Shown: one piece after another, positions 1 to 64,000 of the stretch | Position numbering within the stretch: the stretch's first letter is position 1 | How the letters are laid out: each line of letters opens with the position of its first letter | DNA from: Blastocladiella emersonii ATCC 22665 | Taxonomy: Eukaryota > Fungi > Blastocladiomycota | Length of the DNA: 64,000 nucleotides | Direction of reading: 5' to 3' | Assembly (NCBI GenBank): GCA_025594325.1 | Contig: JANHCV010000010.1 | Location: 496,001 to 560,000, forward strand | The notes under the pieces: model-generated | The model's database searches: none | Told to the model about the DNA's origin: nothing | The model's input: the letters and a program-made list of their open reading frames with translations, nothing else | Made by a program: the position numbers and the translations under genes

Positions 1-266
1 CTACTTCCACCCCATTCCAGATCGACGCGTCGAGATGCCACGCGAGTCGCGCACCACGTGTTGCGAGGCGCGTCGAGCGTGCGCCACACGCCGGCGATCG
101 CCGCCCGACCTGAAAATCAGTTTTCGCCACCGCTCGCCGCACCGCCCCACGCGGCGCGCGCGTCAAAGGCGCCCGCCCGCCCCGCCCGCCACCCTTTCTC
201 TCCCGCCCTGGAAGCGCTACTTCTTGCTACGCTACTCAATCACCTAAACACGCACGCACCACCACC

Positions 267-1722
267 ATGGTACGGCGACGCACTCGCATGGACTACTCGC
301 ACACCGCGCTGCCGTCGCCGCGGTGGGTGCGCCACCCGACCCGGACGCGTCGGCTCACCGCCCCCCGCGCGCAACATGTAGGACGAGAAGTACGACGTCA
401 TTGTCCTCGGCACGGGGCTCACCGAGTGCATCCTGTCGGGCCTGCTGTCGGTCGAGGGCAAGAAGGTGCTGCACATGGACCGCAACGACTACTACGGCGC
501 CGACTGCGCGTCGCTCAACCTCACCCAAATGTTCCGCAAGTTCCGCGACGGCGCCGCCGCGCCCGAGTCGTTTGGCCGCGACCGCGACTACGCGATTGAC
601 CTGATCCCCAAGTTCATGATGGCCAACGGCGCGTTTGTGCGCATGCTGACGCACTGCGAGGTGACCAACTACCTCGAGTTCAAGCAGATCGCCGGGTCCT
701 ACGTGTTCCGCGACGGCAAGATCTCCAAGGTGCCCGCCAACGAGATCGAGGCCGTCAAGTCGCCGCTCATGGGCCTGTTCGAGAAGCGCCGCGCCAAGAA
801 GTTCTTCGAGTGGGTCCAGAACTACAGCGAGAAGGACCCCGCCACCTGGCAGGGCCTGGACATCAACAAGGTCACCATGGCCGAGGTCTACAAGCACTTC
901 GGGCTCGAGTCGGGCACCCAGGATTTCATCGGCCACGCCATGGCCCTGCACCTCGACGACACGTACCTGCACCAGGTCGCCAAGGAGTCGTACGAGCGCA
1001 TCGTCATGTACACCATGTCGGTGCTGCGCTACGGCAAGTCGCCCTACGTCTACCCGCTCTACGGCCTCGGCGAGCTCCCGCAGGCGTTTGCCCGCCGCTC
1101 GGCGCTGTACGGCGGCACCTACATGCTCAACAAGCCCATTGACGAGATCGTCTACGACCCGGCGACCGGCAAGGTGGCCGGCGTCAAGTCCGAGGGCGAG
1201 ACGGCGCACGCGCCCATCGTCATCGGCGACCCGTCCTACTTCCCCGCCAAGGTCGCCCCCAAGGGCAAGGTGATCCGGTCCATCTGCCTGCTCAAGCACC
1301 CGATCCCGTCCACCGACGACTCGGACTCGGTCCAGATCATCATCCCGCAGAACCAGGTCGGCCGCAAGTCGGACATCTACGTGGCCTGCGTCTCGTCGAC
1401 CCACAAGGTGTGCGCCGCGCCCTACTACGTGGCCATTGTCTCGACCAAGATCGAGACCGACAAGCCCGAGCTCGAGCTCCAGGCCGCCTACGACCTGCTC
1501 GGCCCGATCGCCGAGAAGTTTGTCTCGATTGTCGACCTCAACGAGCCCACGGCCGACGGCACCCAGGATAACGTGTTCGTGTCCAAGTCGTACGACGCGA
1601 CCTCGCACTTTGAGACGGTCTGCGAGGACGTCTTCTCCCTGTACAAGCGCGTCACGGGCAAGGACCTCCACCTCAAGTCGTGGGAGGAGCTCCAGGCCGC
1701 GGCCGCCGCGGCGCAGCAGTAA
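267..1722 (+). CDS. GDI1: Rab GDP-dissociation inhibitor
   Basis: ATG-only exon 267-269, intron 270-381 (GTACGG...GCTCAC...TAG), then DEKYDVIVLGTGLTECILSGLLSVEGKKVLHMDRNDYYG, continuing in ORF 466-1722 (DLIPKFMMANG, YPLYGLGELPQAFAR, GGTYML). Classic Rab GDI motifs. Confidence 0.97.
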
Positions 1723-1897
1723 CCGGCGAGCGTGTACCAGTACCAACCCCGAGTGAGTGTGTGTGTTTGTTTGTCGCAATACGAAATCCCTGTTCTGCTC
1801 ATCCACTCTCTCTCGCGTCGTGAGTGTGTGTGGGCTAGGGCACCATCTCGTGTATTCTTCATCAGCATCATCCCTCGACCGACCGACACGCACGGGT

Positions 1898-2642
1898 TTA
1901 CGCCTCGTTGATGAGACCGACGATCATGCTACACGAGCGCACGGGCGAGCGAGCGGGCAGTCAGCGACGCGCGGCGGGGGCGAGGAAGGGACCAGGAAGA
2001 CGCACCGGTAGAGGTAGTAGAAGAAGCAGATGAGGTAAAACCCGAGCTTGCCCAAGCTCTCGCGCTTGTGCACCTGCAGTGTCCGGAAGATCTCGGTCGG
2101 GTCGTACTTGTGTTTCTTGTCGAGGATCCTAGACGGCGGGTGCGCGCGACGCGTGCGTGCGTCAGCACTTGGCGGAGAACGCGGGACCGCAGCAACACGC
2201 ACTTCTTGACATGGTACCCGGCGAGCGGCAGGTTGATGGCGAGCGCGACCCAGCTGCCCGTCACCAGGAACGCCGACGTCAGGAACCAGTGCGCGGCAAA
2301 CTCGGGCAGCACAAACTGGTTCAGCTTCGCGCACAGGTCGATCGGGTTGATGTAGTCGCACTCGAGGTCCGAGAACATGATGATCTACGCGAGCGCGGGG
2401 GTGGGGGCGGGATGAGCGCGTGTGTCGCTCCTCGTCGTTGCGGGCGGGCGGCGGATCACGACGGAGAGCTCCGCGAGCGCCGCGTGCCACGGCGACGTGT
2501 GCACCGCGGCGCGTCGTCGAGCGTAGCTGCCACCCAGCCCATCCGATTCCCCAGGTGCATCACATACAAAGAAGACCATGGCGAACAGGAGCACCGCGGC
2601 CATGACCACGGCGAACAGGAACAGGAACGCTTCAGAGATCAT
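1898..2642 (-). CDS. ERV14: Cornichon-family ER cargo receptor
   Basis: Four exons give MISEAFLFLFAVVMAAVLLFAMVFFV / IIMFSDLECDYINPIDLCAKLN / ILDKKHKYDPTEIFRTL...KLGFYLICFFYYLYR / MIVGLINEA*. The FSDLECDYINPIDLC motif is diagnostic. Confidence 0.93.
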
Positions 2643-2924
2643 GATGTTGACTGCGCTTCCTCTTTCTCGTGGGTTGTCGATGCGTAGAGTTGCGTGATGC
2701 GTCAAGCGCTATGATACGTCCGCGGAGAGAAGGAGTGGGCGGCGCAGCCAAGAGGCGCCCAGCGTGTGAAAGGCGAGCGGTGCGTGAGCGACGCGCGCGA
2801 TGTGGGCGGCAGGCGCCACGCGTGCGGGTGCCGCCCACGTCGCTCGCCGCCGTTCGCCGCGGGCGCGCCGATCACTTCTCCCTCTCTCCCTCCCGAGAGT
2901 GGCGGCAACGGATCTTTAACGGAA

Positions 2925-4754
2925 ATGAACATGCATCGCCACGGTCATCATCAACCCGCCAAAGCACTCCTGCTCGCGGTCCTGCTGCTGTGCGCCACGT
3001 CCGCCGCGTGGGCGCGCTCGCTCACCGGCACCCGCGTCCTCGCCCTCCTCGACGACGCGGGCAAGCAGGGCGAGTACTCGAAGCTGCTCGGGTCGCTCAC
3101 CGGTAGGTTCTCGGCGTGACGTGTGTGTGGGAGGCGATTAGTCGGCTGATACGCGAGTGTAGAGCGCGGGTTCGACGTCAAGGTCGAGACCGCCGCCGCG
3201 TCCACGGCGCTGTTCGCGTACGACGAGCCTGTCGCGGACCACCTGCTCCTGATTGCGCCGTCCAAGCGTACGTCCTGTCGTGTCCTTCATTCCACGACCC
3301 GCCCTAACCCCGCACACAGAGCTCAAGTCCGGCCTGTCGCCCAAGACCCTGGTCGACTTCGTGAAGCGCGGCGGCAACGCGCTGATCGCGCTCGACGCCC
3401 GGGCCACCGACTCGCACAAGGAACTCGCCTTCGAGTTCGGCCTCGACTTTGACGACACGTCGGACGTCCGCGACTTCTTCGCCCACGCCGGCACCACCCC
3501 CGAGGCCGTCGCCGCGACCAACTTTGCCCCCGTCGACGCCCTCGTCCCCGCCGCCTTGCGCGTCCCCGACGCCGCCCCCGTCGTGTACCGCGGCATCGCC
3601 CACACGGTCCACGCGCGTGATAACCCCCTCATCGCCACGGCGCTGTTCGCCAACCCGACCACGCATTCGGCGAAGCGCGCGGATGGGAGCGGGGAGGATG
3701 TCCTGCGCCTCGTCTCGACGCTCCAGACGACGGAGAACGCGCGCATCGCGTTTATTGGGTCAACGGACGCGCTTACCGACGCGTACGTTCCGTGTCGCGA
3801 GTGTTCCTGAGCACGGCTAACGCGTACGCCGGGTGTAGCACCTTCGACACGCCCGTCGCGACCACGGACCGCCTCACGGGCACCACTTCGGCGGGCGCGA
3901 CGCGCCCGAGCAACCAGGCGTTCGTCAACGAGCTCGTGCGGTGGACGTTCCAGGAGAAGTCGGTCGTCCGCGCCGGGCGCACCGCCCACCACAAGGTCGG
4001 CGAGACCGAGCAGCGCGACATGTACCGGATCAAGGACGAGATTGTACGTTTTGTCAGTCACGCCACGGGGGCGACCGCACGACTAACCCGAACGCGATCA
4101 CAGGTCTTCAACATCACGCTGCAAGAATGGACCGGCACCTCGTGGGCGCCGCACCTGGCCGACGGCGGCGAGCTGCAGTTCTCGGCCAAGATGCTGGACC
4201 CGTACCTGCGCGTGCCCCTGCCCCTCGTCTTTACGACCGCGACCGAGGCGACGTACTCGGTCACCACGCGCCTGCCCGACGTCTACGGCGTCTTCACCTT
4301 CGCCGTCCGCTACACCCGCCCCGGCCTCGCCGCCGTCACTCACTCGGAACTCGTCTCGATCCGCCCGTTCCGGCACAACGAGTACCCGCGGTTCCTCACC
4401 GTCGCCACGCCCTACTACGCGGCCGCGGCGGCGCAGATCGCTGCGTTCGTCGTGTTCGCCGCGCTCTGGATCACGCACAAGCCGGCGCCCGCGGCTGCGG
4501 CCGCGGAGAAGAAGGTGGCGACGGAGGTGGATCCCGAGACCGAGCGCATCAACAAGGTCAACCAGCTGCTCAAGGAGGAGGAGGCCGAGAAGAAGAAGGC
4601 GGCGCAGCGCCAGGCGGCCGCAGCAGCGGCGGCAGCGGAGGTCGAGGGCAGCACCGACTCGATCGCCACCGTCACCGCGACCGCGACCGCGACGGGCGTC
4701 CCCGCCAAGCCCGCGGCCAAGAAGCGCGGCGCCGGCGCCAAGAAGAAGGCGTGA
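2925..4754 (+). CDS. WBP1: Oligosaccharyltransferase subunit OST48/Wbp1
   Basis: Signal peptide, then TRVLALLD...YSKLLGSLT, YDHLLLIAPS, LVDFVKRGGNALIA, LQTTENARIAFIGS, VRWTFQEK, FTLPDVYGVFTF-like segment, IRPFRHNEYPRF, a TM helix and a KKKA end. About 4 introns. Confidence 0.92.
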
Positions 4755-4909
4755 ACTTCTCCTCCCGTAATGGTGTTGTGTGGATCGTGAATAGCACGGC
4801 AAGTTTTTGCAATGCGTCTCGCCCGCATCTCAGTGTCCCCCTTTGACTCACAGCGCAGGCTGCGCCGCCAGCAGCTCCCGCTCCCCGCCACCCCCTGAAC
4901 ACACACACC

Positions 4910-6008
4910 ATGTATCGCCGAAATTCAAACTTCAAGACGCCGCTCCGCGCCGCGCCACCTGGTGCAACGCCAACCGCGGGGTCCAGCGCGGGTTCAGCGG
5001 CGACCGCGCGCGCCGCGGCGGTGGTGGTCCCGAGCACCCCGTCCGCAAAGAAGAAGATCGCCACGGCGACGGCCACGACGCCGCGGCTCGCCATGACCCC
5101 GCCGTCCACGGGCGGCGCCCGTGTCTCATCGGCGGCGGCCGGGTTCAAGTCGCCGCTGACGGCGCGCCGCGTGAGTGCGGGCGGGGCCGGGGTTCCGCTG
5201 AAGCGCTCGTCGTCGCTGGTCTCATCCACTACCGCTGCCGCTGCCTCGGTCCCGTCGACGCCGTCCCTGCGCACCGCGGTGGGCCGCGGCACCCTGCCCG
5301 CGACGCCCGCGTCGATCCTCGGCCGGCGCCGGCCCGGGACCCCGCCCTCCGCGACAACGCACGCGCGCGACCGGCTGCTCGCGTCCCTGCGCCGGCACAC
5401 GCGCGAGGTGCGCGGCGACGCCAAGGCGCTCGACGAGCGCGCGCGGCGGATCGGGATGTACACGAACCACCGCGACGCAGTACGTCAGATAGACGCGCTC
5501 GCTGCCGTAACCACCGAGACGCTCACACTTGACGCGTGTGTAGGGTGAACTCGACACCGTCGCGCGCCTCGTCCCGCGCTGGAAATCGATCGCGACGCGC
5601 GTGACGGGGCTGCTCGTCGACCGGTTGCGCGCGGGCGGCGCGATTGACACGATGCGGTTCCGCCGCCGCGAGTCGGTGCGCAGCGGCAAGGCGCGCGAGC
5701 GGCACAGCCATAGCCATGTGCGCCGGATCGAGGACGAGGGGGGCGCGGGGGTCGGCGCGGTCGGGTTCATGACGGCGGGCCAGATCGGCGACGGCGACGA
5801 GAGTAGGAAGCGCGCGTGGGACGGCGATGAGGGTGACGGGCGGGAAGCGAAGCGCGTGCGGGTCGAGGAGAGTAGCGGGGATGAAGATGATGATGACTAC
5901 GTCGAGCCGGGCGACGTGGCCGTGGTCTTCGAGGCGTACGGGTGGCCGCTCGAGATGCTGCGGTACGACGCCGACGCGGACGAGTTGATCGATGAGGGCG
6001 AGGCGTAG
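4910..6008 (+). CDS. Putative Sfr1/Mei5-family recombination mediator
   Basis: Intron 5480-5543 joins ORFs 4910 and 5601 in frame. Low-complexity N-terminus, coiled coil, LVPRWKSIARRV...L, an acidic loop, and terminal FEAYGWPLEMLRYDADADE resemble the Mei5/Sfr1 C-terminal domain (recognised by eye). Confidence 0.5.
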
Positions 6009-6154
6009 GGCGAGGCACGGCGAGGTTGGTGGTGTATAGCGACGAGTATATATAGTTTACGCAAACGTGGCCATCGTCACATCGCGCCGGGCGACGACGA
6101 CGACGAACAGCAGAGGGAGGGGAACAACGATGAATGGAACAACACGCGGCCGGC

Positions 6155-8107
6155 CTACTTGCGGCCCAGCACCCAGTACGTCTGCATCTTGCCCTTGCCC
6201 TTGACCTCCATGACGTCGAGCGGCTGCGTGACAAACTTGGACTTGATGAAGTGGTACGTCGACTCGGAGATGTGGATGTGGCCGGCCTTGGACGTGGACT
6301 CCATGCGCGACGCCGTGTTGACCGTGTCGCCGACGAGGCACCAGTGCGGGTTGAGGTCGCCCAGCACGCCGGCCGTGACGGGGCCCGAGTTGAGCCCGAT
6401 GCGGATGTTGATGGACTCGCCCGTGATGGTCTTGAACGACTTGATCATCTCGATGATGTCCACGGCAAAGTTGCACGCGCGCTCGGCGTGGTCGGGCACC
6501 ACGTCGGGGGCGCCCGTCACGCCCAGGTACGCGTCGCCAATCGTCTCGACCTTGTACACGCCCCACCTTTTGGCAATCGCGTCGTACTCGAGCCACAGCT
6601 TGTTGAGCGTCGCCATCATGTCCTTGGTCGAGGTGCGCGACGAGATGACCGTGAAGTTGGTGATGTCCGAGAAGAAGACGGTCACGCTCTCGTACTCCTT
6701 GGCCTCGGTCGCCTGCCCGTTCTTGAGCTGCTCGAGCACGCCCTCGGGCATCATCTTCTGCAGAATCGCGTCGCAGTTGTTGATCTGGTTCTCGAGCTCC
6801 TCGGCAATCGCCGTGATGGCGTCCACCTTCTGGTTCTGCGCCTGCTCGACCGTCGAGTTGACCAGCACCAGCGTGAGGAACACCTTGGCGCCAATGTCGA
6901 TCATCGAGAACCCGGCCTCGGCCACCGTGAACGAGATGAGCCCCGACGTGTACGAGAACCACGTGATGGGGAACAGCGACCACGTCGTGATGGTCGAGAA
7001 CCGGATCCACCGCAGGCCCGACTTCTCGACGTTGCACTGCGTCTCGCCGTCAATCGCGCCCGTGAAGCACGACCACAGCGAGTACACGACGTAGCTGAAG
7101 CACAGGCACGACACGAAGTGCGCGAGGTCGCCCCACGGCTGCTGCGCCGAGATGGCGCCAACGAACCCGGCCAGGCACAGCGCGTAGTCGTTGACAATCA
7201 CCTTGTACGGGTCGTGCGGGTACTGCGTGATCTCGGAGATGAGCAGGATGAGGACCGGGCACGTGGCGATCCACTCGAGGTACCGCGCGGGCTCGACCGG
7301 GTTCGCCATGGTGCCCTCGATGGTCGGCGTCAGGCGCAGCATGATGATGATGTACGACATGAACGAGATGAAGTTGACGCCGAGGAGGCACAGCGACAGC
7401 GCCTTCTTCTCCGGGTTGCGCGCGCCCGTGAACCCCATGTACGCAAACGACAGGCCCAGGCCGAACCCGAACGCCCCGTACCCGTACCAGATGTCGGCCC
7501 ACCCGCGGTTGTACGCCTGGCGCTCGTGGAAGAACAGCGTGTAGATGGCGCCCACCGTCGTCAGCACGATCCACGTCGTGAACTGCACCGTCAGGAACTT
7601 GAGCGACGGCGTCGACAGCATCATGTTCCACGACCACAGCTCCGACATGGCCGACTGGTAGTTGGCCAGCGCCGACCCGCCCTTGCTGCTGCTCGACCCG
7701 CCCGAGCCACCGCCGGCGCCGCCGCTGTTGTTGGACCGCGAACCCGAGTTGGAGTTGGAGATCATGCTCCCGCGCACGTTCGCCTGGCTCTCGGACTTGC
7801 GGCCTACACACACGCACGCGTGGTATAGGGGTCAGTTGGATCGCGCACCCGCTCGCGCGTACCGAAGACACGTACTGCGCAGGCCGACGGTGCTCGTGAT
7901 CTTGACGTTGGGCGACGACGGCGACGGCAGCAGCGAGGCGCCCGAGCTGCGGAACGACCCGTTGCGCGACAGCGGCTGCTCGACAATCGGGTGCTTGGTC
8001 ACCGAGCACTTGCAGTCGTCGCACAGCGTCGACGTCGGCGAGAAGCAGTACTCGGGGCAGTTGCACGACGAGCACGCCCCGCGCAGGTTATTGTCCTTGT
8101 CTTTCAT
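6155..8107 (-). CDS. GC1: Rhodopsin-guanylyl cyclase (type I opsin fused to class III guanylyl cyclase), 626 aa
   Basis: Exon 8107-7876, intron 7875-7804 (GTACGT...TAG), exon 7803-6155: 1881 nt. Helix-3 RYLEWIATCP, retinal Lys in DIGAKVF, coiled-coil linker, cyclase motifs FSDI, KVETIGDAY, HWCLVGDTVNTASRMES, VKGKG. Matches BeGC1/CyclOp as I recall it. Confidence 0.98.
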
Positions 8108-8831
8108 GGCGGTGGTGGCGGTGGTGGATGGAGAGGTCGGTGCGGCTACGGCGACGCGTATCGAGTGTGAGCGGGGGGAGGGAGAGCGGGAGCGGAAGGC
8201 AGCGAGTCGGGTGCACGCACGATTGCGCTAACTAAGGGCACGAGTCGAGGCGCGGAAGAGGCAGCGAGTCTCGATGGGCGGCGGCGCGGGACGGCTGCGG
8301 CGTGCGAAAGGGCGCGCGAGCGTGCGCGCGCGTGCCTGATAACCTTCGGCCACCGCGTCTGCATTTCCACGTTGAAAAAAAAAATGTGTCGCACCCGGGG
8401 GCGACCGCGTGCGCCGCGCGACGCGCACCCGTCCCACACGCACGCGCGGCGAGACGCGTCTCCCACCTCACGTGATGTCCCGCGACGCGTCTTCACCGCG
8501 CGTTGCGCCACAGTTGCCCCCCGTCTCCCGCTAATCGACGCCGTTCACAACACGCTTCTGATATCGCGACTTCGAGAGGGTGGGCACGATAAATAGCGGT
8601 CAGCGCGGACCGCTTGGCGAATGAGTGTCCGCGGGAGACCTGGCGGTCGCGATCGGCAGTGCGACAGGCCGCCGCGCCGATGTCTCGCGCCCGGGCGGCG
8701 TGAGCGCACGTGCCGTGTGTCTCGCGCGTCGGCTCGCGCGTTGTGACGCGACTTCTCAGTCTATCACCTCGTGCAGATCACTCAAAACGCATGTGAAACG
8801 ATTGTAACTTGCCGCCGATATCGTCGCGACC

Positions 8832-9588
8832 ATGGCCGAGAGCAACCCGAGTGACAACATCATCAACGAGTTTGCGACGTACGAGGAGTACCTCGACTCG
8901 CAGATCACGCCCATCGACCTCTTCTACCTCGAGGACAAGGACCTCGCGCGCCAGCTCGTCGAGCTCGGGTACCGCGGGTCCGGCGAGCCCATCAAGCGCG
9001 AGGAGTTTGACGCGCGCAAGAAGGCCGCCGAGAACTTTCGCCTCGCCAAGCGCTGGCAGGCCAAGCTCCTGTCCAGCCATGGCAAGGACTTTGCCCGCAG
9101 CGCCCTGCTCACGGCCCTCGCCGAGCGCGAGGAGGCGAACCGGAATGGCAAGATGACGGTACACCCAGTCGAGCGTGAGTCCGTTGGCACAAAGGCACTA
9201 ACGTCGGTGGCTCGTTTAGACCATCATCTTCCTCCGTATGCGCAACAGCCGGCAGCAGGAGATCTCGGGGTACATAGACTACGCGCACCGGCTCAAGTCC
9301 GAGTCGTTTGACGGGTACTTTGCCGGGACTAAGGTGATCCACCCGCGGCCGTCGGATCTGTCTTTCTTCAACTGGGAGACGCAGCTGTGCACCAGCAACA
9401 ACACGCCCAACTGGCAGGTCATCGCCGACAACGAGACGGGCCTGCTGTTCAAGAACAAGCGCGACCGCAAGGTCGTCAACGTTGACCCGCGCGCCGAGCC
9501 TGGCGACAACACGGAACGCAAGGAGCTCGCCTCGGTCGAGTACATCCAGGTCGTCCTCTACGACCACCTCACCCGGCGCAAGACGTGA
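8832..9588 (+). CDS. CFAP299: Cilia/flagella-associated protein 299 (C4orf22/DUF4464-like)
   Basis: [38 protein letters not shown]...EEF..RK; one intron (~9159-9220); then [57 protein letters not shown]. Confidence 0.88.
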
Positions 9589-9656
9589 GCCGCGTTTGAT
9601 GGACCGGTTATGATATCTATATATGCAGAGGACATTCAAATCACTTCAAATCACAG

Positions 9657-10373
9657 CTAGATCGTGACGGACGGCGGAACAGCTGCGCGGACCGCCTCGA
9701 TGCTCTCAGGCGGGATACGGTTCAACCGCAAGTCCAGCTTGGTCAACCCGCGCGCGCGCCGCAAGTCCATCATATTGATGACGAGAGAACTAAGGAGGTT
9801 GTTACGAAGAGAATGCTCCGTGAGCCGAGCCGGAAGCTGCAGCCCAAAGCAACTCACGCACGGGTCAACCAAATGATACGAACTCAGCCGCAGCACCTCG
9901 AGGTGCGGGGGCATGTGCTCGCCCAGTAGCAGCGAACTGCGTACACAAAAGTTGCTGTGCGAAATTTCAAGCTGGAGCAGCGGGCGCGGCAAGCGAGGAA
10001 GGAGAATTTGGAGTCCCGGCAAGGCGAGCTTGCAATTGAAGAGAACGAGTCGCTCGAGATTCTTTCACAGCAGCAGAGGGCCCTTTCCTTAGCTAAAAAT
10101 CTTAAGAAAACTGAGGGGGAGCTGCCTGGGCGCAGCGCTGCCGCCGCGGCGCGTGCGGCGGAGCAAGGTGGAGGAAGGCCGCCCACATCCTTTGAGGTGC
10201 CTAGCGTGCGCAGCGGCGGTCGCGCCGTGAATTGCGCGAGGCGGCGCGGCATGAAACGTCCGCGGGCTGGCGCGTCAGCAGCTTGAGCGCATGTCGTCTG
10301 GATCCAAGTGGAGCCTAATGGCGTGAACGAGGATCCGCTCGATAATCTTGGGTGCATAAACAGCCTTGAAAAT
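9657..10373 (-). pseudogene. LRR family A copy 1 (internally deleted, stop codons, start ATG->ATT)
   Basis: 5' end FKAVYAPKIIERILVHAIRLHLDPDD is nearly identical to the start of the 12480-14249 gene, but ATG is ATT at 10371-10373. In-frame stops lie upstream of the residual LRR ORF 9657-10022 (LTKLDLRLNRI). Confidence 0.8.
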
Positions 10374-10592
10374 TTTGCATCAAGTTTCCGTCGTCGTTTT
10401 GAAGCAGCAGCAGGGTTGCGAGGGGGGCGGAGGGAGGCTGTGTGAGCTGGCCGACCGAGAGCGCGTCCGTGGAGCGCGTCGCTCTTGCTGATCAGCCACG
10501 TGTGTTGGCGTGCAGCAAGCCCGGTGCGACGACTTTTCGCTCGGGCGTCGTCGCACGGCCGCTCTCTCCGCCCTGCCGCCCACGAAACAGCA

Positions 10593-12266
10593 ACGACACT
10601 CACTATCCATGCACCGCGCATCGTGCAACGTATCTTGCTCTATGCTGTCCGCTTCCACGAGCCCAAGGACGACACGGTCGGCCTGATGCAGTACGCCCGC
10701 GTCGCGCGGCGGGCCGACATCCCCGAGGTGACGGCCGAGATTCTGTGTGTCTGCCCTAACTTCTCCATGGATCTTGCCAGCACCTACGGCAACGTGGCCG
10801 TGCTCGATCTGTGGCTCGAACTCGGCCTCAAACCCGTTTACACCGCGGCAGCACTGTGCGGGGCGTGCGATCGCCTTGAGTTCGCGGTCCTCCGCTGGTG
10901 GCGCGACTCGGGTCTTCCGCTGCGCATCGGGAGCACGAGCTACCGTTTCTTTGAAGTGGCACGTGCGGTCATTGGGCTTCGTTTTGTCAACCGCGAGGAA
11001 AAGGCGCGCGGGGTACGTTGTGAGCTTGCTTGCTCGCCCACTCGTGCCAACCAATGGTCGCTCACTCGTTCATACTCTACCCGATAGAGACGTTTGTCCA
11101 AGTGGACGTCCGTTGACAATCTTTGGCTCGCCAAGCCCGATCCGAACGAATTCGTTGAACAGGCCGACGACGGAGCGTGCACGCTGACCGTCGGCCCTGG
11201 CTCAATCACGCCCGCTGGCATCGAGGCTCTCAACTGGTCGCTCGCAAGTTACTGCCACGAGATCAATGTGATCAAGTTTACGCCAAGCAACGCGTCAATC
11301 GATTTGCTGCGTCAGCTCCAGCCCTCTGCCAACATCTCACACTTGACGCTTGAAGGCTTTCCCCACAGCGTGCCGGCGACCCCCGGCGCCGGCTCGCGGC
11401 TTCCCAGGTCGGTGCGAGGCCTGACTCTCCGTTGCTCGTGGCTCGATCCTCGCCATGATCGCACGCTTCAGGAGCTCCTACCTGTGCTGACCGAGGAAGT
11501 TGCGTTCAAGCGATACGATTTCTCTCAGCTCAATGCCAAGTCGAAGCACTTTTCGCACTTCCGCGCCAGCATGCACATGCTCGATCTCAACCGAGTCCGC
11601 TTCCATCGCTCATCGCGGATTTCTGGCGCCACGGCCGCCGAAGACTCGCCCGCGCCGGCTGTTCTCGCGCTCGCAAAGTACCTGCCAGCTTCGCTTCGAT
11701 GCCTCCGCTTTGCCTTTTGCGACTTCACCTTGGCCGACATTCGCGTGCTCGCCCCGAAACTACCGCGCCGTCTCCAGCAACTTGGCTTTGGCGAGAAATG
11801 CAAGTTTGGCGCCGAGGGAGTGCGTGTCCTCGTTCCTCACCTTCCGCCGACGCTCAAGGAACTGGTTCTCGCTGGATTTGGCCTGGACGGCGACTGCTTC
11901 TCCATCCTCGCTGGCGCGAACCTATCGGGTCTCCAAGAGATTGACCTCGGCGGGTGCGACTGCACTCGAATGGAGCCGGTGCTCGAGTTCATGGGTACGC
12001 TGCGAAACTTGCAGGTCCTATGCATTTCGTTGGCGGGACTTGACGACCACCGATTTGGTCAGCTGCTTTCCCGCCTCCCGCACACCATCAAGGCTTTGTT
12101 CCTCGCGGGCAATCCGATCACTGATGCCAGCATCAAGTCAATCGTCAAGTTTGCAGCCCGCTGTGAGCCGTACATGCAAATCTTCCTGACCGGAACGCGC
12201 GTCACTGACCAGGGTGCTGCGCGGCTTCGTGCGGTTTATCCCCCGATTCTCGTCGAGACTGAGTAG
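10593..12266 (+). CDS. LRR family B copy 1: F-box-like N-terminus, ankyrin-like repeats, RNI-like LRRs
   Basis: Exon to 11012, phase-0 intron 11013-11087 (GTACGT...GCTCAC...TAG), exon 11088-12266 in frame. Repeats such as LPxxLxxLxLxxN/C. The codon aligned to the paralog's ATG is ACG; next ATG at 10686. Confidence 0.8.
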
Positions 12267-12479
12267 TTTTCGTGTGTTGTCCCCAGTTGATTATTGTGTG
12301 ATACAGTTGTTTGCCTTCGTTCGTGACTTGACGGAGTAGGCTTTAGCAACTTTTCTCCCGGTTTGCAGGACTTGGAGAGCTCTCGCGCGATGCAATCACG
12401 GACGACAACGTCAAAGCGATTGCCTTGTTAGTCAGTGAGGCGGATCAGATGTTATTGGCATATATGTGGTAGAGCGAGA

Positions 12480-14249
12480 TTAAATGTAGGATGGAATCCA
12501 TGCAAAGGAAGCAATGTCAAAATTGCCTTCTAGGCTAATTTCCACCAGCGACTCAGGCGCCGCAGCACGAACTGCTTGTTCTCCCGCTTGGCTAAGGCGG
12601 TTCTTAGCTAACGAGAGCTTGGTTAGGCCACGAGGAAAATTTGCGGAGAGCGCCGCTGCGCCAGTATCAGTGATGTCGTTGTCACCCAGATCGAGCTCCA
12701 AGAGTTGGGCAGGCAGTCCTGAAACAAGTAAACCAACGGTTTCGTCATCCAGATGTGTTCGCTGAAGCTTCAAGATCTCGAGGCTTAGTGGCATATGCGT
12801 CGCCAGAATCTTTGCGCGGGATGCGTCGACCTTGGCTGATGAGAAATTGAACTGGCGCAGCGAGCGAGGAAGACACGAGAAAAGCGTTTGGGGGCCGTTC
12901 TGCGAAAAATGGGCGTAATCGACGTTGAGGATCTCAAGATTGACTGGCAGGTTCTTGGCAAGCGACTCGACGGCATCGTCGCGACGCAGATTAGCGCTGC
13001 TGACATCCAAGTGGACCAGAGATTGTGGAAGGGATGCGAACAAAGTTGCGGCTTCAGGCGAAGCGAAGTCTCCATACCCAAGGTCTAACACCTCGAGCTC
13101 GCTGAGCTGGGAGAGAGCGCGCCCAAACGCGATGGTGCCTGGTGCATCCAACTTGAGGCGGTGAAGCTTTAGCTGGCGCAATGACGAGGGAAGCGACCAC
13201 CCCTTCCACGTCGCGTCACGGTTTTTCCGCTTGTCTACTCGGCAATCAAAGGCGAGATACATGAGGGAAGACGGCAAAAGAGGCCCAGCGAGAGCAAGTC
13301 CCGCCTCAGTGAAGCGGTTCCACAAAACGTCAAGTCGCTCGAGTTTGCGAGGGAGGGCGCGGGCAATGCCAAAAAGCTTACAATCGTCAAACGAGCAGGC
13401 TTTTAAGGTAAGGTTGCGAAGCGTTGGCGGTAAGTGAGTGAGTAGTTGGTAAAGCTCGTCGGACACGCGAGTCACTGCGTGAGTAATCACGAGTGACGTC
13501 AAGTTGGCTGGCCAAAAGTTTGAGCGCGGAGCCAGACGTAACGGCCTGACTCCTGGCCAAACGCTGTCAAGCTTTAGTTCGACCAGAGAATCGGGCAGCT
13601 CAAGCGCAAAAACTCGCTTGGTGTCGAGGGTGCTTTCCTTGAAACAGAGCTTGTTCAATTTTTGCGATTTGCTTGCCATCGCCTCGTTCAGCAGGTGAAT
13701 TCCGTCAAGAGATATCGCCTGCTTTGTAAAGTCGAGTTGCGTCGTGTTACCCGTAACAATGTCGTCGATTGAAGCGCGGATGCTGCTGTCCACTGGCGGG
13801 ATAGTTTCAAGGATAGATTCCGAGTCGATGTTGTCGTCGTCAACAAATCGGAGATCCAAGCCGAGGGCAACGAGTTGGTGATCATCACAATCGCGGAGCA
13901 AAACGTCGTGTTCGTCGGGATCAATCAAGCCAATGTCCCGCCAAAACTCAATAACTCCGAGAAAGCCGCGATCGAAAGCCTCGTACAATACAAAGGGAGA
14001 GCACTTGAGTGGTAGTCCGAGGGCAGCGCGGCGCTGAAGTGCGGCGAGATTGCCAAACTTGGTCGCACGTTTGGGCGAGAGGCTCGGTGCACGCAAGATC
14101 ATTGCCCGTTCGACCTGCGGAATGAGCTTTCTCGGCATGACGCGCGCGTATTGCGCCAGTCCCGGGATGTCGTCGGGGTCGGGGTGAAGCCAAACCGCGT
14201 GGACAAGGATCCGCTCTATGATTTCGGGAGCATAAACAGCCTTAAACAT
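12480..14249 (-). CDS. LRR family A copy 2, 589 aa, intronless
   Basis: Open ORF. N-terminal APEIIERILVHAV (F-box-like), VIEFWRDIGL (ankyrin-like), about 10 LPxSLxxLxL repeats. Confidence 0.85.
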   Translation of the reverse strand: MFKAVYAPEIIERILVHAVWLHPDPDDIPGLAQYARVMPRKLIPQVERAMILRAPSLSPKRATKFGNLAALQRRAALGLPLKCSPFVLYEAFDRGFLGVIEFWRDIGLIDPDEHDVLLRDCDDHQLVALGLDLRFVDDDNIDSESILETIPPVDSSIRASIDDIVTGNTTQLDFTKQAISLDGIHLLNEAMASKSQKLNKLCFKESTLDTKRVFALELPDSLVELKLDSVWPGVRPLRLAPRSNFWPANLTSLVITHAVTRVSDELYQLLTHLPPTLRNLTLKACSFDDCKLFGIARALPRKLERLDVLWNRFTEAGLALAGPLLPSSLMYLAFDCRVDKRKNRDATWKGWSLPSSLRQLKLHRLKLDAPGTIAFGRALSQLSELEVLDLGYGDFASPEAATLFASLPQSLVHLDVSSANLRRDDAVESLAKNLPVNLEILNVDYAHFSQNGPQTLFSCLPRSLRQFNFSSAKVDASRAKILATHMPLSLEILKLQRTHLDDETVGLLVSGLPAQLLELDLGDNDITDTGAAALSANFPRGLTKLSLAKNRLSQAGEQAVRAAAPESLVEISLEGNFDIASFAWIPSYI

Positions 14250-14433
14250 GTTGCATCAAGTTTCCATCGACCATTTGCTAAACTGTTGAGGTGGCAGGGG
14301 AGAGCGGGCAGGCGTCACAGGCCTTCGAACTTTGAAGAAACTGCTTGCGCCACCACGTGAGCGCATTTTTCGCCTCTTCACCTCTTTCAGCTCGCTTGCA
14401 GGCTTTCGCTCTCTCACCCCATCGACTAACGCA

Positions 14434-15750
14434 ATGAAGCTCACCGTACATGTACCACACATCACGCAACGCATCTTGCTCTCTGCTGTCCGCTTCCATG
14501 AGCCCAAGGACGACACGGTCGGCCTGATGCAGTACGCCCGTGTCGCGCGCCGGGATGAGATTCCCCATGTGACGGCCGAAATTCTGCGTGTCTGCCCAAA
14601 CTTCTCCATGGACGCGGCGAGCATGTACGGCAACGTCGCCGTGCTTGACCTCTGGCTCGAGCTTGGTCTGAAGCCAGTTTATACCGAGGCCGCACTGCGC
14701 GGAGCGTGCAAATGCCCTCAACTTATCGTGTTGCGGTGGTGGCGAGATTCAGGTCTTCCGCTTCGTATCCCGGACATGGACATCATAGCGTCGGGGTTAG
14801 CCATTTCAATTATTGGACACCGGTTAGTTCATGCTATGGAGGCGGCACGTGGGGTACGGTGCCTGTATTCGCCCGTTATCGCAGACTGTGCAAACTAAAC
14901 CCGCGCTTCGTTTTCGGAGCTGACACCGCTCTCGACATGGGAGCCAATTGATAGCTTTGGCTCGCCGAGCCTGGTCCCGATCCACTTGGAACAGCCATCG
15001 AGGTGGGGGAAGAGGATGGACGAGGGTACGCTTTGAACATCGGCCTCGGCCCGATTACTGCCGTGGGGATTCAAGCACTTGATCGGACCCTGGCGGCCCG
15101 GTCCCACCATATCAAGATGATCAATTTTATGCCCAGCAACGCCTCAATTGACTTGGTGCGACAGCTTCGCCCATCGCCAGGGATCTCAACAGTGAGCCTT
15201 CGCGCATTCCATCATGACCAGCCTGCCACCCCTGGCGTTGGCTCGCGACTTCCAGAGACGGTGAAAGAGATTCAACTTTCGAGCTCGCGGCTCGATCCAG
15301 GACACAAGGAAACGTTCCTGAAAATATTGCCGCGGGAACTCGAGACGCTCAGTGTGCACAGCTACGATCTTTCGCAGCTGAGCGCCATGTCGATGCATTT
15401 CTCACACCTCAATCCTAGTCTCCGCCAGCTAGCCTTTGGCCTCACTCGCTTCCATCGCCACTCACCAATTTTCGGCTTGGAACGCGCGATCGAGCGGCCC
15501 GTCGCCGCAATCGCTGCGCTCGCTCAGTTTCTCCCGGCCGCGCTTCGCGAGCTATATTTCTACGATTGTGATCTCACCCTTGCCGACGTTCGCGCTCTGG
15601 CTCCACACTTACCGAGAAGCCTCGAATCTCTTTCGATGGACGGGAGCTGCACGTTGGAAGCGGACGGAATGATCGCGCTCGCGCTATACCTTCCATTGAC
15701 GCTGAAGGGCTTGCTGCTCGGTGATTGCTCGCTCAACTCTCTCTTCACCG
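14434..15750 (+). pseudogene. LRR family B copy 2, 3'-truncated
   Basis: MKLTVHVPHITQRILLSAVRFHEPKDDTVGLMQYARV closely matches copy 1, with the same intron donor (14854). Similarity to copy 1 ends abruptly near 15750; the last ~130 aa of LRRs are missing and the ORF runs on in unrelated sequence to 16064. Confidence 0.7.
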
Positions 15751-16269
15751 GGACCATGAACTTGATCTGTAAGACGATGGGAGGTAGAGAAACGGATGAA
15801 AAGCGCCGTGGGGCAACAGAGTGCTCACGTCCGCGGCGGGGGTTGCGGCCTCGACTTCAAGGCGATGGGGAAACGGGCGGCGAGTCACCGGGTGCGGTCG
15901 GCCGCGAAGAGCCCATTCTGCGGCGGTGGGGATCACGGAGAGATCACCGCACGCGCGAGCGCGTGGCCCAAGCTTCAAGCGCGTCGCGTGACACGGGTCC
16001 AACGAGATGTCCTGGTGACTGCAGCACCCCTTCGACGACAAGGCATCACAAGGATAGCAGCTAAGACATGAACGTAGGACCCTACTGCCGCGACGAAGCC
16101 GGCCGACGCGACCCAGCGCCGACCGCGGACGCGTCGGTCATCGGCGCGACGCGCCACGTGCGCACGTGACGCCGTCCAAGTCACCGCGCCGCTTCGTCAG
16201 AGCGCGCCGGCCGCCGCCGCCTCTCCCGCTCCCCACGCAACGGCGAGAGACTACGCAACTCCCCGCAAC

Positions 16270-17599
16270 ATGGTTCGCACATGGATGGCACTCGGCGCAC
16301 GGTGATGGAACCGGCTCGCTCACGATGCGAGGCGGCGCGGCGTAGGATCACCTCTTTGGCGGCTTTGGCAGCGCCGGGTTCGGCTTTGGCGGGAATGGCA
16401 CGGGCACCTTTTCGGAATACGTGTGTCTTGCTACCACCGGGGAGGCTAGGTTTCGATGTCTTACGCGAGTCGTGGATGTGTAGTACCGGTGCTACTCGGT
16501 GGCGATGGCGCCAGGCAAGGAGCGCGAGACGCTGAACCACGGGTCCGGAGGTGCGCCCGCTTCTCACATCGGCGCTCTTGTGCAGCGTTGCTGACCACGT
16601 CTCACACACTAGTCATTCTCCCGCCATCGGCCCTCGCCAAGCTGAGTACGCCTCCCGACCCGCCCGCCCGCCGACGAGACGCCCAAACTTACCCGCCCAC
16701 TCGCTTGTAGCCCAGTACAACGTGACGACGCCGTACAAGTTTGCGCTGACCAACGAGCAGACGCAGAAGACGACGCACGCGAGCGTGCTCGAGTTCATTG
16801 CCGAGGAGGGCCGCATCTACCTCCCGCGGTGGATGATGGCGACGCTGGGCGCCGGCGAGGGCAGCCTGCTGCAGGTCAAGTCGGCGACGCTGCCGCGTGG
16901 CAAGTTTGTCAAGATCCAGCCGCAGAGCGTCGCGTTCCTCGATATCTCGGATCCCAAGGCTGTGTACGTGAGCGACCGCACTGCGACGAAGCCCGTCGAC
17001 TCACTCGCACGTCCGTGTGTAGCCTCGAGCGCGCGTTCCGCAGCTACCTCGCCATGACGCTGGGCGACAAGCTGTCGTTCGTGTACGCGGACCGCGAGTA
17101 CCAGATCGAGGTGCTGGAGCTGAAGCCGTCGCACGCCGTGTCGCTGATCGACACGGACCTCGAGGTCGACTTCGCGCCGCCCGTCGGGTACGTGGAGCCG
17201 TCGCTGCAGCGCCCCGGCAGCGCCGGGTCCGGGCTCGGCGGCAGCCACGCGAGCGTGCGCGACGAGATTCTGCAGCACGTGGTCGTCGAGAAGCGCGGAT
17301 GGGACCTGCTGTCGTCGGGCCAGCGGCTCAACGGCAAGTCGGCGACGGCCGTCTCGGGCAACCAGAAGCGCGCCCGCGGCACCGGCTCCCTCGTCAACGC
17401 CGACGAGATCCGGCCCTCGCTCGACGGCGAGACCCCGCTCCCGCTCCGGCTGCCCCTCGGCCAGCTGTTCTTTGGGTTCAACGTGCCGTCCGCGACGGGC
17501 GGCGCAGCGGGCGGCGAAGGGGATGATGGCGAGCCCAAGTTCAAGGGTGAGGGCAACATGCTCAAGAGCAAGAAGGGTAAGGGCCGGATGAACAAGTAG
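16270..17599 (+). CDS. UFD1: Ubiquitin fusion degradation protein 1
   Basis: ATG-only exon 1, then exons DHLFGG...FSEY / YRCYSVAMAPG / VILPPSALAKL / THASVLEFIAEEGRIYLPRWMM...KIQPQS..FLDISDPKAV / LERAFRSY...LIDTDLEVDFAPPVGYVEP, and C-terminal FKGEGNML (SHP-box-like). Confidence 0.93.
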
Positions 17600-17670
17600 G
17601 TTTCCGGGAGGGACGGCGACCGGAGATGTTCATAATGTACACTTTCGATTCGAAGGATGGATGATACAGC

Positions 17671-18205
17671 TCAGAGCCCGCGGCCGGCGTACGTCGACCA
17701 CTCGGACCACATCCACACCATGGAGACGCCTACACGCTGGATCAGTACGCGGTCGCGAGCGGAGGCGGCGTGCGGGCGACAGCGTACTCGACACGATGAA
17801 CGGCGACAGCGTCTTGCCCGTGAGCTTGGCCGTCTTGAAGATGAACACCTCGGACGCAAAGTGCGAGAACGCGATGACGAACGACGCGAACGTCATGCGG
17901 TACATGCTACATCCCCCTCAGGGTGTCAGCCTATCCCCACACCTTCTCCCGCGCGAACGAACGTACGAGGCGTTGTAGAGGTCGTAAGCGCACAGCAGTC
18001 GCGCGACGGCGGACGTGATGTTCCAAATCCCAAAAAGGCGGCCGGCGAGCTCGGTGGTGCCCGTCTGGTACAGCATGCGCGAGTACTGGACCGGGTTCAG
18101 CACGCCGTTGATGCCGCTCGCCAGCGCGATCGCCGAGATCCCCGCGAGCCACCGGCCCAGGTTCTCGACGGGCAGGATCGCGAGCGCGGAGTCGACGAGT
18201 GACAT
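17671..18205 (-). CDS. ERG28: Ergosterol-pathway scaffold Erg28
   Basis: LGRWLAGIS...TELAGRLFGIWNITSAVARLLCAYD / YRMTFASFVIAFSHFASEVFIFKTA...SPFIVS / SMVWMW; three exons. Confidence 0.9.
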
Positions 18206-18440
18206 TGCAATGGTTGGTGGTGGTGTGCGGGAGAGGGGAGAGAGAGGGAAGCGTGCGCCCCGGATGAAGAAGGCAGGGACGGATGGATCGGCAACGGAGA
18301 CGCGTGGAGCGCACGTGGCGGTCGGCGGCGCGTGTCGGCGCCACGTTGCAGCCGGTCCCTCGCCGCCGCCCAAGGACGCCCACTTTCCCTCTCCCCCGCT
18401 CTTGCAATCCGATCCCGCACCCTTGCAACGTATCACCATA

Positions 18441-19401
18441 ATGTCCAACGACTGGAGCCACAAGGCGCACCCCGACACCCTCGTCCTGTTCGACGTGGAC
18501 GGCACGCTGACGCCCGCCCGCAAGGTGTGCGCCCGCCTGATCCACCACTCGCGGCACCCTCGCGGACGCTGACCGTGTCCGGTTTCCTCGCCTAGATCGT
18601 GTCCAAGGAGGTCCTCGACACGCTGGCGCGCCTCAAGTCCAAGGTGGTCGTCGGGTTCGTCGGCGGGAGCGATCTGCCCAAGCAGTTTGAGCAGCTCGGC
18701 GAGAACGGTACGCCGGCCAGCGTTCACGTCGTGCGTGTTGTTGCTGACGGCGTTGTGTGCCCGTCTTGTAGCGCTGGAGATGTTCGACTTCTGCTTTTCG
18801 GAGAACGGGCTGACGGCGTACCGGCTGGGCAAGCAGCTCGCGTCGCAGTCGTTCATCAACTACCTCGGCGAGGACAAGTACAAGCGGCTGGCCAACTTTA
18901 TCCTGCGCTACATTGCCGACCTCGACCTTCCCGTCAAGCGGTACGCTTCCCTGACACCCGCTCGCGAGTCCCCACAAACTCACCCCCACCCGCGTCCCCC
19001 GTAGCGGCACCTTCATCGAGTTCCGCAACGGCATGATCAACGTGTCGCCGATCGGGCGCAACTGCAGCCACCCGGAGCGCGACGCGTTCGAGGCCTACGA
19101 CAAGGTCCACGGCGTGCGCGCGGCCATGGTGGCGGCGCTGCGCCGCGAGTTTGCGGACCTCGACCTGACCTACTCGATCGGCGGCCAGATCTCGTTCGAC
19201 GTGTTCCCGACCGGCTGGGACAAGACGTACTGCCTGCGCCACGTGCGGCCCGAGGGGTTCAAGACCATCCACTTCTTTGGCGACAAGACGCACCAGGGCG
19301 GTAACGACTACGAGATCTTCACCCACCCGGACGTTGTCGGCCACGCCGTCAAGTCGCCCGACGACACGCTGCGGATCCTCGCCGAGCTGTTCCAGGTCTG
19401 A
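18441..19401 (+). CDS. SEC53: Phosphomannomutase (HAD family)
   Basis: [91 protein letters not shown]; three introns. Confidence 0.96.
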
Positions 19402-19493
19402 TTTGACGAGGAGAGATGTGTGTGTGAGAAGCACGGAAATTTATACAGAATAACAATGACAACAATGGACATCCCGAGCGAACGTCAGGCCGC

Positions 19494-20709
19494 TCAGTTG
19501 CCGGGGTTGTTGAACAGCCACTCGATGGCCGCGTGCACGTTGCCGCCCGTGAGCTGCAGCGCGCGCAGGTTGCGCTCGGGCTCGAGCATGCCCATCTCGG
19601 CGAGCTGCTGCAGCTGCGTCGCGTACCGCTCCTCGGGCGGGATCGACGGCTGCTGCGACGCCGCGGCACCGGGCATACCGCCACCGGCCAGGAGCGCCGC
19701 GAACGGGTTGAAGGCACCTGCGCCAGCACCGGCGGCGAACGGGTTACCCGCGGCAGCAGCACCAGCGCCCGTCGGCGAGGTCGGGTTGGCGGCAGCGCCC
19801 GCACCGGCGCCGAGAGCAGCGAACGGGTTGGCAGCGCCCGCCGTCGACATGCTCGGCATCATGCCGGGCATCCCGCCGGCGCCGCCCGCGGCCGCCATGG
19901 ACAGCATGCCCTGCAGCATGGCCGGGTTCGACATGACCGACTGCAGCATGGTGCGGGTCTCGGGCGTCATGAGCCCCGCGAGCATCGGGTTGCTGGCGAC
20001 GATCTGGTCAAGGACTTGTGGGTTCTACGGGAGGGGATCGGGGGTCAGTCGGAAGCTCGCGAGGGGCTGATGCTGAGAGGAGTAGAGACGCACCGACATC
20101 ATCTGGGACATCATCTGCATCATCATCGGGTTCGAGAGCATGGCGTTGACCTGCGCTGGGTCCATGCCCATGCCGCCCATGCCACCCATACCGCCCATGC
20201 CACCGAAACCGCCCATGCCGCCGAGGGCACCGAGACCGCCGAGACCAGCGGCACCCGCGCCGCCCGCACCCGCACCGAGACCGGCAAAGGTGGCGAACGG
20301 GTTGGCCACAGCCGCGGGAGTCGTCGCCGAAGTCGGGGTCGGCGTGGGCGTCGCGGTCGCGGCCGTCGGGGACGCAGCAGCAGCGCCGGCGGCGGGGGCA
20401 GCGGGCGCGTTGCGCGGGACGCTCTTGACGACGTGAACCGTGTTTCCCTCGGCCTGCAGGTACGCGCGCGCGCGTGTGTCAGCAACCGCTCCCACCCGCC
20501 ATCCGCGAACCGGGACGCACCAGGTTGTAGGTGGCGAGCACGTCCTCGTCCTTGAGCACGCGGCCCGAGAAGATGACGCGCTGCTGGCCCGCCGGGTAGT
20601 CGGGCAGCGCCGCGGCGATCGCCGCCTTGAGGTCGGCCACCGTCTTGTCGAGCTCGATGGTGACGGTCGTCTTGGCCTCGGACGACGAGCGGATGTTGAT
20701 GGTGACCAT
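19494..20709 (-). CDS. DSK2: Ubiquilin/Dsk2-like UBL-STI1-UBA protein
   Basis: N-terminal UBL ([22 protein letters not shown]), Met/Gly-rich STI1-like middle, C-terminal UBA ([17 protein letters not shown]...[20 protein letters not shown]); two introns. Confidence 0.9.
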
Positions 20710-20948
20710 GGTGATGCGTAGCAGGGAGTCGTGGGATCGCTGAGCAGGGGAGGGGGGGAAGGAGAAGGCGAAGGCGGAAGCGAATCGGCACGGCGACGCG
20801 GCGCCGAAGCGGGAAGACGTGGCGGATCACGCTCCCGTGAGCGGCACGCGACGCGGAGGCGAACCGCGTGGCGCCGCTCGCCGATCCCCTTCGCCCGCGA
20901 GCACGGCCCTCTCTCGTTGAACGACTTGATGCAACCGCTTCAAAGGCC

Positions 20949-22289
20949 ATGAATCAAGCAACGTCTCCATGCAATCTGATGAACGAGCCTCTTGCACCCA
21001 TGCGACGACTTCCAATCGAGCTCGTCGAGACCATCCTTATCGCCGCCGTCCGCAAGGAGCGGGACAGATTCGATCCGCTGCCGTACTTGCGCGTGGCGCC
21101 GGGCATGACTCAGCTTCGCCGTGTTGTCTTCAACCTCAACTTTTCGCCCTCCTTTTATGCAGCCGAGTGCAGATCGAGCATCCCGTTGCTTAAAGAGTAC
21201 CTTCAATACCGTGGACCGGCCAAGCTTGATATCGGTTTTGCGCCTCTCATGGATGCCTGTCAAAAAGGGCGCGTTGACATGCTTGAGTGGTGGCAGCAGG
21301 CTGGTTTGCCAATGACCATGCACCGTTCGTACTTCGCGACGAAACACATCCCTGTCCTCGAATTTTGGCGCAGCGCAGGTGCCGATATTCGCGAAAACGA
21401 GTGTTCAGTTAATCGTGCTGCCGAAAACGGCTGGCTTCACGTCCTGGACTGGTGGAGGGAGAGCGGGCTGGAGCTTACGTATTCTGTGGATGCCATCGAT
21501 CAAGCTGTGCGCACTAATCGCATTGAAGTCTTGGACTGGTTTGCTTCCCACGGGCTGGAGATCAAGCACGACTGGGCGCTCTTCTACGCGACTTGCGGCA
21601 AACGTTTCCACATTCTGGATTGGTTCAAGGCACACGGTCTACCCATGAGTCCACCCGACCTCGATTTCACCTGGATTGACTCGCTTTCGCTCGATTGGTG
21701 GCGGCGCGAATGTCCCGACTGGTTTGCAAAGCTCCACTGGGACAAAATGATTACGGACGCTGTACATCGACCCACTCCTGAGCGTCTCGAGTGGATCCGC
21801 AGCTCCATGGTCCCCGCTGGCGACCCGAGGTGGTGCATCACACCCTCGTTGGTTGATCGAGCGTGCAGAGCTGGTCGAACACCTGTGCTTGCTTGGCTGA
21901 ACGAGAACTTGCCACCTTCCGCGCTCACATATACCGAGGCCGCGCTGGACGACGTCTTAGAGTCACTTAGCAAGCTATCTGTGCTTCAATGGTTTCACAG
22001 TACTGGACGAGAACTCAAGTACACCAGCGCTGCGCTCGAGAAATTCACCCAGTACGGCCAGATCGAGTATCTTCAATGGCTTGCGGACCATGACTACGAG
22101 CTCAAGTACGCTCCCGGCATCGGCAGTCGCGCTCTGATGCATGGACAGCAGCGAGTTGCTGCGTGGTGGCGAGCCACTGGGTTGCCCAACTGCTTCCTCG
22201 CGAGCGCGCAGGTCAAGTTCTCATCCGAAGCTATGTTGACGTGGGCTCAGGACAACGGCTTGGATGACGGATACCTGCTCGGCGATTGA
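20949..22289 (+). CDS. F-box-like + degenerate ankyrin-repeat protein
   Basis: Intronless ORF. LPIELVETIL motif followed by ~25-aa repeats such as AAENGWLHVLDWWRESGLELTY and AVRTNRIEVLDWFASHGLEIKH. Start codon uncertain (20949-21000). Confidence 0.75.
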   Translation: MNQATSPCNLMNEPLAPMRRLPIELVETILIAAVRKERDRFDPLPYLRVAPGMTQLRRVVFNLNFSPSFYAAECRSSIPLLKEYLQYRGPAKLDIGFAPLMDACQKGRVDMLEWWQQAGLPMTMHRSYFATKHIPVLEFWRSAGADIRENECSVNRAAENGWLHVLDWWRESGLELTYSVDAIDQAVRTNRIEVLDWFASHGLEIKHDWALFYATCGKRFHILDWFKAHGLPMSPPDLDFTWIDSLSLDWWRRECPDWFAKLHWDKMITDAVHRPTPERLEWIRSSMVPAGDPRWCITPSLVDRACRAGRTPVLAWLNENLPPSALTYTEAALDDVLESLSKLSVLQWFHSTGRELKYTSAALEKFTQYGQIEYLQWLADHDYELKYAPGIGSRALMHGQQRVAAWWRATGLPNCFLASAQVKFSSEAMLTWAQDNGLDDGYLLGD

Positions 22290-22336
22290 ATGAACACGGC
22301 ATTTCTGCTTTCAACAGCTCGGTGGCCCTTCGACAA

Positions 22337-22912
22337 TCATTTTCGCGGTTCGCGATGGTGGCCATGGTCATGGTCATGGCCATAAACCGCGCGCTCGTGC
22401 CGAAAAAAATAGATCAAATTGTCACACTCCTTTGCGCTCGAGCGACTCGTTCGACTACTTGTGGGGCAACGAAAACCTCGGGCGGGGGCGGGCGAGAGCG
22501 CGAGTGTGCCTTTACGTGCGCCGCGATCCTGTCCGCGAGCTCGACCGCGCGTGTGCCGCTGCTGTCGCGCGTGTCCTTCCTGATCTGGCGCGGTGTTCGA
22601 GCGGAGCCGAAGGGAAACAGTCGCTTGCGGTCTGTGAGCGCGTCCGTGAGCTGCTTCGCGTAGGGCGGGCACGGTAGATCGCGTCGCGACGAGTCGCGAG
22701 TAAGCATGACGCGTAAGCGTCACGTTAATCATCTTGTCGTCGCGTGTGGCGGGTACGCTGAGGCCAAGCAAAAGAATGACGCGACTGAACTTGAAAAAGC
22801 TCATGGCAGGAACCGCAACGAGAACGGTGGGCGGGTCCGTGTTGATGCGCGACTCGAACAGCTGGGACACGAGCTGCAGCAAGCGGTACGTGTCGCCAAC
22901 ACGTGTCGCCAA
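22337..22912 (-). pseudogene. Degenerate tandem copy of the 23050-23800 coding module
   Basis: GDTYRLLQ...FFKFSRVILLLGLSVPATRDDKM and AKQLTDALTDRKR...HSRSRPPP match segments at 23050-23800, in different frames. Confidence 0.55.
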
Positions 22913-23050
22913 GACCCCGTTGGCTATCGCCGAGGCGCACTCACTACTCGTTCATTTATATTTCCATTTCAAAAGACCGTGCGAGAGGAGGATGTATGCA
23001 ACGATGTATATTGGAGTAGTTTCCATAACTTCGCTGCTTGCACGCTCTCT

Positions 23051-25603
23051 TCACTCAGCAGCTGGCGGGCGACAAAGGAGGTCAAGGTGCTCGCGCAGCT
23101 CGTCCCAGCGAGGGATCCCCTCCTCCGCGGGGATCGCGCCCAGCGCATTCTTGAGCGGCTCGAGCAGGACGCACGCCTTGAGGCGCTCGCACTCGACCAC
23201 GGGCGGCGGGTGGGAGCGCGAGTGGAGCTTGATGCGCCCGTCGACCTTGTCCGCGTGCTTGGCCGCGCGCGCGCCGCAGCTGTCGCGCCCGTCCGTCTCG
23301 AACTGGAGCGGAACTCGGGCGAACGCGAACGGGACTGGCCGCTTGAGGTCGGTGAGCACGTCAATGAGCTGTTTCGCGGCGGGAGTGCGAGACTTGGCTA
23401 GAAGTGGCACGCGCGCGTCGTGGTGGTCAGCGGGTCATCCGCAACGTATCGTGAGCGACGACAACGTACCGCACATGTTGAGAAAGACGGCCTGCGAGCC
23501 CTTGCCGCGACGAGGGATGACGTACTTGAGGTGCGCTGGCGAGACGGCGGCGACGAGCGCGACCTCGGCCACGATCTTGAGCGACGCGAACGGCGTGGCA
23601 TCGATCATCTGCAGCGTCGCGTCAACCATCTTCTCGCGCATGGCGGGCACACGGAGGCCGAGCACCGGGATGGCGCGGCTAAAGTTGTCGAAGATGCCGG
23701 CGGGGATCGAGGCGCGGTCGCCGAGCGGGTCGCCGTGTGGGTTATCACACGACGGGCGCAGCGCGCTCTGGAGCGCTCGGTACGCGTCGCCGAGTGACTA
23801 GGCGCCAGTCACGGTTCGACCGCGACCCCGCTGCGGCTCGCGCCGCATGTACATGAGCAGCGGCGAGACCTTGGCGTAGACGAGGAAGCGCTCCCACAGC
23901 GGGTCGTTCGCGCCGTCGTCGCCGAGCCACGACGGGTAGTCGACGTCGTCGTACACGGCGGCGCGGTACCACTGCCGCGCGCGCTTGAGGAGCGAGGCGT
24001 GCGAGGTGTGAGTGAGCGCGCTTATGACCTCGACTTTGGCGGCGTCGCGGGGGATCAGCACCTCGCCGCAGCCGAGCGCCTCCTCGATGTTGTCGGCAAC
24101 GCACGCGAGGAACAGCACGATCTGCGCGAGGTCCTCGGCCTCGGCCGCGAGCGACGACGTGGCCCGACCGCGCGCCGGGTGCCGCAGCCGCGCGAGCAGC
24201 TTTCGGTAGTCGATCGTGTCGCCCGCCTCCGACATGGCCTCAGCGAGCACGCCGCCGTCGTGCGGTCCGTCGGCGCGGATCTGCTCGATGAAGTCGTCAA
24301 GCAGGTCCGGGTCCGTGAGCAGGTTCTCGATGCGCGAGTACACGAACGCGCCGAACAGCTGCGTGCCCGGCTCGGCGCCCGTTGGGGTCTCGACGCCGAG
24401 GTACGCGAGGATGTGCGCGCGTCGGTGGGCGGGGACGAGCGCGACGATGCGTGCTGTGACTGCGGCGGCGGCTGACGTGGCGGCGGGCGTGGGGCGAGGC
24501 GACGTGGGCGAGCGCGGTGGCGAGCGCGAACGAGGCGATGTGGACAAACGCGGTGGCGAGTGCGGACTAGGTGGAGTGGGCGAGAGCGGCGGCGAGAGCG
24601 GCGGCGAGCGCGAAGAGGTGCGAGATGAAGCGGAGGAGCGCGGTGCTGGTCGCTGCTCGAGTAGCGGCGCCACGGGAGTCGTGTCCTCGTCGTCCGATAG
24701 GTCATCCATGTCGGCGGCGCCCTCCTCGTCGGTGAGGGTGACGAGTGGTGCACGCGGAGGCGGAGCCACGATGGAGGGCGAAGGCGAGGGCGAAGGCTTG
24801 GCAGGCGAGGAAGCAGGGGACGCAGCGGGCACGAGCAGGTTGGTGCCTGTGGGCAGCGGCGGCAAGTCAAGGTCCATTGGCTCAGCCTTGATCGTCGCGT
24901 CGCATTCGACACGCGGGGTGCGCGACGGCAACGGAGGCGTGTCAACGGGTACCTTGACGCGCACCAGCGGGCGTGGCGGCGTGGACGGCGGGCCGTCGGT
25001 GATGGGCATGGTCGACGCCGGCTCGAGCGGCGCGGGCCGGTCCCGGCGAGAGCGAGGCGACGTAGATGCCGAGGCGGCGTGGACAGGAGGGCTGCAGCTG
25101 CGTCGACCGTCACGACTCGAACTGCGACGGCGGATTGAGATGGCGGACTCGCGCGCGACAGGTACCGGGCGGGACTCCAGCGGCGCGTCGCTGAACGTCT
25201 CGGCAGCCGCAGACCCGTTGAGCAGTTCCGTGCGCTCGAGTTCCATGGCCTGCCCGGCGCGCGACCACACTTCCGTCGTGTCAAAGAACGCGGCCTCGTC
25301 GGCGCGCTGGAAGATGACGCGGTAGCCGTCGGGAAGGTCCATGTAGACGGAGTGCGACGGCGCCGGCATAGAACGGAGCACCGAGTCGACGCCCGCTTCC
25401 CGCAGCCAGTCGAGGTAGAGCCTCGCAGCATGACGGTTCGGAGTCACCGGCGGGCCGCCGAGATTTGGGGCGGTGGCGGGATGCACGCTTGGGCGGTCCA
25501 GGCGCAAGGCCGCAGCGGCAGGTGACGAGACTGCCAACTCGGACGTTCTCGCGCGGCGGGGCGGCGCGCCGCGGTCCCGATCGTAGGATTCATGGAGTTG
25601 CAT
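23051..25603 (-). CDS. Orphan Pro/Ser-rich protein; probable extra 3' exons to ~23051
   Basis: Long ORF 25603-23798 with core-like codon bias. Downstream coding-like segments (LGDAYRALQ...NFSRAIPVLGLRVPAMREKM; AKQLIDVLTDLKR) are separated by GT..CTGAC..AG-like gaps. Exact model unresolved. Confidence 0.5.
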
Positions 25604-25735
25604 TTTGCATGAGGTTAACGTGACGCCCGTCGAGACTGGGTCGCGGCGGGATGAGCGGTGGGCAGGCGGCGCGATCAGAGCAGCAATGGGCCGTGCGATC
25701 ACATGATAAATCAACGCGTCTCTCAACCGGTCTCT
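25604..25735 (-). promoter_or_regulatory. Upstream element shared with the LRR gene at 28177
   Basis: gcattttgcatgaggttaacgtgacgccc vs gcattttgcatggagtttacgtggcgccc, and ccgtgcgatcacatgataaatYRacgcgtctYtcaa at ~25692 and ~28314. Contains GATA-like and ACGCGT motifs. Confidence 0.55.
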
Positions 25736-26400
25736 CTCGTCGGCCGAGCGAGTCGAACCACGTCATTAACCTGCAACTTCACTCCCAGGTCAAGCAACTC
25801 GTACTTAGGCTTATGAGTGGCGCGAATGCCGAGGTGAAGGGCTCTCCGCGCGATGCTTGTGACGAAATCGACGCCGTTGTCATCAAGACCGGAATGGCGT
25901 GGCTCAAGTTGTCGACGATGGTGGCGGGATCGCGACACGGATAACTAGCGAGTCGCCATGCGGGTCCTCGCACAGAGCGCCATGCAGCGCTCGGTAAGCG
26001 TCGGCAAGTCCCTCCGCGCTGACGGCAGGCGAGGCGTCATGCGCGCAAGGTCGCGGCGCATGTAGTGCACTTGATACTGAGGAGCGCGGAGAGGTGCGCG
26101 AGGCGGTGGGGTGAGCTGCGCAGCAGCGGACGCGACAACGGCTGCGGTAGCTGATAAGTGTGAAAACAAGGACGAGCGACGCGAGGCGACGAGAAGAGTG
26201 AGTTCGAAGATGTGAGTGGACATGACGACGAGCGAGGCGAACCAACGATTCTGGTTGCGGTCCCAGTGTCTGTGCCGCGGCAGCCGCGTCGTTGCCGTCC
26301 AACATGTCATCCATGTTGGCGACGTGCTCCTCATTGGTGAGAGTGATGGTGTGCGAGACTGCGCACAATGTGTTGTTGAGCGAGCGGGCAGTAAAAGAAC
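25690..26400 (-). pseudogene. Third degenerate copy of the LADAYRAL...AIPVL module
   Basis: YMRRD...LADAYRALHGALCEDPHGD...DNLSHAIPVL is homologous to 23650-23860, with frameshifts. Confidence 0.45.
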
Positions 26401-26485
26401 CGTCAGGAACGACGCAGCATCTCGTGTATTCATGTCAGTTGCCAGGTTTGCGTGGCACAACCCCGGAACGACAGCAGCACAACCC

Positions 26486-28177
26486 TCATCTGTACCGATA
26501 GAACGAAGTGTTCGCCGTGGGCAATAAGGCGGCCTTGAGTGCCGCGCGACCTTGGTCCGTCAGGTTGTCAGTTGGGTAAGAGAGGGGTTTGAGAGAGTTT
26601 GGTAAATGCTTGGCGAGAGCGAACGCTCCGATGTCCGTGACTTGATTTTTATTCAAGGATAAATCAAACAAGGTCGGCGGGAGCGCTGGCGCGAGCGCTT
26701 CCACCGCCTTGTCGTCAAGCTGTGCCGAATCAAGTATCAGTCGTTCAAGCCGCGGAGGCATGTGCGTCGCTAGGAGCGTCGCGCCTTCCAGCCCGACATC
26801 AGCCGACATCAAGGTAAGTTGTGCGAGCGAATGCGGGAGCTTCGGAATCAGAGCCAGCATACCAGCGCGCGACATGTTGCATCGAACAGCAACAAGGTGT
26901 TTGAGACCTTGAGGGAGCGCTCGGGCAAGTGCGACGATCGCATCGTCTCTCGCTGGCTTGGAGGCATCGAATTCAAGGACGAGGGATTCAAGCGCAAAGC
27001 GGGCTGGGTCGCCGAATGGGAGGAACAGCTGAGGCGACAGGTCGCTGCCCGAGATCACGAGCGTGTTGAGCTGCAGAGGGAGCGATTGCGAAACCTCGCG
27101 CGCCAGAGGTGGAGTGGGTGGGGTGTCAATCGATCCAGAACGCGAGTTGCCGCCAGTCTCAGTCGTAAGTCCAACCAGCAGCTCGTGGAGCGATGCAGGG
27201 AGTAGCGGAGCAAGTTTAGCAAAACCCGCGCTTGTCAAGCGGTTCATTGCAAGATCGAGTTTGCGGAGGTGCGGCGGAAGGGCACGCGCGAGCTCGAGAG
27301 CGCCACCATCGTTGAGGCCGCAGTTGGAAAGAAACAAGGATTCAAGCGCTGCGGGAAGGTTACGAGTCAAGGAGGGGATTGCGGCTGCGGAGATCCGTGC
27401 AGAAGTGATGGTCAGAGTTTCGAGGGCCTGCGGCCAAACGATTGGCACGAGATGACGTGACGACGCGGGTGTGCTGCCGAACCAGTATCCCGCAAAGAAG
27501 GCAGAGCGCAAGGACGGGGGGAGTCTCAGGGCAAGCAGCCGCGGTAGGTCAACCGTGCATCCGTCCATCCGAATTGACTCAAGAGACTGCGTGGGGCTGG
27601 CCATGGCGGCGTTGAGTGCGTTGATTCCAGCAATTGAGATGGGTCGAGGATTCAACACTAGGTTTGTGACGGAACCTGATGCAACCTTTGCACAAACCTT
27701 GTCAAGTCCTTCGTCCACGGAGAGAACTCGGAAGGCATCCTTGTCGTCCGAGTCAAAATCTTGGTACGATCGAGGCCGGACTCCCAGGGCGACATGGGCA
27801 TCCGGATACTCGTCGCCGCGGCGGTCGAGCCAGCGTTTGATTTGGGCAACGTTGAACGAGCCTGAAGCGCGCCACCATTCGAGAGTGTCGAGATGCCGCC
27901 CGTCGATAGCGCTCTCAAGCGCGCCAAATGAGCAGCGAAGCGGAACACCGAGAGCAACCAATTTGTTGAGCGCGACGACATTTCCGCACGCAGTCGCCTC
28001 CTCGAGTGTGAAGTACACTGCACGGTGCTGGAAGATGCGCTGAACTCGTGGGGCCAAAGCCGGTGGAAAGACGCCGACGTACTCGAGGAGCCCAAGCGTG
28101 TCGGCAGGGTCGTGTCGCAAAATCGCATAAACAAGAATCCGTTCGATGATTTCAGGCACATGAATAGCTTTGAGCAT
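26486..28177 (-). CDS. LRR family A protein, 563 aa, intronless
   Basis: MLKAIHVPEIIERILVYAIL..., HLDTLEWWRASG, multiple LPxxLxxLxL repeats; paralog of 12480-14249. Confidence 0.85.
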   Translation of the reverse strand: MLKAIHVPEIIERILVYAILRHDPADTLGLLEYVGVFPPALAPRVQRIFQHRAVYFTLEEATACGNVVALNKLVALGVPLRCSFGALESAIDGRHLDTLEWWRASGSFNVAQIKRWLDRRGDEYPDAHVALGVRPRSYQDFDSDDKDAFRVLSVDEGLDKVCAKVASGSVTNLVLNPRPISIAGINALNAAMASPTQSLESIRMDGCTVDLPRLLALRLPPSLRSAFFAGYWFGSTPASSRHLVPIVWPQALETLTITSARISAAAIPSLTRNLPAALESLFLSNCGLNDGGALELARALPPHLRKLDLAMNRLTSAGFAKLAPLLPASLHELLVGLTTETGGNSRSGSIDTPPTPPLAREVSQSLPLQLNTLVISGSDLSPQLFLPFGDPARFALESLVLEFDASKPARDDAIVALARALPQGLKHLVAVRCNMSRAGMLALIPKLPHSLAQLTLMSADVGLEGATLLATHMPPRLERLILDSAQLDDKAVEALAPALPPTLFDLSLNKNQVTDIGAFALAKHLPNSLKPLSYPTDNLTDQGRAALKAALLPTANTSFYRYR

Positions 28178-28360
28178 TTTGCATGGAGTTTACGTGGCGC
28201 CCGCCGTGGGGTGTTGTTGAGTTGCGAACGGCGGACAGGCGGCAGTCGAGCGAAAGGAGCCCCGGCCGACGCAAAAATGAAGGCTTGAACCAGCACCCCT
28301 GCTTGAACATGCACCGTGCGATCACATGATAAATTGACGCGTCTTTCAATCTGCGAGAGA
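28178..28360 (-). promoter_or_regulatory. Upstream element shared with 25604-25735
   Basis: Same two conserved blocks, in the same order relative to the ATG. Confidence 0.55.
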
Positions 28361-30388
28361 CAGCTTCGTCGAGGGGTGTTGCGATTTCCGTCGAAAGTAC
28401 ATCTGATCTTACATTGGGCGATTCGCGTTCACTTCTCGGGTTCTAAACTACACGAGCCCATGCGAACGTCATATAAACGCGTCGATTCGGTGCGAGACAT
28501 GAACACGCTTCAAATGTCTCGCGCGGGTCGCGCGGGTCACGCGATCCGCCACTGACTGATCGATTGCACTGCGGAGCCTCGAACTGGAGTAGTCTCGGTG
28601 CACAGATTCGTTCCCACGTGTGGCGCGCCGTTGGACCTGCCAAACGCGTCAAAGTGGCGCTCGGGCTGACCGTGGAAACGAGTCTGGAATCTAGTTTCAC
28701 CCCCACCCCTCCCGCCACGTATTTCGCGCGGATAATCGTTCGCGCCGCGTTACTTCCCCGCTCGTAATAAAAGTCGCCTCGGTCGACTCAGACGATGGAC
28801 ATGATTTTACACGCCCTACCCGCTCGTGCAGGTCCGGCCCCGTAAATCCGCACCGATCACGCTGGAGAGGTGGGTCCTGCCTCGGCGGGGGTCCGGGGTC
28901 CTCGGCCGATCCGCGCCGACGTCGCACCGGCACCTCCATGGCCCGTTTGGCCTCGGACCGGGCGCATTCGAAAGCGCTTCTCCCAGGCTACACGCTGGTA
29001 CCAATTTAAAATGGGACGGCTCACGGGGTGGCGAGAAGGGGCGAGCATCGACTCGGCGCGCCTGTGGAGGTCGGGCACCAAGTGGCGACCTCGCTCAAAC
29101 AAGCTGGATGTGTTTTATTGTGTTGCAGGAGCCCCCTGTACTGGTTTGCAGTGAGTGCGCTCGGTGGGGAGTTGGGTATGGTCCGCGAAAGGTTGGGTCG
29201 GAGCGCGTCCACGCGACTGACTTGCAGGCGACCCGCCGACCGTGCCACTTGGTCGATTTCCGAGTTCTCGACGGTTTCTGATAGAGCTCAACGGGCTGAA
29301 CATGATGGTGGTCAGGAACTCACGAAGGCCAGCGATCTGACGTCCCTGGGTGGGGGCGAAGCAGCTGTTGACTTTGCGCTCAAGCGAGGCGAGTTAAATG
29401 GGTGCTACCGAGCCAAAACACCGCCCAAACGAAATTAATGGGCCTTGTTTACGTCTCACGATGTTTTGCTTTGGACCCGGCGAAAGGGAGTTGTGTGTGT
29501 GGTCAAGCGGCGGTAGGACTTGAGCGCGACCCGCGCTCGCCGCGCCCAAGTCCCCCGCTGCGCCACCCACTCCCCTTGTTCGTGGACTCCACTCTTCATG
29601 TAACCCCACGAAAGATGTCGAGAGAGCTCCCCAAGTGACGATATCAAGGTTTGTCGACGTAAAGTTTGAGCTGCCAACGACTAGCCGCGTACGTGGCCTT
29701 CTGTCAGTGCAACTTGCCGCGGGCTCGCGTTTGTGATCGGGCAGCCCCAGATTGGGTAGCCACCGATGGCCCCGAGTCTGCTCTTTCGAACAAGCATGGT
29801 CCGAGGGAAAGTTGTTTGGGGGGCACGTCGAGCGGGTCGCCCGAAAGGTGATCGCGGTGACGCACTCCGACCAACCATCGGCGCTCACTTTCCACCGTCG
29901 CAACAACCCCCCACCACCGACCTACTTGGTGCAAAGGCACCTAATCCGATCAAAATAAGTTGCTCTTTCCAAGGAGACTAGTTACGGAGAAATCGGATCA
30001 GGTGCCTAACGTCAGCAAGGCGGGGAAGTCGGGGTTTGGCCCTGTTCACTCAGACCTGACTCAATTGAGACGTGACGGGTACGAGCGAGTTGCCCCGGCC
30101 GAGAGCTTTCGAAAACTGTCAATCGCAGTGAAATCGGCCTCGTGGGGAGCCCGGACGGGGTGGGTCGGCCTCCGAGCGCGACGCCCGCCCGCGCTTCCCG
30201 CGCCTGATCCTCCGCACCAGTACGGATTTAGGCTTAGCAGACCGCAGATCCGCGTAGCCCATGATGCATCGCACGAGATTGCTGAATGACCCGAGGCCAA
30301 AAGATCAACGGTGGGGGTGGAATTGACGAAAGACCGCGCCGGGGGTAATTATCGGCGAGAAAAGCACTGCTGAGTGGACACGTTGCGC

Positions 30389-30660
30389 AATTCGGGCCTC
30401 CCCCCGAATCCTGAAAGGCTGGCGCGTCCACGCGACCTGCGCCGCCGCCAGCTTGCGGGCGCCGCCGCGACCTGCCACCCATGTCGCCGCTCGCGGAACG
30501 CGGCCGACGCGTGGAAGCGAGGCCTGAAAGTTCGGCCCTCGCTTTGCAGGGAGTCGCGAGTGCAGCGCTCGTCGAGAGGCGTGGCAGGTCGCTTGCGTTG
30601 CGGTTCGGCGCGTCGCGTGACGCGGCCCAGCCTTTCAGGATTCGGGGGGAGGCCCGAATT
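30389..30660. mobile_element. MITE-like element (~272 bp)
   Basis: Perfect 34-bp inverted repeat aattcgggcctccccccgaatcctgaaaggctgg (30389-30422) / 30627-30660. The terminal AATT is palindromic and could be a TSD. No ORF of note. Confidence 0.75.
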
Positions 30661-31030
30661 CACCTTTCCGACTGTCCCCCCAGGCCGAGGCTTGTGCCCG
30701 GGCGGTGTCATCATGTGAGCGGCGCTGGGGGGAAAACCCGCACCGCATCGCACGGGGAATCGGCTCACGTGGTGGCGTTTCAGCCACACAGTGGGGGCTG
30801 TCGGAAAGGTCTGTTGCGCAACGTGTCCAGTGAAACTAGACTCCAGACTCGTTTACGCGTCGGCCTGCACGCCGTGACCCCACGTGACCCCTCTGACGCC
30901 CCTGCCGTAAGCGGAAACGAGCTGGCACCGAGACTAGAACTGGAGCGTCGACGTGCGCCGCTGGCCGCCTCCCCTCCCAAGCACGACGGTGACGACACCA
31001 TATGAAGCGAGGACACTTGATGCAACTCCC

Positions 31031-31862
31031 ATGAAAACTCCCATCGAGCTTATTGAGGCCATATTGATCGAGACCGCCAAGGACGAGGCGGGCGAGTTTG
31101 ACCCGCTGCCGTACCTCCGTGTGGCGCCCGGCCTCACCGAGCTCCGCCGTGCCGTCTTCAATCTTCGAATCCGGCCCGCGTTTCTCGACGCCGTCAAATC
31201 CATGAACGTGCCTCTGCTCAGAAGCTGCGTCAAATACCGCGGGGCGGCGAATCTCAATGTCCCCAAATTTGCACTAATCGAGGCCAACAAGGAGGGCCAC
31301 CTCGATTTTATTGCCTGGTGGTTCTCGTTGGGACTTCGCGTTCCGCAGCACTCGCGAAATTTGTGCACGCTTCATGTCGGCGCGCTCGAGCTGTGGCGCC
31401 ACTCGGGCGCCAAGCTCAAGGACAAGGAGCTGCCCGTTGATGAAGCGGCTGAGGCGGGTCGCGTCGACGTGCTTGAGTGGTGGCGAGCCAGCGGGCTCGA
31501 CTTTAAGCATTCGAGTCGCGCCTTTGTGGGAGTACGTGATCGTGAGCGCGCTCCAGGCCGGCCAACCACAGTCGCTTGCGTGGATCCTCGCGCACCATGT
31601 CCCGCGGGACGATCCGCGGTGGCTCACGCGGCCGCCGGCCATCAACCATGCGGCGAACGCGGGTAAGGTCAACGTGCTCGAGTGGCTCGCGGCCAACCTC
31701 CCGCGCGAGGCCCTCCAGTACGACGACGTGGACCGGTGGAACGTGGCCGACGACGTGAGGAGTTGGTTCTATGCTTCCAACCGCAGCCTCACACCAAGCC
31801 GCGACGTGACCAGGTCGTTGCTTCGCTCGCAGCGCGAATACTTGGCTTCTGGGCGGTGGTGA
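31031..31862 (+). pseudogene. F-box-like ankyrin-repeat paralog of 20949-22289, with internal deletion and frameshift
   Basis: MKTPIELIEAIL...FDPLPYLRVAPG matches the paralog. Frame changes near 31520; the later frame gives VPRDDPRW...AGKVNVLEWLAANLP, matching VPAGDPRW...AGRTPVLAWLNENLP. Confidence 0.75.
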
Positions 31863-31957
31863 CCTGGCCATCCTGTCGCCTCATCGGTGCCCCGCGTCGC
31901 CAACCTTTTGTACCGTCACTATATTGCATTGAATCGTTTCCTCTCCCGCTCATCGTC

Positions 31958-33726
31958 CAGGGGGAGGCGACGAGTCCGACGTGGCCAAGAAAATCGCGGC
32001 TGAACCCAGGGCCAAACCCTCCGCGCCCGCCACGTGACATTAACGCGTCTCTCACCGCATGTCTCGCACCGCGCGTTCCACAGGAGGGATCGGAGCAAAT
32101 AAATTTATCAACATTGAGACACCTCAACACTTCGCGGCTATTTTCCAATTGAGGGTTCAAGCCCGCGCAACGCAAGGCGCTCGCGCCGTGGAAGAGAACT
32201 CATGTTCAAACAGCAGCCAGGCTCACGTTGAGCGGGTCTGCGCTTCGCTGCTGCGGCAGTGCTTGTCAACCGGGTGAAAGATCGACGCGAGGCAGTACGG
32301 CGCGGAGCCTGATGCTCTGTGATGCGTGTACAGAAAGGGAGGGCAGGGCAGATGGTCCCTCGCGCCTGGTGGCAGCGGAGGGCACCTTGGATCAGCGCGC
32401 GGCTTTGACGCTGTTCAGCGCGAGAGCCACACGTGCTCCGGAACGGCGCTCGAGGCGATGGCCGTGTCAGCGGGGAGCGCGAGACGTGGGTCGATGAGCT
32501 CGCGCAGGTGACCAAACACATGCTTGAACCACTCGACAAACGGTTTGTCCACGACGGCCGCGGTGCACTCGGTGCGGTTCGGGTTGAGGAACCCGCGGCG
32601 CTGGAAGCCCGGGAGCGAGCTTTCAGCGCGAGACTCGCTTCGGCGGGTGCGGCGCGGGCCGCCTCGAAGTGCGGTGGTGAGGGCTGGAACGTTGATGGAT
32701 GCGGGCGCGATATTAGTGGTTGCGGTCGCGGTCAGAGCGAGCAGCGAGTCGCGTTGCGCACCGTGTAGGCGGCGGAGAGCGCGTCGCGGGCCCATCTTGA
32801 TTAAAATTGCAGCCCCGCCAGCGCACCTTGAAGCACGTGTCCAGCTCCGCGGGGACGGCGGCCGCGACTCCCAGTGGCAGATGCATGGCGGCGCCCTCGT
32901 TGAACAGCGCGTTGGCCTCCTCGTTGCCCGAGTTCCCCGCGTGGCCGCGAACCCACTCGAAGTTCACTTGGAGCTCGCGGGCCCCGATGATCCAGCGAAG
33001 CATGGCCGACTCGAGCGAGCACGTTGCGCGGACCCGCACCCTCAGATAAAGTGAGAGTATCCTTACGTGAATGCGAGCTTGGCGTTGTGGCGAGTGGAAG
33101 CAGCGGCGGCGGGTGCTCCCCACAGCTCGGAACGGAGGTTCAAGAAGTTTCCGCCAGGAACGCAACAGCGAGCTCTGGTGACCCACTCACGAAAACGCCT
33201 GCGCCCGCGGCCGCGTCCGGCGCCTGAGGACTGCGGCGTGGTGCGATCCGTCTGCGTAAACGGTCCCGCTCGCGGTGCACGCGCGTGTTCAGGAAGGTTG
33301 AGCGAGAGAACCGACTGCGCGAAGCCAGCTGACTCTAACACCGCGGCCTCGTCTATGATATGCGCGAGCTGCGCGATCTGTGCCGCGGGGTCATGAACGA
33401 CTGGGGCGACCGCTTCGGGGGAGAGTGCGCGACGAGCAAAGCGGTGACGTAGCTAGCCCAAGTAGTTTGGACACGGCGAGCGCAACCAGTGGCCGCGGCG
33501 CGCGTCTGTTCAGATTTTTACACCAGTTAGTTCATAGATCCCATCCTTGTTTACCCTTTATTAATTTTGCGCGGCCAGGAGTCGCCGCTGGGTCGGCGAG
33601 GCAGACGCGTCGCGGTGCGAGACATGCGGTGAGAGACGCGTTAATGTCACGTGGCGGGCGCGGAGGGTTTGGCCCTGGGTTCAGCCGCGATTTTCTTGGC
33701 CACGTCGGACTCGTCGCCTCCCCCTG
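31958..33726. mobile_element. Non-autonomous Mutator-like (MULE) element with captured retroelement fragment
   Basis: 116-bp identical TIRs (31958-32073 / 33611-33726) and 9-bp direct flanks ctcatcgtc (31949-31957 / 33727-33735). No transposase recognised inside. Confidence 0.85.
32790..33060 (-). pseudogene. RNase H1-type fragment (non-LTR retrotransposon-like)
   Basis: LQVNFEWVRGHAGNSGNEEANALFNEGA fits the WVxGHxGxxGNExADxLA motif, with the last catalytic Asp as Asn; N-terminal part missing. Confidence 0.75.
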
Positions 33727-33857
33727 CTCATCGTCGTGAAGCGCGAGAGACCCTTCTCCTTGAGGTCAGCGAGCGCGAGACTGAGCTCAGATCACACAAG
33801 TTACTACGCTACAAGGCAAAATATATCACACTTCCTCCTCACCAACACGACACTTCT

Positions 33858-35637
33858 TTACAGCGCCGCCAGACGCTTCTGGATCTGCGCGACCATATCG
33901 GCGCGGGGGATCAGGACACCAGCCGCCTCCTCGCCCTCGGTCTTAGCGCGCATGTCCTTGATCTTGACCATGCCGTCAGCGAGCTCGTCGGGGCCGAGGA
34001 TGATGGCGAAGGGGATCTGGTCCTTGTCGCACTGGTTGAACTGGGCCTGGAGCTTGGGCTTCTTCTTGTACATGAACTCGGTGGCCACGCCCGCGTCCCA
34101 GAGCTCCTTAGCGACCTGCATGCGCTCGACGAGGAGGCCGTCGCCGACGGCCATGACGAGGACCTGAGTCGCATTGGCCTTGGTCTCGCCCTTCTGCTTC
34201 TTGGCGAGCACCGAGAAGACGCGCTCAACGCCGACCGACACGCCGACGCACGGGATCTTGTTGGACGCGCCCTTCTTGGTCGTGCCGGCGAACATGCCGA
34301 CGAGCTCGTCGTAGCGGCCGCCGGCGGCGATCGAGCCGATGCCGACGTTCTCGTCGTTGTCGGCGTCCTCGTCAGCGCCGGCCTTGGCCGACTTCTTGCC
34401 GCCGTCCTTACCGTTGCGCTTGGCGTCGGCGTCGGCCTTGGCCTGCTTCTGGGCCTGGATCTGGGCCGTGGTGAGCTCGTCGAGGAGGATGGCCTCGTAG
34501 ATGACGCCCGTGTAGTAGTCGAGGCCGCGGGCGAGCGACAGGTCAAAGGAGATCTTGTCGGTGACGCCGAACACGTCAAGGTAGGTGAAGAGGAGCTGGA
34601 GGTCCTCGAGGCCCTTCTTGGCGAGCTCGTTGGCGCCGAGCGTCGGGTGGGCGAGCAGGCGGTCGACGAGGTCCTTGGACCCCTTCTGCTTGACGTACTC
34701 GCCGATCGCCTCGGCCGTCGCGTCGGTGACGCCCTTCTCGATCATCTCCTTCTTGACCTCGGCCCAGGGGAGCTTATCCATCTTGTCGACGGCCGAGGAT
34801 ATTGGTCGCAGGATGTCGGCGGGGACGCCGCACACGGCGAAGATGCCGTCGAGGACGGCGCGGTGGTTGAGCTTGATGAGGAAGCGGCCGACGTCGAGCT
34901 TGGTGAGGACCTCGACGAGGATGGCGAGGATCTCGGCGTCGGGGACCATGGGGTCGTGGGTGCCGGCAATGTCGAAATCGCACTGGTAGAACTCGCGGCG
35001 GCGGCCCTTGGTCATGGCGGGCTGGTCGCGCCGGTACACCTTGGCAATGTGGTACCGCTTGATGGACGGGTACTGCTTGCCGTTCATGGCCAGGAACCGC
35101 GCAAAGGGGACCGTCAGGTCGTACCGCAGCGAGCACAGCTCGCCGCCCTGGTCCTGCAGGTCGTAGATCAGCTTGCTGTCCTCGCCGTACTTGCCTGACA
35201 GGATCTCCTTGAGCTCGAACACGGGCGTGTCGATGGTCACGCCGCCGTGCTGCTTGAAGACGGACGTGATAGTCGAGAAAATGTGGTCGCGCAGCGCCAT
35301 CTCGGGCGGCGTGAAGTCGGTGGTGCCCTGTGTAACGGGTCGGTTGTCAGTGGCTGTCCACTCGAAGTAGCCTACGAGGGTACCGTACCTTGGGCGTCTT
35401 GAGCGTGAACTTCTTCTCGTCCGACTTCTCCTTCTTGGCGCGGCGCTTGCCCTCAGTGGGGGCAGCGGCGGCAACGGCGGCGTCCGCAACGGCGGGGATC
35501 GCCTCCTTGGGGGCGGGCGAGGCCATGATGCTGGAGGCGGTGGTGGTGGCGGTGCGGCGAGCGAGGGCGATCGGCGGCGAGCGCGGGACGGCGGCGGCGT
35601 TGGCGAGGAAGACGGCGCGTGAGGCAGTCCGCAACAT
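33858..35637 (-). CDS. HTS1: Histidyl-tRNA synthetase with N-terminal mitochondrial-type presequence
   Basis: LKTPK / [75 protein letters not shown]; one intron (~35329-35386); second in-frame ATG (MASP) at 35526. Confidence 0.96.
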
Positions 35638-36012
35638 GAATATCCCGAGCGAGCGAGCGCGCGGGTGGTCCGGGTGTTGATTACGTTGCAAGGGTCTGGT
35701 CCGTGCGATCTGCGCGAGAGCGAGAGCGGGAGCGAGAGCGGGAGGAGAGGGAGGGAGGAGAGGGAGGGAGAAGAGAGCGCTCGGGCCGGGACACCGACCC
35801 GGAACCTCGCAAAACCCGGTCACATGCGCTGACTGGAGCCGCACGTGCGGTAGACGCCGCGGTTTTCAGGCTGGCCCGATCGCGGCGGCCGACTCACGAT
35901 GACCAAGTCCGAGGTTGAGCGAGAAAGGTTCGTTTTGTTCATCAAAAGCTAGGGAGAAGGGAGACAGAGTAGTGACGCAGCGGGGCAATACAAAGGGCGG
36001 GGCAGGGGCGGC

Positions 36013-37358
36013 TTAGTGCTCCTCGGCCTCAATGGCCTCGAGCCAGCGCTCGCAGTCGAGGGCGGCGGCGCAGCCCGAGCCGGCGGCGGTGATAGCCTGG
36101 CGGTACTTCTTGTCGGCGACGTCGCCGCACGCAAAGACGCCGGGGACCGAGGTCATGGTGGACCCGGCCTCGGGGTGCACGACGTAGCCCTCGGCGTCGG
36201 TCGCGATCTGGAACTTGCCCTCGTGGTCGGGGACGGCGAGCAGCGACACGTTGGGCTGGTGGCCAATGGCGTAGAAGAAGCCGTTGACGGCGAGCTCGCG
36301 GCGCTCGCCCTTGGTGTCGGGGTGCGTCGACTCGAGCGTCATGGACTCGAGCAGGCGGCCGTCGCCCTTGGCCTCGACGGGGAGCGTGTTCCACAGGATC
36401 TCGATCTTGGGGTGGGTCATGGCGCGGTGCGCCATCACCTTGGACGCGCGCAGCTTGTCGCGGCGGACGATCAGGTACACCTTGCTCGCGTACTTGGTCA
36501 GGTACGTGGCCTCCTCGCACGCCGAGTCGCCGCCACCGAGCACCGCCAGGGGCTTGTTGCGGAAGATGGGCGCGGGCCCGTCGCACACGGCGCACGCCGA
36601 CATGCCGGCGTTCCAGAACTTGTCCTCACCAGGCAGGTGCAGGCGGCGCGCCGTGGCGCCCGTGGCAATGATCAGCGACTCGGTCAGCACCGGCTCGCTG
36701 GCGCCCTCGGGCCACAGCTTGAACGGGCGCGACGACAGGTCCACGCGCTCGATCGTCTCCGTGATGATCTTGGTCCCGCAGTGCTCCGACTGCGACCGCA
36801 TGCGGTCCATGAGCTCCGACCCCGTGATGCCCGTCGGCCACCCGGGGAAGTTCTCGACCTCGGTCGTCGTCGTCAGCTGGCCGCCGGCAGCGATGCCGCC
36901 CGCCATGAAGCCCTCGTACATGATGGGCTCGAGGTTGGCGCGGCCCGTGTAGATGGCCTAGACATGGGGAGGGCGACGTGTGAGTTCCCACCGATCGATC
37001 GCGCTCGCCCTTAAGTCAGAGAACGTACGGCGGTATGGGCGGCGGGGCCCGAGCCGACGATGATGACCTTGTTGATCTTGGTCATGCTGTCCTTGGGCAA
37101 ACCAGACGTGGGAGCAGCGGGGGCCGAGTCGGTCGACGAGTGGGCAAACGACAGCACAGCAGACGTGGCGAGCGTGCGGGCAGCGATCCGGCGCGTCGTC
37201 GAGGACGTCGAGTGGGCAGTCGAGGCGCGCGAAGACGAGGACCACGACGCAAAGTGGCGGAGACGCGAGGCGGAGACCGAGGCAAGCGGGGACGGCGGCG
37301 TCGTCAGTGCGCGGCGGGCTAGCGCATGCATCGTCGGGGCGGCGGCGGTACGGTACAT
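36013..37358 (-). CDS. TRR1: Low-MW thioredoxin reductase with presequence
   Basis: VIIVGSGPAAHTA / AIYTGRA...GGQLTTTTEVENFPG, SACAVCDG, GGGDSACEEA, QAITAAGSGC; Ser/Arg/Ala-rich N-terminal extension with internal Met (MTKINK). Confidence 0.95.
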
Positions 37359-38189
37359 GGTGAGTGCGTTGCGTGAGTAGTGGGAGAGAGTGAGCAAAGT
37401 GCAGGGAGGGGCGGCAGCTATGCGGTCGGTTGCGGAGAGCAAGAGGGAGAGGGGACGGCGACGTTTAAGGCGGAGGGGAGGCGGCGGCGCGCGCCTGGCC
37501 GGGGACGCGTGCGGGCTTTGTCAGATGGTCGCCGCCGTGCGAGCTGACTGTCCCGCTGCCGCGACCGGGGCCCGATTCCGGCCCTCCTCCTCTCCTCTGC
37601 TCCTTGCCATCATCGCACACGCACCGGACGGCTCCCGGATGCATGCACCGGCCGTGTCGGGTCGGCCCCCACGACGTCATCGTGGCGGATCCCCGCTTGA
37701 AGGCAAGCCGGGCGTCGGGACGGGCGTCCCGGCACCGCCGACACCGTGAGGAGGCCGGTCCTCGGCTCGCCGGGTGAGGAGAGCCTCGGGCGGCCTGCGC
37801 CTCCCGGAGCGGCCCACGCGGAGGAAGACGATGGGAGGCTTCGCGAGAGAAAAAGTGCGTACCAAGCACGCCCTGGCTCGCGAGGGACGCGAGATGGCGA
37901 GGTGAGCGGAGGGCAGCATTGGCGAACATGTCTGCGCGGTGGAGCTGCAGCTGGGCAACGATTATTGCAGCAAGTGGGTGCGAGAGGGGGAGAGTCGGGG
38001 CGCTGGCGATGGCGAGGGTGAGGCGAGCTGCGGCCGCTCCGCTCGATCGAGTCTCCCTCGCGGCCGCCGGCCATCACATCGGACTGTCCGGCGGGAGACG
38101 GGTCGGCGCAGTCGATGAGACGGGGGACAATTAACAATGTGTAGTAGTTAGGAGGTAGGAAATACAAGGGGACAGGACGGCGCGCTGGC

Positions 38190-38582
38190 TTACACGACCT
38201 TGGGCGCGAGCGAGACGACCTTGGCCCACTTCTTCATGCGGAGCTCGTTGGCGACGACGCCGAGCACGCGGGTGCCGAGGGGTTGGCCCTGGTTGTTGAG
38301 CAGCACGCACGCGTTGTCGTCGAACCGCACGTAGCGGCCGTCGGGGCGCCGCAGCTCCTTGCGCGCGCGCACGATGACGGCGCGGCGCACGTCGCCCTTC
38401 TTGACCTTGTTGGCCAGGTTCGCCGCCGACACGCCCGTCGTCGGCAGCGGCCGCGCCTCCTTGACGACCACGGTGATCTGGTCGCCCAGCGACGCCGACC
38501 GCCCGCTGATCACCTTGATGCACTCGACCAACCGCGCGCCCGAGTTGTCGATCACCGTGAGCATGGACTTGAGCTGGATCAT
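38190..38582 (-). CDS. MRPL38: Mitochondrial ribosomal protein uL14m
   Basis: [24 protein letters not shown]...[41 protein letters not shown]...[10 protein letters not shown]. Confidence 0.9.
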
Positions 38583-39046
38583 GGTGGCGGTGGGATGAGG
38601 TTTATCTCGGGACCCTACACCAGGGAGAAGGGGTCCATTGGCGCCGTCAGCACTGCGGTCCAGGGTCAAGTCGCTCGTTCAGGAGCAGGGCCACAATCAT
38701 CGCCGAGGCGTGGGCCAATTCATGGAGTTTCATAGAGTAATTCAAGCAACCTTTCGGTAAAATTCTCGCGTGCGAAGTTGTAAAGGTCCGTGGACACTGC
38801 GAGGCAAAAATCGCTTCGAACAACTCGAAGCGCCAGCCGCGCGCCTCAGCTGACATCACCTGATTTTTGTCTCGCACTCGCGACGCGTCTCTCGCCCGCT
38901 GCTTTCGACGCGTTTTTCGTCGAGGCAAGCGGACTTGGCTCGACCTCCGCGCCGGAGCTGCACAAATGAAGCTGTAAATCATCGCCCGCGCGACCGCACT
39001 CTCGACTAGACTTCAACGATAGACCATAGACGGAGACCACCTCACC

Positions 39047-41944
39047 ATGCAAACCAACCCCGAGTCGCCCGGCCGCCGGCCCGTCGTGCGGCGCAAACAG
39101 CTCGACCTGTCCATGCTCGAGGGTGGGAGCACGGGAGCACCGGCCGATGTTGCCACCACGACCGCGCCGCCATCGGCCACTGCACCGACGCCAAGTTCTC
39201 GGCCCACACCCGCCCCAGTACCGGACCAGCAGCCGGCACCTACTCCAAGCGCACTGCCTATGCCGCGCACGCCGATCCGGACCCCCATGACGTTCCCGCC
39301 GCGGCCCATCACGCCGACGCCGCAGCTCGCGGCTTCGGACCGGTCTTCGATGCCGCCACCGCCGGTTCCCGCTCGGCAGTACCAGCAGACCGCGTCACGG
39401 GCCCCGCCACCGACCACTCTCGAGCCCCCGCCGCCGCAACAGCTACAACCCGTCCCGCCCGCCTCGCCAACGGACACGCTCGCGTCGGGCACGTACCTGA
39501 GCATGGGCACGGTGACGGGTCCCGCGGCGGGCACCTCGCCGACCAAGTCACCGACGCGCGTCCCGCCGCAGCTCGCGCGCACCATGACGCAGCAGTCGAG
39601 CTTCCACTCGACGCACCACCAGCACCGCCGCAACGACAGCATCCAGTCGTCGGCGTCCGTCCACACCAACGCGTCCATCAACTTCCCGCCCAACCTGTTC
39701 CCCAACTCGCCCACGCGGCAGCAGCAGGCCGCGAACAGCTCGAGCGCCGCCACGTCGCCCGGGACCGCGGTGCATCTCGCCAAGCGGCTGTTCCAGGAGA
39801 CCAAGGCGTTCTTTGAGATGGGGTACGTGCTTCGGTCGATAAAGGACGATTCGTGAGCTCACTCGTGCTCGACGTGTAGCGACAACCCGGACCCGGCGGC
39901 GTACGCGTCGCACCACTACGTAAACCGCAACAACCACGGCCCGGAGCCCGTGGCTCGCGAGTCGAAGCTGCACGCCGAGATCGCGGCGCTTCAGCGCGAG
40001 CTGAAGCGGATCAAGGGCGAGCGGGACCGGCTCGAGTCGGCGCTCGCCGAGTCGCACCCGCCGCCGCCGCGCACCACGGTGCTGCCGTGGGATGCGGCCG
40101 CCATGGTCAGCAAGACGAACCGCATGGCCGACCGCGTCGCCGCCGCCGAACGCCTCGCCGCCTCCACCTCGGAAACCGTCCGCACCCTGCACGCCGAGCG
40201 CATGGCCGAGCAGGCGAGCTCGCTCGCGGCGCACGTCACGCGCACGATGCAGCTCGAGTCCCAGCTGCAGTGGTTCGGGATCACGCCCATGACGGCCGCG
40301 CCCGCCGCGCTCGACCAGGTCCCCGACGAGTGGCTGCGGCTCAACGAGCGCCGCGCCGCGCTCGACGCACAGACCCAGATCATCGACGCCGAGTACGCGG
40401 CGTTCCTCGTCACGGCGCACGAGCTCGAGGCGAAACGCAACTCGACGTTCCACCAGCTCGCCGCCGCCGTGTCCGGCATGCGCGTCGCGAGCCCCAAAAA
40501 CTCGATCGACGAGCTCAAAGAGCTTTTCAAGGATCACGAGCCCGCGCCCGTTGTGCCGCCACCCGACAAGACGGAGCTGCGTAAGGCCGTCGAGGAGTAC
40601 ATCAAGGCGCAGCGCGAGGCCGTCAAAATCAAGAAGGAGAAGGCGGCGGCGGCGGCTGTCGCTCAGCCAGCGGCCGCGACTGCCGCGGGGTTGGGCGCGG
40701 CGGAGCAGCAGCAGCAACCGGTCCCGGCGGCGGCATCTGCGCCAGCTGCCGCGACTACCGCGCCCGCGCCGGTCAGCGCGCTCGGGTTCACAGCAGCCCC
40801 GGTCAGCAACACGTTCCAGTCGTCTCCACCTAGGTCTACCGCTGCAGCTGCCGCGCCAGTCCCGGCTCTCGGTAACGCGACTGCAACGGCGACCGATCTG
40901 GCGCCCTCGGCTCCCAAGCCGCTGCCTACCGTCGCGGCGGCCGCAGCGGTCTCGCCGACCGTGGTCGAGAGTACCGCAACGCCAGCCTCCGCGAGCTCAA
41001 CATTCGCTACGGCGGCGACCGTTTCGACCGGCCCTGCGAAGCGGGTCGACCCGCCTCGCACGCTCTCCACCGTCAGCGAAGCGTCGGTCGCACCTGCCCC
41101 TGCGCTTTCGGTACCGCCAGTGTTCGCGGCATCTGTTTCCGCTTCGCGCGACCCGACGTCGACCTCGACGGCGCCCGCCTCCGCGCCGCGTGCCCCTGCC
41201 TCAACACCGTCCGCTCCCACACCCGCACCGACCTCGTCCGAGCCGCCCAAACCCACCTCTCCCGACCCTGTGCCTTTGACGGCAGCCGTTCGCTCGACCG
41301 TCCGCCGCAAACCTCCCGCGACCCTCGTCGCGCTGCCCGACACCCGCGCCTCATCCTCCTCCTCGAGCTCCGTTCCGACGACTGCGCCTGCGCCATCCGC
41401 ATCGGCACCAGCTCCTGCGGCCTCGGTAACGTCCAGCACCATGGCCATCGCGGCGCGCGCGCTCGCGCTCGAGAAGGCGCGGCAGGCGGCGGCAGCGGCC
41501 GCATCGGGTGCTGCGGCGGGACCAGCAACGGCCACGCGTGCGTCGGTGCCGTCCGTTGAGGCTGTTGCGCGGAAGCCGCTTCCCCCGGCGCCCGCGCCCG
41601 CGACCCTCAAGGTCGAGCTTGCTCCTGCACCCGCCAAGAAAGACGCCGCGGCAGCCGTCTCGCCGCCCTCCAAACCCGCCGAGCCGACGTCGCCCGCGCC
41701 CAAGCCGGTGGCTGGCGCGTCGCGCGAGCTCGCAGCGTCGGAACCAGCGCTCGTAACCACGACGAGCGCGGCGGCCGATCCCAAGCCCGCCGTGACCGGG
41801 TCCGCGTCAACGCTCCCGCCGATGCTCGACCTGTCGTTCAGCTCGAGCCTCGGCCTGAAGCCCACGAGCGCGAATCACGACTCGGGGATCACGGTGCCGC
41901 TGCTCGACGACGATATGATGGGGTTGTTGGATATGTTGTCGTGA
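39047..41944 (+). CDS. Orphan Pro/Ala/Thr-rich protein with central coiled coil
   Basis: Intron 39823-39879 joins ORFs 39047 and 39950 in frame. Coiled coil KLHAEIAALQRELKRIKGERDRLE; long disordered flanks. Confidence 0.7.
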
Positions 41945-42352
41945 TGACGGGTGTCGGTGTCTCGATGAAGCAGTGTGTTTTTGTGTGGATCGTGCGAAGG
42001 TCTTGCGAGCGTTGTTTGCCCCGCGCGCAAGATCTGGTGCGAGCGCTGGACGGTGGCTGCGTTCCAGCTGTCCACCACGACGGATTTGAAAGAACGGCAG
42101 AGTACATGCGTGATGCGGCTCGCGAGAAGAGCGGTCGAGCTGGTCGACAGGCGTCAAGGTGTTGCAAGGCCAGCCGATCGCAGTCGTCACGCGATGCCTC
42201 CGAGTGTGGCGCAACACGACTTTCACGCCACGTCACGAACAGGGAGATGCAAGCACGGTGATCAGATATAGTGTCGAGAGGGGAATCAATGGGTAGTGTG
42301 GGAGGGAAGATGCGACAAAAAGTGTGTTTGGCCCACGACCGTGACCGCGACC

Positions 42353-44672
42353 TTACTTGGGCGGCGCGGGCGCGTCGGGTGAGACCACGGGCGCGTCCTC
42401 GCCGGCGAACGTGCACCGCTCGTCCTTGCCGGTGATCCAGGGCGTGCACTCGGAGTAGTGGTAGCCGCTCATGAGCATGCGCTCGTACAGGCGCGTGTGG
42501 TCGCGCAGCATAAGGTCGGTCATGCGCTTCACGATCTTGTCCTTGCCGGTCCACGCGTGCGTAACGACGGTGCCGTGGCAGTACTCGTCGCCGGACCAGC
42601 CGTCGGCCTCGTCGCACGGCGCGATGATGAAGTCGGTGCCCTCGGTCATGTTGGGCCGGATGTAGTTGTTGAAGACTAGACCGCGGCGAGCGGTTAGCGA
42701 GCGGTTCAAATTTAATGTAAAGAGGTTTTCCTTGCCCGTTTGCTCGTGCGCCCAATCGCCCTTCCATCTAGCACAATCAGGATTCTCGTCAGGACAGCGC
42801 AACATGGTGCGCAGCGAGTCGCGGAGCAGCGTCGTGTTGCGGGCGATCCAGAACCCGGTGTTGGTCCCGTTCGTGTTCGGCCACGGCGAGAATGGGCGGT
42901 CCATGGCGAGCAGCAGCGACGACGCGGGCCCGAACCCCCACCGGTCCATCATCCACTGGATCGACTTGTCGGGCTGCTCAAAGTACGCGTCGCCGTCGAG
43001 GAACACGACGATCTCGTAGCGGTGCAGGGCGTCGTAGATGGCCTTGATCTTGCCCCACGTCCCGTAGAACCCGGGCGGCGACGTGATCTGGACGCGCCGG
43101 TAGTCGTACCCGTGGCGGATCGCGTACCACCCGTTGTACAGCGCCGACATGGTCACGTAGCTGAGGCGCAGCGGGTCGTCGCCGACCGAGCTCAGCCGTT
43201 CGAGCGGCCGCGAGTCCGAAGACATGATCAGGACGCGCTCCTTGCCAATGGCGCCGGGCTGCGTCACGCGCCGGTCCCACGGCAGCGAGTCGTTCTTGAG
43301 CTGCCACACCTGCGCCAGCAGGTCCGCCGCGCTCGGCGCCGGCGGCGCGACGGCGGGCGGGACCGACAGCCACGAGAGCATGCACGCGGCGAGGATCAGG
43401 TTGGTCAGCAGCGTGAACCCGCCGAACACGAGGAAGTTTGTCTTGGTCGAGCGCGCGGTGCTACACGGCGAGGGAGGTGAGTTGCCGGGCGGGAATCGCA
43501 CGAAGAAGAGCATACCCTTGGCGTCCGTCAATGGCGCCCTCGATCCACGGGCGCGCGGCGTACGCGGCTATGCCGATGAGCGAGACGGCCATGCCGAGGA
43601 GCTTGATGGGCGCGAGGTCCTGTGCGAGCGAGCCGGAGGTGACGGCGCCGGCGAGCACGATGAGCGTGGTCTTGAGGTGGCCGACGACGTTGTATGCGAT
43701 GGCCGAGGTCTTCTGGATGAGCGAGTTTCCGAAATAGTTGGCGGCGAGGGCGAGGACTGCCGTGACAACGACCCATCCCCACGGCGCGCAGGCGAGCTGG
43801 TCAATCGCGTCGCCGCCACGCACCATGAGCGGGATCTCGACGAGGACGACGAGTAGCGCGAGGACCGCGGTCGAGTAGGGCGCGAGGACCGCGACCGACT
43901 GCATGCCGCGCACGTCCCTGAACGACGGCATGTGCTGCAGCGTGACCTGGCACAGCGACGTGAACGCGACGGCGCAGATGCCCGCGACGAGGCCCGTCAG
44001 GTTGGTCGCGTACTCGTGCTTGGTCGAGAACACGACGCCGAGCAGCACGACGGCCAGCGTGAGCAGCTTCAGGCGGTTGGGCGCGGGCACGCGGAACAGC
44101 GCCGTCTGCAGCACGCCGATCGCCGGCAGACACGCCATCTTGGTCAGCTGGTACACGCCGACCGAGTTGAGCTGCAGCGACAGGTTCATGAAAAAGAGGC
44201 CGAGCGACAGCGCGCCGCCGATCACGAACGCGTCGCGCCGCGGCACCCCCGCCGGGATCGACAGCACGCCGGCGCGGCCGAGCGCGCGCGTCGCGGCCCA
44301 GCAGAAGGCCTGGTGCAGCAGCGTCAGGAGCAGCGGGCGCGGGAACGTTGACAGCACGTGCTTGTTGGCAAGCACGATGAGCACGCTCACGGCCACGTTG
44401 GCCGAGACGTAGATGGCGGCCTCGGTCGTGGACGTGGCGGCGCGCGGTTTGCCGATGGCGGCGGAAGCGGTCGCGCAGCACGGCGAGCCGTCCTCGAGCA
44501 GCGGCTTGAGGCCCCGGTCGTCGTCGCCGCAGTCCACGGCCTTGCCCGCGGGCGAGGGCGAGGCCGGCGACATGACGCGCACGGCAATGAGCTCGTCGTC
44601 GTCGCCGCTGTCGGACCCGCGGTCGCCGCTCGAGCGCCGCTGCTGCCACTGGCCGGTGCTGTGGCTCGACAT
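42353..44672 (-). CDS. Predicted fusion: TPT/DMT-family nucleotide-sugar transporter + GT34 (GMA12/MNN10-like) glycosyltransferase
   Basis: Exons 44672-43516, 43460-42736, 42675-42353. Transporter motifs: SVLIVLANKHVL, FPRPLLLTLLH, NLSLQLNSVGVYQLTK, KTSAIAYNVVGHLKT. GT motifs: signal anchor, YAIRHGYDY, WGKIK, VVFLDGDA (DxD), HEQ. The 55-nt intron GTATGC...ACTCAC...TAG joins them in frame. Confidence 0.8.
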
Positions 44673-45220
44673 GGTGGTGGAGCGCGTTCGGGTGAGCAAA
44701 GTTGGACGGTTGGGCGGACGAGGTCGAGAGGGGAGGGAGGAAGCAGGAGAGCGCAAGACTTCGACGGCTGTTGCGCGGCGGCGCGACGCGTCGGACCCCT
44801 GCACCCACGCGCTGCCCAAGTAAATTTCCGCCCTGTGCGCGCCGTGAACCGTTCCGCTGGTCCGCCACCATCACCATCACCGGACGCGACGCGCGAGCCG
44901 CTTTTCACACGCGTCGCCCTGATCGCGCGATTGTCTCCCACCGCGACTCCCTGCAGAACCCCCGCGAACTCTCCGCTCGAATTCTCTCCCGGCGCCGAGT
45001 CTCGGCCGCAGAGACAAACAAGTGTTCACGGACGAGGGAATGGAACAACCCGCAGTCGATGAAGTCTCTCACAGTACCTCGCCCTTCCGCGCGAACACGG
45101 CGACCGCATCGTCGTGGAAAGACGCTCTTCGAGCCTGATTATGTGTTGAGAAGCTCGCCCGTGATGGATGGCCTGATCAAGGCCCAGTTTGAAGGCTTGA
45201 AGTGAGTCGCAATCGAGTAG

Positions 45221-48200
45221 TAGAGGTCCGTCCCCTTGATTTTTTTTCGGCTTGCCCCGCGACCCACCCGACGCGTGTGGGCTGGATCCCACGGATGCGT
45301 GGATCCGCTTAGGATAAGCTGGCCGCGCGCGCTCACCTTCGACCCCTTCCCCCTCCTTAATAAAATGGATTCCATGAAGCACCACTGCATGCAGCTGTCT
45401 CTGGAGACCTAAACCATGAATTCCCCGCGGCCGAAAACTTTGCGCCGGTCCGCCCGCACGGCGGCGATGAACGCCCAGTCGCGCGACGACCCCGCGGCGA
45501 CTCCTGCGACCCCGGCCGCTGCCAGCAGTGCTTCTCGCACGGCTTCGCGCGTCTCGCAGGTCCCGGTCGTGGCCAGCCACCCACCCGGTCTGTCGTTGAG
45601 TGGGCCGATCGCTCCCGTCACCGTGGGACCCGTCCAGCCACACGCGCGGCCGCCCGCGCTTCCTTCGCCCGTGTCACCAGCGTTCGCCCAGACCACTCCC
45701 GCTCTTGCTCCCGCTGCTTCGGTCGCTTCTGCACTCGCAAAACGCCCCGCTGAGTCCGTCGCTGATGCCGATGGCCATCCTGCAAAGCGGGCCCGCAAGT
45801 TCGCGGCCACACCGGCATCTCCTCGGCGTCACAAGCAACGGCAAGTTGGCCACGGAAACGACGCTGCGGCCTTCCTGCCGCACATGACCGCGAGCGCGTC
45901 TTCTGCTTCCGCGCCGCCCCCGCCGCCGCCGTCATTGAACACCTCCAGTGTTTCTGCTCCTGCCTCGGCCTTGGCCTCGGCGCTGCCCGGGTCCCCAAAC
46001 CAACTCACCATCTCTCCGCTTCCGACTGCCGATGATACCGCGGTCCCCGATGCTCTCGCCGCGCCCGAGTTTGATCCGGTCAAGTGCTTTGCGTCTCACA
46101 TCCGGAACAAGGCTCTATACAAGAGCTTTACTATCTCGTGTGTTGGTTCCGCGATCTACGCGACGTGTGTTGATTGCCCAAACACCCGGTACAAAGTTGC
46201 AAACGTGGTCGGCAGCAGTACCAGTTTGGATGGCTCGCGCAACTTGACGGACCACTGGCGTGCTCGCCACGACGATGAGCTTACCCTCCACGAACAGCAT
46301 GCCGGCCCGCACGACGACTCGGCGCCCGTCGAAACGGAGCCCAACCTGCCCATGGTCCGTGTTGGACTCGTGAAGCTCACGGTCATCGACAACTATCCAC
46401 TCTGCTTTGTCGAGACGGACACCTTTCGCGAGTTTATGCACGCCGCATGCCCGCAGTTCCACTCCCCGAGCGCGACCACTCTACGTCGATGGGCCGTCAA
46501 CCTCTTCTTTGACGCCTTTGACATGGCGGTGACCAATTTTCGCCAAGCGATGGGCGTCAGCGTTGCTTTCACAACAAACATTTGGACATCCACGCACGGC
46601 CATCGCTCGTGCATGTTGGTCACCGTTCACTCAGTGGTCGGCCATTGGAAGTTGGTCGCCTTCCCAATCGCCTTCATTCCAATATCGTCGCCTCATTCCG
46701 GCAAGCGCATCGCGCAAGCTCTGTTCGAAGTCATGAAGCAGTTCCACGTTGTCGACCTCGTGGTCGGCGTCACGCTTGACAACGCGAGCAACAACCTCGG
46801 CGCGATACGTGAACTCGAAAAGTTGATGGCCGCTGCGGGGAGCCGGCTGGCGCAGCTCGGAAATTCCTGCGTCGCGCATTCTCTTCACCTCATCGTGCAG
46901 GAGGGGTTCCGCAAGGACGGGTCGCTTCATGGCCTTGTTGAGCGCTTTCACACGATCGGGAACAAGATTCGCAACTCGCCAAAGATTTGCGCGGAGTTCC
47001 GGGACATCTCGGACGACGTACCGGCGACGCTTCCGCCCAAGGCCATCGAGATCCGGTGGGGCAGCACCCTGCGCCTTCTCGAGTCTTTCTTCAAGCAGCG
47101 CACGCGCATGGACGAGCTGCTTTCGCTTGAACGCATGGATCCCGTCACCCCCGAGGAGTGGAACTTGGTTGAGCAGATTATCCAGCTGCTGCGCCCGTTT
47201 CAAGACGCGACCGAACTTGTCTCGGGCGAGAAGTACTTGACGATGTCGCACGCGCTCTCCACGTACCTCACTCTCGCTCGCGACCTTCAGCGGGTGTCGC
47301 GCGAGTGCGTGCACCCCGATCTCGTTTCGGTGGCCAAGCGCATGAACACCAAACTCATGTCATACTGGCACACGGTGCAGCACAACGCAGCTTTCTGTTC
47401 TTTCCTCAACCCTTACGAGGGCGGCAGCCGGATGCTCCGCCACAAGCTCCGACACCACTGCAACGCGTCCCAAGACGCCGCGGAGGCCGCTGTCAACGAA
47501 TTGCGCGCGTGGTGCGGACTGGCTACGCGTCGCGCGAGTGGAAGCAGACTAATTCGGCACCTCACGTATAGCGTGCTCAAGGAGATGGAGCTCAAGGTGG
47601 CCGAGTCAAGCGGCGCGGCCCCCGCGGCCACCTCGGCCGCCATGAACTCGGCCAAGTTTGACGCGCATCTCATGGAGCTGTCCTCGGACGGAGTGCCCAA
47701 CCTGCTTTCCGATGCTCCATCTTTGGTTCACGACGTCGACTGCTCCCGCGAGCTCGAGGACTACGAGAACGAGATCACCCTCATGATGACGCGCAGGAAG
47801 GCCGACCTGCTCAACCGCCGGCCCGTTGCCGAGCGCACGCACGACTCGACCTTCGAGTTCTGGAGAGCGAACGAGCAGCGCTTCCCGACTCTCGCGTTCC
47901 TCGCCTGCCTGCAAGTACTTCTGCTTGCCGGCCTCGTCCGTGTCGAGCGAGCGGGTACGCCCTGATGGCATTCCCGTCCCGTTGGGCATCGACTTGCGTC
48001 ACTAACAGGTCGATTACTGCGAGCGTAGCTGTTCAGCCGGTCGGGTCGCCTCGTTTCCGCTCGCCGGAACCAGCTCAAGGACGACATCATCAACGCCACG
48101 ATGCTCCTCAAGCCGCTCTTCGAGAACTCCGAGCTTCTGGGCATCGACTTCACCGAGCTGTACGGTAAGATGACGCGCAGCAAGCCGTCGACCACCCCGC

Positions 48201-48568
48201 CGGGCGAGGGCAACGGGTCCGCGGCCGCGGGCGAGGTCCCCGAACCCACGGCGGGTGACTTGGACGAGGTGGTCGCGATCCTGCACACGGAGGTCGGGGA
48301 TACGGCCAGCGGTGCGGATGCTGCAGCCCCGAACGGCGACGAGTTCGAGACGTTCGAGCTGGTCCCGGCGTGCTGAGTGGTGCGGCGAGTCCGACACTTG
48401 TTTTCTCTCCGGATCCTGAATCCTCATCCCAAATCATCCTGAATGCATCAAGTTTTTTATTCGTAGTCCTCGGCTGGATTTTTAGAGGTGAGGGGGAGCA
48501 GCCCGCCAGCTTATCCACACGATCCATATCCAGCCCAGCCCAGCCCACGCGATCCATGGGGACCTCTA
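45221..48568 (+). mobile_element. Full-length hAT transposon (3.35 kb)
   Basis: TIR tagaggtcc (45221) / ggacctcta (48560-48568), 8-bp TSD tcgagtag (45213-45220 / 48569-48576), and similar subterminal gtgggctgg and ggataagctgg motifs at both ends. Confidence 0.93.
45416..48376 (+). pseudogene. hAT transposase (BED-like finger, DDE core, dimerisation domain), inactivated
   Basis: C..C...H...H finger, TTNIWTS (normally TTDxWTS), TLDNASN, CVAHSLHL, IRWGST. A GCCT duplication at 47903-47910 shifts the frame before PASSVSSER; intron 47955-48028, then LFS.SG...RRN.L. Confidence 0.88.
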
Positions 48569-48681
48569 TCGAGTAGCAAGTAAATAGACGCTCTGCGGTC
48601 AGCGGTCAGGGATTTGAGCGCCGGCCGCTCTCGCCACCAGTCCCCGCTCCTCCACCTCCCTCACTTGGCCTCTGGCCGACC

Positions 48682-50985
48682 ATGAACCTAATGAATCTCG
48701 ACCAGGACCCTGCAAGCTTGGTGCTCAACGACCTGCCGCGCGAGGTCCTCGAGCGACTCGTCTCGGTTGCCGTCCCGCGCGGGTGTCTGGTCGCTTCCTC
48801 CGCGACTTTGCGTCACGCCGTCGTCGAGCCGCACGTCCTGCGCACTTGGGTCGCGCACACGATCTTGGGCGTCACGGCCGAGGTCTTTGAATCGGCCGGG
48901 CGCGACGCGAACGGCGAACCGCTCTGGCACGCCCGGGAAACCGACGAGGAGCTTTCTGAGACCCGCCAGCTCCAGATGCCGCTCGTGTGGTACCTCAAGC
49001 TACGCCTGCTCAACGACTCGCACGCACACCCGTTCCCGCCCTCGCTCCTCGCGCACTTCCTCCGCAAGAACCAGCCGCGACCTGCTTCGGTTGTGGATGC
49101 GCTTGCTCCGTTCGTCGATCTTCGGCCCGGCACGGACGCGCTCTTTGACTCGTTTGCTTTCCGCGCTGCACCCGAAGGCTTCTCGCTCCTCGATTTTTTC
49201 CTGCGTGCGGGCGACCTCGACGCCATGTTCGCGTGCCTCGACCACCTCGCCGCGCTGTTCCCGACGACGCTGTGTGCCGAGCGCGCCAAAATTACGACCT
49301 GGTCACGTCTCTGGCTCCTCGAGGACCGCTTTACTCGAACCAAGTTCGAGTACATGGACAAAATTCACGATCTCAACACGGATGCGCCGATTGACATCTC
49401 GTACCCTGTCACCTTCCCCATGGCTCTTGCTCTCGCTGCTATGACCTTGTGGAACCACGGCGCCGTCAAGCGGCTCCTAGACGGCGACTACGGCATTGAT
49501 CGAGTCGAGCTCATGCGCTGGTTTTCGCGCGGCAACACTGCGGCCGTGTTCCTTGATGCTCTTGACCGCTGCAAGAGCGCTGCGCACGCCGTCCCCGGTC
49601 TCCTCAACTGGCTCGGTGGCCAGGGCTGGGTGTGCGACCGCGACCGGCACCCGTGTTTTGCGTACTACGTCCGCGATCATGACTACGAATTGTTTCGCGA
49701 ACTTTTTGAACGCTTCGACAGCCACTTGGTCAGCGGCTTTGACGAAGAGGTGCGCGAGGACCTGATGCTCCTGCTTCTCCGCTACCTCGACCAGGGCCAC
49801 TACGATTTAATCTCACTCTTTGCCAAAAGCGGCATTATCAACGACCACGCGACCTGGGCTATGCTGCTAGCCTACGCGATCGGCGACTCTGATTGCGCTG
49901 CCTCAGTCGCTGGATACGTCAAGGCGTTTGTCCCTCACGACGAGCACGCCCGCGTCCTCGTGCAAGGTCCGCCTGTCAAATTTTCAGTTTTCGTTTCGCA
50001 TACTGACACCAAATTCCCACCCGTAGTGTACCCGACTCAGCACGCAACGTGGCAGCGGCCGAATGTACTCTACCTCCCCGCGCTCTTTGAGCTGTGCGCC
50101 CAGTTTGACCTCACGCCGCAGGACCTTCTGGACTCGCACCTGGGCTACTACGCCACGTTCCCATCCGTCACCATGTTCCTGCTCACCCCGAGCGACTCCA
50201 GACTCGAACCGCGCCGCGTCGTGAACCGAGCGATCGATTGGGCCGCTTCGAGCATGGATTCGAACGCGCGCGAGGCCGTGGGCAATTTCCTGGTCGACGT
50301 GTGTGCTCGGACCAGCGACGAAGCGCCGCCCATGACGCTCTCAGCGCTGCTTGACCTGCTGTACGGGCGCAGCGACGACGTGGTCGCCACGCGCGCGCAA
50401 CTTGTTATCCAGCTCGCGGCGCGCATCTTTGACTCGATTGTCGACCCGTTCGCCGCGTCCCACGGCATCGATGACGATTCGGTGCGCGATACCGTGTTTG
50501 CGGCCCTCGACGAGCTGGTCAAGCAGTACCCTCACAACGGCGTCCTGACTGGCAACGTTGCGATGTCGGCGGCGACTGCTCTCACCTCTCGCTTCACCCT
50601 GGCCGCTCTCACTTCGATGGATCCGTCTACCGCGCCGAGTGCTGGCGAGGCGTCCAAGAGGCGACTCTTCACGCTTCTGGCCAAGTTCAACGTGGGCATG
50701 ATGGCGCGCGCCGTGTTCCCTGGCGCCTTCATGGTCCCGTGGGTTGTCGCCACGCTCCTCGAGGCCGCCAAGGACCCGACCATGCTCAACGCCGGTCTGC
50801 CTCCGCGCGCGTCCGACTCGCTGACACTCCGCGCCGTGCTCGATGGCAAGTACGAGCTCGCGTGTACGCTGCTCCGCATCTTTCCGCCGTCGGACACGTT
50901 CAAGCAGCGGCTCTCGGCCATGGTCAAGGCCAAGAACCTCCGCGAGGCCAAGGAGAAGGTGCTCGACGTGTTTGGCATTGAATAG
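48682..50985 (+). CDS. F-box-like N-terminus + helical-repeat orphan protein, 767 aa
   Basis: LNDLPREVLERLV motif; intronless ORF; distant similarity to the 51121 gene (LLNWLGGQGW / FLKWIHAPGW; YLDQGH / WVEQGH). Confidence 0.7.
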   Translation: MNLMNLDQDPASLVLNDLPREVLERLVSVAVPRGCLVASSATLRHAVVEPHVLRTWVAHTILGVTAEVFESAGRDANGEPLWHARETDEELSETRQLQMPLVWYLKLRLLNDSHAHPFPPSLLAHFLRKNQPRPASVVDALAPFVDLRPGTDALFDSFAFRAAPEGFSLLDFFLRAGDLDAMFACLDHLAALFPTTLCAERAKITTWSRLWLLEDRFTRTKFEYMDKIHDLNTDAPIDISYPVTFPMALALAAMTLWNHGAVKRLLDGDYGIDRVELMRWFSRGNTAAVFLDALDRCKSAAHAVPGLLNWLGGQGWVCDRDRHPCFAYYVRDHDYELFRELFERFDSHLVSGFDEEVREDLMLLLLRYLDQGHYDLISLFAKSGIINDHATWAMLLAYAIGDSDCAASVAGYVKAFVPHDEHARVLVQGPPVKFSVFVSHTDTKFPPVVYPTQHATWQRPNVLYLPALFELCAQFDLTPQDLLDSHLGYYATFPSVTMFLLTPSDSRLEPRRVVNRAIDWAASSMDSNAREAVGNFLVDVCARTSDEAPPMTLSALLDLLYGRSDDVVATRAQLVIQLAARIFDSIVDPFAASHGIDDDSVRDTVFAALDELVKQYPHNGVLTGNVAMSAATALTSRFTLAALTSMDPSTAPSAGEASKRRLFTLLAKFNVGMMARAVFPGAFMVPWVVATLLEAAKDPTMLNAGLPPRASDSLTLRAVLDGKYELACTLLRIFPPSDTFKQRLSAMVKAKNLREAKEKVLDVFGIE

Positions 50986-51120
50986 ATGACGCGTGTTGCG
51001 AAAACGGTGTTAATCATCCGCACGTGAGGTGCGAGGCTTGCGCGGGGAGCCCTTTTTTTTCTGCGCGGAAACGCTCGGGCGGCGCTCTCTCTCCCGCAAG
51101 GACCCACCCGATGAAAGACG

Positions 51121-53404
51121 AATGAATCACATCTTGCTTGATTTTGCAGCGCTGCCTGAGGATGCAGTCGCGACCACCTTCTTGCTCAGCGCGCCGTTGG
51201 TCAAGCACGTAGCCGCTTCGCGCGTGCTTGCTGACGCCGCTGCCACCTGCAACCTCTTGACGCTCGCTTGGTTCAACCGACTCGGTAGCGAGCTATGCGA
51301 TAAGCTTTGCGCCGCCGCACCGGACAAACTTGTCGATATGAGCCGTATCCCGGAGTGGTCGACGCTTATCGCAAAGTGCGCCAGCGCTGCAATCGCGTTG
51401 CGAGGCCGCGCTGATGCTCCACCGCATCCGCCGCTCGGCCGACGCCTGTTTCACGCGCTGCTTCGATCGCACGTCCGGCGCCACGGTCGCGGTGTGCCTG
51501 CCGAGGTGCAGCTGGCGTTGCTTGAACTCGCCGCATCCGTCGACGATAAGTGCACCGAGTTCCGCTCCTTCGACATCCTCATCCTCCCGCTCTACTTTGA
51601 GTCGGTCGGCAGCACGTCCGAGCTCGACGAGGCGCTCGCCTCCCTCGTTCGCAACCTTCCCGTTCTTGTAACCGAGGCGCGCGCGCCGTTGCAGCGCATG
51701 CTGCAGTGGGTTCCCGATCGCACTCCCGCGTTCAACGCTGCTCTCGGCGCATTGTGGAACAACTTGCACAACCACGAGCGCGACACGGGCGAGATTGTTC
51801 GCGTCGACTACCTCACGCTGGTTGCGATCACCGCAGCCGTGCACCTGAATGTCGAGGCGCTCAACGTCGTGGAAGCGCATCATCCGCACTTCGAGGTTGT
51901 AATTCAGGTGCTGTCGACCCCGCGCGTGTACTCGGCGTTCCTATCCCGTCTCAGCGACTTTTCTCTCGACGCGGTGGTCGGTTTCCTCAAGTGGATTCAT
52001 GCTCCCGGTTGGTCGCCTCGCACGTCCGATACGGGCGATGATTCGAACGACGCGTGTATTGCTACCAGCTTGTACCTTGATCCCGTGCGCTCCGACTCTG
52101 CCTCCCTGCTTCGGCTGTTCAACGCCTATGACCGCGACCGGCTTCGGTCGCTTGACGACGATCACCAGCGCGACACAATCGGCACCGCTCTCGCGGCCTG
52201 GGTCGAGCAGGGCCACATCGCCGCCACAATCAAGATCCTTCGCGAGTGGCCGTGGCCCGCCGCGTTCCCCTACTTGGCGCCCATTGTGACTCGCGCCGTT
52301 GGCGCGGGAGTCGCACACCACGAGATCCGTCAATTACTCGCTTTCGCTCGCAATGACGAGGTGCCTCGGCTACTTGAATCCATGTTCCGCGCGGTCGGCG
52401 GGACGTACAGCAGTAACACGGGCCTCGTGACGCGCCTTGTGGAGCTCGCCATCAAGCGATGTGGGAAAGAGGCTGCGGCCCGCATCGTGGTCAGCCAGCT
52501 TAATATTTTCGCTGACCGTGCTTTCGGTTGCCACCTTGACACGCTTGGGCTCGGCGCGACTGACGTGCGGATCGCAATCGCTGACCGACTTCTGCGTCTG
52601 TTGGAAGGCAGCTCGGTGCTTTCGACGCGATACGCGGGTGCACTAACCGCGACCTTGATCCCGATCCTTGCTTCGCCACGCGCCAAGCATTACCTTGACG
52701 CCATGCTTACAACTCGCGCGCGGTGGTCGGCCGTGTACGGCTCGTTCCTGATCGCCGTGGCCAGCGAGTGCTCGCAGTGGAGCTGGCTCAGCAACCAGCC
52801 TGCCGAACCTGGCCACGAGCTGCTTCGCGACAAGCGCACGGTCGCTACTTGGAACGTGTTTCTCACTTTCTGCCCGCCCGACGCGGTGGACGTGGCCGAA
52901 GAACGGTTCGCAGCGAGCGTTCCGACCCCGCTGCGGGTCCTACAGTTCGTGAACCAACCGATCCACTCGATGTACAGCCAGCAAGTCGAGAAGCGCCAAG
53001 TTCCCGTCGGCAACGCCATCCTCCGCGCCGCCCTGTTTCACGCACCGAGCCAGTTTGCCACGCTTATTCTGAACTTTTACAACGGCGACGCAAGAGAGCT
53101 GCTCAGCCTTGCACACATGTTTCCTGATGGCGCACTCGACGCGCATGTCCAGCCTGACGATTGCGCGACGACCATCGAAAGCATGCTTCAGTACAGCCAC
53201 GAAATCGACGCGCCAGCGCTTCGCACGCTGTTCCGAACTTGCCCGCAAACTGCGGCCTCGATGCGATGCTTGCGCGGCGTAGTGTCGCGGCTGAACCGTC
53301 AGTGGTGGGTACAGTTCGAGGCCAAGGTCGTGCCACGCGTTTCGGGACTGGCAAAGTCGTGGGCCGAGGCGGTCGAATGGATTACGCTTCCGCGCTGGAA
53401 CTGA
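51121..53404 (+). CDS. F-box-like N-terminus + helical orphan protein (~760 aa)
   Basis: MNHILLDFAALPEDAVATTFLL; long intronless ORF. Confidence 0.72.
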
Positions 53405-53596
53405 GTGGTATAGATATTGATGCTTGATTGATGGCTCTGCGTTACTCCCGCAAAGTTAAGGTGCCGACACGACAGGCGTACATGGGCTGGATGTGTCATT
53501 GAACAGATGATGCGTGTCGTGATGGCGCACTTGTGCGCACTTGAGGAACGGCCGCCCAATAATGCACTCGACAGATTGAGTTGTGCACGACCAACG

Positions 53597-55695
53597 ATGA
53601 ATGCACAAGAACTCTTGCATGATTTTGCAACGCTGCCCAAGGACGCGGTCGCGACCATTCTCTTGCTCAGTTCGCCCTCGACCAAGAATGAGTGTGCTTC
53701 GCGTGTCTTTGCCCAAGCGGCTGCCACCAGCAACCTGTTGACGCTCGCGTGGTTCAACCGCCTTGGCAACAAGATATGCGACACGCTCCGCGCCGCCGCG
53801 CCGCGTTGCAAGGCCACGCTGGTGCCCCGCCGCGTCCACCGCTCGGCCGAAAAATGTTCCATGCGTTGCTTCGATTGTACGCCTGGAGTGTGCCCGTTGA
53901 CGAGCAGCGAGCACTGCTTGAACGCATCGCTAGCTCGGACGGACAACATACGGATCTCGGATACTTTGACATGCTCATTCTCCCGCTCTACTTTGAGTCG
54001 ATTGGGAGCTCATTCGAGCTCGAAGAGGCGCTTGCTGCCCTCATCCGCAAACTTCCCGCTCTTGTATCCGAACCATGCGCACCGTTACAGCATATGCTAA
54101 TGTGATTGCCCGACCGCACTCCCGACACCAGCAGCTTACTCGATGGGCTGTACTTGCAGTTGTACCGCCACGAATGCAACACGGGCGAAACTGTTCGAGT
54201 CGACTACCTCACTCTGGTCGCGATTGCTGCAGCCATCCACATGAACCTCGAGACGCTTAGAGCCGTGGAATCACACCATCCGCACTTCGAAGTCGCGATT
54301 CAGGTGCTGTCGACGCCGCGCATTTACTCGGCGTTTTGTCCCGGCTCAGCGACTTTGAGCTCGACCAGACGACGGTTGTCCTTAGCTGGCTTCGTTCTCA
54401 CGGTTGGTCGCCTCGCGAGATCGACTCGGAGTCCGACTTGAATTCTGATTTGGAGTCTGATTTGGAGTCCGAGTCGGGCTTTGAGGCAGATCGGGACTTG
54501 AAAACCACAAGCGTCGCAATCAGCATGTAACTTGACCCCAAGCGATTTGATCCTGCGGCTCTGCTTCAATTGTTCGACGACTATGACCGCGAGCGGCTTC
54601 GATCCCTTCGAGATGAGCGGCAGCGCAAGACGATTGCTCGTGGCCTCGCGGCCTGGGTTGAGCGGGGCCACATTGCTGCCGTCGTCCAAATCATCCATGC
54701 GTGGCCCTGGCTTGCTGCATTTCCATGCTTGGCTCCTATCCTCACTCGCGCTGCACGTGTGCGACTCCCGCATCATGAGGTCCATCAATTGCTTGCCCTC
54801 GCTCGCGATGACCAAGCGTTGCAGCTACTTGGGGCCTTGTTCTGCGCTACTTCCAGGTTCGCATACGCTCCGTACAACGTGGCGCTCGCGTTCCTGGTCG
54901 AACTCGCCAGAAAATTGTGTGGAAAAGAGGACGCGGTTCGCATGGTGGTTGACCAGCTTGAATTTGTTTCTCCACACATCAAGGGTCGTGTCGAGCTACT
55001 TCTTTCCACCCGCGCGCAGTCGTCGACGATGCATGCTTCGTTCCTACTTGCCATCGCTCGCGAGTGCTCCTCGTGGAATGCCTCATTCTTCTGCTTGGAG
55101 AAGCAACAGACGGGCCGGAAGCTCATTGACGACGACCGGATGCTTGCTTGCAGCATAGACCGCGTTTCTTGCAATTTGCCCGCCCGAGGCTGTCCTCGCC
55201 TCAAGTGAACAGATGCCGGGGTGCGTCTTGGACTCGTTGAACGCACTGCAACGTGCTGCCCTTGGTGTCCCTGACCGCAATGCGCGTGATGTCAAGCGCG
55301 AGATCGCCGTTATCGGCGCCGTACTTCGCGCTGCTGCTGGTCACGCACCGAACCAGATTGCTGCGCTCATCCTCAAAGTCCACGATGGGCAAACCAACGA
55401 TTTACTTCTCCTGGCGCGATTCTTTCCTGACGGCGCTCTCGATGCGCATGTCCAGCCGCACGACTGCGCCGCGGCGATTCTGAGCCTGGCGGAACTCCAA
55501 AGCCACTTGGGCGTTCGCTTGTTGTGCGCCGTGTTCCGGGCGTGTCGGCAGGTAGCCGCGTCAACTTCGTGTCTTCGCGCCGTCGTGGCTGGGCTAAGTC
55601 GCAAGCTGCTGGAAATGTTCGAGGCTACCATCGTGCCTCGCGTTCCTGGGCTGGCAAAGCCGTGGTCTGACGCAGTGGAATCATTTACGCTGTAA
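53597..55695 (+). pseudogene. Tandem pseudogenised paralog of 51121-53404
   Basis: Colinear homology across several frames (LPKDAVATILL, FDMLILPLYFESIG, VDYLTLVAI, WVERGH, FPDGALDAHVQP, VPGLAKPWSDAVE); TGA at ~54103 where the paralog has TGG; several frameshifts. Confidence 0.88.
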
Positions 55696-56334
55696 AGTAC
55701 GCAATGTAACTGGGTAATTAATGAGATAAGCAAGTCCGCCTCGATGAGCACCCAGGGGCGAAGTCGCAGCGCTCTGAAATTCGCGTTGGCCACGCGCACG
55801 TGCACACGTGAGCGACGAAATGCGGTCAGCCACCTCGATGCGGTGGGAAAAGCTGCGCGCGCGCGAACCTTCAAGCTCTCTCCCGTCGCGCCACAATCAA
55901 CGCTATTCTAATGAAAGAACTGGATCCCGTGTTTGAACTCGCGAAACGGAAACATGCTGCCGCTAGCAAAGCGTCCATCGCAACCCGCGCCCAGATGCGC
56001 GCTGGTGTCGCGAACAGTTGAAGCCACTCCTTTTGCACATACATTATCCCTTACCCCTTTTTCAATGCAAAGGCTTTTGGCTTTCCAACGCGCGAAGCGA
56101 GGGTCGACCGCCGTTGCGTGTCTCGACTGATCGGACGCGCCGCGCCACTCACGTGCGTGGCGCCGACCTTGAGCATCGCCCCTCCCTCGAAGTCGTGAGG
56201 TAAAGACCATGAAGCAAGCATCCGCTATGGCAAGGAGCGGCGCTGAATTGACACTACATTGCACGAACATGGGCTCAGCTAAGCGTACGTCGAACGCGTG
56301 ACTTGATGTCCACAAGGAATCGATATATCATATG

Positions 56335-58728
56335 CTACTCTCCCGCTCTGCCCGTACTCGCCTTGCGAGCGCCCGGGCCGGACCGGCGCCGGCGGCCCTG
56401 TCCCCTTGACGCAGGTGGCGCGCTCTCGCCACCGCCAGTACTGCCTCGGCGCTCGCCACCGCCGGTGCTGCCGCGGCGCTCGCCACCGCCGCCCACCGGC
56501 GCCGCCGAGGGCTTCTTGCCCCCGCGCATCCCACCGCCCGCCGTCCCGCCGCCGCCGCGCTTCGCCTGTCCCTGCTGCTTCCGCTTCGCGTCGCCGGGTC
56601 CCGCGAGGACGGACCGCGGGATCGGGAGGTCCGCGGCGCCGCATGTGCGGACGCCGGCGGCCTGGGCCTTGAGCCGCAAGTTGAGGTCCTCGGTGACGAG
56701 CACGACAACCGCCGCGTTCCCCTGCAGCGCGATACACGTATCCAGCACGACGTTATCCAGCGACCCACGCCCACGATAATCCTCGGTATGGTCGAGCGAC
56801 GCGAGCCGGTTGCCGCGGGACGTGTAGACGGTGACGCGAGCGGTTTTTGGGGCACTCGGTGTCGCGACGGCGGTCTGGAGCGCAGCGACGGCGCGGGTCG
56901 CGTGCGAGGCGACGGCGGACGAGGCCGACCGCGACAGGCCCTGCAGCTCGTGGTGCACGACGAGCGGGACGGCGAGCGGGACGTGCCGCTGGTGCAGCAG
57001 CGCCAGGTGGTCGAGCAGCGTGTTGGTGTCGAAGACGTAGGTCGTCGGCGGGGATTCGGGTTGCGGCGGGGAGTGGGAGCCGATCGCTGAGTCGGAGAGC
57101 GAGGCCGTCGAGGTCGTCGCGGAAATGACAAGCGCGCGCGGGGATGGGGCCGCCGCTGCAGGTGCGGGCGCCGAGGGTGCAGGGAACGCGAACCGGCCCA
57201 CCTCGGCGTCAAACGGGACGAGGTCCGCGTGGCGCATCCACTCGACGATCTCGGCGGCCGAGACCGCGGTGACCGGGTACGGGAACAGGTCGGGGCACAG
57301 GCCCGCGAGCCACGTATTCGCATCAGCGACGTCCCCTTCATCGTCGGCCTCGTGCGGCGTGGGTGACCGCGCGAGGACGTTGAGCGCGTCAGCGAGCGGC
57401 GCCGAGGCGGCCGGGTCGAGCTCGGGTTGGGCGACGAGGCCGCGGCACACGAGCGCGGCGAGGAGGAGGTAGCCGGCGGGTTTCCGTTTCACGAGGTGCA
57501 GGAGCAGCGAGGCCGCGCAGTGCACGGCGAACGGAGCCGCGTTGGTCCCGCGCGTCCTGTACGCGAGGCACGTCGCGGCGAGCGCGAGCATGGCGCGGTG
57601 GTCGGGCGACATGCCGTCGAAGGACGCGGTGACGGCGGGGAACAGGTCCTTGACGCGCTCGAGGCTGTGCTGGTGTCAGCGCCTGGGGGAGAAAGGGGGA
57701 TGTGCGAAAGCGTACCTGGTGCGGGTGTAGAGTCGACACACCCACTCGAGAAACGCCGAGACGCGGCCGGCGTGGACGGCGCGGAACATGGCGTGCAGCG
57801 GGTCCGAGTCGACGGCGGGCTCGACGGCGCACTCGGCGCGGAGGTAGTAGTAGACGGCCTCGACCTCGCGGACCGACGGCGGAGGCAGGGAGAGCTCGGG
57901 CGGACCGGTCACGCTCGTTCTCCTCCGCCCCTTGTGCGCACCCTGATGGGCTGGCGGCATAGGCAACGGCGGACACGCGGGCGTCGAAGGTCGGCACGCC
58001 TGCGTGAGCTTGCCGAGGGTGCGGTACACCTTCCCGTTCCCGGGAAACGCGATGCGCGCGGCGTCGAGCAGGGCGCGTGCGTGGCGCAGGTACGCGGCGG
58101 CCGAGTCGCGGCGCAGCGTGGCGAGGGTGCGGGCCATTTCGGCGGGGACAAGGAGCGCCGCGAGGTGCAGTGCGGGCGGGAACGCGGCGCGCACGCGGAC
58201 CGCGGGGCGGCCGGCGGGGTAGCCCGAGAGCGGCGGGAGCGACCAGGCGGGTTCATCGCTCTCGTCGTTTTTGGGGGAACCGGCCGCGTCGATGAACAGC
58301 GCGTCGGTCGCGAGGACCCAGTCGGCGTACCACCGCTCGAGGACGCGCACGGCGAGCGGCTCGGCGAGGCGCGGGATCGCGGCGGCGCCAATGACGGGCG
58401 GCGGCGGGCGCAGGTGGTGCTGCGCAAACTCGCGGAAGACGGTGACGAGCATGCGGTCGAGGGCGCGGCGGCGCGTGCACCACTCGACGTCCAGGGCGAG
58501 AGCAGAGCGGTAGTGCACCATGGCGCGGTCCCACGGCGCCGTCACGGCGGCGGGCGCGGCGCCTGCCGCCGAGTCGTCGGCGAGGTAGTCGTCGTCGTCA
58601 TCGGACGAGGAGGAGGAGGAGTCGGGTTGGGCGGGAGTGAAGGGGCAGCCGCTCGCACACCACACCTCAAAGGCCTGGATGCCGGCGATCGCTTCGCGGA
58701 GGGCTCGCGCGGTGGATGCGGAGCTCAT
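56335..58728 (-). CDS. SMG6/EST1-like protein: EST1 TPR-like domain + C-terminal PIN nuclease
   Basis: FPGNGKVYRTLGKL...EAVYYYLRA (EST1-like), intron ~57715-57665, then YVFDTNTLL...VVHHELQGL...DNVVLD...LVTEDLNLRLKA (PIN). Confidence 0.8.
56427..56495. repeat. 21-nt coding tandem repeat (GGGERRGST-type unit) in the SMG6-like tail
   Basis: cgccaccgccagtactgcctcggcgctcgccaccgccggtgctgccgcggcgctcgccaccgcc; encodes GGGGERRGSTGGGERRGSTGGGES. Confidence 0.75.
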
Positions 58729-59189
58729 GAACTGGCGGGAGCGGCGGGGCGGCGCGCTCCGGTGTGGGTGCGTGGATGGTCGTGCTGCAGATGGTTGGAT
58801 GGCGGCGGGGGCCGCTGGGCAGATGCATGAGAGGGACTGCGGTTGCGGGACAAGAGGTCGCTCGCGGAGGTCGGCCGCCTTTGAAGTTCGAACGGCGACA
58901 TCAGCTGACGCGCGTCACCGTCGACGCACTCGACCGCCGGCCAGTGAGCCCGCGGTGCGTCACGCCGTCGAGAGCGACTCGGTGCAACGTGCTTTTGAGG
59001 GCGAGCACGGAAGGGCCTTGGAGGGCTGTGGCGTAGTCGTCGACGAGAAAGCGGAAGACGAAGGGAGGGAACGGGAGCGCTGTGGCGCGGGCGCGGGCGC
59101 CCTGCTCGAACGGCCGAACGCCCAGGTCACCGCTTTCGGTCCGCGGACCCCTCTCGCTCTCCCCAACCATCGCGGGAAACCACACTACC

Positions 59190-60236
59190 ATGAAGCACAC
59201 CCTCGCGTCCCTGACCGCGGCTACGGGACGCCACCACGGCACCCGCGCCGCCGCCGCCGCCCCGCGCGTCGCGCACGTCGTCGTGCTGCCCGTCGCCAAG
59301 GACAAGTGGGTGTTTGCGTCGCCGCCGCTCGCCAAGCGGGTCCCCGCGCACGTTCTGCACCACCAGCAGCACCTCGCCGAGAAGGCAGCTGCCGCCGAGT
59401 CGTCCGCGACCGCCCTACCGCCCCCACCTGCGCCGCCCGGCATCACCCAGCGCGAGTGGTGGACGCAGCGGCTGACGCACGACTGGCCGGCGCGCGTGAG
59501 CGCAGAGTGGGACGAGCTGGCGCACCCGGACGCCGCTGGGTGGAAGCGGTCCGTGCACCGCCGCGGGTCGCAGCTGCTCGAGCGGCTCGAGTGGGAGGAG
59601 CTCGTTGCCAAGCGCTGGGACGCGCCGACCCACGTCCACCTCTACCACCCGGCCTCGGTCGAGCCCGCGACCGCGGAGCGCCAGCTCGCGACGTTTGTCC
59701 GGCACCGCCTTGCGTGGCACCTCCGGTACCGCAAGTACTCGGCTGCGCTGTTGCCTGCGACGGCGCTGCTCGGGATTCTGCCCGGGCCGAACTTGCCGCT
59801 CGTGTACAACGGTACTTGCGCGCTCCTCTTCCTCGCACGCACGACCCATGCTAACTCGTTTTCCGCAGGCTTCCGCGCCTACTCGCACCACATGGCGACG
59901 ACCAACCTGCAGACCATGCTCGCCATCCTCAAGGACCGCGGCGCCGCGGCTACCGACGTTGCGGACCTCGACCCGACGCTCCCGCTGCTCCGCGCCCGCG
60001 CTCTCCCTTTTCCCTCCGCGGCCGCCGCCGAGGCGGTCCCTGAAACCGACGCCGACCTCGCCGCCCTCCTCGAGTCGGCGCTCGCCTCGGTCCCGACCCC
60101 CGACGGCGGCGACCCCACGACCCTCGCGCGCGACGTGCTGCACGCCGTCGACCAGATTGCGCGCCGACAGAGCAAGGCTGCCACGCGCGCGGCAACGACG
60201 GCCGCTCCGGTGGTCAAGCCGTGTGAGCGGGAATGA
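59190..60236 (+). CDS. Mitochondrial K+/H+ exchange-related protein (Mit_KHE1/YDL183C-like)
   Basis: W..L...D..GWK..VH..G..LLERL.WEE, VHLYHP, R..WH...ALLP.T....ILPGPNLPLVYN / FRAYSH; intron ~59812-59866. Confidence 0.7.
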   Translation: MKHTLASLTAATGRHHGTRAAAAAPRVAHVVVLPVAKDKWVFASPPLAKRVPAHVLHHQQHLAEKAAAAESSATALPPPPAPPGITQREWWTQRLTHDWPARVSAEWDELAHPDAAGWKRSVHRRGSQLLERLEWEELVAKRWDAPTHVHLYHPASVEPATAERQLATFVRHRLAWHLRYRKYSAALLPATALLGILPGPNLPLVYNGTCALLFLARTTHANSFSAGFRAYSHHMATTNLQTMLAILKDRGAAATDVADLDPTLPLLRARALPFPSAAAAEAVPETDADLAALLESALASVPTPDGGDPTTLARDVLHAVDQIARRQSKAATRAATTAAPVVKPCERE

Positions 60237-60344
60237 GGTTTGGGATGTGACAACGAGAAAGAAATGTACAGTTACTAGATTGGGATCTGCGCATGGATGC
60301 GAGACAACGACGGCGGGATCAAAAAGAACCACGGCCGCGAGGCG

Positions 60345-60368
60345 CGAGAGAGAGAGAGAGAGACGGGT
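60345..60368. repeat. (GA)n microsatellite
   Basis: gagagagagagagagagac run in the intergenic region. Confidence 0.8.
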
Positions 60369-60569
60369 CGCCATCAGGGGTCGCATCAGGAGTGCGGCGC
60401 GTCTTTCTTTTGCACCGACTCCGTCTCCGTGTGCGCGCGCGTTACATCCACTTTTCCCCTTGCTTGGAACAATACGCCGCTGGATCCGACTCATTAATCG
60501 GCCCGACCGCATCTCCTCCTCTCCTCCCACCAACCCACTCATAGATAGACTCGAACGTGATCAACAATA

Positions 60570-62412
60570 ATGTCCACGCCCAACCCGCGCCCGCTGCTCG
60601 GCAGCCCGGGCACGCCGAGCGAGCGCCGCCACTCGGCGCCCGCGACGCACGTCGTGCTGACGCCGGCGACCCCGTCCATGCTCCTGACGCCGCACCTCGA
60701 CACCGCGTCGGCCGTCAGCAGCAACACGCTCGCGGGCGTCGCCGCGCGGTCCAACAACCCGGCCATCGCCGCCCTGCGCCGACTCTCGGTCGGCGACACG
60801 CCGACGTTCGCGTACCCGATCACGGCTGTCGCGTCGCGCGGTCTGCCCCGCACGACGACGGCGGAAGGTGAGAGCGGTGGCCGCGTCCGCTGGCTCTACA
60901 CGCGCGTCCCCGCGCACCCGGGCGACCTGCGCGTGGTCCGGTGGCGGCTCAAGGGCGCCGAGCTCGCGTGCCTCGACTCGGACGACGATATCGTTGTCGC
61001 CTTCCACCTCTCGGAGCTCGTCTGGGCCAAGGACGGCGTGTTCGGGATCGAGTTTGGCGTCGACCACCGCGTCTACTGCCCGTGCGACGAGATTGACGCG
61101 GATGAGATGGAGTGGGATAACTCGGCCACCCCGCGCGTCCCCGCCTCGGTCACGTCCACCTCGTCGAGCCTCGACCATGTCGTCGACCACCGCGTGTACC
61201 CGACCATCGAGCGCGGCAACGGCGCCGGCGGCGGCGACGCGGGCGAGCAGGACGAGGAGGAGGACGCGGATGAGCGCGCCGACGCCGTGGCCTCGCTCGT
61301 CGACCTCGTGGCGCGCGCGCAGTCCGCATCGTCGGCGGCCACCGCCGCCGCGGCCGTCGCGCCCTGGGACGTGCTCATCGACCACCCGCTCCTCGCTGGC
61401 GAGCACCGCATGGGCGAGGCCGCCGGGTACGTCGAGGGGTTCCGCGTCTACTCCGAGGACGCGATGGAGATGACGCGCTGGTGGGAGTACGTGTTGCTGG
61501 GCTTTCAAGTCGTGCGATCCACCGCTAACCTTTTCGGTGTGTAGTGCCCTGTCGGCCTTCCGCACCGCTCACCCGCTCGTCCCGCTCAACCCATCCCCGA
61601 CCACCGCCTCGACCGTGGGCCTCGCGGGCGCCGAGTTCGCCGCGCTCGCGTCGGCCACCACGCTCGCCATGGCCCTCGCCTCCTCCACCCCCACCTCGGA
61701 AAGCGTCACCTTGTCGACCGCCGCCGTCAACGGCGACCACGCGACGATCCCGCTCCCGCTCGCGCCCTGCCCGACGGCCGACACCGATGCGGCCTCATCC
61801 CATATCCCGCTCGCGTCCGCCGCGGGCCTCGCGGCCAGCACGAGCGAGACCGCGTCCAAGTTCGCCGCCCTCGAGGCCGCCACGCACCCGCTCGGCGGGC
61901 CCGCGCCGACGCGCCGCACGTCCGCTGTCTCTCCCCCGTCGCACGCGGGTAGTGGGGTGACGGTCGCGAGTAACGTCGACCTCCTCGACGTCCGCGACTC
62001 GATCGAACTCACGCGCGAGCGGCGCGGGAGCGACGGCGTGGTGCAGTCGCCGACCGGGTCGAGTACCGCGAGCTCGGTCGGGGACGTCGCGAGCCCGCCG
62101 ACGGTCAAGATCCACGAGCCGGCCAAGGAAGTTGAGGAGGAGGAGGAAGGGCTCGACTCGACGCTCAACGCGGACGAGCTCACGGCCGCCGTCGCCGCGG
62201 TCAAGCTGCAGGCTGTGGCACAGGAGGAGAAGCCCGCCGCGGTTGAGGAGGAGCCCGAGGAGGTGGATGTGCTTGGCGACACGCTCGAGGCGTCGGCCAC
62301 GGCGCAGCTGCGCATGCGGATCAAGACCGTGGTCAGCGGCGGCGACGCGAACGCGGACGGCGCGACGACAAACGTGGCGGCGGATGTGGCGCCGTGGTCG
62401 GCGGTTGTGTAG
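60570..62412 (+). CDS. Hypothetical protein (possible PH-like region, acidic disordered C-terminus)
   Basis: ORFs 60570 and 61537 joined by a GTACGT...GCTAAC...TAG intron near 61488-61544; core-like codon bias; no family recognised with confidence. Confidence 0.6.
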
Positions 62413-62693
62413 GGTGGATGGAAGAAGGTGTGATTGGTTGATAGACGCTCAGCGGAGCATACATTTACGTGATTACAGAAAACTGGTCGATGCTCATTCG
62501 AGTCGCGACGCTCAATTTGGCGGTAAGGGGATCAACGGCGACGCGAGCAGGGACAGCCCTGTGACTATGACTTCGGCGGCGGCGGACGTGGCACCGTGGA
62601 CGGCCGTCGTGTAAGATTGTGGATTGGTGACGGCGAGGAGATCTGGTAGAATGTGTATATAGAGAACGTCCGTGGGGCTTCAGTAATGCTTGT

Positions 62694-63161
62694 TCAATCG
62701 GCACGCTGCACGATGAGGCGCGAGAGCGTTGGCGGCTTCAGGTTATGCAACTCAGAGCGGCCGCTCGCCGGCATGTCAATAATTCCAACAAAGAGCTCGT
62801 CCAGGGACGGCGGAGCGCGCGAAATCAAGTCACGTACGCCAATGATACTCGCCTCGTTTAGCGGGACTTGGAGATTTACCAAAGTCGATCGCGGCGGATA
62901 CCTGGAAAGAGCGACGAGCCCTTGATCGCCAAGCTCATTACCAGTCAAGTCGAGCGTTGCGAGATTGGGCGGAAGGTAACGGCCCAGGACATCCATGCAC
63001 TCGGGATCAAGCTGGCAGCCGTCGAGGCGAAGCGTCGCGAGCCCGCGCGGAAGGTGCGGAGCAAGCGTGATGAGACCCTCGGAACCGATCATGGTTCGGT
63101 CAAGGAGCAGGGTTTTGAGCGACTTGGGCAAGTGGGCTGCAAGATGACCGACCGCGTCTAA
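62694..63161 (-). pseudogene. 3' half of an LRR-family gene cut by a Harbinger insertion
   Basis: LDAVGHLAAHLPKSLKTLLLDRT...LPRGLATLRLDGC...LPPNLATLDLTGNEL; the reading frame begins exactly at the TTA/TAA next to the TIR. Confidence 0.8.
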
Positions 63162-64000
63162 GGGCCCGTTTGGTTCAGATCAGGTGGATCAGCTGAAAAA
63201 GTTGCCACGTTTCACCTCACCCCCGTTCATCTCAGCGGCCGTGCGAACCAAACGCCCCGCTGGATGAACGCCCCCCCCCCCCCCCCCCGCAATAAAATCT
63301 TTCCCACCTCTTTGCAGCCGCGCTTATTGCAACGAATCAACACCTAACCTCACGCATCGTGTTCTCGAGCCCTCAGACAACATGGGCAAGGGATACAACC
63401 GCAAGCTGCGCGGCCTAATGCTCACAGCCGCCCTCGCTCTCCTGCGACGTCTCGCTGCTCGCAACGAGCGCCGCTCGTGGGAGCCTATCCGCACGTCCAC
63501 GCTTCCGGCGAGTCGTGGGTTCAAGAGCTGCTGACGTGCAACAGCGAAACGCGTTTTTCGGAAATCGCCCGTATGCCCCGCAAGACCTTCAAGGCCATCT
63601 GCCGCCTGTTCCGCGACCGTGGCCTTCTCGCCGACGGCCGCGAGCTGTCCGTCGAGGCGCGCTTCATGGTTTTTCTTGTCATGGCCGGCGAGGGCAGCAC
63701 CAACCGCAACCTCAGGGAGCGGTTCCAAATCTCTGGCGAGACCGCGTCCAGGGTTCTGAAGCAAGTGCTCGACGCTCTGTACCGCCTGATGCCCGAGTTC
63801 ATTGTCCAGCCGTCCGATTCTACGCCCGTGCATGAGCGCATCGCCCACGACCCGAAATACGCTCCGTTCCAGAACGCGGTCGGCGCGCTTGACGGAACGC
63901 ACATCCCGTTTGTTGTGCCCACTAAGCTTCACGACTCGTTCCGAAACCGCAAGGGGACCATCTCCTCAAATGTCCTCGCTGCCTGCGACTTTGACTTGAA
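63162..64000 (+). mobile_element. PIF/Harbinger transposon, left end (runs off the window)
   Basis: TAA followed by GGGCCCGTTTGGTTC (PIF/Tourist-type TIR). Transposase from ATG 63382 with a 1-nt frameshift near 63503, then GESWVQELL...LSVEAR...RERFQISGET.SR...GALDGTHIP...FRNRKG..S.NVLAACDFDL. Confidence 0.9.

What the first reader, a model, noticed from the sequence alone, without database searches (positions are those of the whole stretch)
6155..8107. Light-gated enzyme: microbial rhodopsin fused to a guanylyl cyclase
One 626-aa ORF joins a Cys-rich cytosolic N-terminus, an extra TM helix plus a 7-TM type I opsin (counterion Glu in RYLEW, Schiff-base Lys in GAKV), a coiled coil and a class III cyclase. 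The cyclase has the GTP-specifying Glu (KVETIGD) and Cys (HWCL) and both metal-binding Asp residues. This is a one-protein phototransducer: photon to cGMP with no G protein. It is the most striking system in the window but is already described (BeGC1/CyclOp, zoospore phototaxis, optogenetic tool), so it is not new.
Basis: partly seen in the sequence, partly recalled or inferred. Interest (0 to 1): 0.85.

Follow-up and report, generated by a model that had tools for sequence, protein, structure and literature searches.

The report
BeGC1 rhodopsin-guanylyl cyclase gene, rediscovered
This is the already published BeGC1/CyclOp gene of the water mould-like fungus Blastocladiella emersonii, a single protein that turns green light directly into cGMP. 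It is real but not new, and only its small cysteine-rich N-terminal module is still unexplained.

Summary
The interval 6155-8107 (minus strand) is not one open frame. It has an in-frame TGA at 7832-7834 inside a 72-nt GT-AG intron (7804-7875). Removing the intron gives a 626-aa protein that is identical, residue for residue, to the deposited BeGC1 of Blastocladiella emersonii. Its cyclase domain is 100% identical to PDB 6AO9.

Opsin, linker and cyclase all lie in exon 2.

- light-driven cGMP synthesis with a light/dark ratio of 5000
- eight transmembrane helices with a cytosolic N-terminus
- E497K/C566D switching the output to cAMP

Verdict: already known.

The one open point is the N-terminal module (residues 1-45; C12, C15, C17, C29, C32, C/H34, H39). 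It is conserved in blastoclad and chytrid rhodopsin-cyclases. It also occurs as repeats in unrelated mussel and sponge proteins and in an unidentified RhoGAP-Ras protein. It reaches no Pfam threshold and has no significant structural match. Published truncation shows it is dispensable for catalysis.

The scan also noted this cluster and the CFAP299 neighbour on this same window.

The parts
7876..8107 (-). CDS exon 1 (residues 1-77 plus the first base of codon 78); ATG at 8105-8107
   Evidence: An in-frame stop lies about 40 codons upstream of the ATG. The spliced product equals P0001.
7804..7875 (-). 72-nt phase-1 GT-AG intron holding an in-frame TGA (7832-7834)
   Evidence: Removing it is needed to reproduce the deposited 626-aa protein, and doing so is sufficient.
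6155..7803 (-). CDS exon 2 (residues 78-626 and TAG stop 6155-6157): TM0, opsin, linker and cyclase together
   Evidence: GC3 is 0.97 in this frame.
7973..8107 (-). N-terminal Cys/His module, residues 1-45 (C12 C15 C17 C21 C29 C32 C34 H39)
   Evidence: In 23 rhodopsin-cyclases C12, C15, C17, C29, C32 and H39 are invariant, and position 34 is C or H. Model pLDDT is 80-90. A profile search finds the module in non-rhodopsin proteins. No Pfam family reaches threshold.
7619..7672 (-). Cytosolic amphipathic helix -1, residues 122-139, preceded by a disordered Ser/Gly-rich stretch (45-119)
   Evidence: AlphaFold model. Residues 44-139 are reported as required for activity in the Catenaria orthologue (PMC8575461).
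7532..7609 (-). Extra transmembrane helix TM0, residues 143-168
   Evidence: Hydropathy and model helix 143-168. The transmembrane part superposes on the Rh-PDE transmembrane-domain chain 7cj3_B, TM-score 0.85 by target; PMC8575461 describes TM0 as a feature of enzymerhodopsins. Published prediction is aa 147-169, with a split-YFP test of topology (PMC4569695).
6848..7498 (-). Type I opsin, seven helices, residues 180-396; counterion E254 (7274-7276), D380 (6896-6898), Schiff-base K384 (6884-6886)
   Evidence: Pfam PF01036, alignment to bacteriorhodopsin, model helices, codons checked.
6707..6847 (-). Helical linker (signalling helix / coiled coil), residues 397-443
   Evidence: The model helix 369-428 is continuous with TM7. 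phmmer alignments to GC-A and sGC beta-1 begin about 40-48 residues before the catalytic domain. The heptad test was not significant.
6158..6706 (-). Class III guanylyl cyclase domain, residues 444-626; D457 (6665-6667), E497 (6545-6547), D501 (6533-6535), C566 (6338-6340)
   Evidence: Pfam PF00211, 3e-55. Residues 443-626 are 100% identical to PDB 6AO9. Foldseek target TM-score is 0.92-0.95 to 6SIR, 5OYH and 6AOB. Codons checked.

Best explanation
This is the BeGC1 gene (also called BeCyclOp, BeRhGC or RhoGC; locus H9P43_007630) of Blastocladiella emersonii.

Shown here:
- It is a two-exon gene whose 626-aa product is identical to the deposited BeGC1.
- From N- to C-terminus it has a Cys/His module, a disordered linker, helix -1, TM0, a seven-helix type I opsin with Schiff-base K384 and counterions E254/D380, a helical linker continuous with TM7, and a class III cyclase. 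The cyclase carries metal-binding D457/D501 and guanine-specifying E497/C566.
- The position of bacteriorhodopsin's proton donor D96 is Leu265, which fits a sensor rather than a pump.

Taken from published work on this same sequence:
- Green light isomerises retinal.
- The signal passes through TM7, the linker and the cytosolic N-terminus to a homodimeric cyclase, which makes cGMP from GTP.
- The light/dark ratio is about 5000 and the turnover about 17 per second.
- In zoospores the protein sits at the eyespot/side-body, and cGMP is thought to gate the K+ channel BeCNG1 to steer the flagellum.
For: Spliced product equals P0001, 626 of 626 residues, which UniRef names 'Bacterio-rhodopsin/guanylyl cyclase 1 fusion protein, Blastocladiella emersonii'. 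Cyclase domain is 100% identical to PDB 6AO9; 6AOA differs only at E497K and C566D. Pfam PF01036 and PF00211. Bacteriorhodopsin alignment gives R251=R82, E254=D85, L265=D96, D380=D212, K384=K216. The key residues are conserved across 53 family members. AlphaFold model shows eight transmembrane helices, a linker helix and the cyclase; Foldseek matches the RhGC cyclase structures and the Rh-PDE transmembrane domain. Papers: 626 residues, 5' RACE and phototaxis pharmacology (PMC4046227); light-driven cGMP, eight transmembrane helices and split-YFP topology (PMC4569695); E497K/C566D (PMC5967339); the only type I rhodopsin gene in the genome (PMC9730499).
Against: There is no substantive evidence against. 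No RNA run of this organism was available, so the intron was not seen in reads here. It rests on the exact match to the deposited protein and on the published cDNA and RACE work. My crude heptad test did not support a canonical coiled coil in the linker. The in vivo link to BeCNG1 is pharmacological only (PMC4046227).
Confidence: 0.98

Rival explanations
1. It is a silent or decaying paralogous copy of BeGC1, not the functional gene.
For: The interval has an in-frame stop if read straight through.
Against: The stop lies inside a canonical 72-nt GT-AG intron. The spliced frame is intact and identical to the expressed protein. GC3 of 0.97 shows strong coding bias. The genome paper reports a single type I rhodopsin gene (PMC9730499).
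Confidence: 0.01
2. The cyclase makes cAMP, or both nucleotides, rather than cGMP.
For: The Pfam domain PF00211 covers both adenylyl and guanylyl cyclases, and several database names for relatives say 'adenylyl cyclase'.
Against: The E497/C566 pair is the guanine-specifying pair. E497 is invariant and C566 is present in 50 of 53 relatives. The published protein makes no detectable cAMP, and cAMP output needs E497K/C566D (PMC4569695, PMC5967339; PDB 6AOA).
Confidence: 0.01
3. The opsin part acts as an ion pump or channel, and the cyclase is regulated independently of light.
For: The best solved non-enzyme matches are bacteriorhodopsins.
Against: The position of the pump's proton donor D96 is Leu265. 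TM7 runs straight into the cyclase linker. The published light/dark cyclase ratio is about 5000 (PMC4569695).
Confidence: 0.01

Closest known systems
BeGC1 / BeCyclOp / BeRhGC of Blastocladiella emersonii (GenBank KF309499, AIC07007.1; PDB 6AO9, 6AOB)
   Same: Identical protein, 626 of 626 residues, with the same residue numbering for E254, K384, E497 and C566.
   Different: Nothing at the protein level. The window adds the genomic context: the 72-nt intron and the flanking genes.
CaRhGC of Catenaria anguillulae (PDB 6SIR, 5OYH)
   Same: Same architecture, including the N-terminal module. About 75% identity over exon 2 to the CaRhGC-like synthetic construct P0003 (published figure 77%). The cyclase fold has target TM-score 0.92. 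It sits head-to-head with a DUF4464 gene, as here.
   Different: It is an orthologue in another genus. The variable region is residues 72-170 (PMC5967339).
Heterodimeric chytrid RGC1/RGC2 with NeoR (Rhizoclosmatium globosum)
   Same: Opsin plus class III cyclase, 48% identity (P0050). The 549- and 550-aa genes carry the same N-terminal Cys/His module.
   Different: Three clustered genes that work as heterodimers (PMC12264004). The 509-aa member lacks the module. BeGC1 works as a single gene product.
Rhodopsin phosphodiesterase of Salpingoeca rosetta (PDB 7CJ3, 7D7Q)
   Same: It is the closest solved rhodopsin domain (E 4e-22; target TM-score 0.85). PMC8575461 describes TM0 and cytosolic termini as features of enzymerhodopsins.
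   Different: Its output domain is a phosphodiesterase, and it is already active in the dark (PMC8575461).

Membership tests
Fungal rhodopsin-guanylyl cyclase (RhGC / CyclOp / RGC) | Type I opsin with a retinal-binding Lys in TM7 and a carboxylate counterion in TM3 | tested here: met
   PF01036, 7e-27. K384 aligns with K216, E254 with D85 and D380 with D212 of bacteriorhodopsin.
Fungal rhodopsin-guanylyl cyclase (RhGC / CyclOp / RGC) | Extra helix TM0 before the seven helices, so that both termini are cytosolic | tested here: met
   Hydropathy segment 147-170 and model helix 143-168. Topology itself was shown by split YFP in PMC4569695 and was not testable here.
Fungal rhodopsin-guanylyl cyclase (RhGC / CyclOp / RGC) | Helical linker (coiled coil / signalling helix) joining TM7 to the cyclase | tested here: inconclusive
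   There is a continuous model helix 369-428, but at pLDDT 49-65. Homology to the GC-A and sGC pre-catalytic helix is seen. The heptad test was reached by 2471 of 5000 shuffles.
Fungal rhodopsin-guanylyl cyclase (RhGC / CyclOp / RGC) | C-terminal class III cyclase with two metal-binding Asp and the Glu/Cys guanine-specifying pair | tested here: met
   PF00211, 3e-55. D457, D501, E497 and C566 are present and conserved. Residues 443-626 are 100% identical to PDB 6AO9.
Fungal rhodopsin-guanylyl cyclase (RhGC / CyclOp / RGC) | Light-dependent cGMP synthesis | not testable with these tools
   Published for the identical sequence (PMC4569695, PMC5967339).
BeGC1 itself | Sequence identity to the deposited protein | tested here: met
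   626 of 626 residues.
Plant ZF-HD dimerisation zinc finger (PF04770), considered for residues 1-45 | Match to the family profile above threshold, with the full Cys/His ligand set | tested here: not met
   No Pfam hit for residues 1-146 at E up to 0.1. hhalign against ZF-HD repeats covers only the C-terminal half: 29 columns, probability 79%, E 1.6e-5.

The most novel reading that the evidence does not exclude
The first 45 residues may form a zinc-binding domain of a family with no curated description. It has seven conserved ligands: C-x2-C-x-C-x11-C-x2-C-x-C/H-x4-H, usually preceded by RG. It is shared by blastoclad and chytrid rhodopsin-cyclases and by unrelated proteins: tandem repeats in mussels, two copies in a sponge protein, and two copies in an unidentified RhoGAP-Ras protein. 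It is distantly like the plant ZF-HD dimerisation finger. Because it is dispensable for catalysis, it would serve partner binding, pairing or placement at the eyespot rather than enzyme control.
Probability: 0.4. Interest if true: 0.45.

Novelty: already known. Interest (0 to 1): 0.15.

Why it matters
The gene is the founding member of the enzyme rhodopsins that make cGMP, and it is a widely used optogenetic tool, so finding it confirms that the scan can recognise a striking system from raw sequence. It adds no new biology.

Two smaller points may be useful:
- The N-terminal Cys/His module has relatives outside rhodopsins but no curated family and no known role.
- The photoreceptor sits head-to-head with a flagellar-protein gene (DUF4464/CFAP299) in three blastoclad species, which could reflect shared control during zoospore formation.

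Tried and rejected
RNA evidence for the intron: no served RNA run holds this DNA, and only relatives' metatranscriptomes were offered.

Coiled-coil test: a hydrophobic a/d heptad score for residues 396-443 was reached by 2471 of 5000 shuffles, so it is uninformative.

Fold of the N-terminal module: the stand-alone model has pLDDT 78. Foldseek against the PDB gave nothing better than E 1.9; the list holds rubredoxin, RING and NZF knuckles. Atlas look-alikes (LIM, rubredoxin-type ribbons) are leads only.

Pfam on 72 module copies: only sub-threshold FAM221 (9 of 72) and VCIP135_N. A literature search on FAM221 and cilia gave nothing useful.

Shared promoter motif: the three RGC/DUF4464 intergenic regions share no k-mers beyond shuffles.

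Literature on the module: searches for zinc or cysteine at the RhGC N-terminus found no description of it.

The paralogue/pseudogene, adenylyl cyclase and pump/channel readings were rejected (see rival explanations).

Full report
**What is at the coordinates.**
The minus strand of 6155-8107 starts with ATG (8105-8107) and ends with TAG (6155-6157). Read straight through, it gives 651 codons with one in-frame TGA at 7832-7834. The mechanical ORF list therefore splits it into a 91-aa and a 552-aa ORF in the same frame.

The stop lies inside a 72-nt stretch (7804-7875) that begins GTACGT and ends TGTAG. Removing it joins codon 78 across the junction (phase 1) and gives 626 aa. GC at codon positions 1/2/3 of exon 2 is 0.50/0.44/0.97, which marks this frame as the coding one in a window of about 64% GC.

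**Identity.**
- Pfam finds Bac_rhodopsin (7e-27) and Guanylate_cyc (3e-55) in exon 2 and nothing in exon 1.
- Against solved structures, residues 443-626 are 100% identical to PDB 6AO9/6AOB, 'Bacterio-rhodopsin/guanylyl cyclase 1 fusion protein'. Entry 6AOA differs only by K at the KVETIGD Glu and D at the HWCL Cys.
- The large protein search returned a 626-aa protein (P0001) at 100% identity, named by UniRef as the Blastocladiella emersonii fusion protein. Next came B. britannica (77%), Allomyces, Catenaria and many chytrid relatives.
- The spliced translation equals P0001 letter for letter.
- Avelar et al. 2014 report BeGC1 as 626 residues, confirmed as one transcript by 5' RACE (PMC4046227). 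Leonard et al. 2022 give the locus tag H9P43_007630, name E497 and C566, and state that it is the only type I rhodopsin gene in the genome (PMC9730499).

**Anatomy.**
Motif positions match the published numbering: RYLEW 251-255, DIGAKV 380-385, FSDI 455-458, KVETIGD 495-501, HWCL 564-567 (codons checked).

The HMMER alignment to bacteriorhodopsin puts R251 on R82, E254 on D85, D380 on D212 and K384 on K216. Counting along the same alignment, the position of the proton donor D96 is Leu265, as expected for a sensor. Across 53 family members R251, E497 and D501 are invariant. E254, K384, D457 and C566 are nearly invariant.

An AlphaFold model built on that alignment (mean pLDDT 77) shows the following:

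| Residues | Feature |
|---|---|
| 1-44 | compact N-terminal part, pLDDT 80-90 |
| 45-119 | disorder |
| 122-139 | helix -1 |
| 143-168 | TM0 |
| 180-428 | seven further helices, the last (369-428) running on into the linker |
| 446-625 | cyclase fold |

Foldseek matches the cyclase to 6SIR, 5OYH and 6AOB (target TM-score 0.92-0.95). It matches the transmembrane part to the rhodopsin phosphodiesterase transmembrane domain 7CJ3 (0.85).

The linker is homologous to the helix that precedes the catalytic domain in GC-A and soluble guanylate cyclase. My simple heptad test was not above shuffles, so the coiled coil is inferred, not shown here.

**How it works.**
The mechanism is taken from papers on this same sequence.
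- Gao et al. 2015 measured green-light cGMP synthesis with a light/dark ratio of 5000, about 17 cGMP per second and no cAMP. They predicted TM0 at aa 147-169 and showed by split YFP that both termini are cytosolic. Removing the first 90 residues raised dark activity (PMC4569695).
- Scheib et al. 2018 showed that the isolated cyclase domain is constitutively active and that E497K/C566D gives cAMP output (PMC5967339).
- Fischer et al. 2021 report that in the Catenaria orthologue residues 1-43 are dispensable, while removing 1-139 abolishes activity (PMC8575461).
- Avelar et al. 2014 placed the protein at the zoospore eyespot and proposed that cGMP opens the K+ channel BeCNG1.

**The N-terminal module.**
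Twenty-nine of the 120 listed relatives carry C-x2-C-x-C-x(8-16)-C-x2-C-x-C/H-x(3-5)-H near the N-terminus. They come from blastoclads, chytrids and Gonapodya. In an alignment of 23 of them C12, C15, C17, C29, C32 and H39 are invariant, and position 34 is C or H.

A profile of this alignment, searched against 1.84 billion proteins, found 226 hits at E up to 0.001. Many are N-terminal pieces of rhodopsin-cyclases. Others are not:
- six and nine tandem copies in hypothetical proteins of the mussels Sinanodonta and Potamilus
- two copies in a protein of the sponge Oopsacas
- two copies in a RhoGAP-Ras protein of unidentified origin
- a ZF-HD repeat protein (five PF04770 repeats; source not looked up)

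Profile-profile comparison with the ZF-HD repeats gives 79% probability over 29 columns. Pfam gives only sub-threshold FAM221 and VCIP135_N matches. Structure searches give no significant match.

In the enlarged alignment A4 the invariant Cys/His columns are partly forced by the pattern I used to cut out the copies. In Rhizoclosmatium the two 549/550-aa genes have the module and the 509-aa gene does not. I found no paper that describes the module.

**Surroundings.**
| Window position | Strand | What |
|---|---|---|
| 382-1719 | + | GDI |
| 3253-4751 | + | OST48 |
| 4847-6005 | + | high-GC3 ORFs with no Pfam match; they end 150 nt from the BeGC1 stop, convergent |
| 8832-9588 | + | two-exon DUF4464 (CFAP299 family) gene; starts 724 nt from the BeGC1 ATG, divergent |

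The same head-to-head pair is present in B. britannica and Catenaria. It is absent at the Allomyces, Rhizoclosmatium and Synchytrium loci examined. The three spacers share no k-mers beyond chance.

**Verdict.**
This is a correct rediscovery of a well-characterised gene. Novelty: already known. Interest is low, apart from the uncharacterised N-terminal module.

Noticed in passing
window 8108-9588 (+ strand gene 8832-9588); L001 4094-4911; L002 4344-5217: A DUF4464 (CFAP299-family, flagellar) gene lies head-to-head with BeGC1 across 724 bp. Its two pieces give Pfam E-values of 9e-30 and 2.5e-48. The same divergent pair is found in B. britannica and Catenaria anguillulae, but not at the Allomyces, Rhizoclosmatium or Synchytrium loci examined. 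No shared k-mer motif was found in the spacers.
   Followed up: partly
window 7973-8107 (residues 1-45): The Cys/His module at the N-terminus has homologues outside rhodopsins: mussel tandem repeats, a sponge two-copy protein and an unidentified RhoGAP-Ras protein. It reaches no Pfam threshold. It weakly resembles the plant ZF-HD dimerisation finger, FAM221 and the VCIP135 N-terminus.
   Followed up: partly
window 4847-6005 (+): Two consecutive high-GC3 ORFs (0.84 and 0.89) with no Pfam match end 150 nt from the BeGC1 stop codon on the opposite strand, so the two 3' untranslated regions probably overlap.
   Followed up: no
window 3253-4751 (+); L003 3799-5555: An OST48 gene lies about 1.4 kb from the 3' end of BeGC1. 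In Allomyces macrogynus an OST48 gene lies directly upstream of one RGC paralogue, in tandem orientation. It is not seen within 6 kb in B. britannica, so this may be chance.
   Followed up: no
L004 3976-9821: Rhizoclosmatium globosum has three rhodopsin-cyclase genes in one cluster. The 509-aa one starts without the Cys/His module, while the 549- and 550-aa ones have it.
   Followed up: partly
window 382-1719 (+): A single uninterrupted exon encodes a full GDP dissociation inhibitor (PF00996, E 2e-216) with GC3 0.97.
   Followed up: no

What the first reader, a model, noticed from the sequence alone, without database searches (positions are those of the whole stretch)
42353..44672. Nucleotide-sugar transporter fused to a GT34 glycosyltransferase by splicing
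The two ORFs look separate and overlapping, but a canonical 55-nt intron (43515-43461; GTATGC donor, ACTCAC branch, TGTAG acceptor) removes the transporter stop. It joins ...DGRQG to TARSTKTNFLV... exactly in the GT frame, and the GT ORF's only nearby ATGs lie upstream in the transporter exon or inside this intron. The topology works: a ~10-TM transporter ending in the cytosol, then the GT signal anchor, then a lumenal DxD catalytic domain. That would be a single-chain import-and-transfer unit able to channel its donor sugar in the Golgi. Transporter-transferase complexes are known, but I do not recall this covalent fusion being characterised.
Basis: partly seen in the sequence, partly recalled or inferred. 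Interest (0 to 1): 0.8.

Follow-up and report, generated by a model that had tools for sequence, protein, structure and literature searches.

The report
Sugar transporter fused to its glycosyltransferase
This fungal gene really does join a Golgi-type sugar-nucleotide pump and a sugar-attaching enzyme into one protein; related water-mould fungi carry the same fusion, and I found no paper that describes it.

Summary
On the minus strand, a TPT-family transporter ORF (ATG 44672) and a GT34-like ORF (stop 42353) are joined in frame by a 55-nt GT..AG intron (43515-43461). No RNA run was listed, so splicing is not shown directly.

The splice signals alone prove little, because many formal GT/GC..AG pairs also keep the frame open. 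The decisive evidence is comparative:
- The spliced 734-aa product is colinear with fused proteins of Blastocladiella emersonii, B. britannica, three Allomyces species and Synchytrium microbalum.
- In B. emersonii, window residues 81-626 align to one uninterrupted reading frame that spans the junction.
- In Allomyces, a 759-codon frame is open throughout.
- A phase-2 intron sits at the junction in the window, Allomyces and B. britannica.

Structure models give 10 transporter helices, an eleventh anchor helix and a GT-A domain. The nearest folds to that domain are GT34 enzymes (XXT1, A64R, Gma12, Mnn10), and the DxD motif is intact. The GDP-mannose transporter motifs of Vrg4 are absent, so the donor sugar is unknown.

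The fused architecture already exists in public databases as unnamed predicted proteins. I found no paper describing it. This scan also noted and followed up a similar fusion elsewhere in this genome (s1-280124). Verdict: real, conserved and uncharacterised, of moderate interest.

The parts
43516..44672 (-). Exon 1. It encodes the start Met, a disordered acidic and Ser-rich cytosolic tail (about residues 1-80), the 10-helix TPT/nucleotide-sugar-transporter domain and the start of the cytosolic linker (to the first two bases of Gly386).
   Evidence: ORF. Pfam TPT PF03151 E=5e-12, 46.2 bits against a cut-off of 30, residues 88-371. The N-terminus aligns at the Met with B. emersonii P0072.
43560..44411 (-). 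Transporter (TPT/DMT) domain proper, residues 88-371. It contains the family-invariant GHLKT (H332, L333, K334, T335) and Y371.
   Evidence: The family profile hits only Candida Vrg4 in the PDB (E=1.7e-5), and Vrg4's GALNK and YNN motifs are not kept. The domain is 70% identical to the B. emersonii fused orthologue.
43461..43515 (-). Junction intron: 55 nt, phase 2, GTATGC...ACTCAC...TGTAG. It contains the transporter-frame stop (43463-43461) and an in-frame ATG for the GT frame (43513-43511).
   Evidence: A phase-2 intron lies within 7 alignment columns of this one in Allomyces (both paralogues) and B. britannica. There is no intron here in B. emersonii or Synchytrium. No RNA evidence.
42736..43460 (-). 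Exon 2. It encodes the basic cytosolic linker, the eleventh TM helix (signal anchor), a Pro/Ala-rich stem and the N-terminal two thirds of the GT-A catalytic domain.
   Evidence: Colinear with a single open frame of B. emersonii DNA.
43370..43441 (-). TM11, the type II signal anchor (residues about 393-416, FLVFGGFTLLTNLILAACMLSWLS).
   Evidence: Hydropathy peak 2.07 at residues 396-414. The equivalent helix is 369-401 in the model of Allomyces P0073. A hydrophobic segment is present in all fused orthologues.
42989..42997 (-). DxD motif: Asp-Gly-Asp in VVFLDGDAY (residues 541-543).
   Evidence: D155 and D157 of the GT piece are nearly invariant among 38 homologues. They align with the MDSDA motif of XXT1 and XXT2.
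42676..42735 (-). Second intron: GC..AG, 60 nt, in frame and without a stop, with a CTAAC branch. It lies inside the GT domain after HEQT.
   Evidence: Removing it gives WAHEQTVFNNYIRP, which aligns without gaps to Allomyces and Synchytrium. Both B. emersonii copies have an intron at the same position. The 20 retained residues are the only long low-confidence stretch in the model (pLDDT 47). AT-rich dip.
42353..42675 (-). Exon 3: C-terminal third of the GT domain plus the stop codon (42355-42353).
   Evidence: 61% identical to B. emersonii over residues 627-721.

Best explanation
One three-exon gene on the minus strand (44672-42353) encodes a 734-residue protein, most likely Golgi-resident. 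In order it has a cytosolic tail, a 10-helix TPT/SLC35-type nucleotide-sugar antiporter domain, a short basic cytosolic linker, an eleventh helix acting as a type II signal anchor, a Pro/Ala-rich stem, and a lumenal GT-A glycosyltransferase domain of the GT34 kind with an intact DxD motif.

**Shown here**
- The gene model holds, by colinearity with orthologues.
- The fusion is conserved in Blastocladiomycota (Blastocladiella, Allomyces, and this genome) and in the chytrid Synchytrium.
- The junction intron is shared with Allomyces and B. britannica.
- Both domain folds are as stated.

**Inferred from established knowledge of NSTs and type II Golgi transferases**
- The transporter's C-terminus is cytosolic, so the eleventh helix places the GT domain in the lumen.
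- The transporter imports the donor nucleotide sugar in exchange for NMP.
- The tethered GT uses that donor. This gives 1:1 stoichiometry and co-localisation of supply and use, and possibly local channelling.

The donor is unknown. The GDP-mannose transporter motifs are missing, and characterised GT34 enzymes use UDP-Gal, UDP-Xyl or GDP-Man. I think a UDP-sugar is the more likely donor, but this is a weak inference.
For: - **Gene model.** Searches give the ORFs, the intron and a single terminal stop.
- **Domains.** TPT scores 46.2 bits, above Pfam's cut-off. The GT family profile hits only the GT34 xylosyltransferases XXT1, XXT2 and XXT5 in the PDB, across the DxD region. 27 of 38 homologues match Pfam GT34.
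- **Window GT model.** pLDDT 84. The best solved match is XXT1 at 1.8e-9, then PBCV-1 A64R. The top 29 Swiss-Prot matches are all XXT, Gma12/gmh, Mnn10 or their plant 'glycosyltransferase 2-7' homologues.
- **Fused homologues.** An exhaustive HMMER search returned P0072, P0073, P0079 and P0194. All carry TPT N-terminal to the GT match. They are named as B. emersonii H9P43_000816, A. macrogynus AMAG_06423 and AMAG_02609, A. arbusculus, A. javanicus, S. microbalum and B. britannica.
- **Junction independent of splicing.** In B. emersonii, residues 1-670 lie in one exon within an 801-codon open frame. Allomyces has a 759-codon open frame. Window residues 81-626 align to one B. emersonii frame at 61% identity.
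- **Domains evolve together.** Identity of transporter / GT to the window is 70/69% for B. emersonii, 36/50% for Allomyces and 29/36% for Synchytrium.
- **Orthology.** The tree places the window with B. emersonii at 100/99 support, inside a clade of fused genes.
- **Topology.** Eleven hydrophobic helices. The linker before TM11 is basic. Near-invariant Cys residues and four N-x-S/T sequons lie in the GT part.
Against: - There is no transcript evidence; no RNA run was listed.
- The donor site is not unique. Donors 43563 and 43548 also give an in-frame fusion.
- The window's own GT sequence is below Pfam's GT34 gathering score (17.5 against 23), and structural TM-scores to GT34 proteins are only 0.40-0.45.
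- An in-frame ATG inside the intron (43513) could in principle start a stand-alone type II GT. B. emersonii has a stand-alone paralogue (H9P43_000815), which shows that the anchor+GT module can exist alone.
- Localisation, transport, transfer and channelling are all untested.
Confidence: 0.87

Rival explanations
1. Two separate, overlapping genes. The transporter ends at the stop at 43463-43461 with the tail YALLRAIPARQLTSLAV. A stand-alone type II glycosyltransferase is translated from ATG 43513, from its own transcript or an internal promoter. The apparent intron is coincidental.
For: The ATG at 43513-43511 is in the GT frame and precedes the anchor helix. Many formal splice combinations keep the frame open, so the signals alone are weak. 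A stand-alone anchor+GT paralogue exists in B. emersonii. No RNA data.
Against: The ATG is simply part of the donor consensus GTATGC. Neither the 18-codon transporter tail nor the 5' extension of the GT ORF has a counterpart in any orthologue. Orthologues encode both domains in one uninterrupted frame. A phase-2 intron is conserved at this spot in two other lineages. A promoter would have to lie inside the transporter coding sequence.
Confidence: 0.06
2. The fusion gene is real, but the junction intron is a regulated switch. Retaining it yields a transporter-only protein (stop at 43463-43461). Splicing yields the fused protein. The cell would then tune free against tethered transporter.
For: In this window, retention ends the protein 18 codons after the donor, leaving a complete 10-helix transporter. 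By my own reading of the intron printed, no script, the B. britannica junction intron also reaches an in-frame stop (TGA) if retained. The intron has been kept at the domain boundary in three lineages.
Against: In Allomyces AMAG_06423 the intron is in frame and has no stop, so retention there would not uncouple the domains. B. emersonii and Synchytrium have no intron at this place. There are no expression data.
Confidence: 0.05
3. A decaying or non-functional fusion. One of the two domains is a dead remnant, as appears to be the case for the GT domain of B. britannica.
For: The fused GT domain of B. britannica has lost the DxD motif (VVSLSPGAVV) and sits on a very long branch.
Against: In the window, both reading frames are intact over 734 codons. 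The DxD, the near-invariant H/G/Y/W/N/Q/C positions of the GT family and the invariant transporter residues (K104, N163, N169, Q175, HLKT, Y371) are all present. Identity to B. emersonii is even across both domains (70% and 69%).
Confidence: 0.02

Closest known systems
Non-covalent NST-glycosyltransferase complexes of the mammalian Golgi (SLC35A2 with UGT8, B4GalT1 and B4GalT4; SLC35A2/A3 with Mgat1-5), reviewed in PMC9368800 and shown in PMC6453868
   Same: A nucleotide-sugar transporter is physically coupled to the lumenal transferase that uses its cargo. The proposed benefit is the same: local supply.
   Different: Those are separate polypeptides of the SLC35A (Nuc_sug_transp) type that associate reversibly. 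Here the partners are one chain, the transporter is TPT-type, and the transferase is GT34-like. The review mentions no natural fusion.
GT34 glycosyltransferases: Arabidopsis XXT1/2/5 (PDB 6BSU, 9P3J), S. pombe Gma12/gmh, S. cerevisiae Mnn10, PBCV-1 A64R (PDB 2P6W)
   Same: GT-A fold, a DxD motif in the same strand-loop context, type II anchor plus stem plus lumenal domain, and best matches by both profile and fold.
   Different: Only 13-18% identity and TM-scores of 0.40-0.45. The window is below Pfam's threshold. Extra Cys-rich C-terminal elements are conserved in this fungal subfamily. None of the characterised members is fused to a transporter.
Vrg4-type GDP-mannose transporter (Candida albicans, PDB 9S35/9S36)
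   Same: It is the only solved protein that the transporter profile finds by sequence (E=1.7e-5). It shares the 10-helix DMT fold.
   Different: Vrg4's GALNK is replaced by GHLKT, and its YNN stretch (the FYNN motif) by hydrophobic residues. UniRef's automatic name 'GDP-mannose transporter' for the Allomyces orthologues is therefore not supported.
Deposited fused orthologues: B. emersonii H9P43_000816, B. britannica BC828DRAFT_403819, A. macrogynus AMAG_06423 and AMAG_02609, A. arbusculus GGF31_000919, A. javanicus GGF32_002996, S. microbalum SmJEL517_g06269
   Same: The same two domains in the same order with the same anchor helix. They are colinear with the window protein.
   Different: All are unnamed gene predictions. 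The B. emersonii model drops about 50 GT residues through a wrong donor. The Synchytrium model carries an unrelated Cys-rich C-terminal extension after a 2.3-kb intron. The B. britannica GT domain lacks the DxD.

Membership tests
TPT / nucleotide-sugar transporter family (Pfam PF03151, DMT superfamily, SLC35-type) | Sequence match above Pfam's curated threshold | tested here: met
   46.2 bits against a cut-off of 30, E=5e-12, residues 88-371 covering profile positions 6-290 of 291.
TPT / nucleotide-sugar transporter family (Pfam PF03151, DMT superfamily, SLC35-type) | Ten transmembrane helices in the DMT fold | tested here: met
   Hydropathy of the window protein. The model of Allomyces orthologue P0073 has 10 helices with block pLDDT mostly 75-97, dipping to about 59 in the loop near residue 305. 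It matches SLC35B1, plastid TPT, Vrg4 and the CMP-sialic acid transporter with TM-by-target 0.6-0.8. The window's own transporter was not modelled.
TPT / nucleotide-sugar transporter family (Pfam PF03151, DMT superfamily, SLC35-type) | Nucleotide-sugar/NMP antiport activity in the Golgi | not testable with these tools
   Needs proteoliposome or complementation assays.
GDP-mannose transporter (Vrg4/GONST1 type) | FYNN and GALNK substrate-binding motifs (the motif definition is from my memory of the Vrg4 structure paper; the residues compared are those printed by the tool) | tested here: not met
   In the profile alignment to Candida Vrg4, MVGALNK aligns with vvgHLkt, and MYYNNLLS aligns with a hydrophobic stretch. 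H-L-K-T is invariant in all 8 fused proteins.
CAZy GT34 / Pfam PF05637 (Gma12/Mnn10/XXT) | Sequence match above Pfam's curated threshold | tested here: not met
   The window scores 17.5 bits against a cut-off of 23 (E=0.0038). The B. emersonii paralogue P0001 passes at 24.4 bits. 27 of 38 homologues match at E<0.01.
CAZy GT34 / Pfam PF05637 (Gma12/Mnn10/XXT) | GT-A fold with a DxD motif aligned to that of GT34 enzymes | tested here: met
   FLDGDAY aligns with WMDSDAM of XXT1 and XXT2. D155 and D157 are nearly invariant. The window's model is a GT-A fold with pLDDT 84.
CAZy GT34 / Pfam PF05637 (Gma12/Mnn10/XXT) | Nearest solved and reviewed structures are GT34 members rather than another GT-A family | tested here: met
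   In the PDB, XXT1 is first (1.8e-9) and A64R next; GT8, GT6 and LH3 are weaker. The Swiss-Prot top 29 are all XXT, Gma12/gmh, Mnn10 or their plant homologues. TM-scores are modest (0.40-0.45).
CAZy GT34 / Pfam PF05637 (Gma12/Mnn10/XXT) | Retaining alpha-transfer from UDP-Gal, UDP-Xyl or GDP-Man | not testable with these tools
   Needs an enzyme assay of the lumenal domain.
Fused NST-GT34-like proteins of Blastocladiomycota and Synchytrium (database predictions only) | Colinear alignment through transporter, anchor helix and GT domain | tested here: met
   alignment; tblastn of the window product on the orthologous loci; window is sister to the B. emersonii genes, support 100/99.
Fused NST-GT34-like proteins of Blastocladiomycota and Synchytrium (database predictions only) | Junction encoded without any dependence on a predicted intron in at least some members | tested here: met
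   B. emersonii: residues 1-670 in one exon. Synchytrium: residues 147-446 in one exon. Allomyces AMAG_06423: 759-codon open frame.
Fused NST-GT34-like proteins of Blastocladiomycota and Synchytrium (database predictions only) | A single spliced transcript or single polypeptide observed | not testable with these tools

The most novel reading that the evidence does not exclude
Covalent transporter-transferase fusion may be a lineage-wide strategy in Blastocladiomycota and some chytrids rather than a one-off. Earlier notes of this scan list transporter fusions to GT31-like and GT77-like domains in the same genome (not checked by me). If so, these natural pairs would show which orphan TPT-type transporter serves which glycosyltransferase. 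They would also give a direct system to test whether tethering channels the donor sugar. The conserved phase-2 intron at the domain boundary might serve as an uncoupling switch.
Probability: 0.3. Interest if true: 0.72.

Novelty: new variant of a known kind. Interest (0 to 1): 0.55.

Why it matters
How nucleotide sugars reach the right Golgi transferase is still debated. Transporter-transferase complexes have been seen by FRET, PLA and NanoBiT in mammalian cells (PMC9368800, PMC6453868), but their functional benefit is unproven.

A natural, conserved, single-chain version would help in two ways:
- It argues on evolutionary grounds that close coupling is advantageous.
- It offers a simple experiment: compare the fused protein with its split halves. 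B. emersonii even supplies a natural split paralogue.

It also pairs an orphan TPT-type transporter with a defined GT family, which could help assign the specificity of both. For genome annotation, it shows that the two ORFs here should be called as one gene. It also shows that the deposited B. emersonii model and the automatic name 'GDP-mannose transporter' need correcting.

Tried and rejected
- **RNA evidence.** The look-up of sequencing runs listed no run.
- **Genome-contig scan with the GT piece.** No relatives found; the collection is bacterial and archaeal.
- **The search for homologous proteins with fused P0072.** Only 2 hits.
- **The search for homologous proteins with the window transporter region.** No hit. 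The word filter appears to be swamped by hydrophobic and low-complexity words. I could therefore not build a background set of free transporters, and could not test whether the Synchytrium and Blastocladiomycota fusions share one origin on the transporter side.
- **Single-sequence PDB searches of both pieces.** Nothing found. Only profiles gave hits.
- **ESM Atlas search of the transporter.** Only generic TPT/EamA clusters, with no substrate clue.
- **Catenaria P0074 (1153 aa).** Tested as another possible fusion. Its N-terminal 525 residues show no similarity to the transporter.
- **GDP-mannose specificity.** Rejected because the Vrg4 motifs are absent.
- **The search of earlier findings by sequence.** Blank.
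Full report
**1. What is in the sequence**

All features lie on the minus strand.
- An ORF starts at ATG 44672 and runs to a stop at 43463-43461.
- A second ORF, in a different frame, runs from upstream of 43460 to a stop at 42355-42353.
- Between them lies the 55-nt stretch 43515-43461. It begins GTATGC, carries ACTCAC at 43482-43477 and ends TGTAG.
- Removing it joins ...AIDGRQG to TARSTKTNFLV... in frame. The intron is phase 2, with Gly386 split as GG|C.
- A second intron lies inside the GT domain: 60 nt, GC..AG, 42735-42676, in frame and without a stop. With both introns removed, the product is 734 residues with a single terminal stop.

**2. Is it more than chance?**

The splice signals alone are not. 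In this GC-rich region, 119 formal GT/GC..AG pairs give an open joined frame, and three GT donors share the acceptor at 43461. Donor 43515 has the best consensus. It also keeps YAAR, which B. emersonii shares, and Y371, which is invariant in the family. No public RNA run was listed for this stretch, so splicing is not observed directly. The case rests on comparison with other genomes.

**3. Comparative evidence**

I ran an exhaustive HMMER search with the GT piece against 1.84 billion representative proteins. It returned long proteins in which the GT match is C-terminal:

| Protein | Length (aa) |
|---|---|
| P0072 | 726 |
| P0073 | 732 |
| P0079 | 719 |
| P0194 | 796 |

Pfam finds a TPT transporter domain N-terminal to the GT match in all four. 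They are B. emersonii H9P43_000816, A. macrogynus AMAG_06423 (cluster mates AMAG_02609, A. arbusculus, A. javanicus), Synchytrium microbalum SmJEL517_g06269 and B. britannica BC828DRAFT_403819.

The window's spliced product aligns with them from the start Met to the C-terminus, including a hydrophobic helix between the two domains.

I then fetched their DNA and mapped the exons:
- **B. emersonii:** residues 1-670 (transporter, anchor and most of the GT domain) lie in one exon, within an 801-codon open frame.
- **A. macrogynus AMAG_06423:** a 759-codon frame is open from start to stop. The annotated 81-nt junction intron is in frame and has no stop.
- **Synchytrium:** the junction lies inside one exon (residues 147-446).
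- **The window's product:** its residues 81-626 align to a single B. emersonii frame at 61% identity, straight across the junction at residue 386.

In these relatives the fusion does not depend on any intron call.

**4. The junction intron is itself conserved**

Allomyces (both paralogues) and B. britannica have an intron within 7 alignment columns of the window's. All are phase 2, with donors GTACGT or GTACGC. B. emersonii and Synchytrium have none at this place.

The second, GC..AG intron is also conserved in position in both B. emersonii copies. Its 20 'retained' residues are the only long low-confidence stretch in the window's GT model.

**5. Who is related to whom**

A maximum-likelihood tree of GT domains places the window with the two B. 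emersonii genes (support 100/99). Next come Allomyces, B. britannica and Catenaria. Synchytrium and stand-alone GTs of Dikarya lie further out.

Both domains diverge in step:

| Compared with the window | Transporter identity | GT identity |
|---|---|---|
| B. emersonii | 70% | 69% |
| Allomyces | 36% | 50% |
| Synchytrium | 29% | 36% |

The genome is therefore a Blastocladiomycota relative whose own proteins are not in the searched collections. No row was flagged as the window's own.

B. emersonii also has a GT-only paralogue, H9P43_000815. It lies head to head with the fused gene, and the duplicated part begins at the anchor helix. The tree places it inside the fused clade. It is therefore a secondary split, and it shows that the anchor+GT module is separable.

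**6. What the domains are**

*Transporter*
- Pfam TPT scores 46.2 bits against a cut-off of 30.
- The AlphaFold model of the Allomyces orthologue (mean pLDDT 80) shows ten helices. It matches SLC35B1, plastid TPT, Vrg4 and the CMP-sialic acid transporter. Its Swiss-Prot neighbours are PPT/TPT, SLC35E/C, GDP-fucose, UDP-xylose and UDP-Rha/Gal transporters.
- A profile of the eight fused transporters finds only Candida Vrg4 in the PDB (E=1.7e-5). However, Vrg4's GALNK aligns with an invariant GHLKT, and its YNN stretch aligns with hydrophobic residues.
- The automatic name 'GDP-mannose transporter' is therefore not supported. The substrate remains open.

*Glycosyltransferase*
- The window scores only 17.5 bits on Pfam GT34 (cut-off 23).
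- A 38-sequence profile hits only the GT34 xylosyltransferases XXT1, XXT2 and XXT5 in the PDB, across the DxD region. 27 of 38 homologues match GT34.
- The window's model (pLDDT 84) is closest to XXT1 and then PBCV-1 A64R. Its top 29 Swiss-Prot neighbours are all XXT, Gma12/gmh, Mnn10 or their plant 'glycosyltransferase 2-7' homologues.
- The DxD (D541-G-D543, 42997-42989) and other near-invariant positions are intact.
- It is best described as a divergent fungal subfamily of the GT34 kind. Stand-alone members occur widely in Dikarya.

**7. How it most likely works**

Shown here:
- Ten transporter helices are followed by an eleventh helix (residues about 393-416) and then the GT-A domain.
- The linker before helix 11 is basic.
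- The GT part carries near-invariant cysteines and four N-x-S/T sequons.

Inferred from what is established for NSTs (both termini cytosolic) and for type II Golgi transferases:
- Helix 11 carries the chain across the membrane, so the catalytic domain is lumenal.
- The transporter imports the donor in exchange for NMP.
- The tethered transferase uses it, giving fixed 1:1 stoichiometry and co-localisation.

True channelling is a hypothesis. The donor is unknown. Because the GDP-mannose motifs are absent and GT34 enzymes commonly use UDP-Gal or UDP-Xyl, I lean weakly towards a UDP-sugar.

**8. Rivals**

- **Two overlapping genes.** This needs ATG 43513, inside the intron, as the GT start. It is contradicted by the uninterrupted frames in orthologues, and by the lack of any counterpart for the transporter's 18-codon tail.
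- **Regulated intron retention giving a transporter-only isoform.** This is possible in the window and in B. britannica. By my own reading of the B. britannica intron printed, retention there also meets an in-frame stop (TGA); no script checked this. It would not work in Allomyces AMAG_06423, and there are no data.
- **Decay.** Unlikely here, since all conserved positions are intact. The B. britannica GT domain, however, has lost its DxD.

**9. Novelty**

Full-text searches found no description of a natural transporter-glycosyltransferase fusion, and no paper naming any of the orthologues' locus tags. A 2022 review of nucleotide-sugar delivery lists only non-covalent NST-GT complexes. The library does not cover all journals.

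The architecture is already present in public databases as unnamed predictions. This scan has also noted other transporter-GT fusions in the same genome. One of them, s1-280124, was followed up with the same conclusion: fused, shared with related fungi, no description found. I did not check those loci.

I class this as a new variant of a known kind: a covalent form of known transporter-transferase coupling. It is real and conserved, untested at the bench, and of moderate interest.

Noticed in passing
L001:5071-6561 (minus) and L001:7001-9404 (plus), B. emersonii JANHCV010000001.1: A GT-only paralogue (H9P43_000815, 448 aa) lies head to head with the fused gene H9P43_000816. The duplicated part starts at the anchor helix (residue about 427 of P0072). 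The tree places it as sister of 816 inside the fused clade. This looks like a natural split of the fusion by partial duplication.
   Followed up: partly
L001:9010-9237: The deposited B. emersonii model P0072 seems to use a wrong donor and drops about 50 residues of the GT domain. Window residues 627-721 align to L001 9117-9401, and the true intron sits where the window has its GC..AG intron.
   Followed up: partly
P0194 (B. britannica), GT domain; L003:3001-5522: The fused GT domain has lost the DxD motif (VVSLSPGAVV in place of VVFLDGDAYF) and sits on a very long branch (2.98), while its transporter domain stays 56% identical to the window's. It is possibly a dead transferase retained as a lumenal appendage.
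   Followed up: partly
L004:4797-7149 (S. microbalum): After residue 561, the Synchytrium model continues across a 2.3-kb intron into a Cys-rich repeated C-terminal part that has no counterpart in the other fused proteins. This is probably a merger with a downstream gene.
   Followed up: no
P0074 (Catenaria anguillulae, 1153 aa): The GT domain of this family sits at residues 526-846, after a 525-residue hydrophobic N-terminal region. That region shows no similarity to the TPT domain by BLAST or Pfam. It may be a different membrane fusion partner or a gene-model merger.
   Followed up: partly
L002:1876-3109 and L005:1-1197 (A. macrogynus): In both Allomyces paralogous loci, a separate SLC35A-type transporter gene (Pfam Nuc_sug_transp, 382 aa) lies just upstream of the fused gene on the opposite strand. 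So a second, free nucleotide-sugar transporter is a conserved neighbour.
   Followed up: no
window 45213-48576: A long hAT-transposase-like ORF (45416-47965, plus strand) lies directly upstream of the gene's 5' end. Another first-stage note already covers it (s1-077252). I did not examine it.
   Followed up: no
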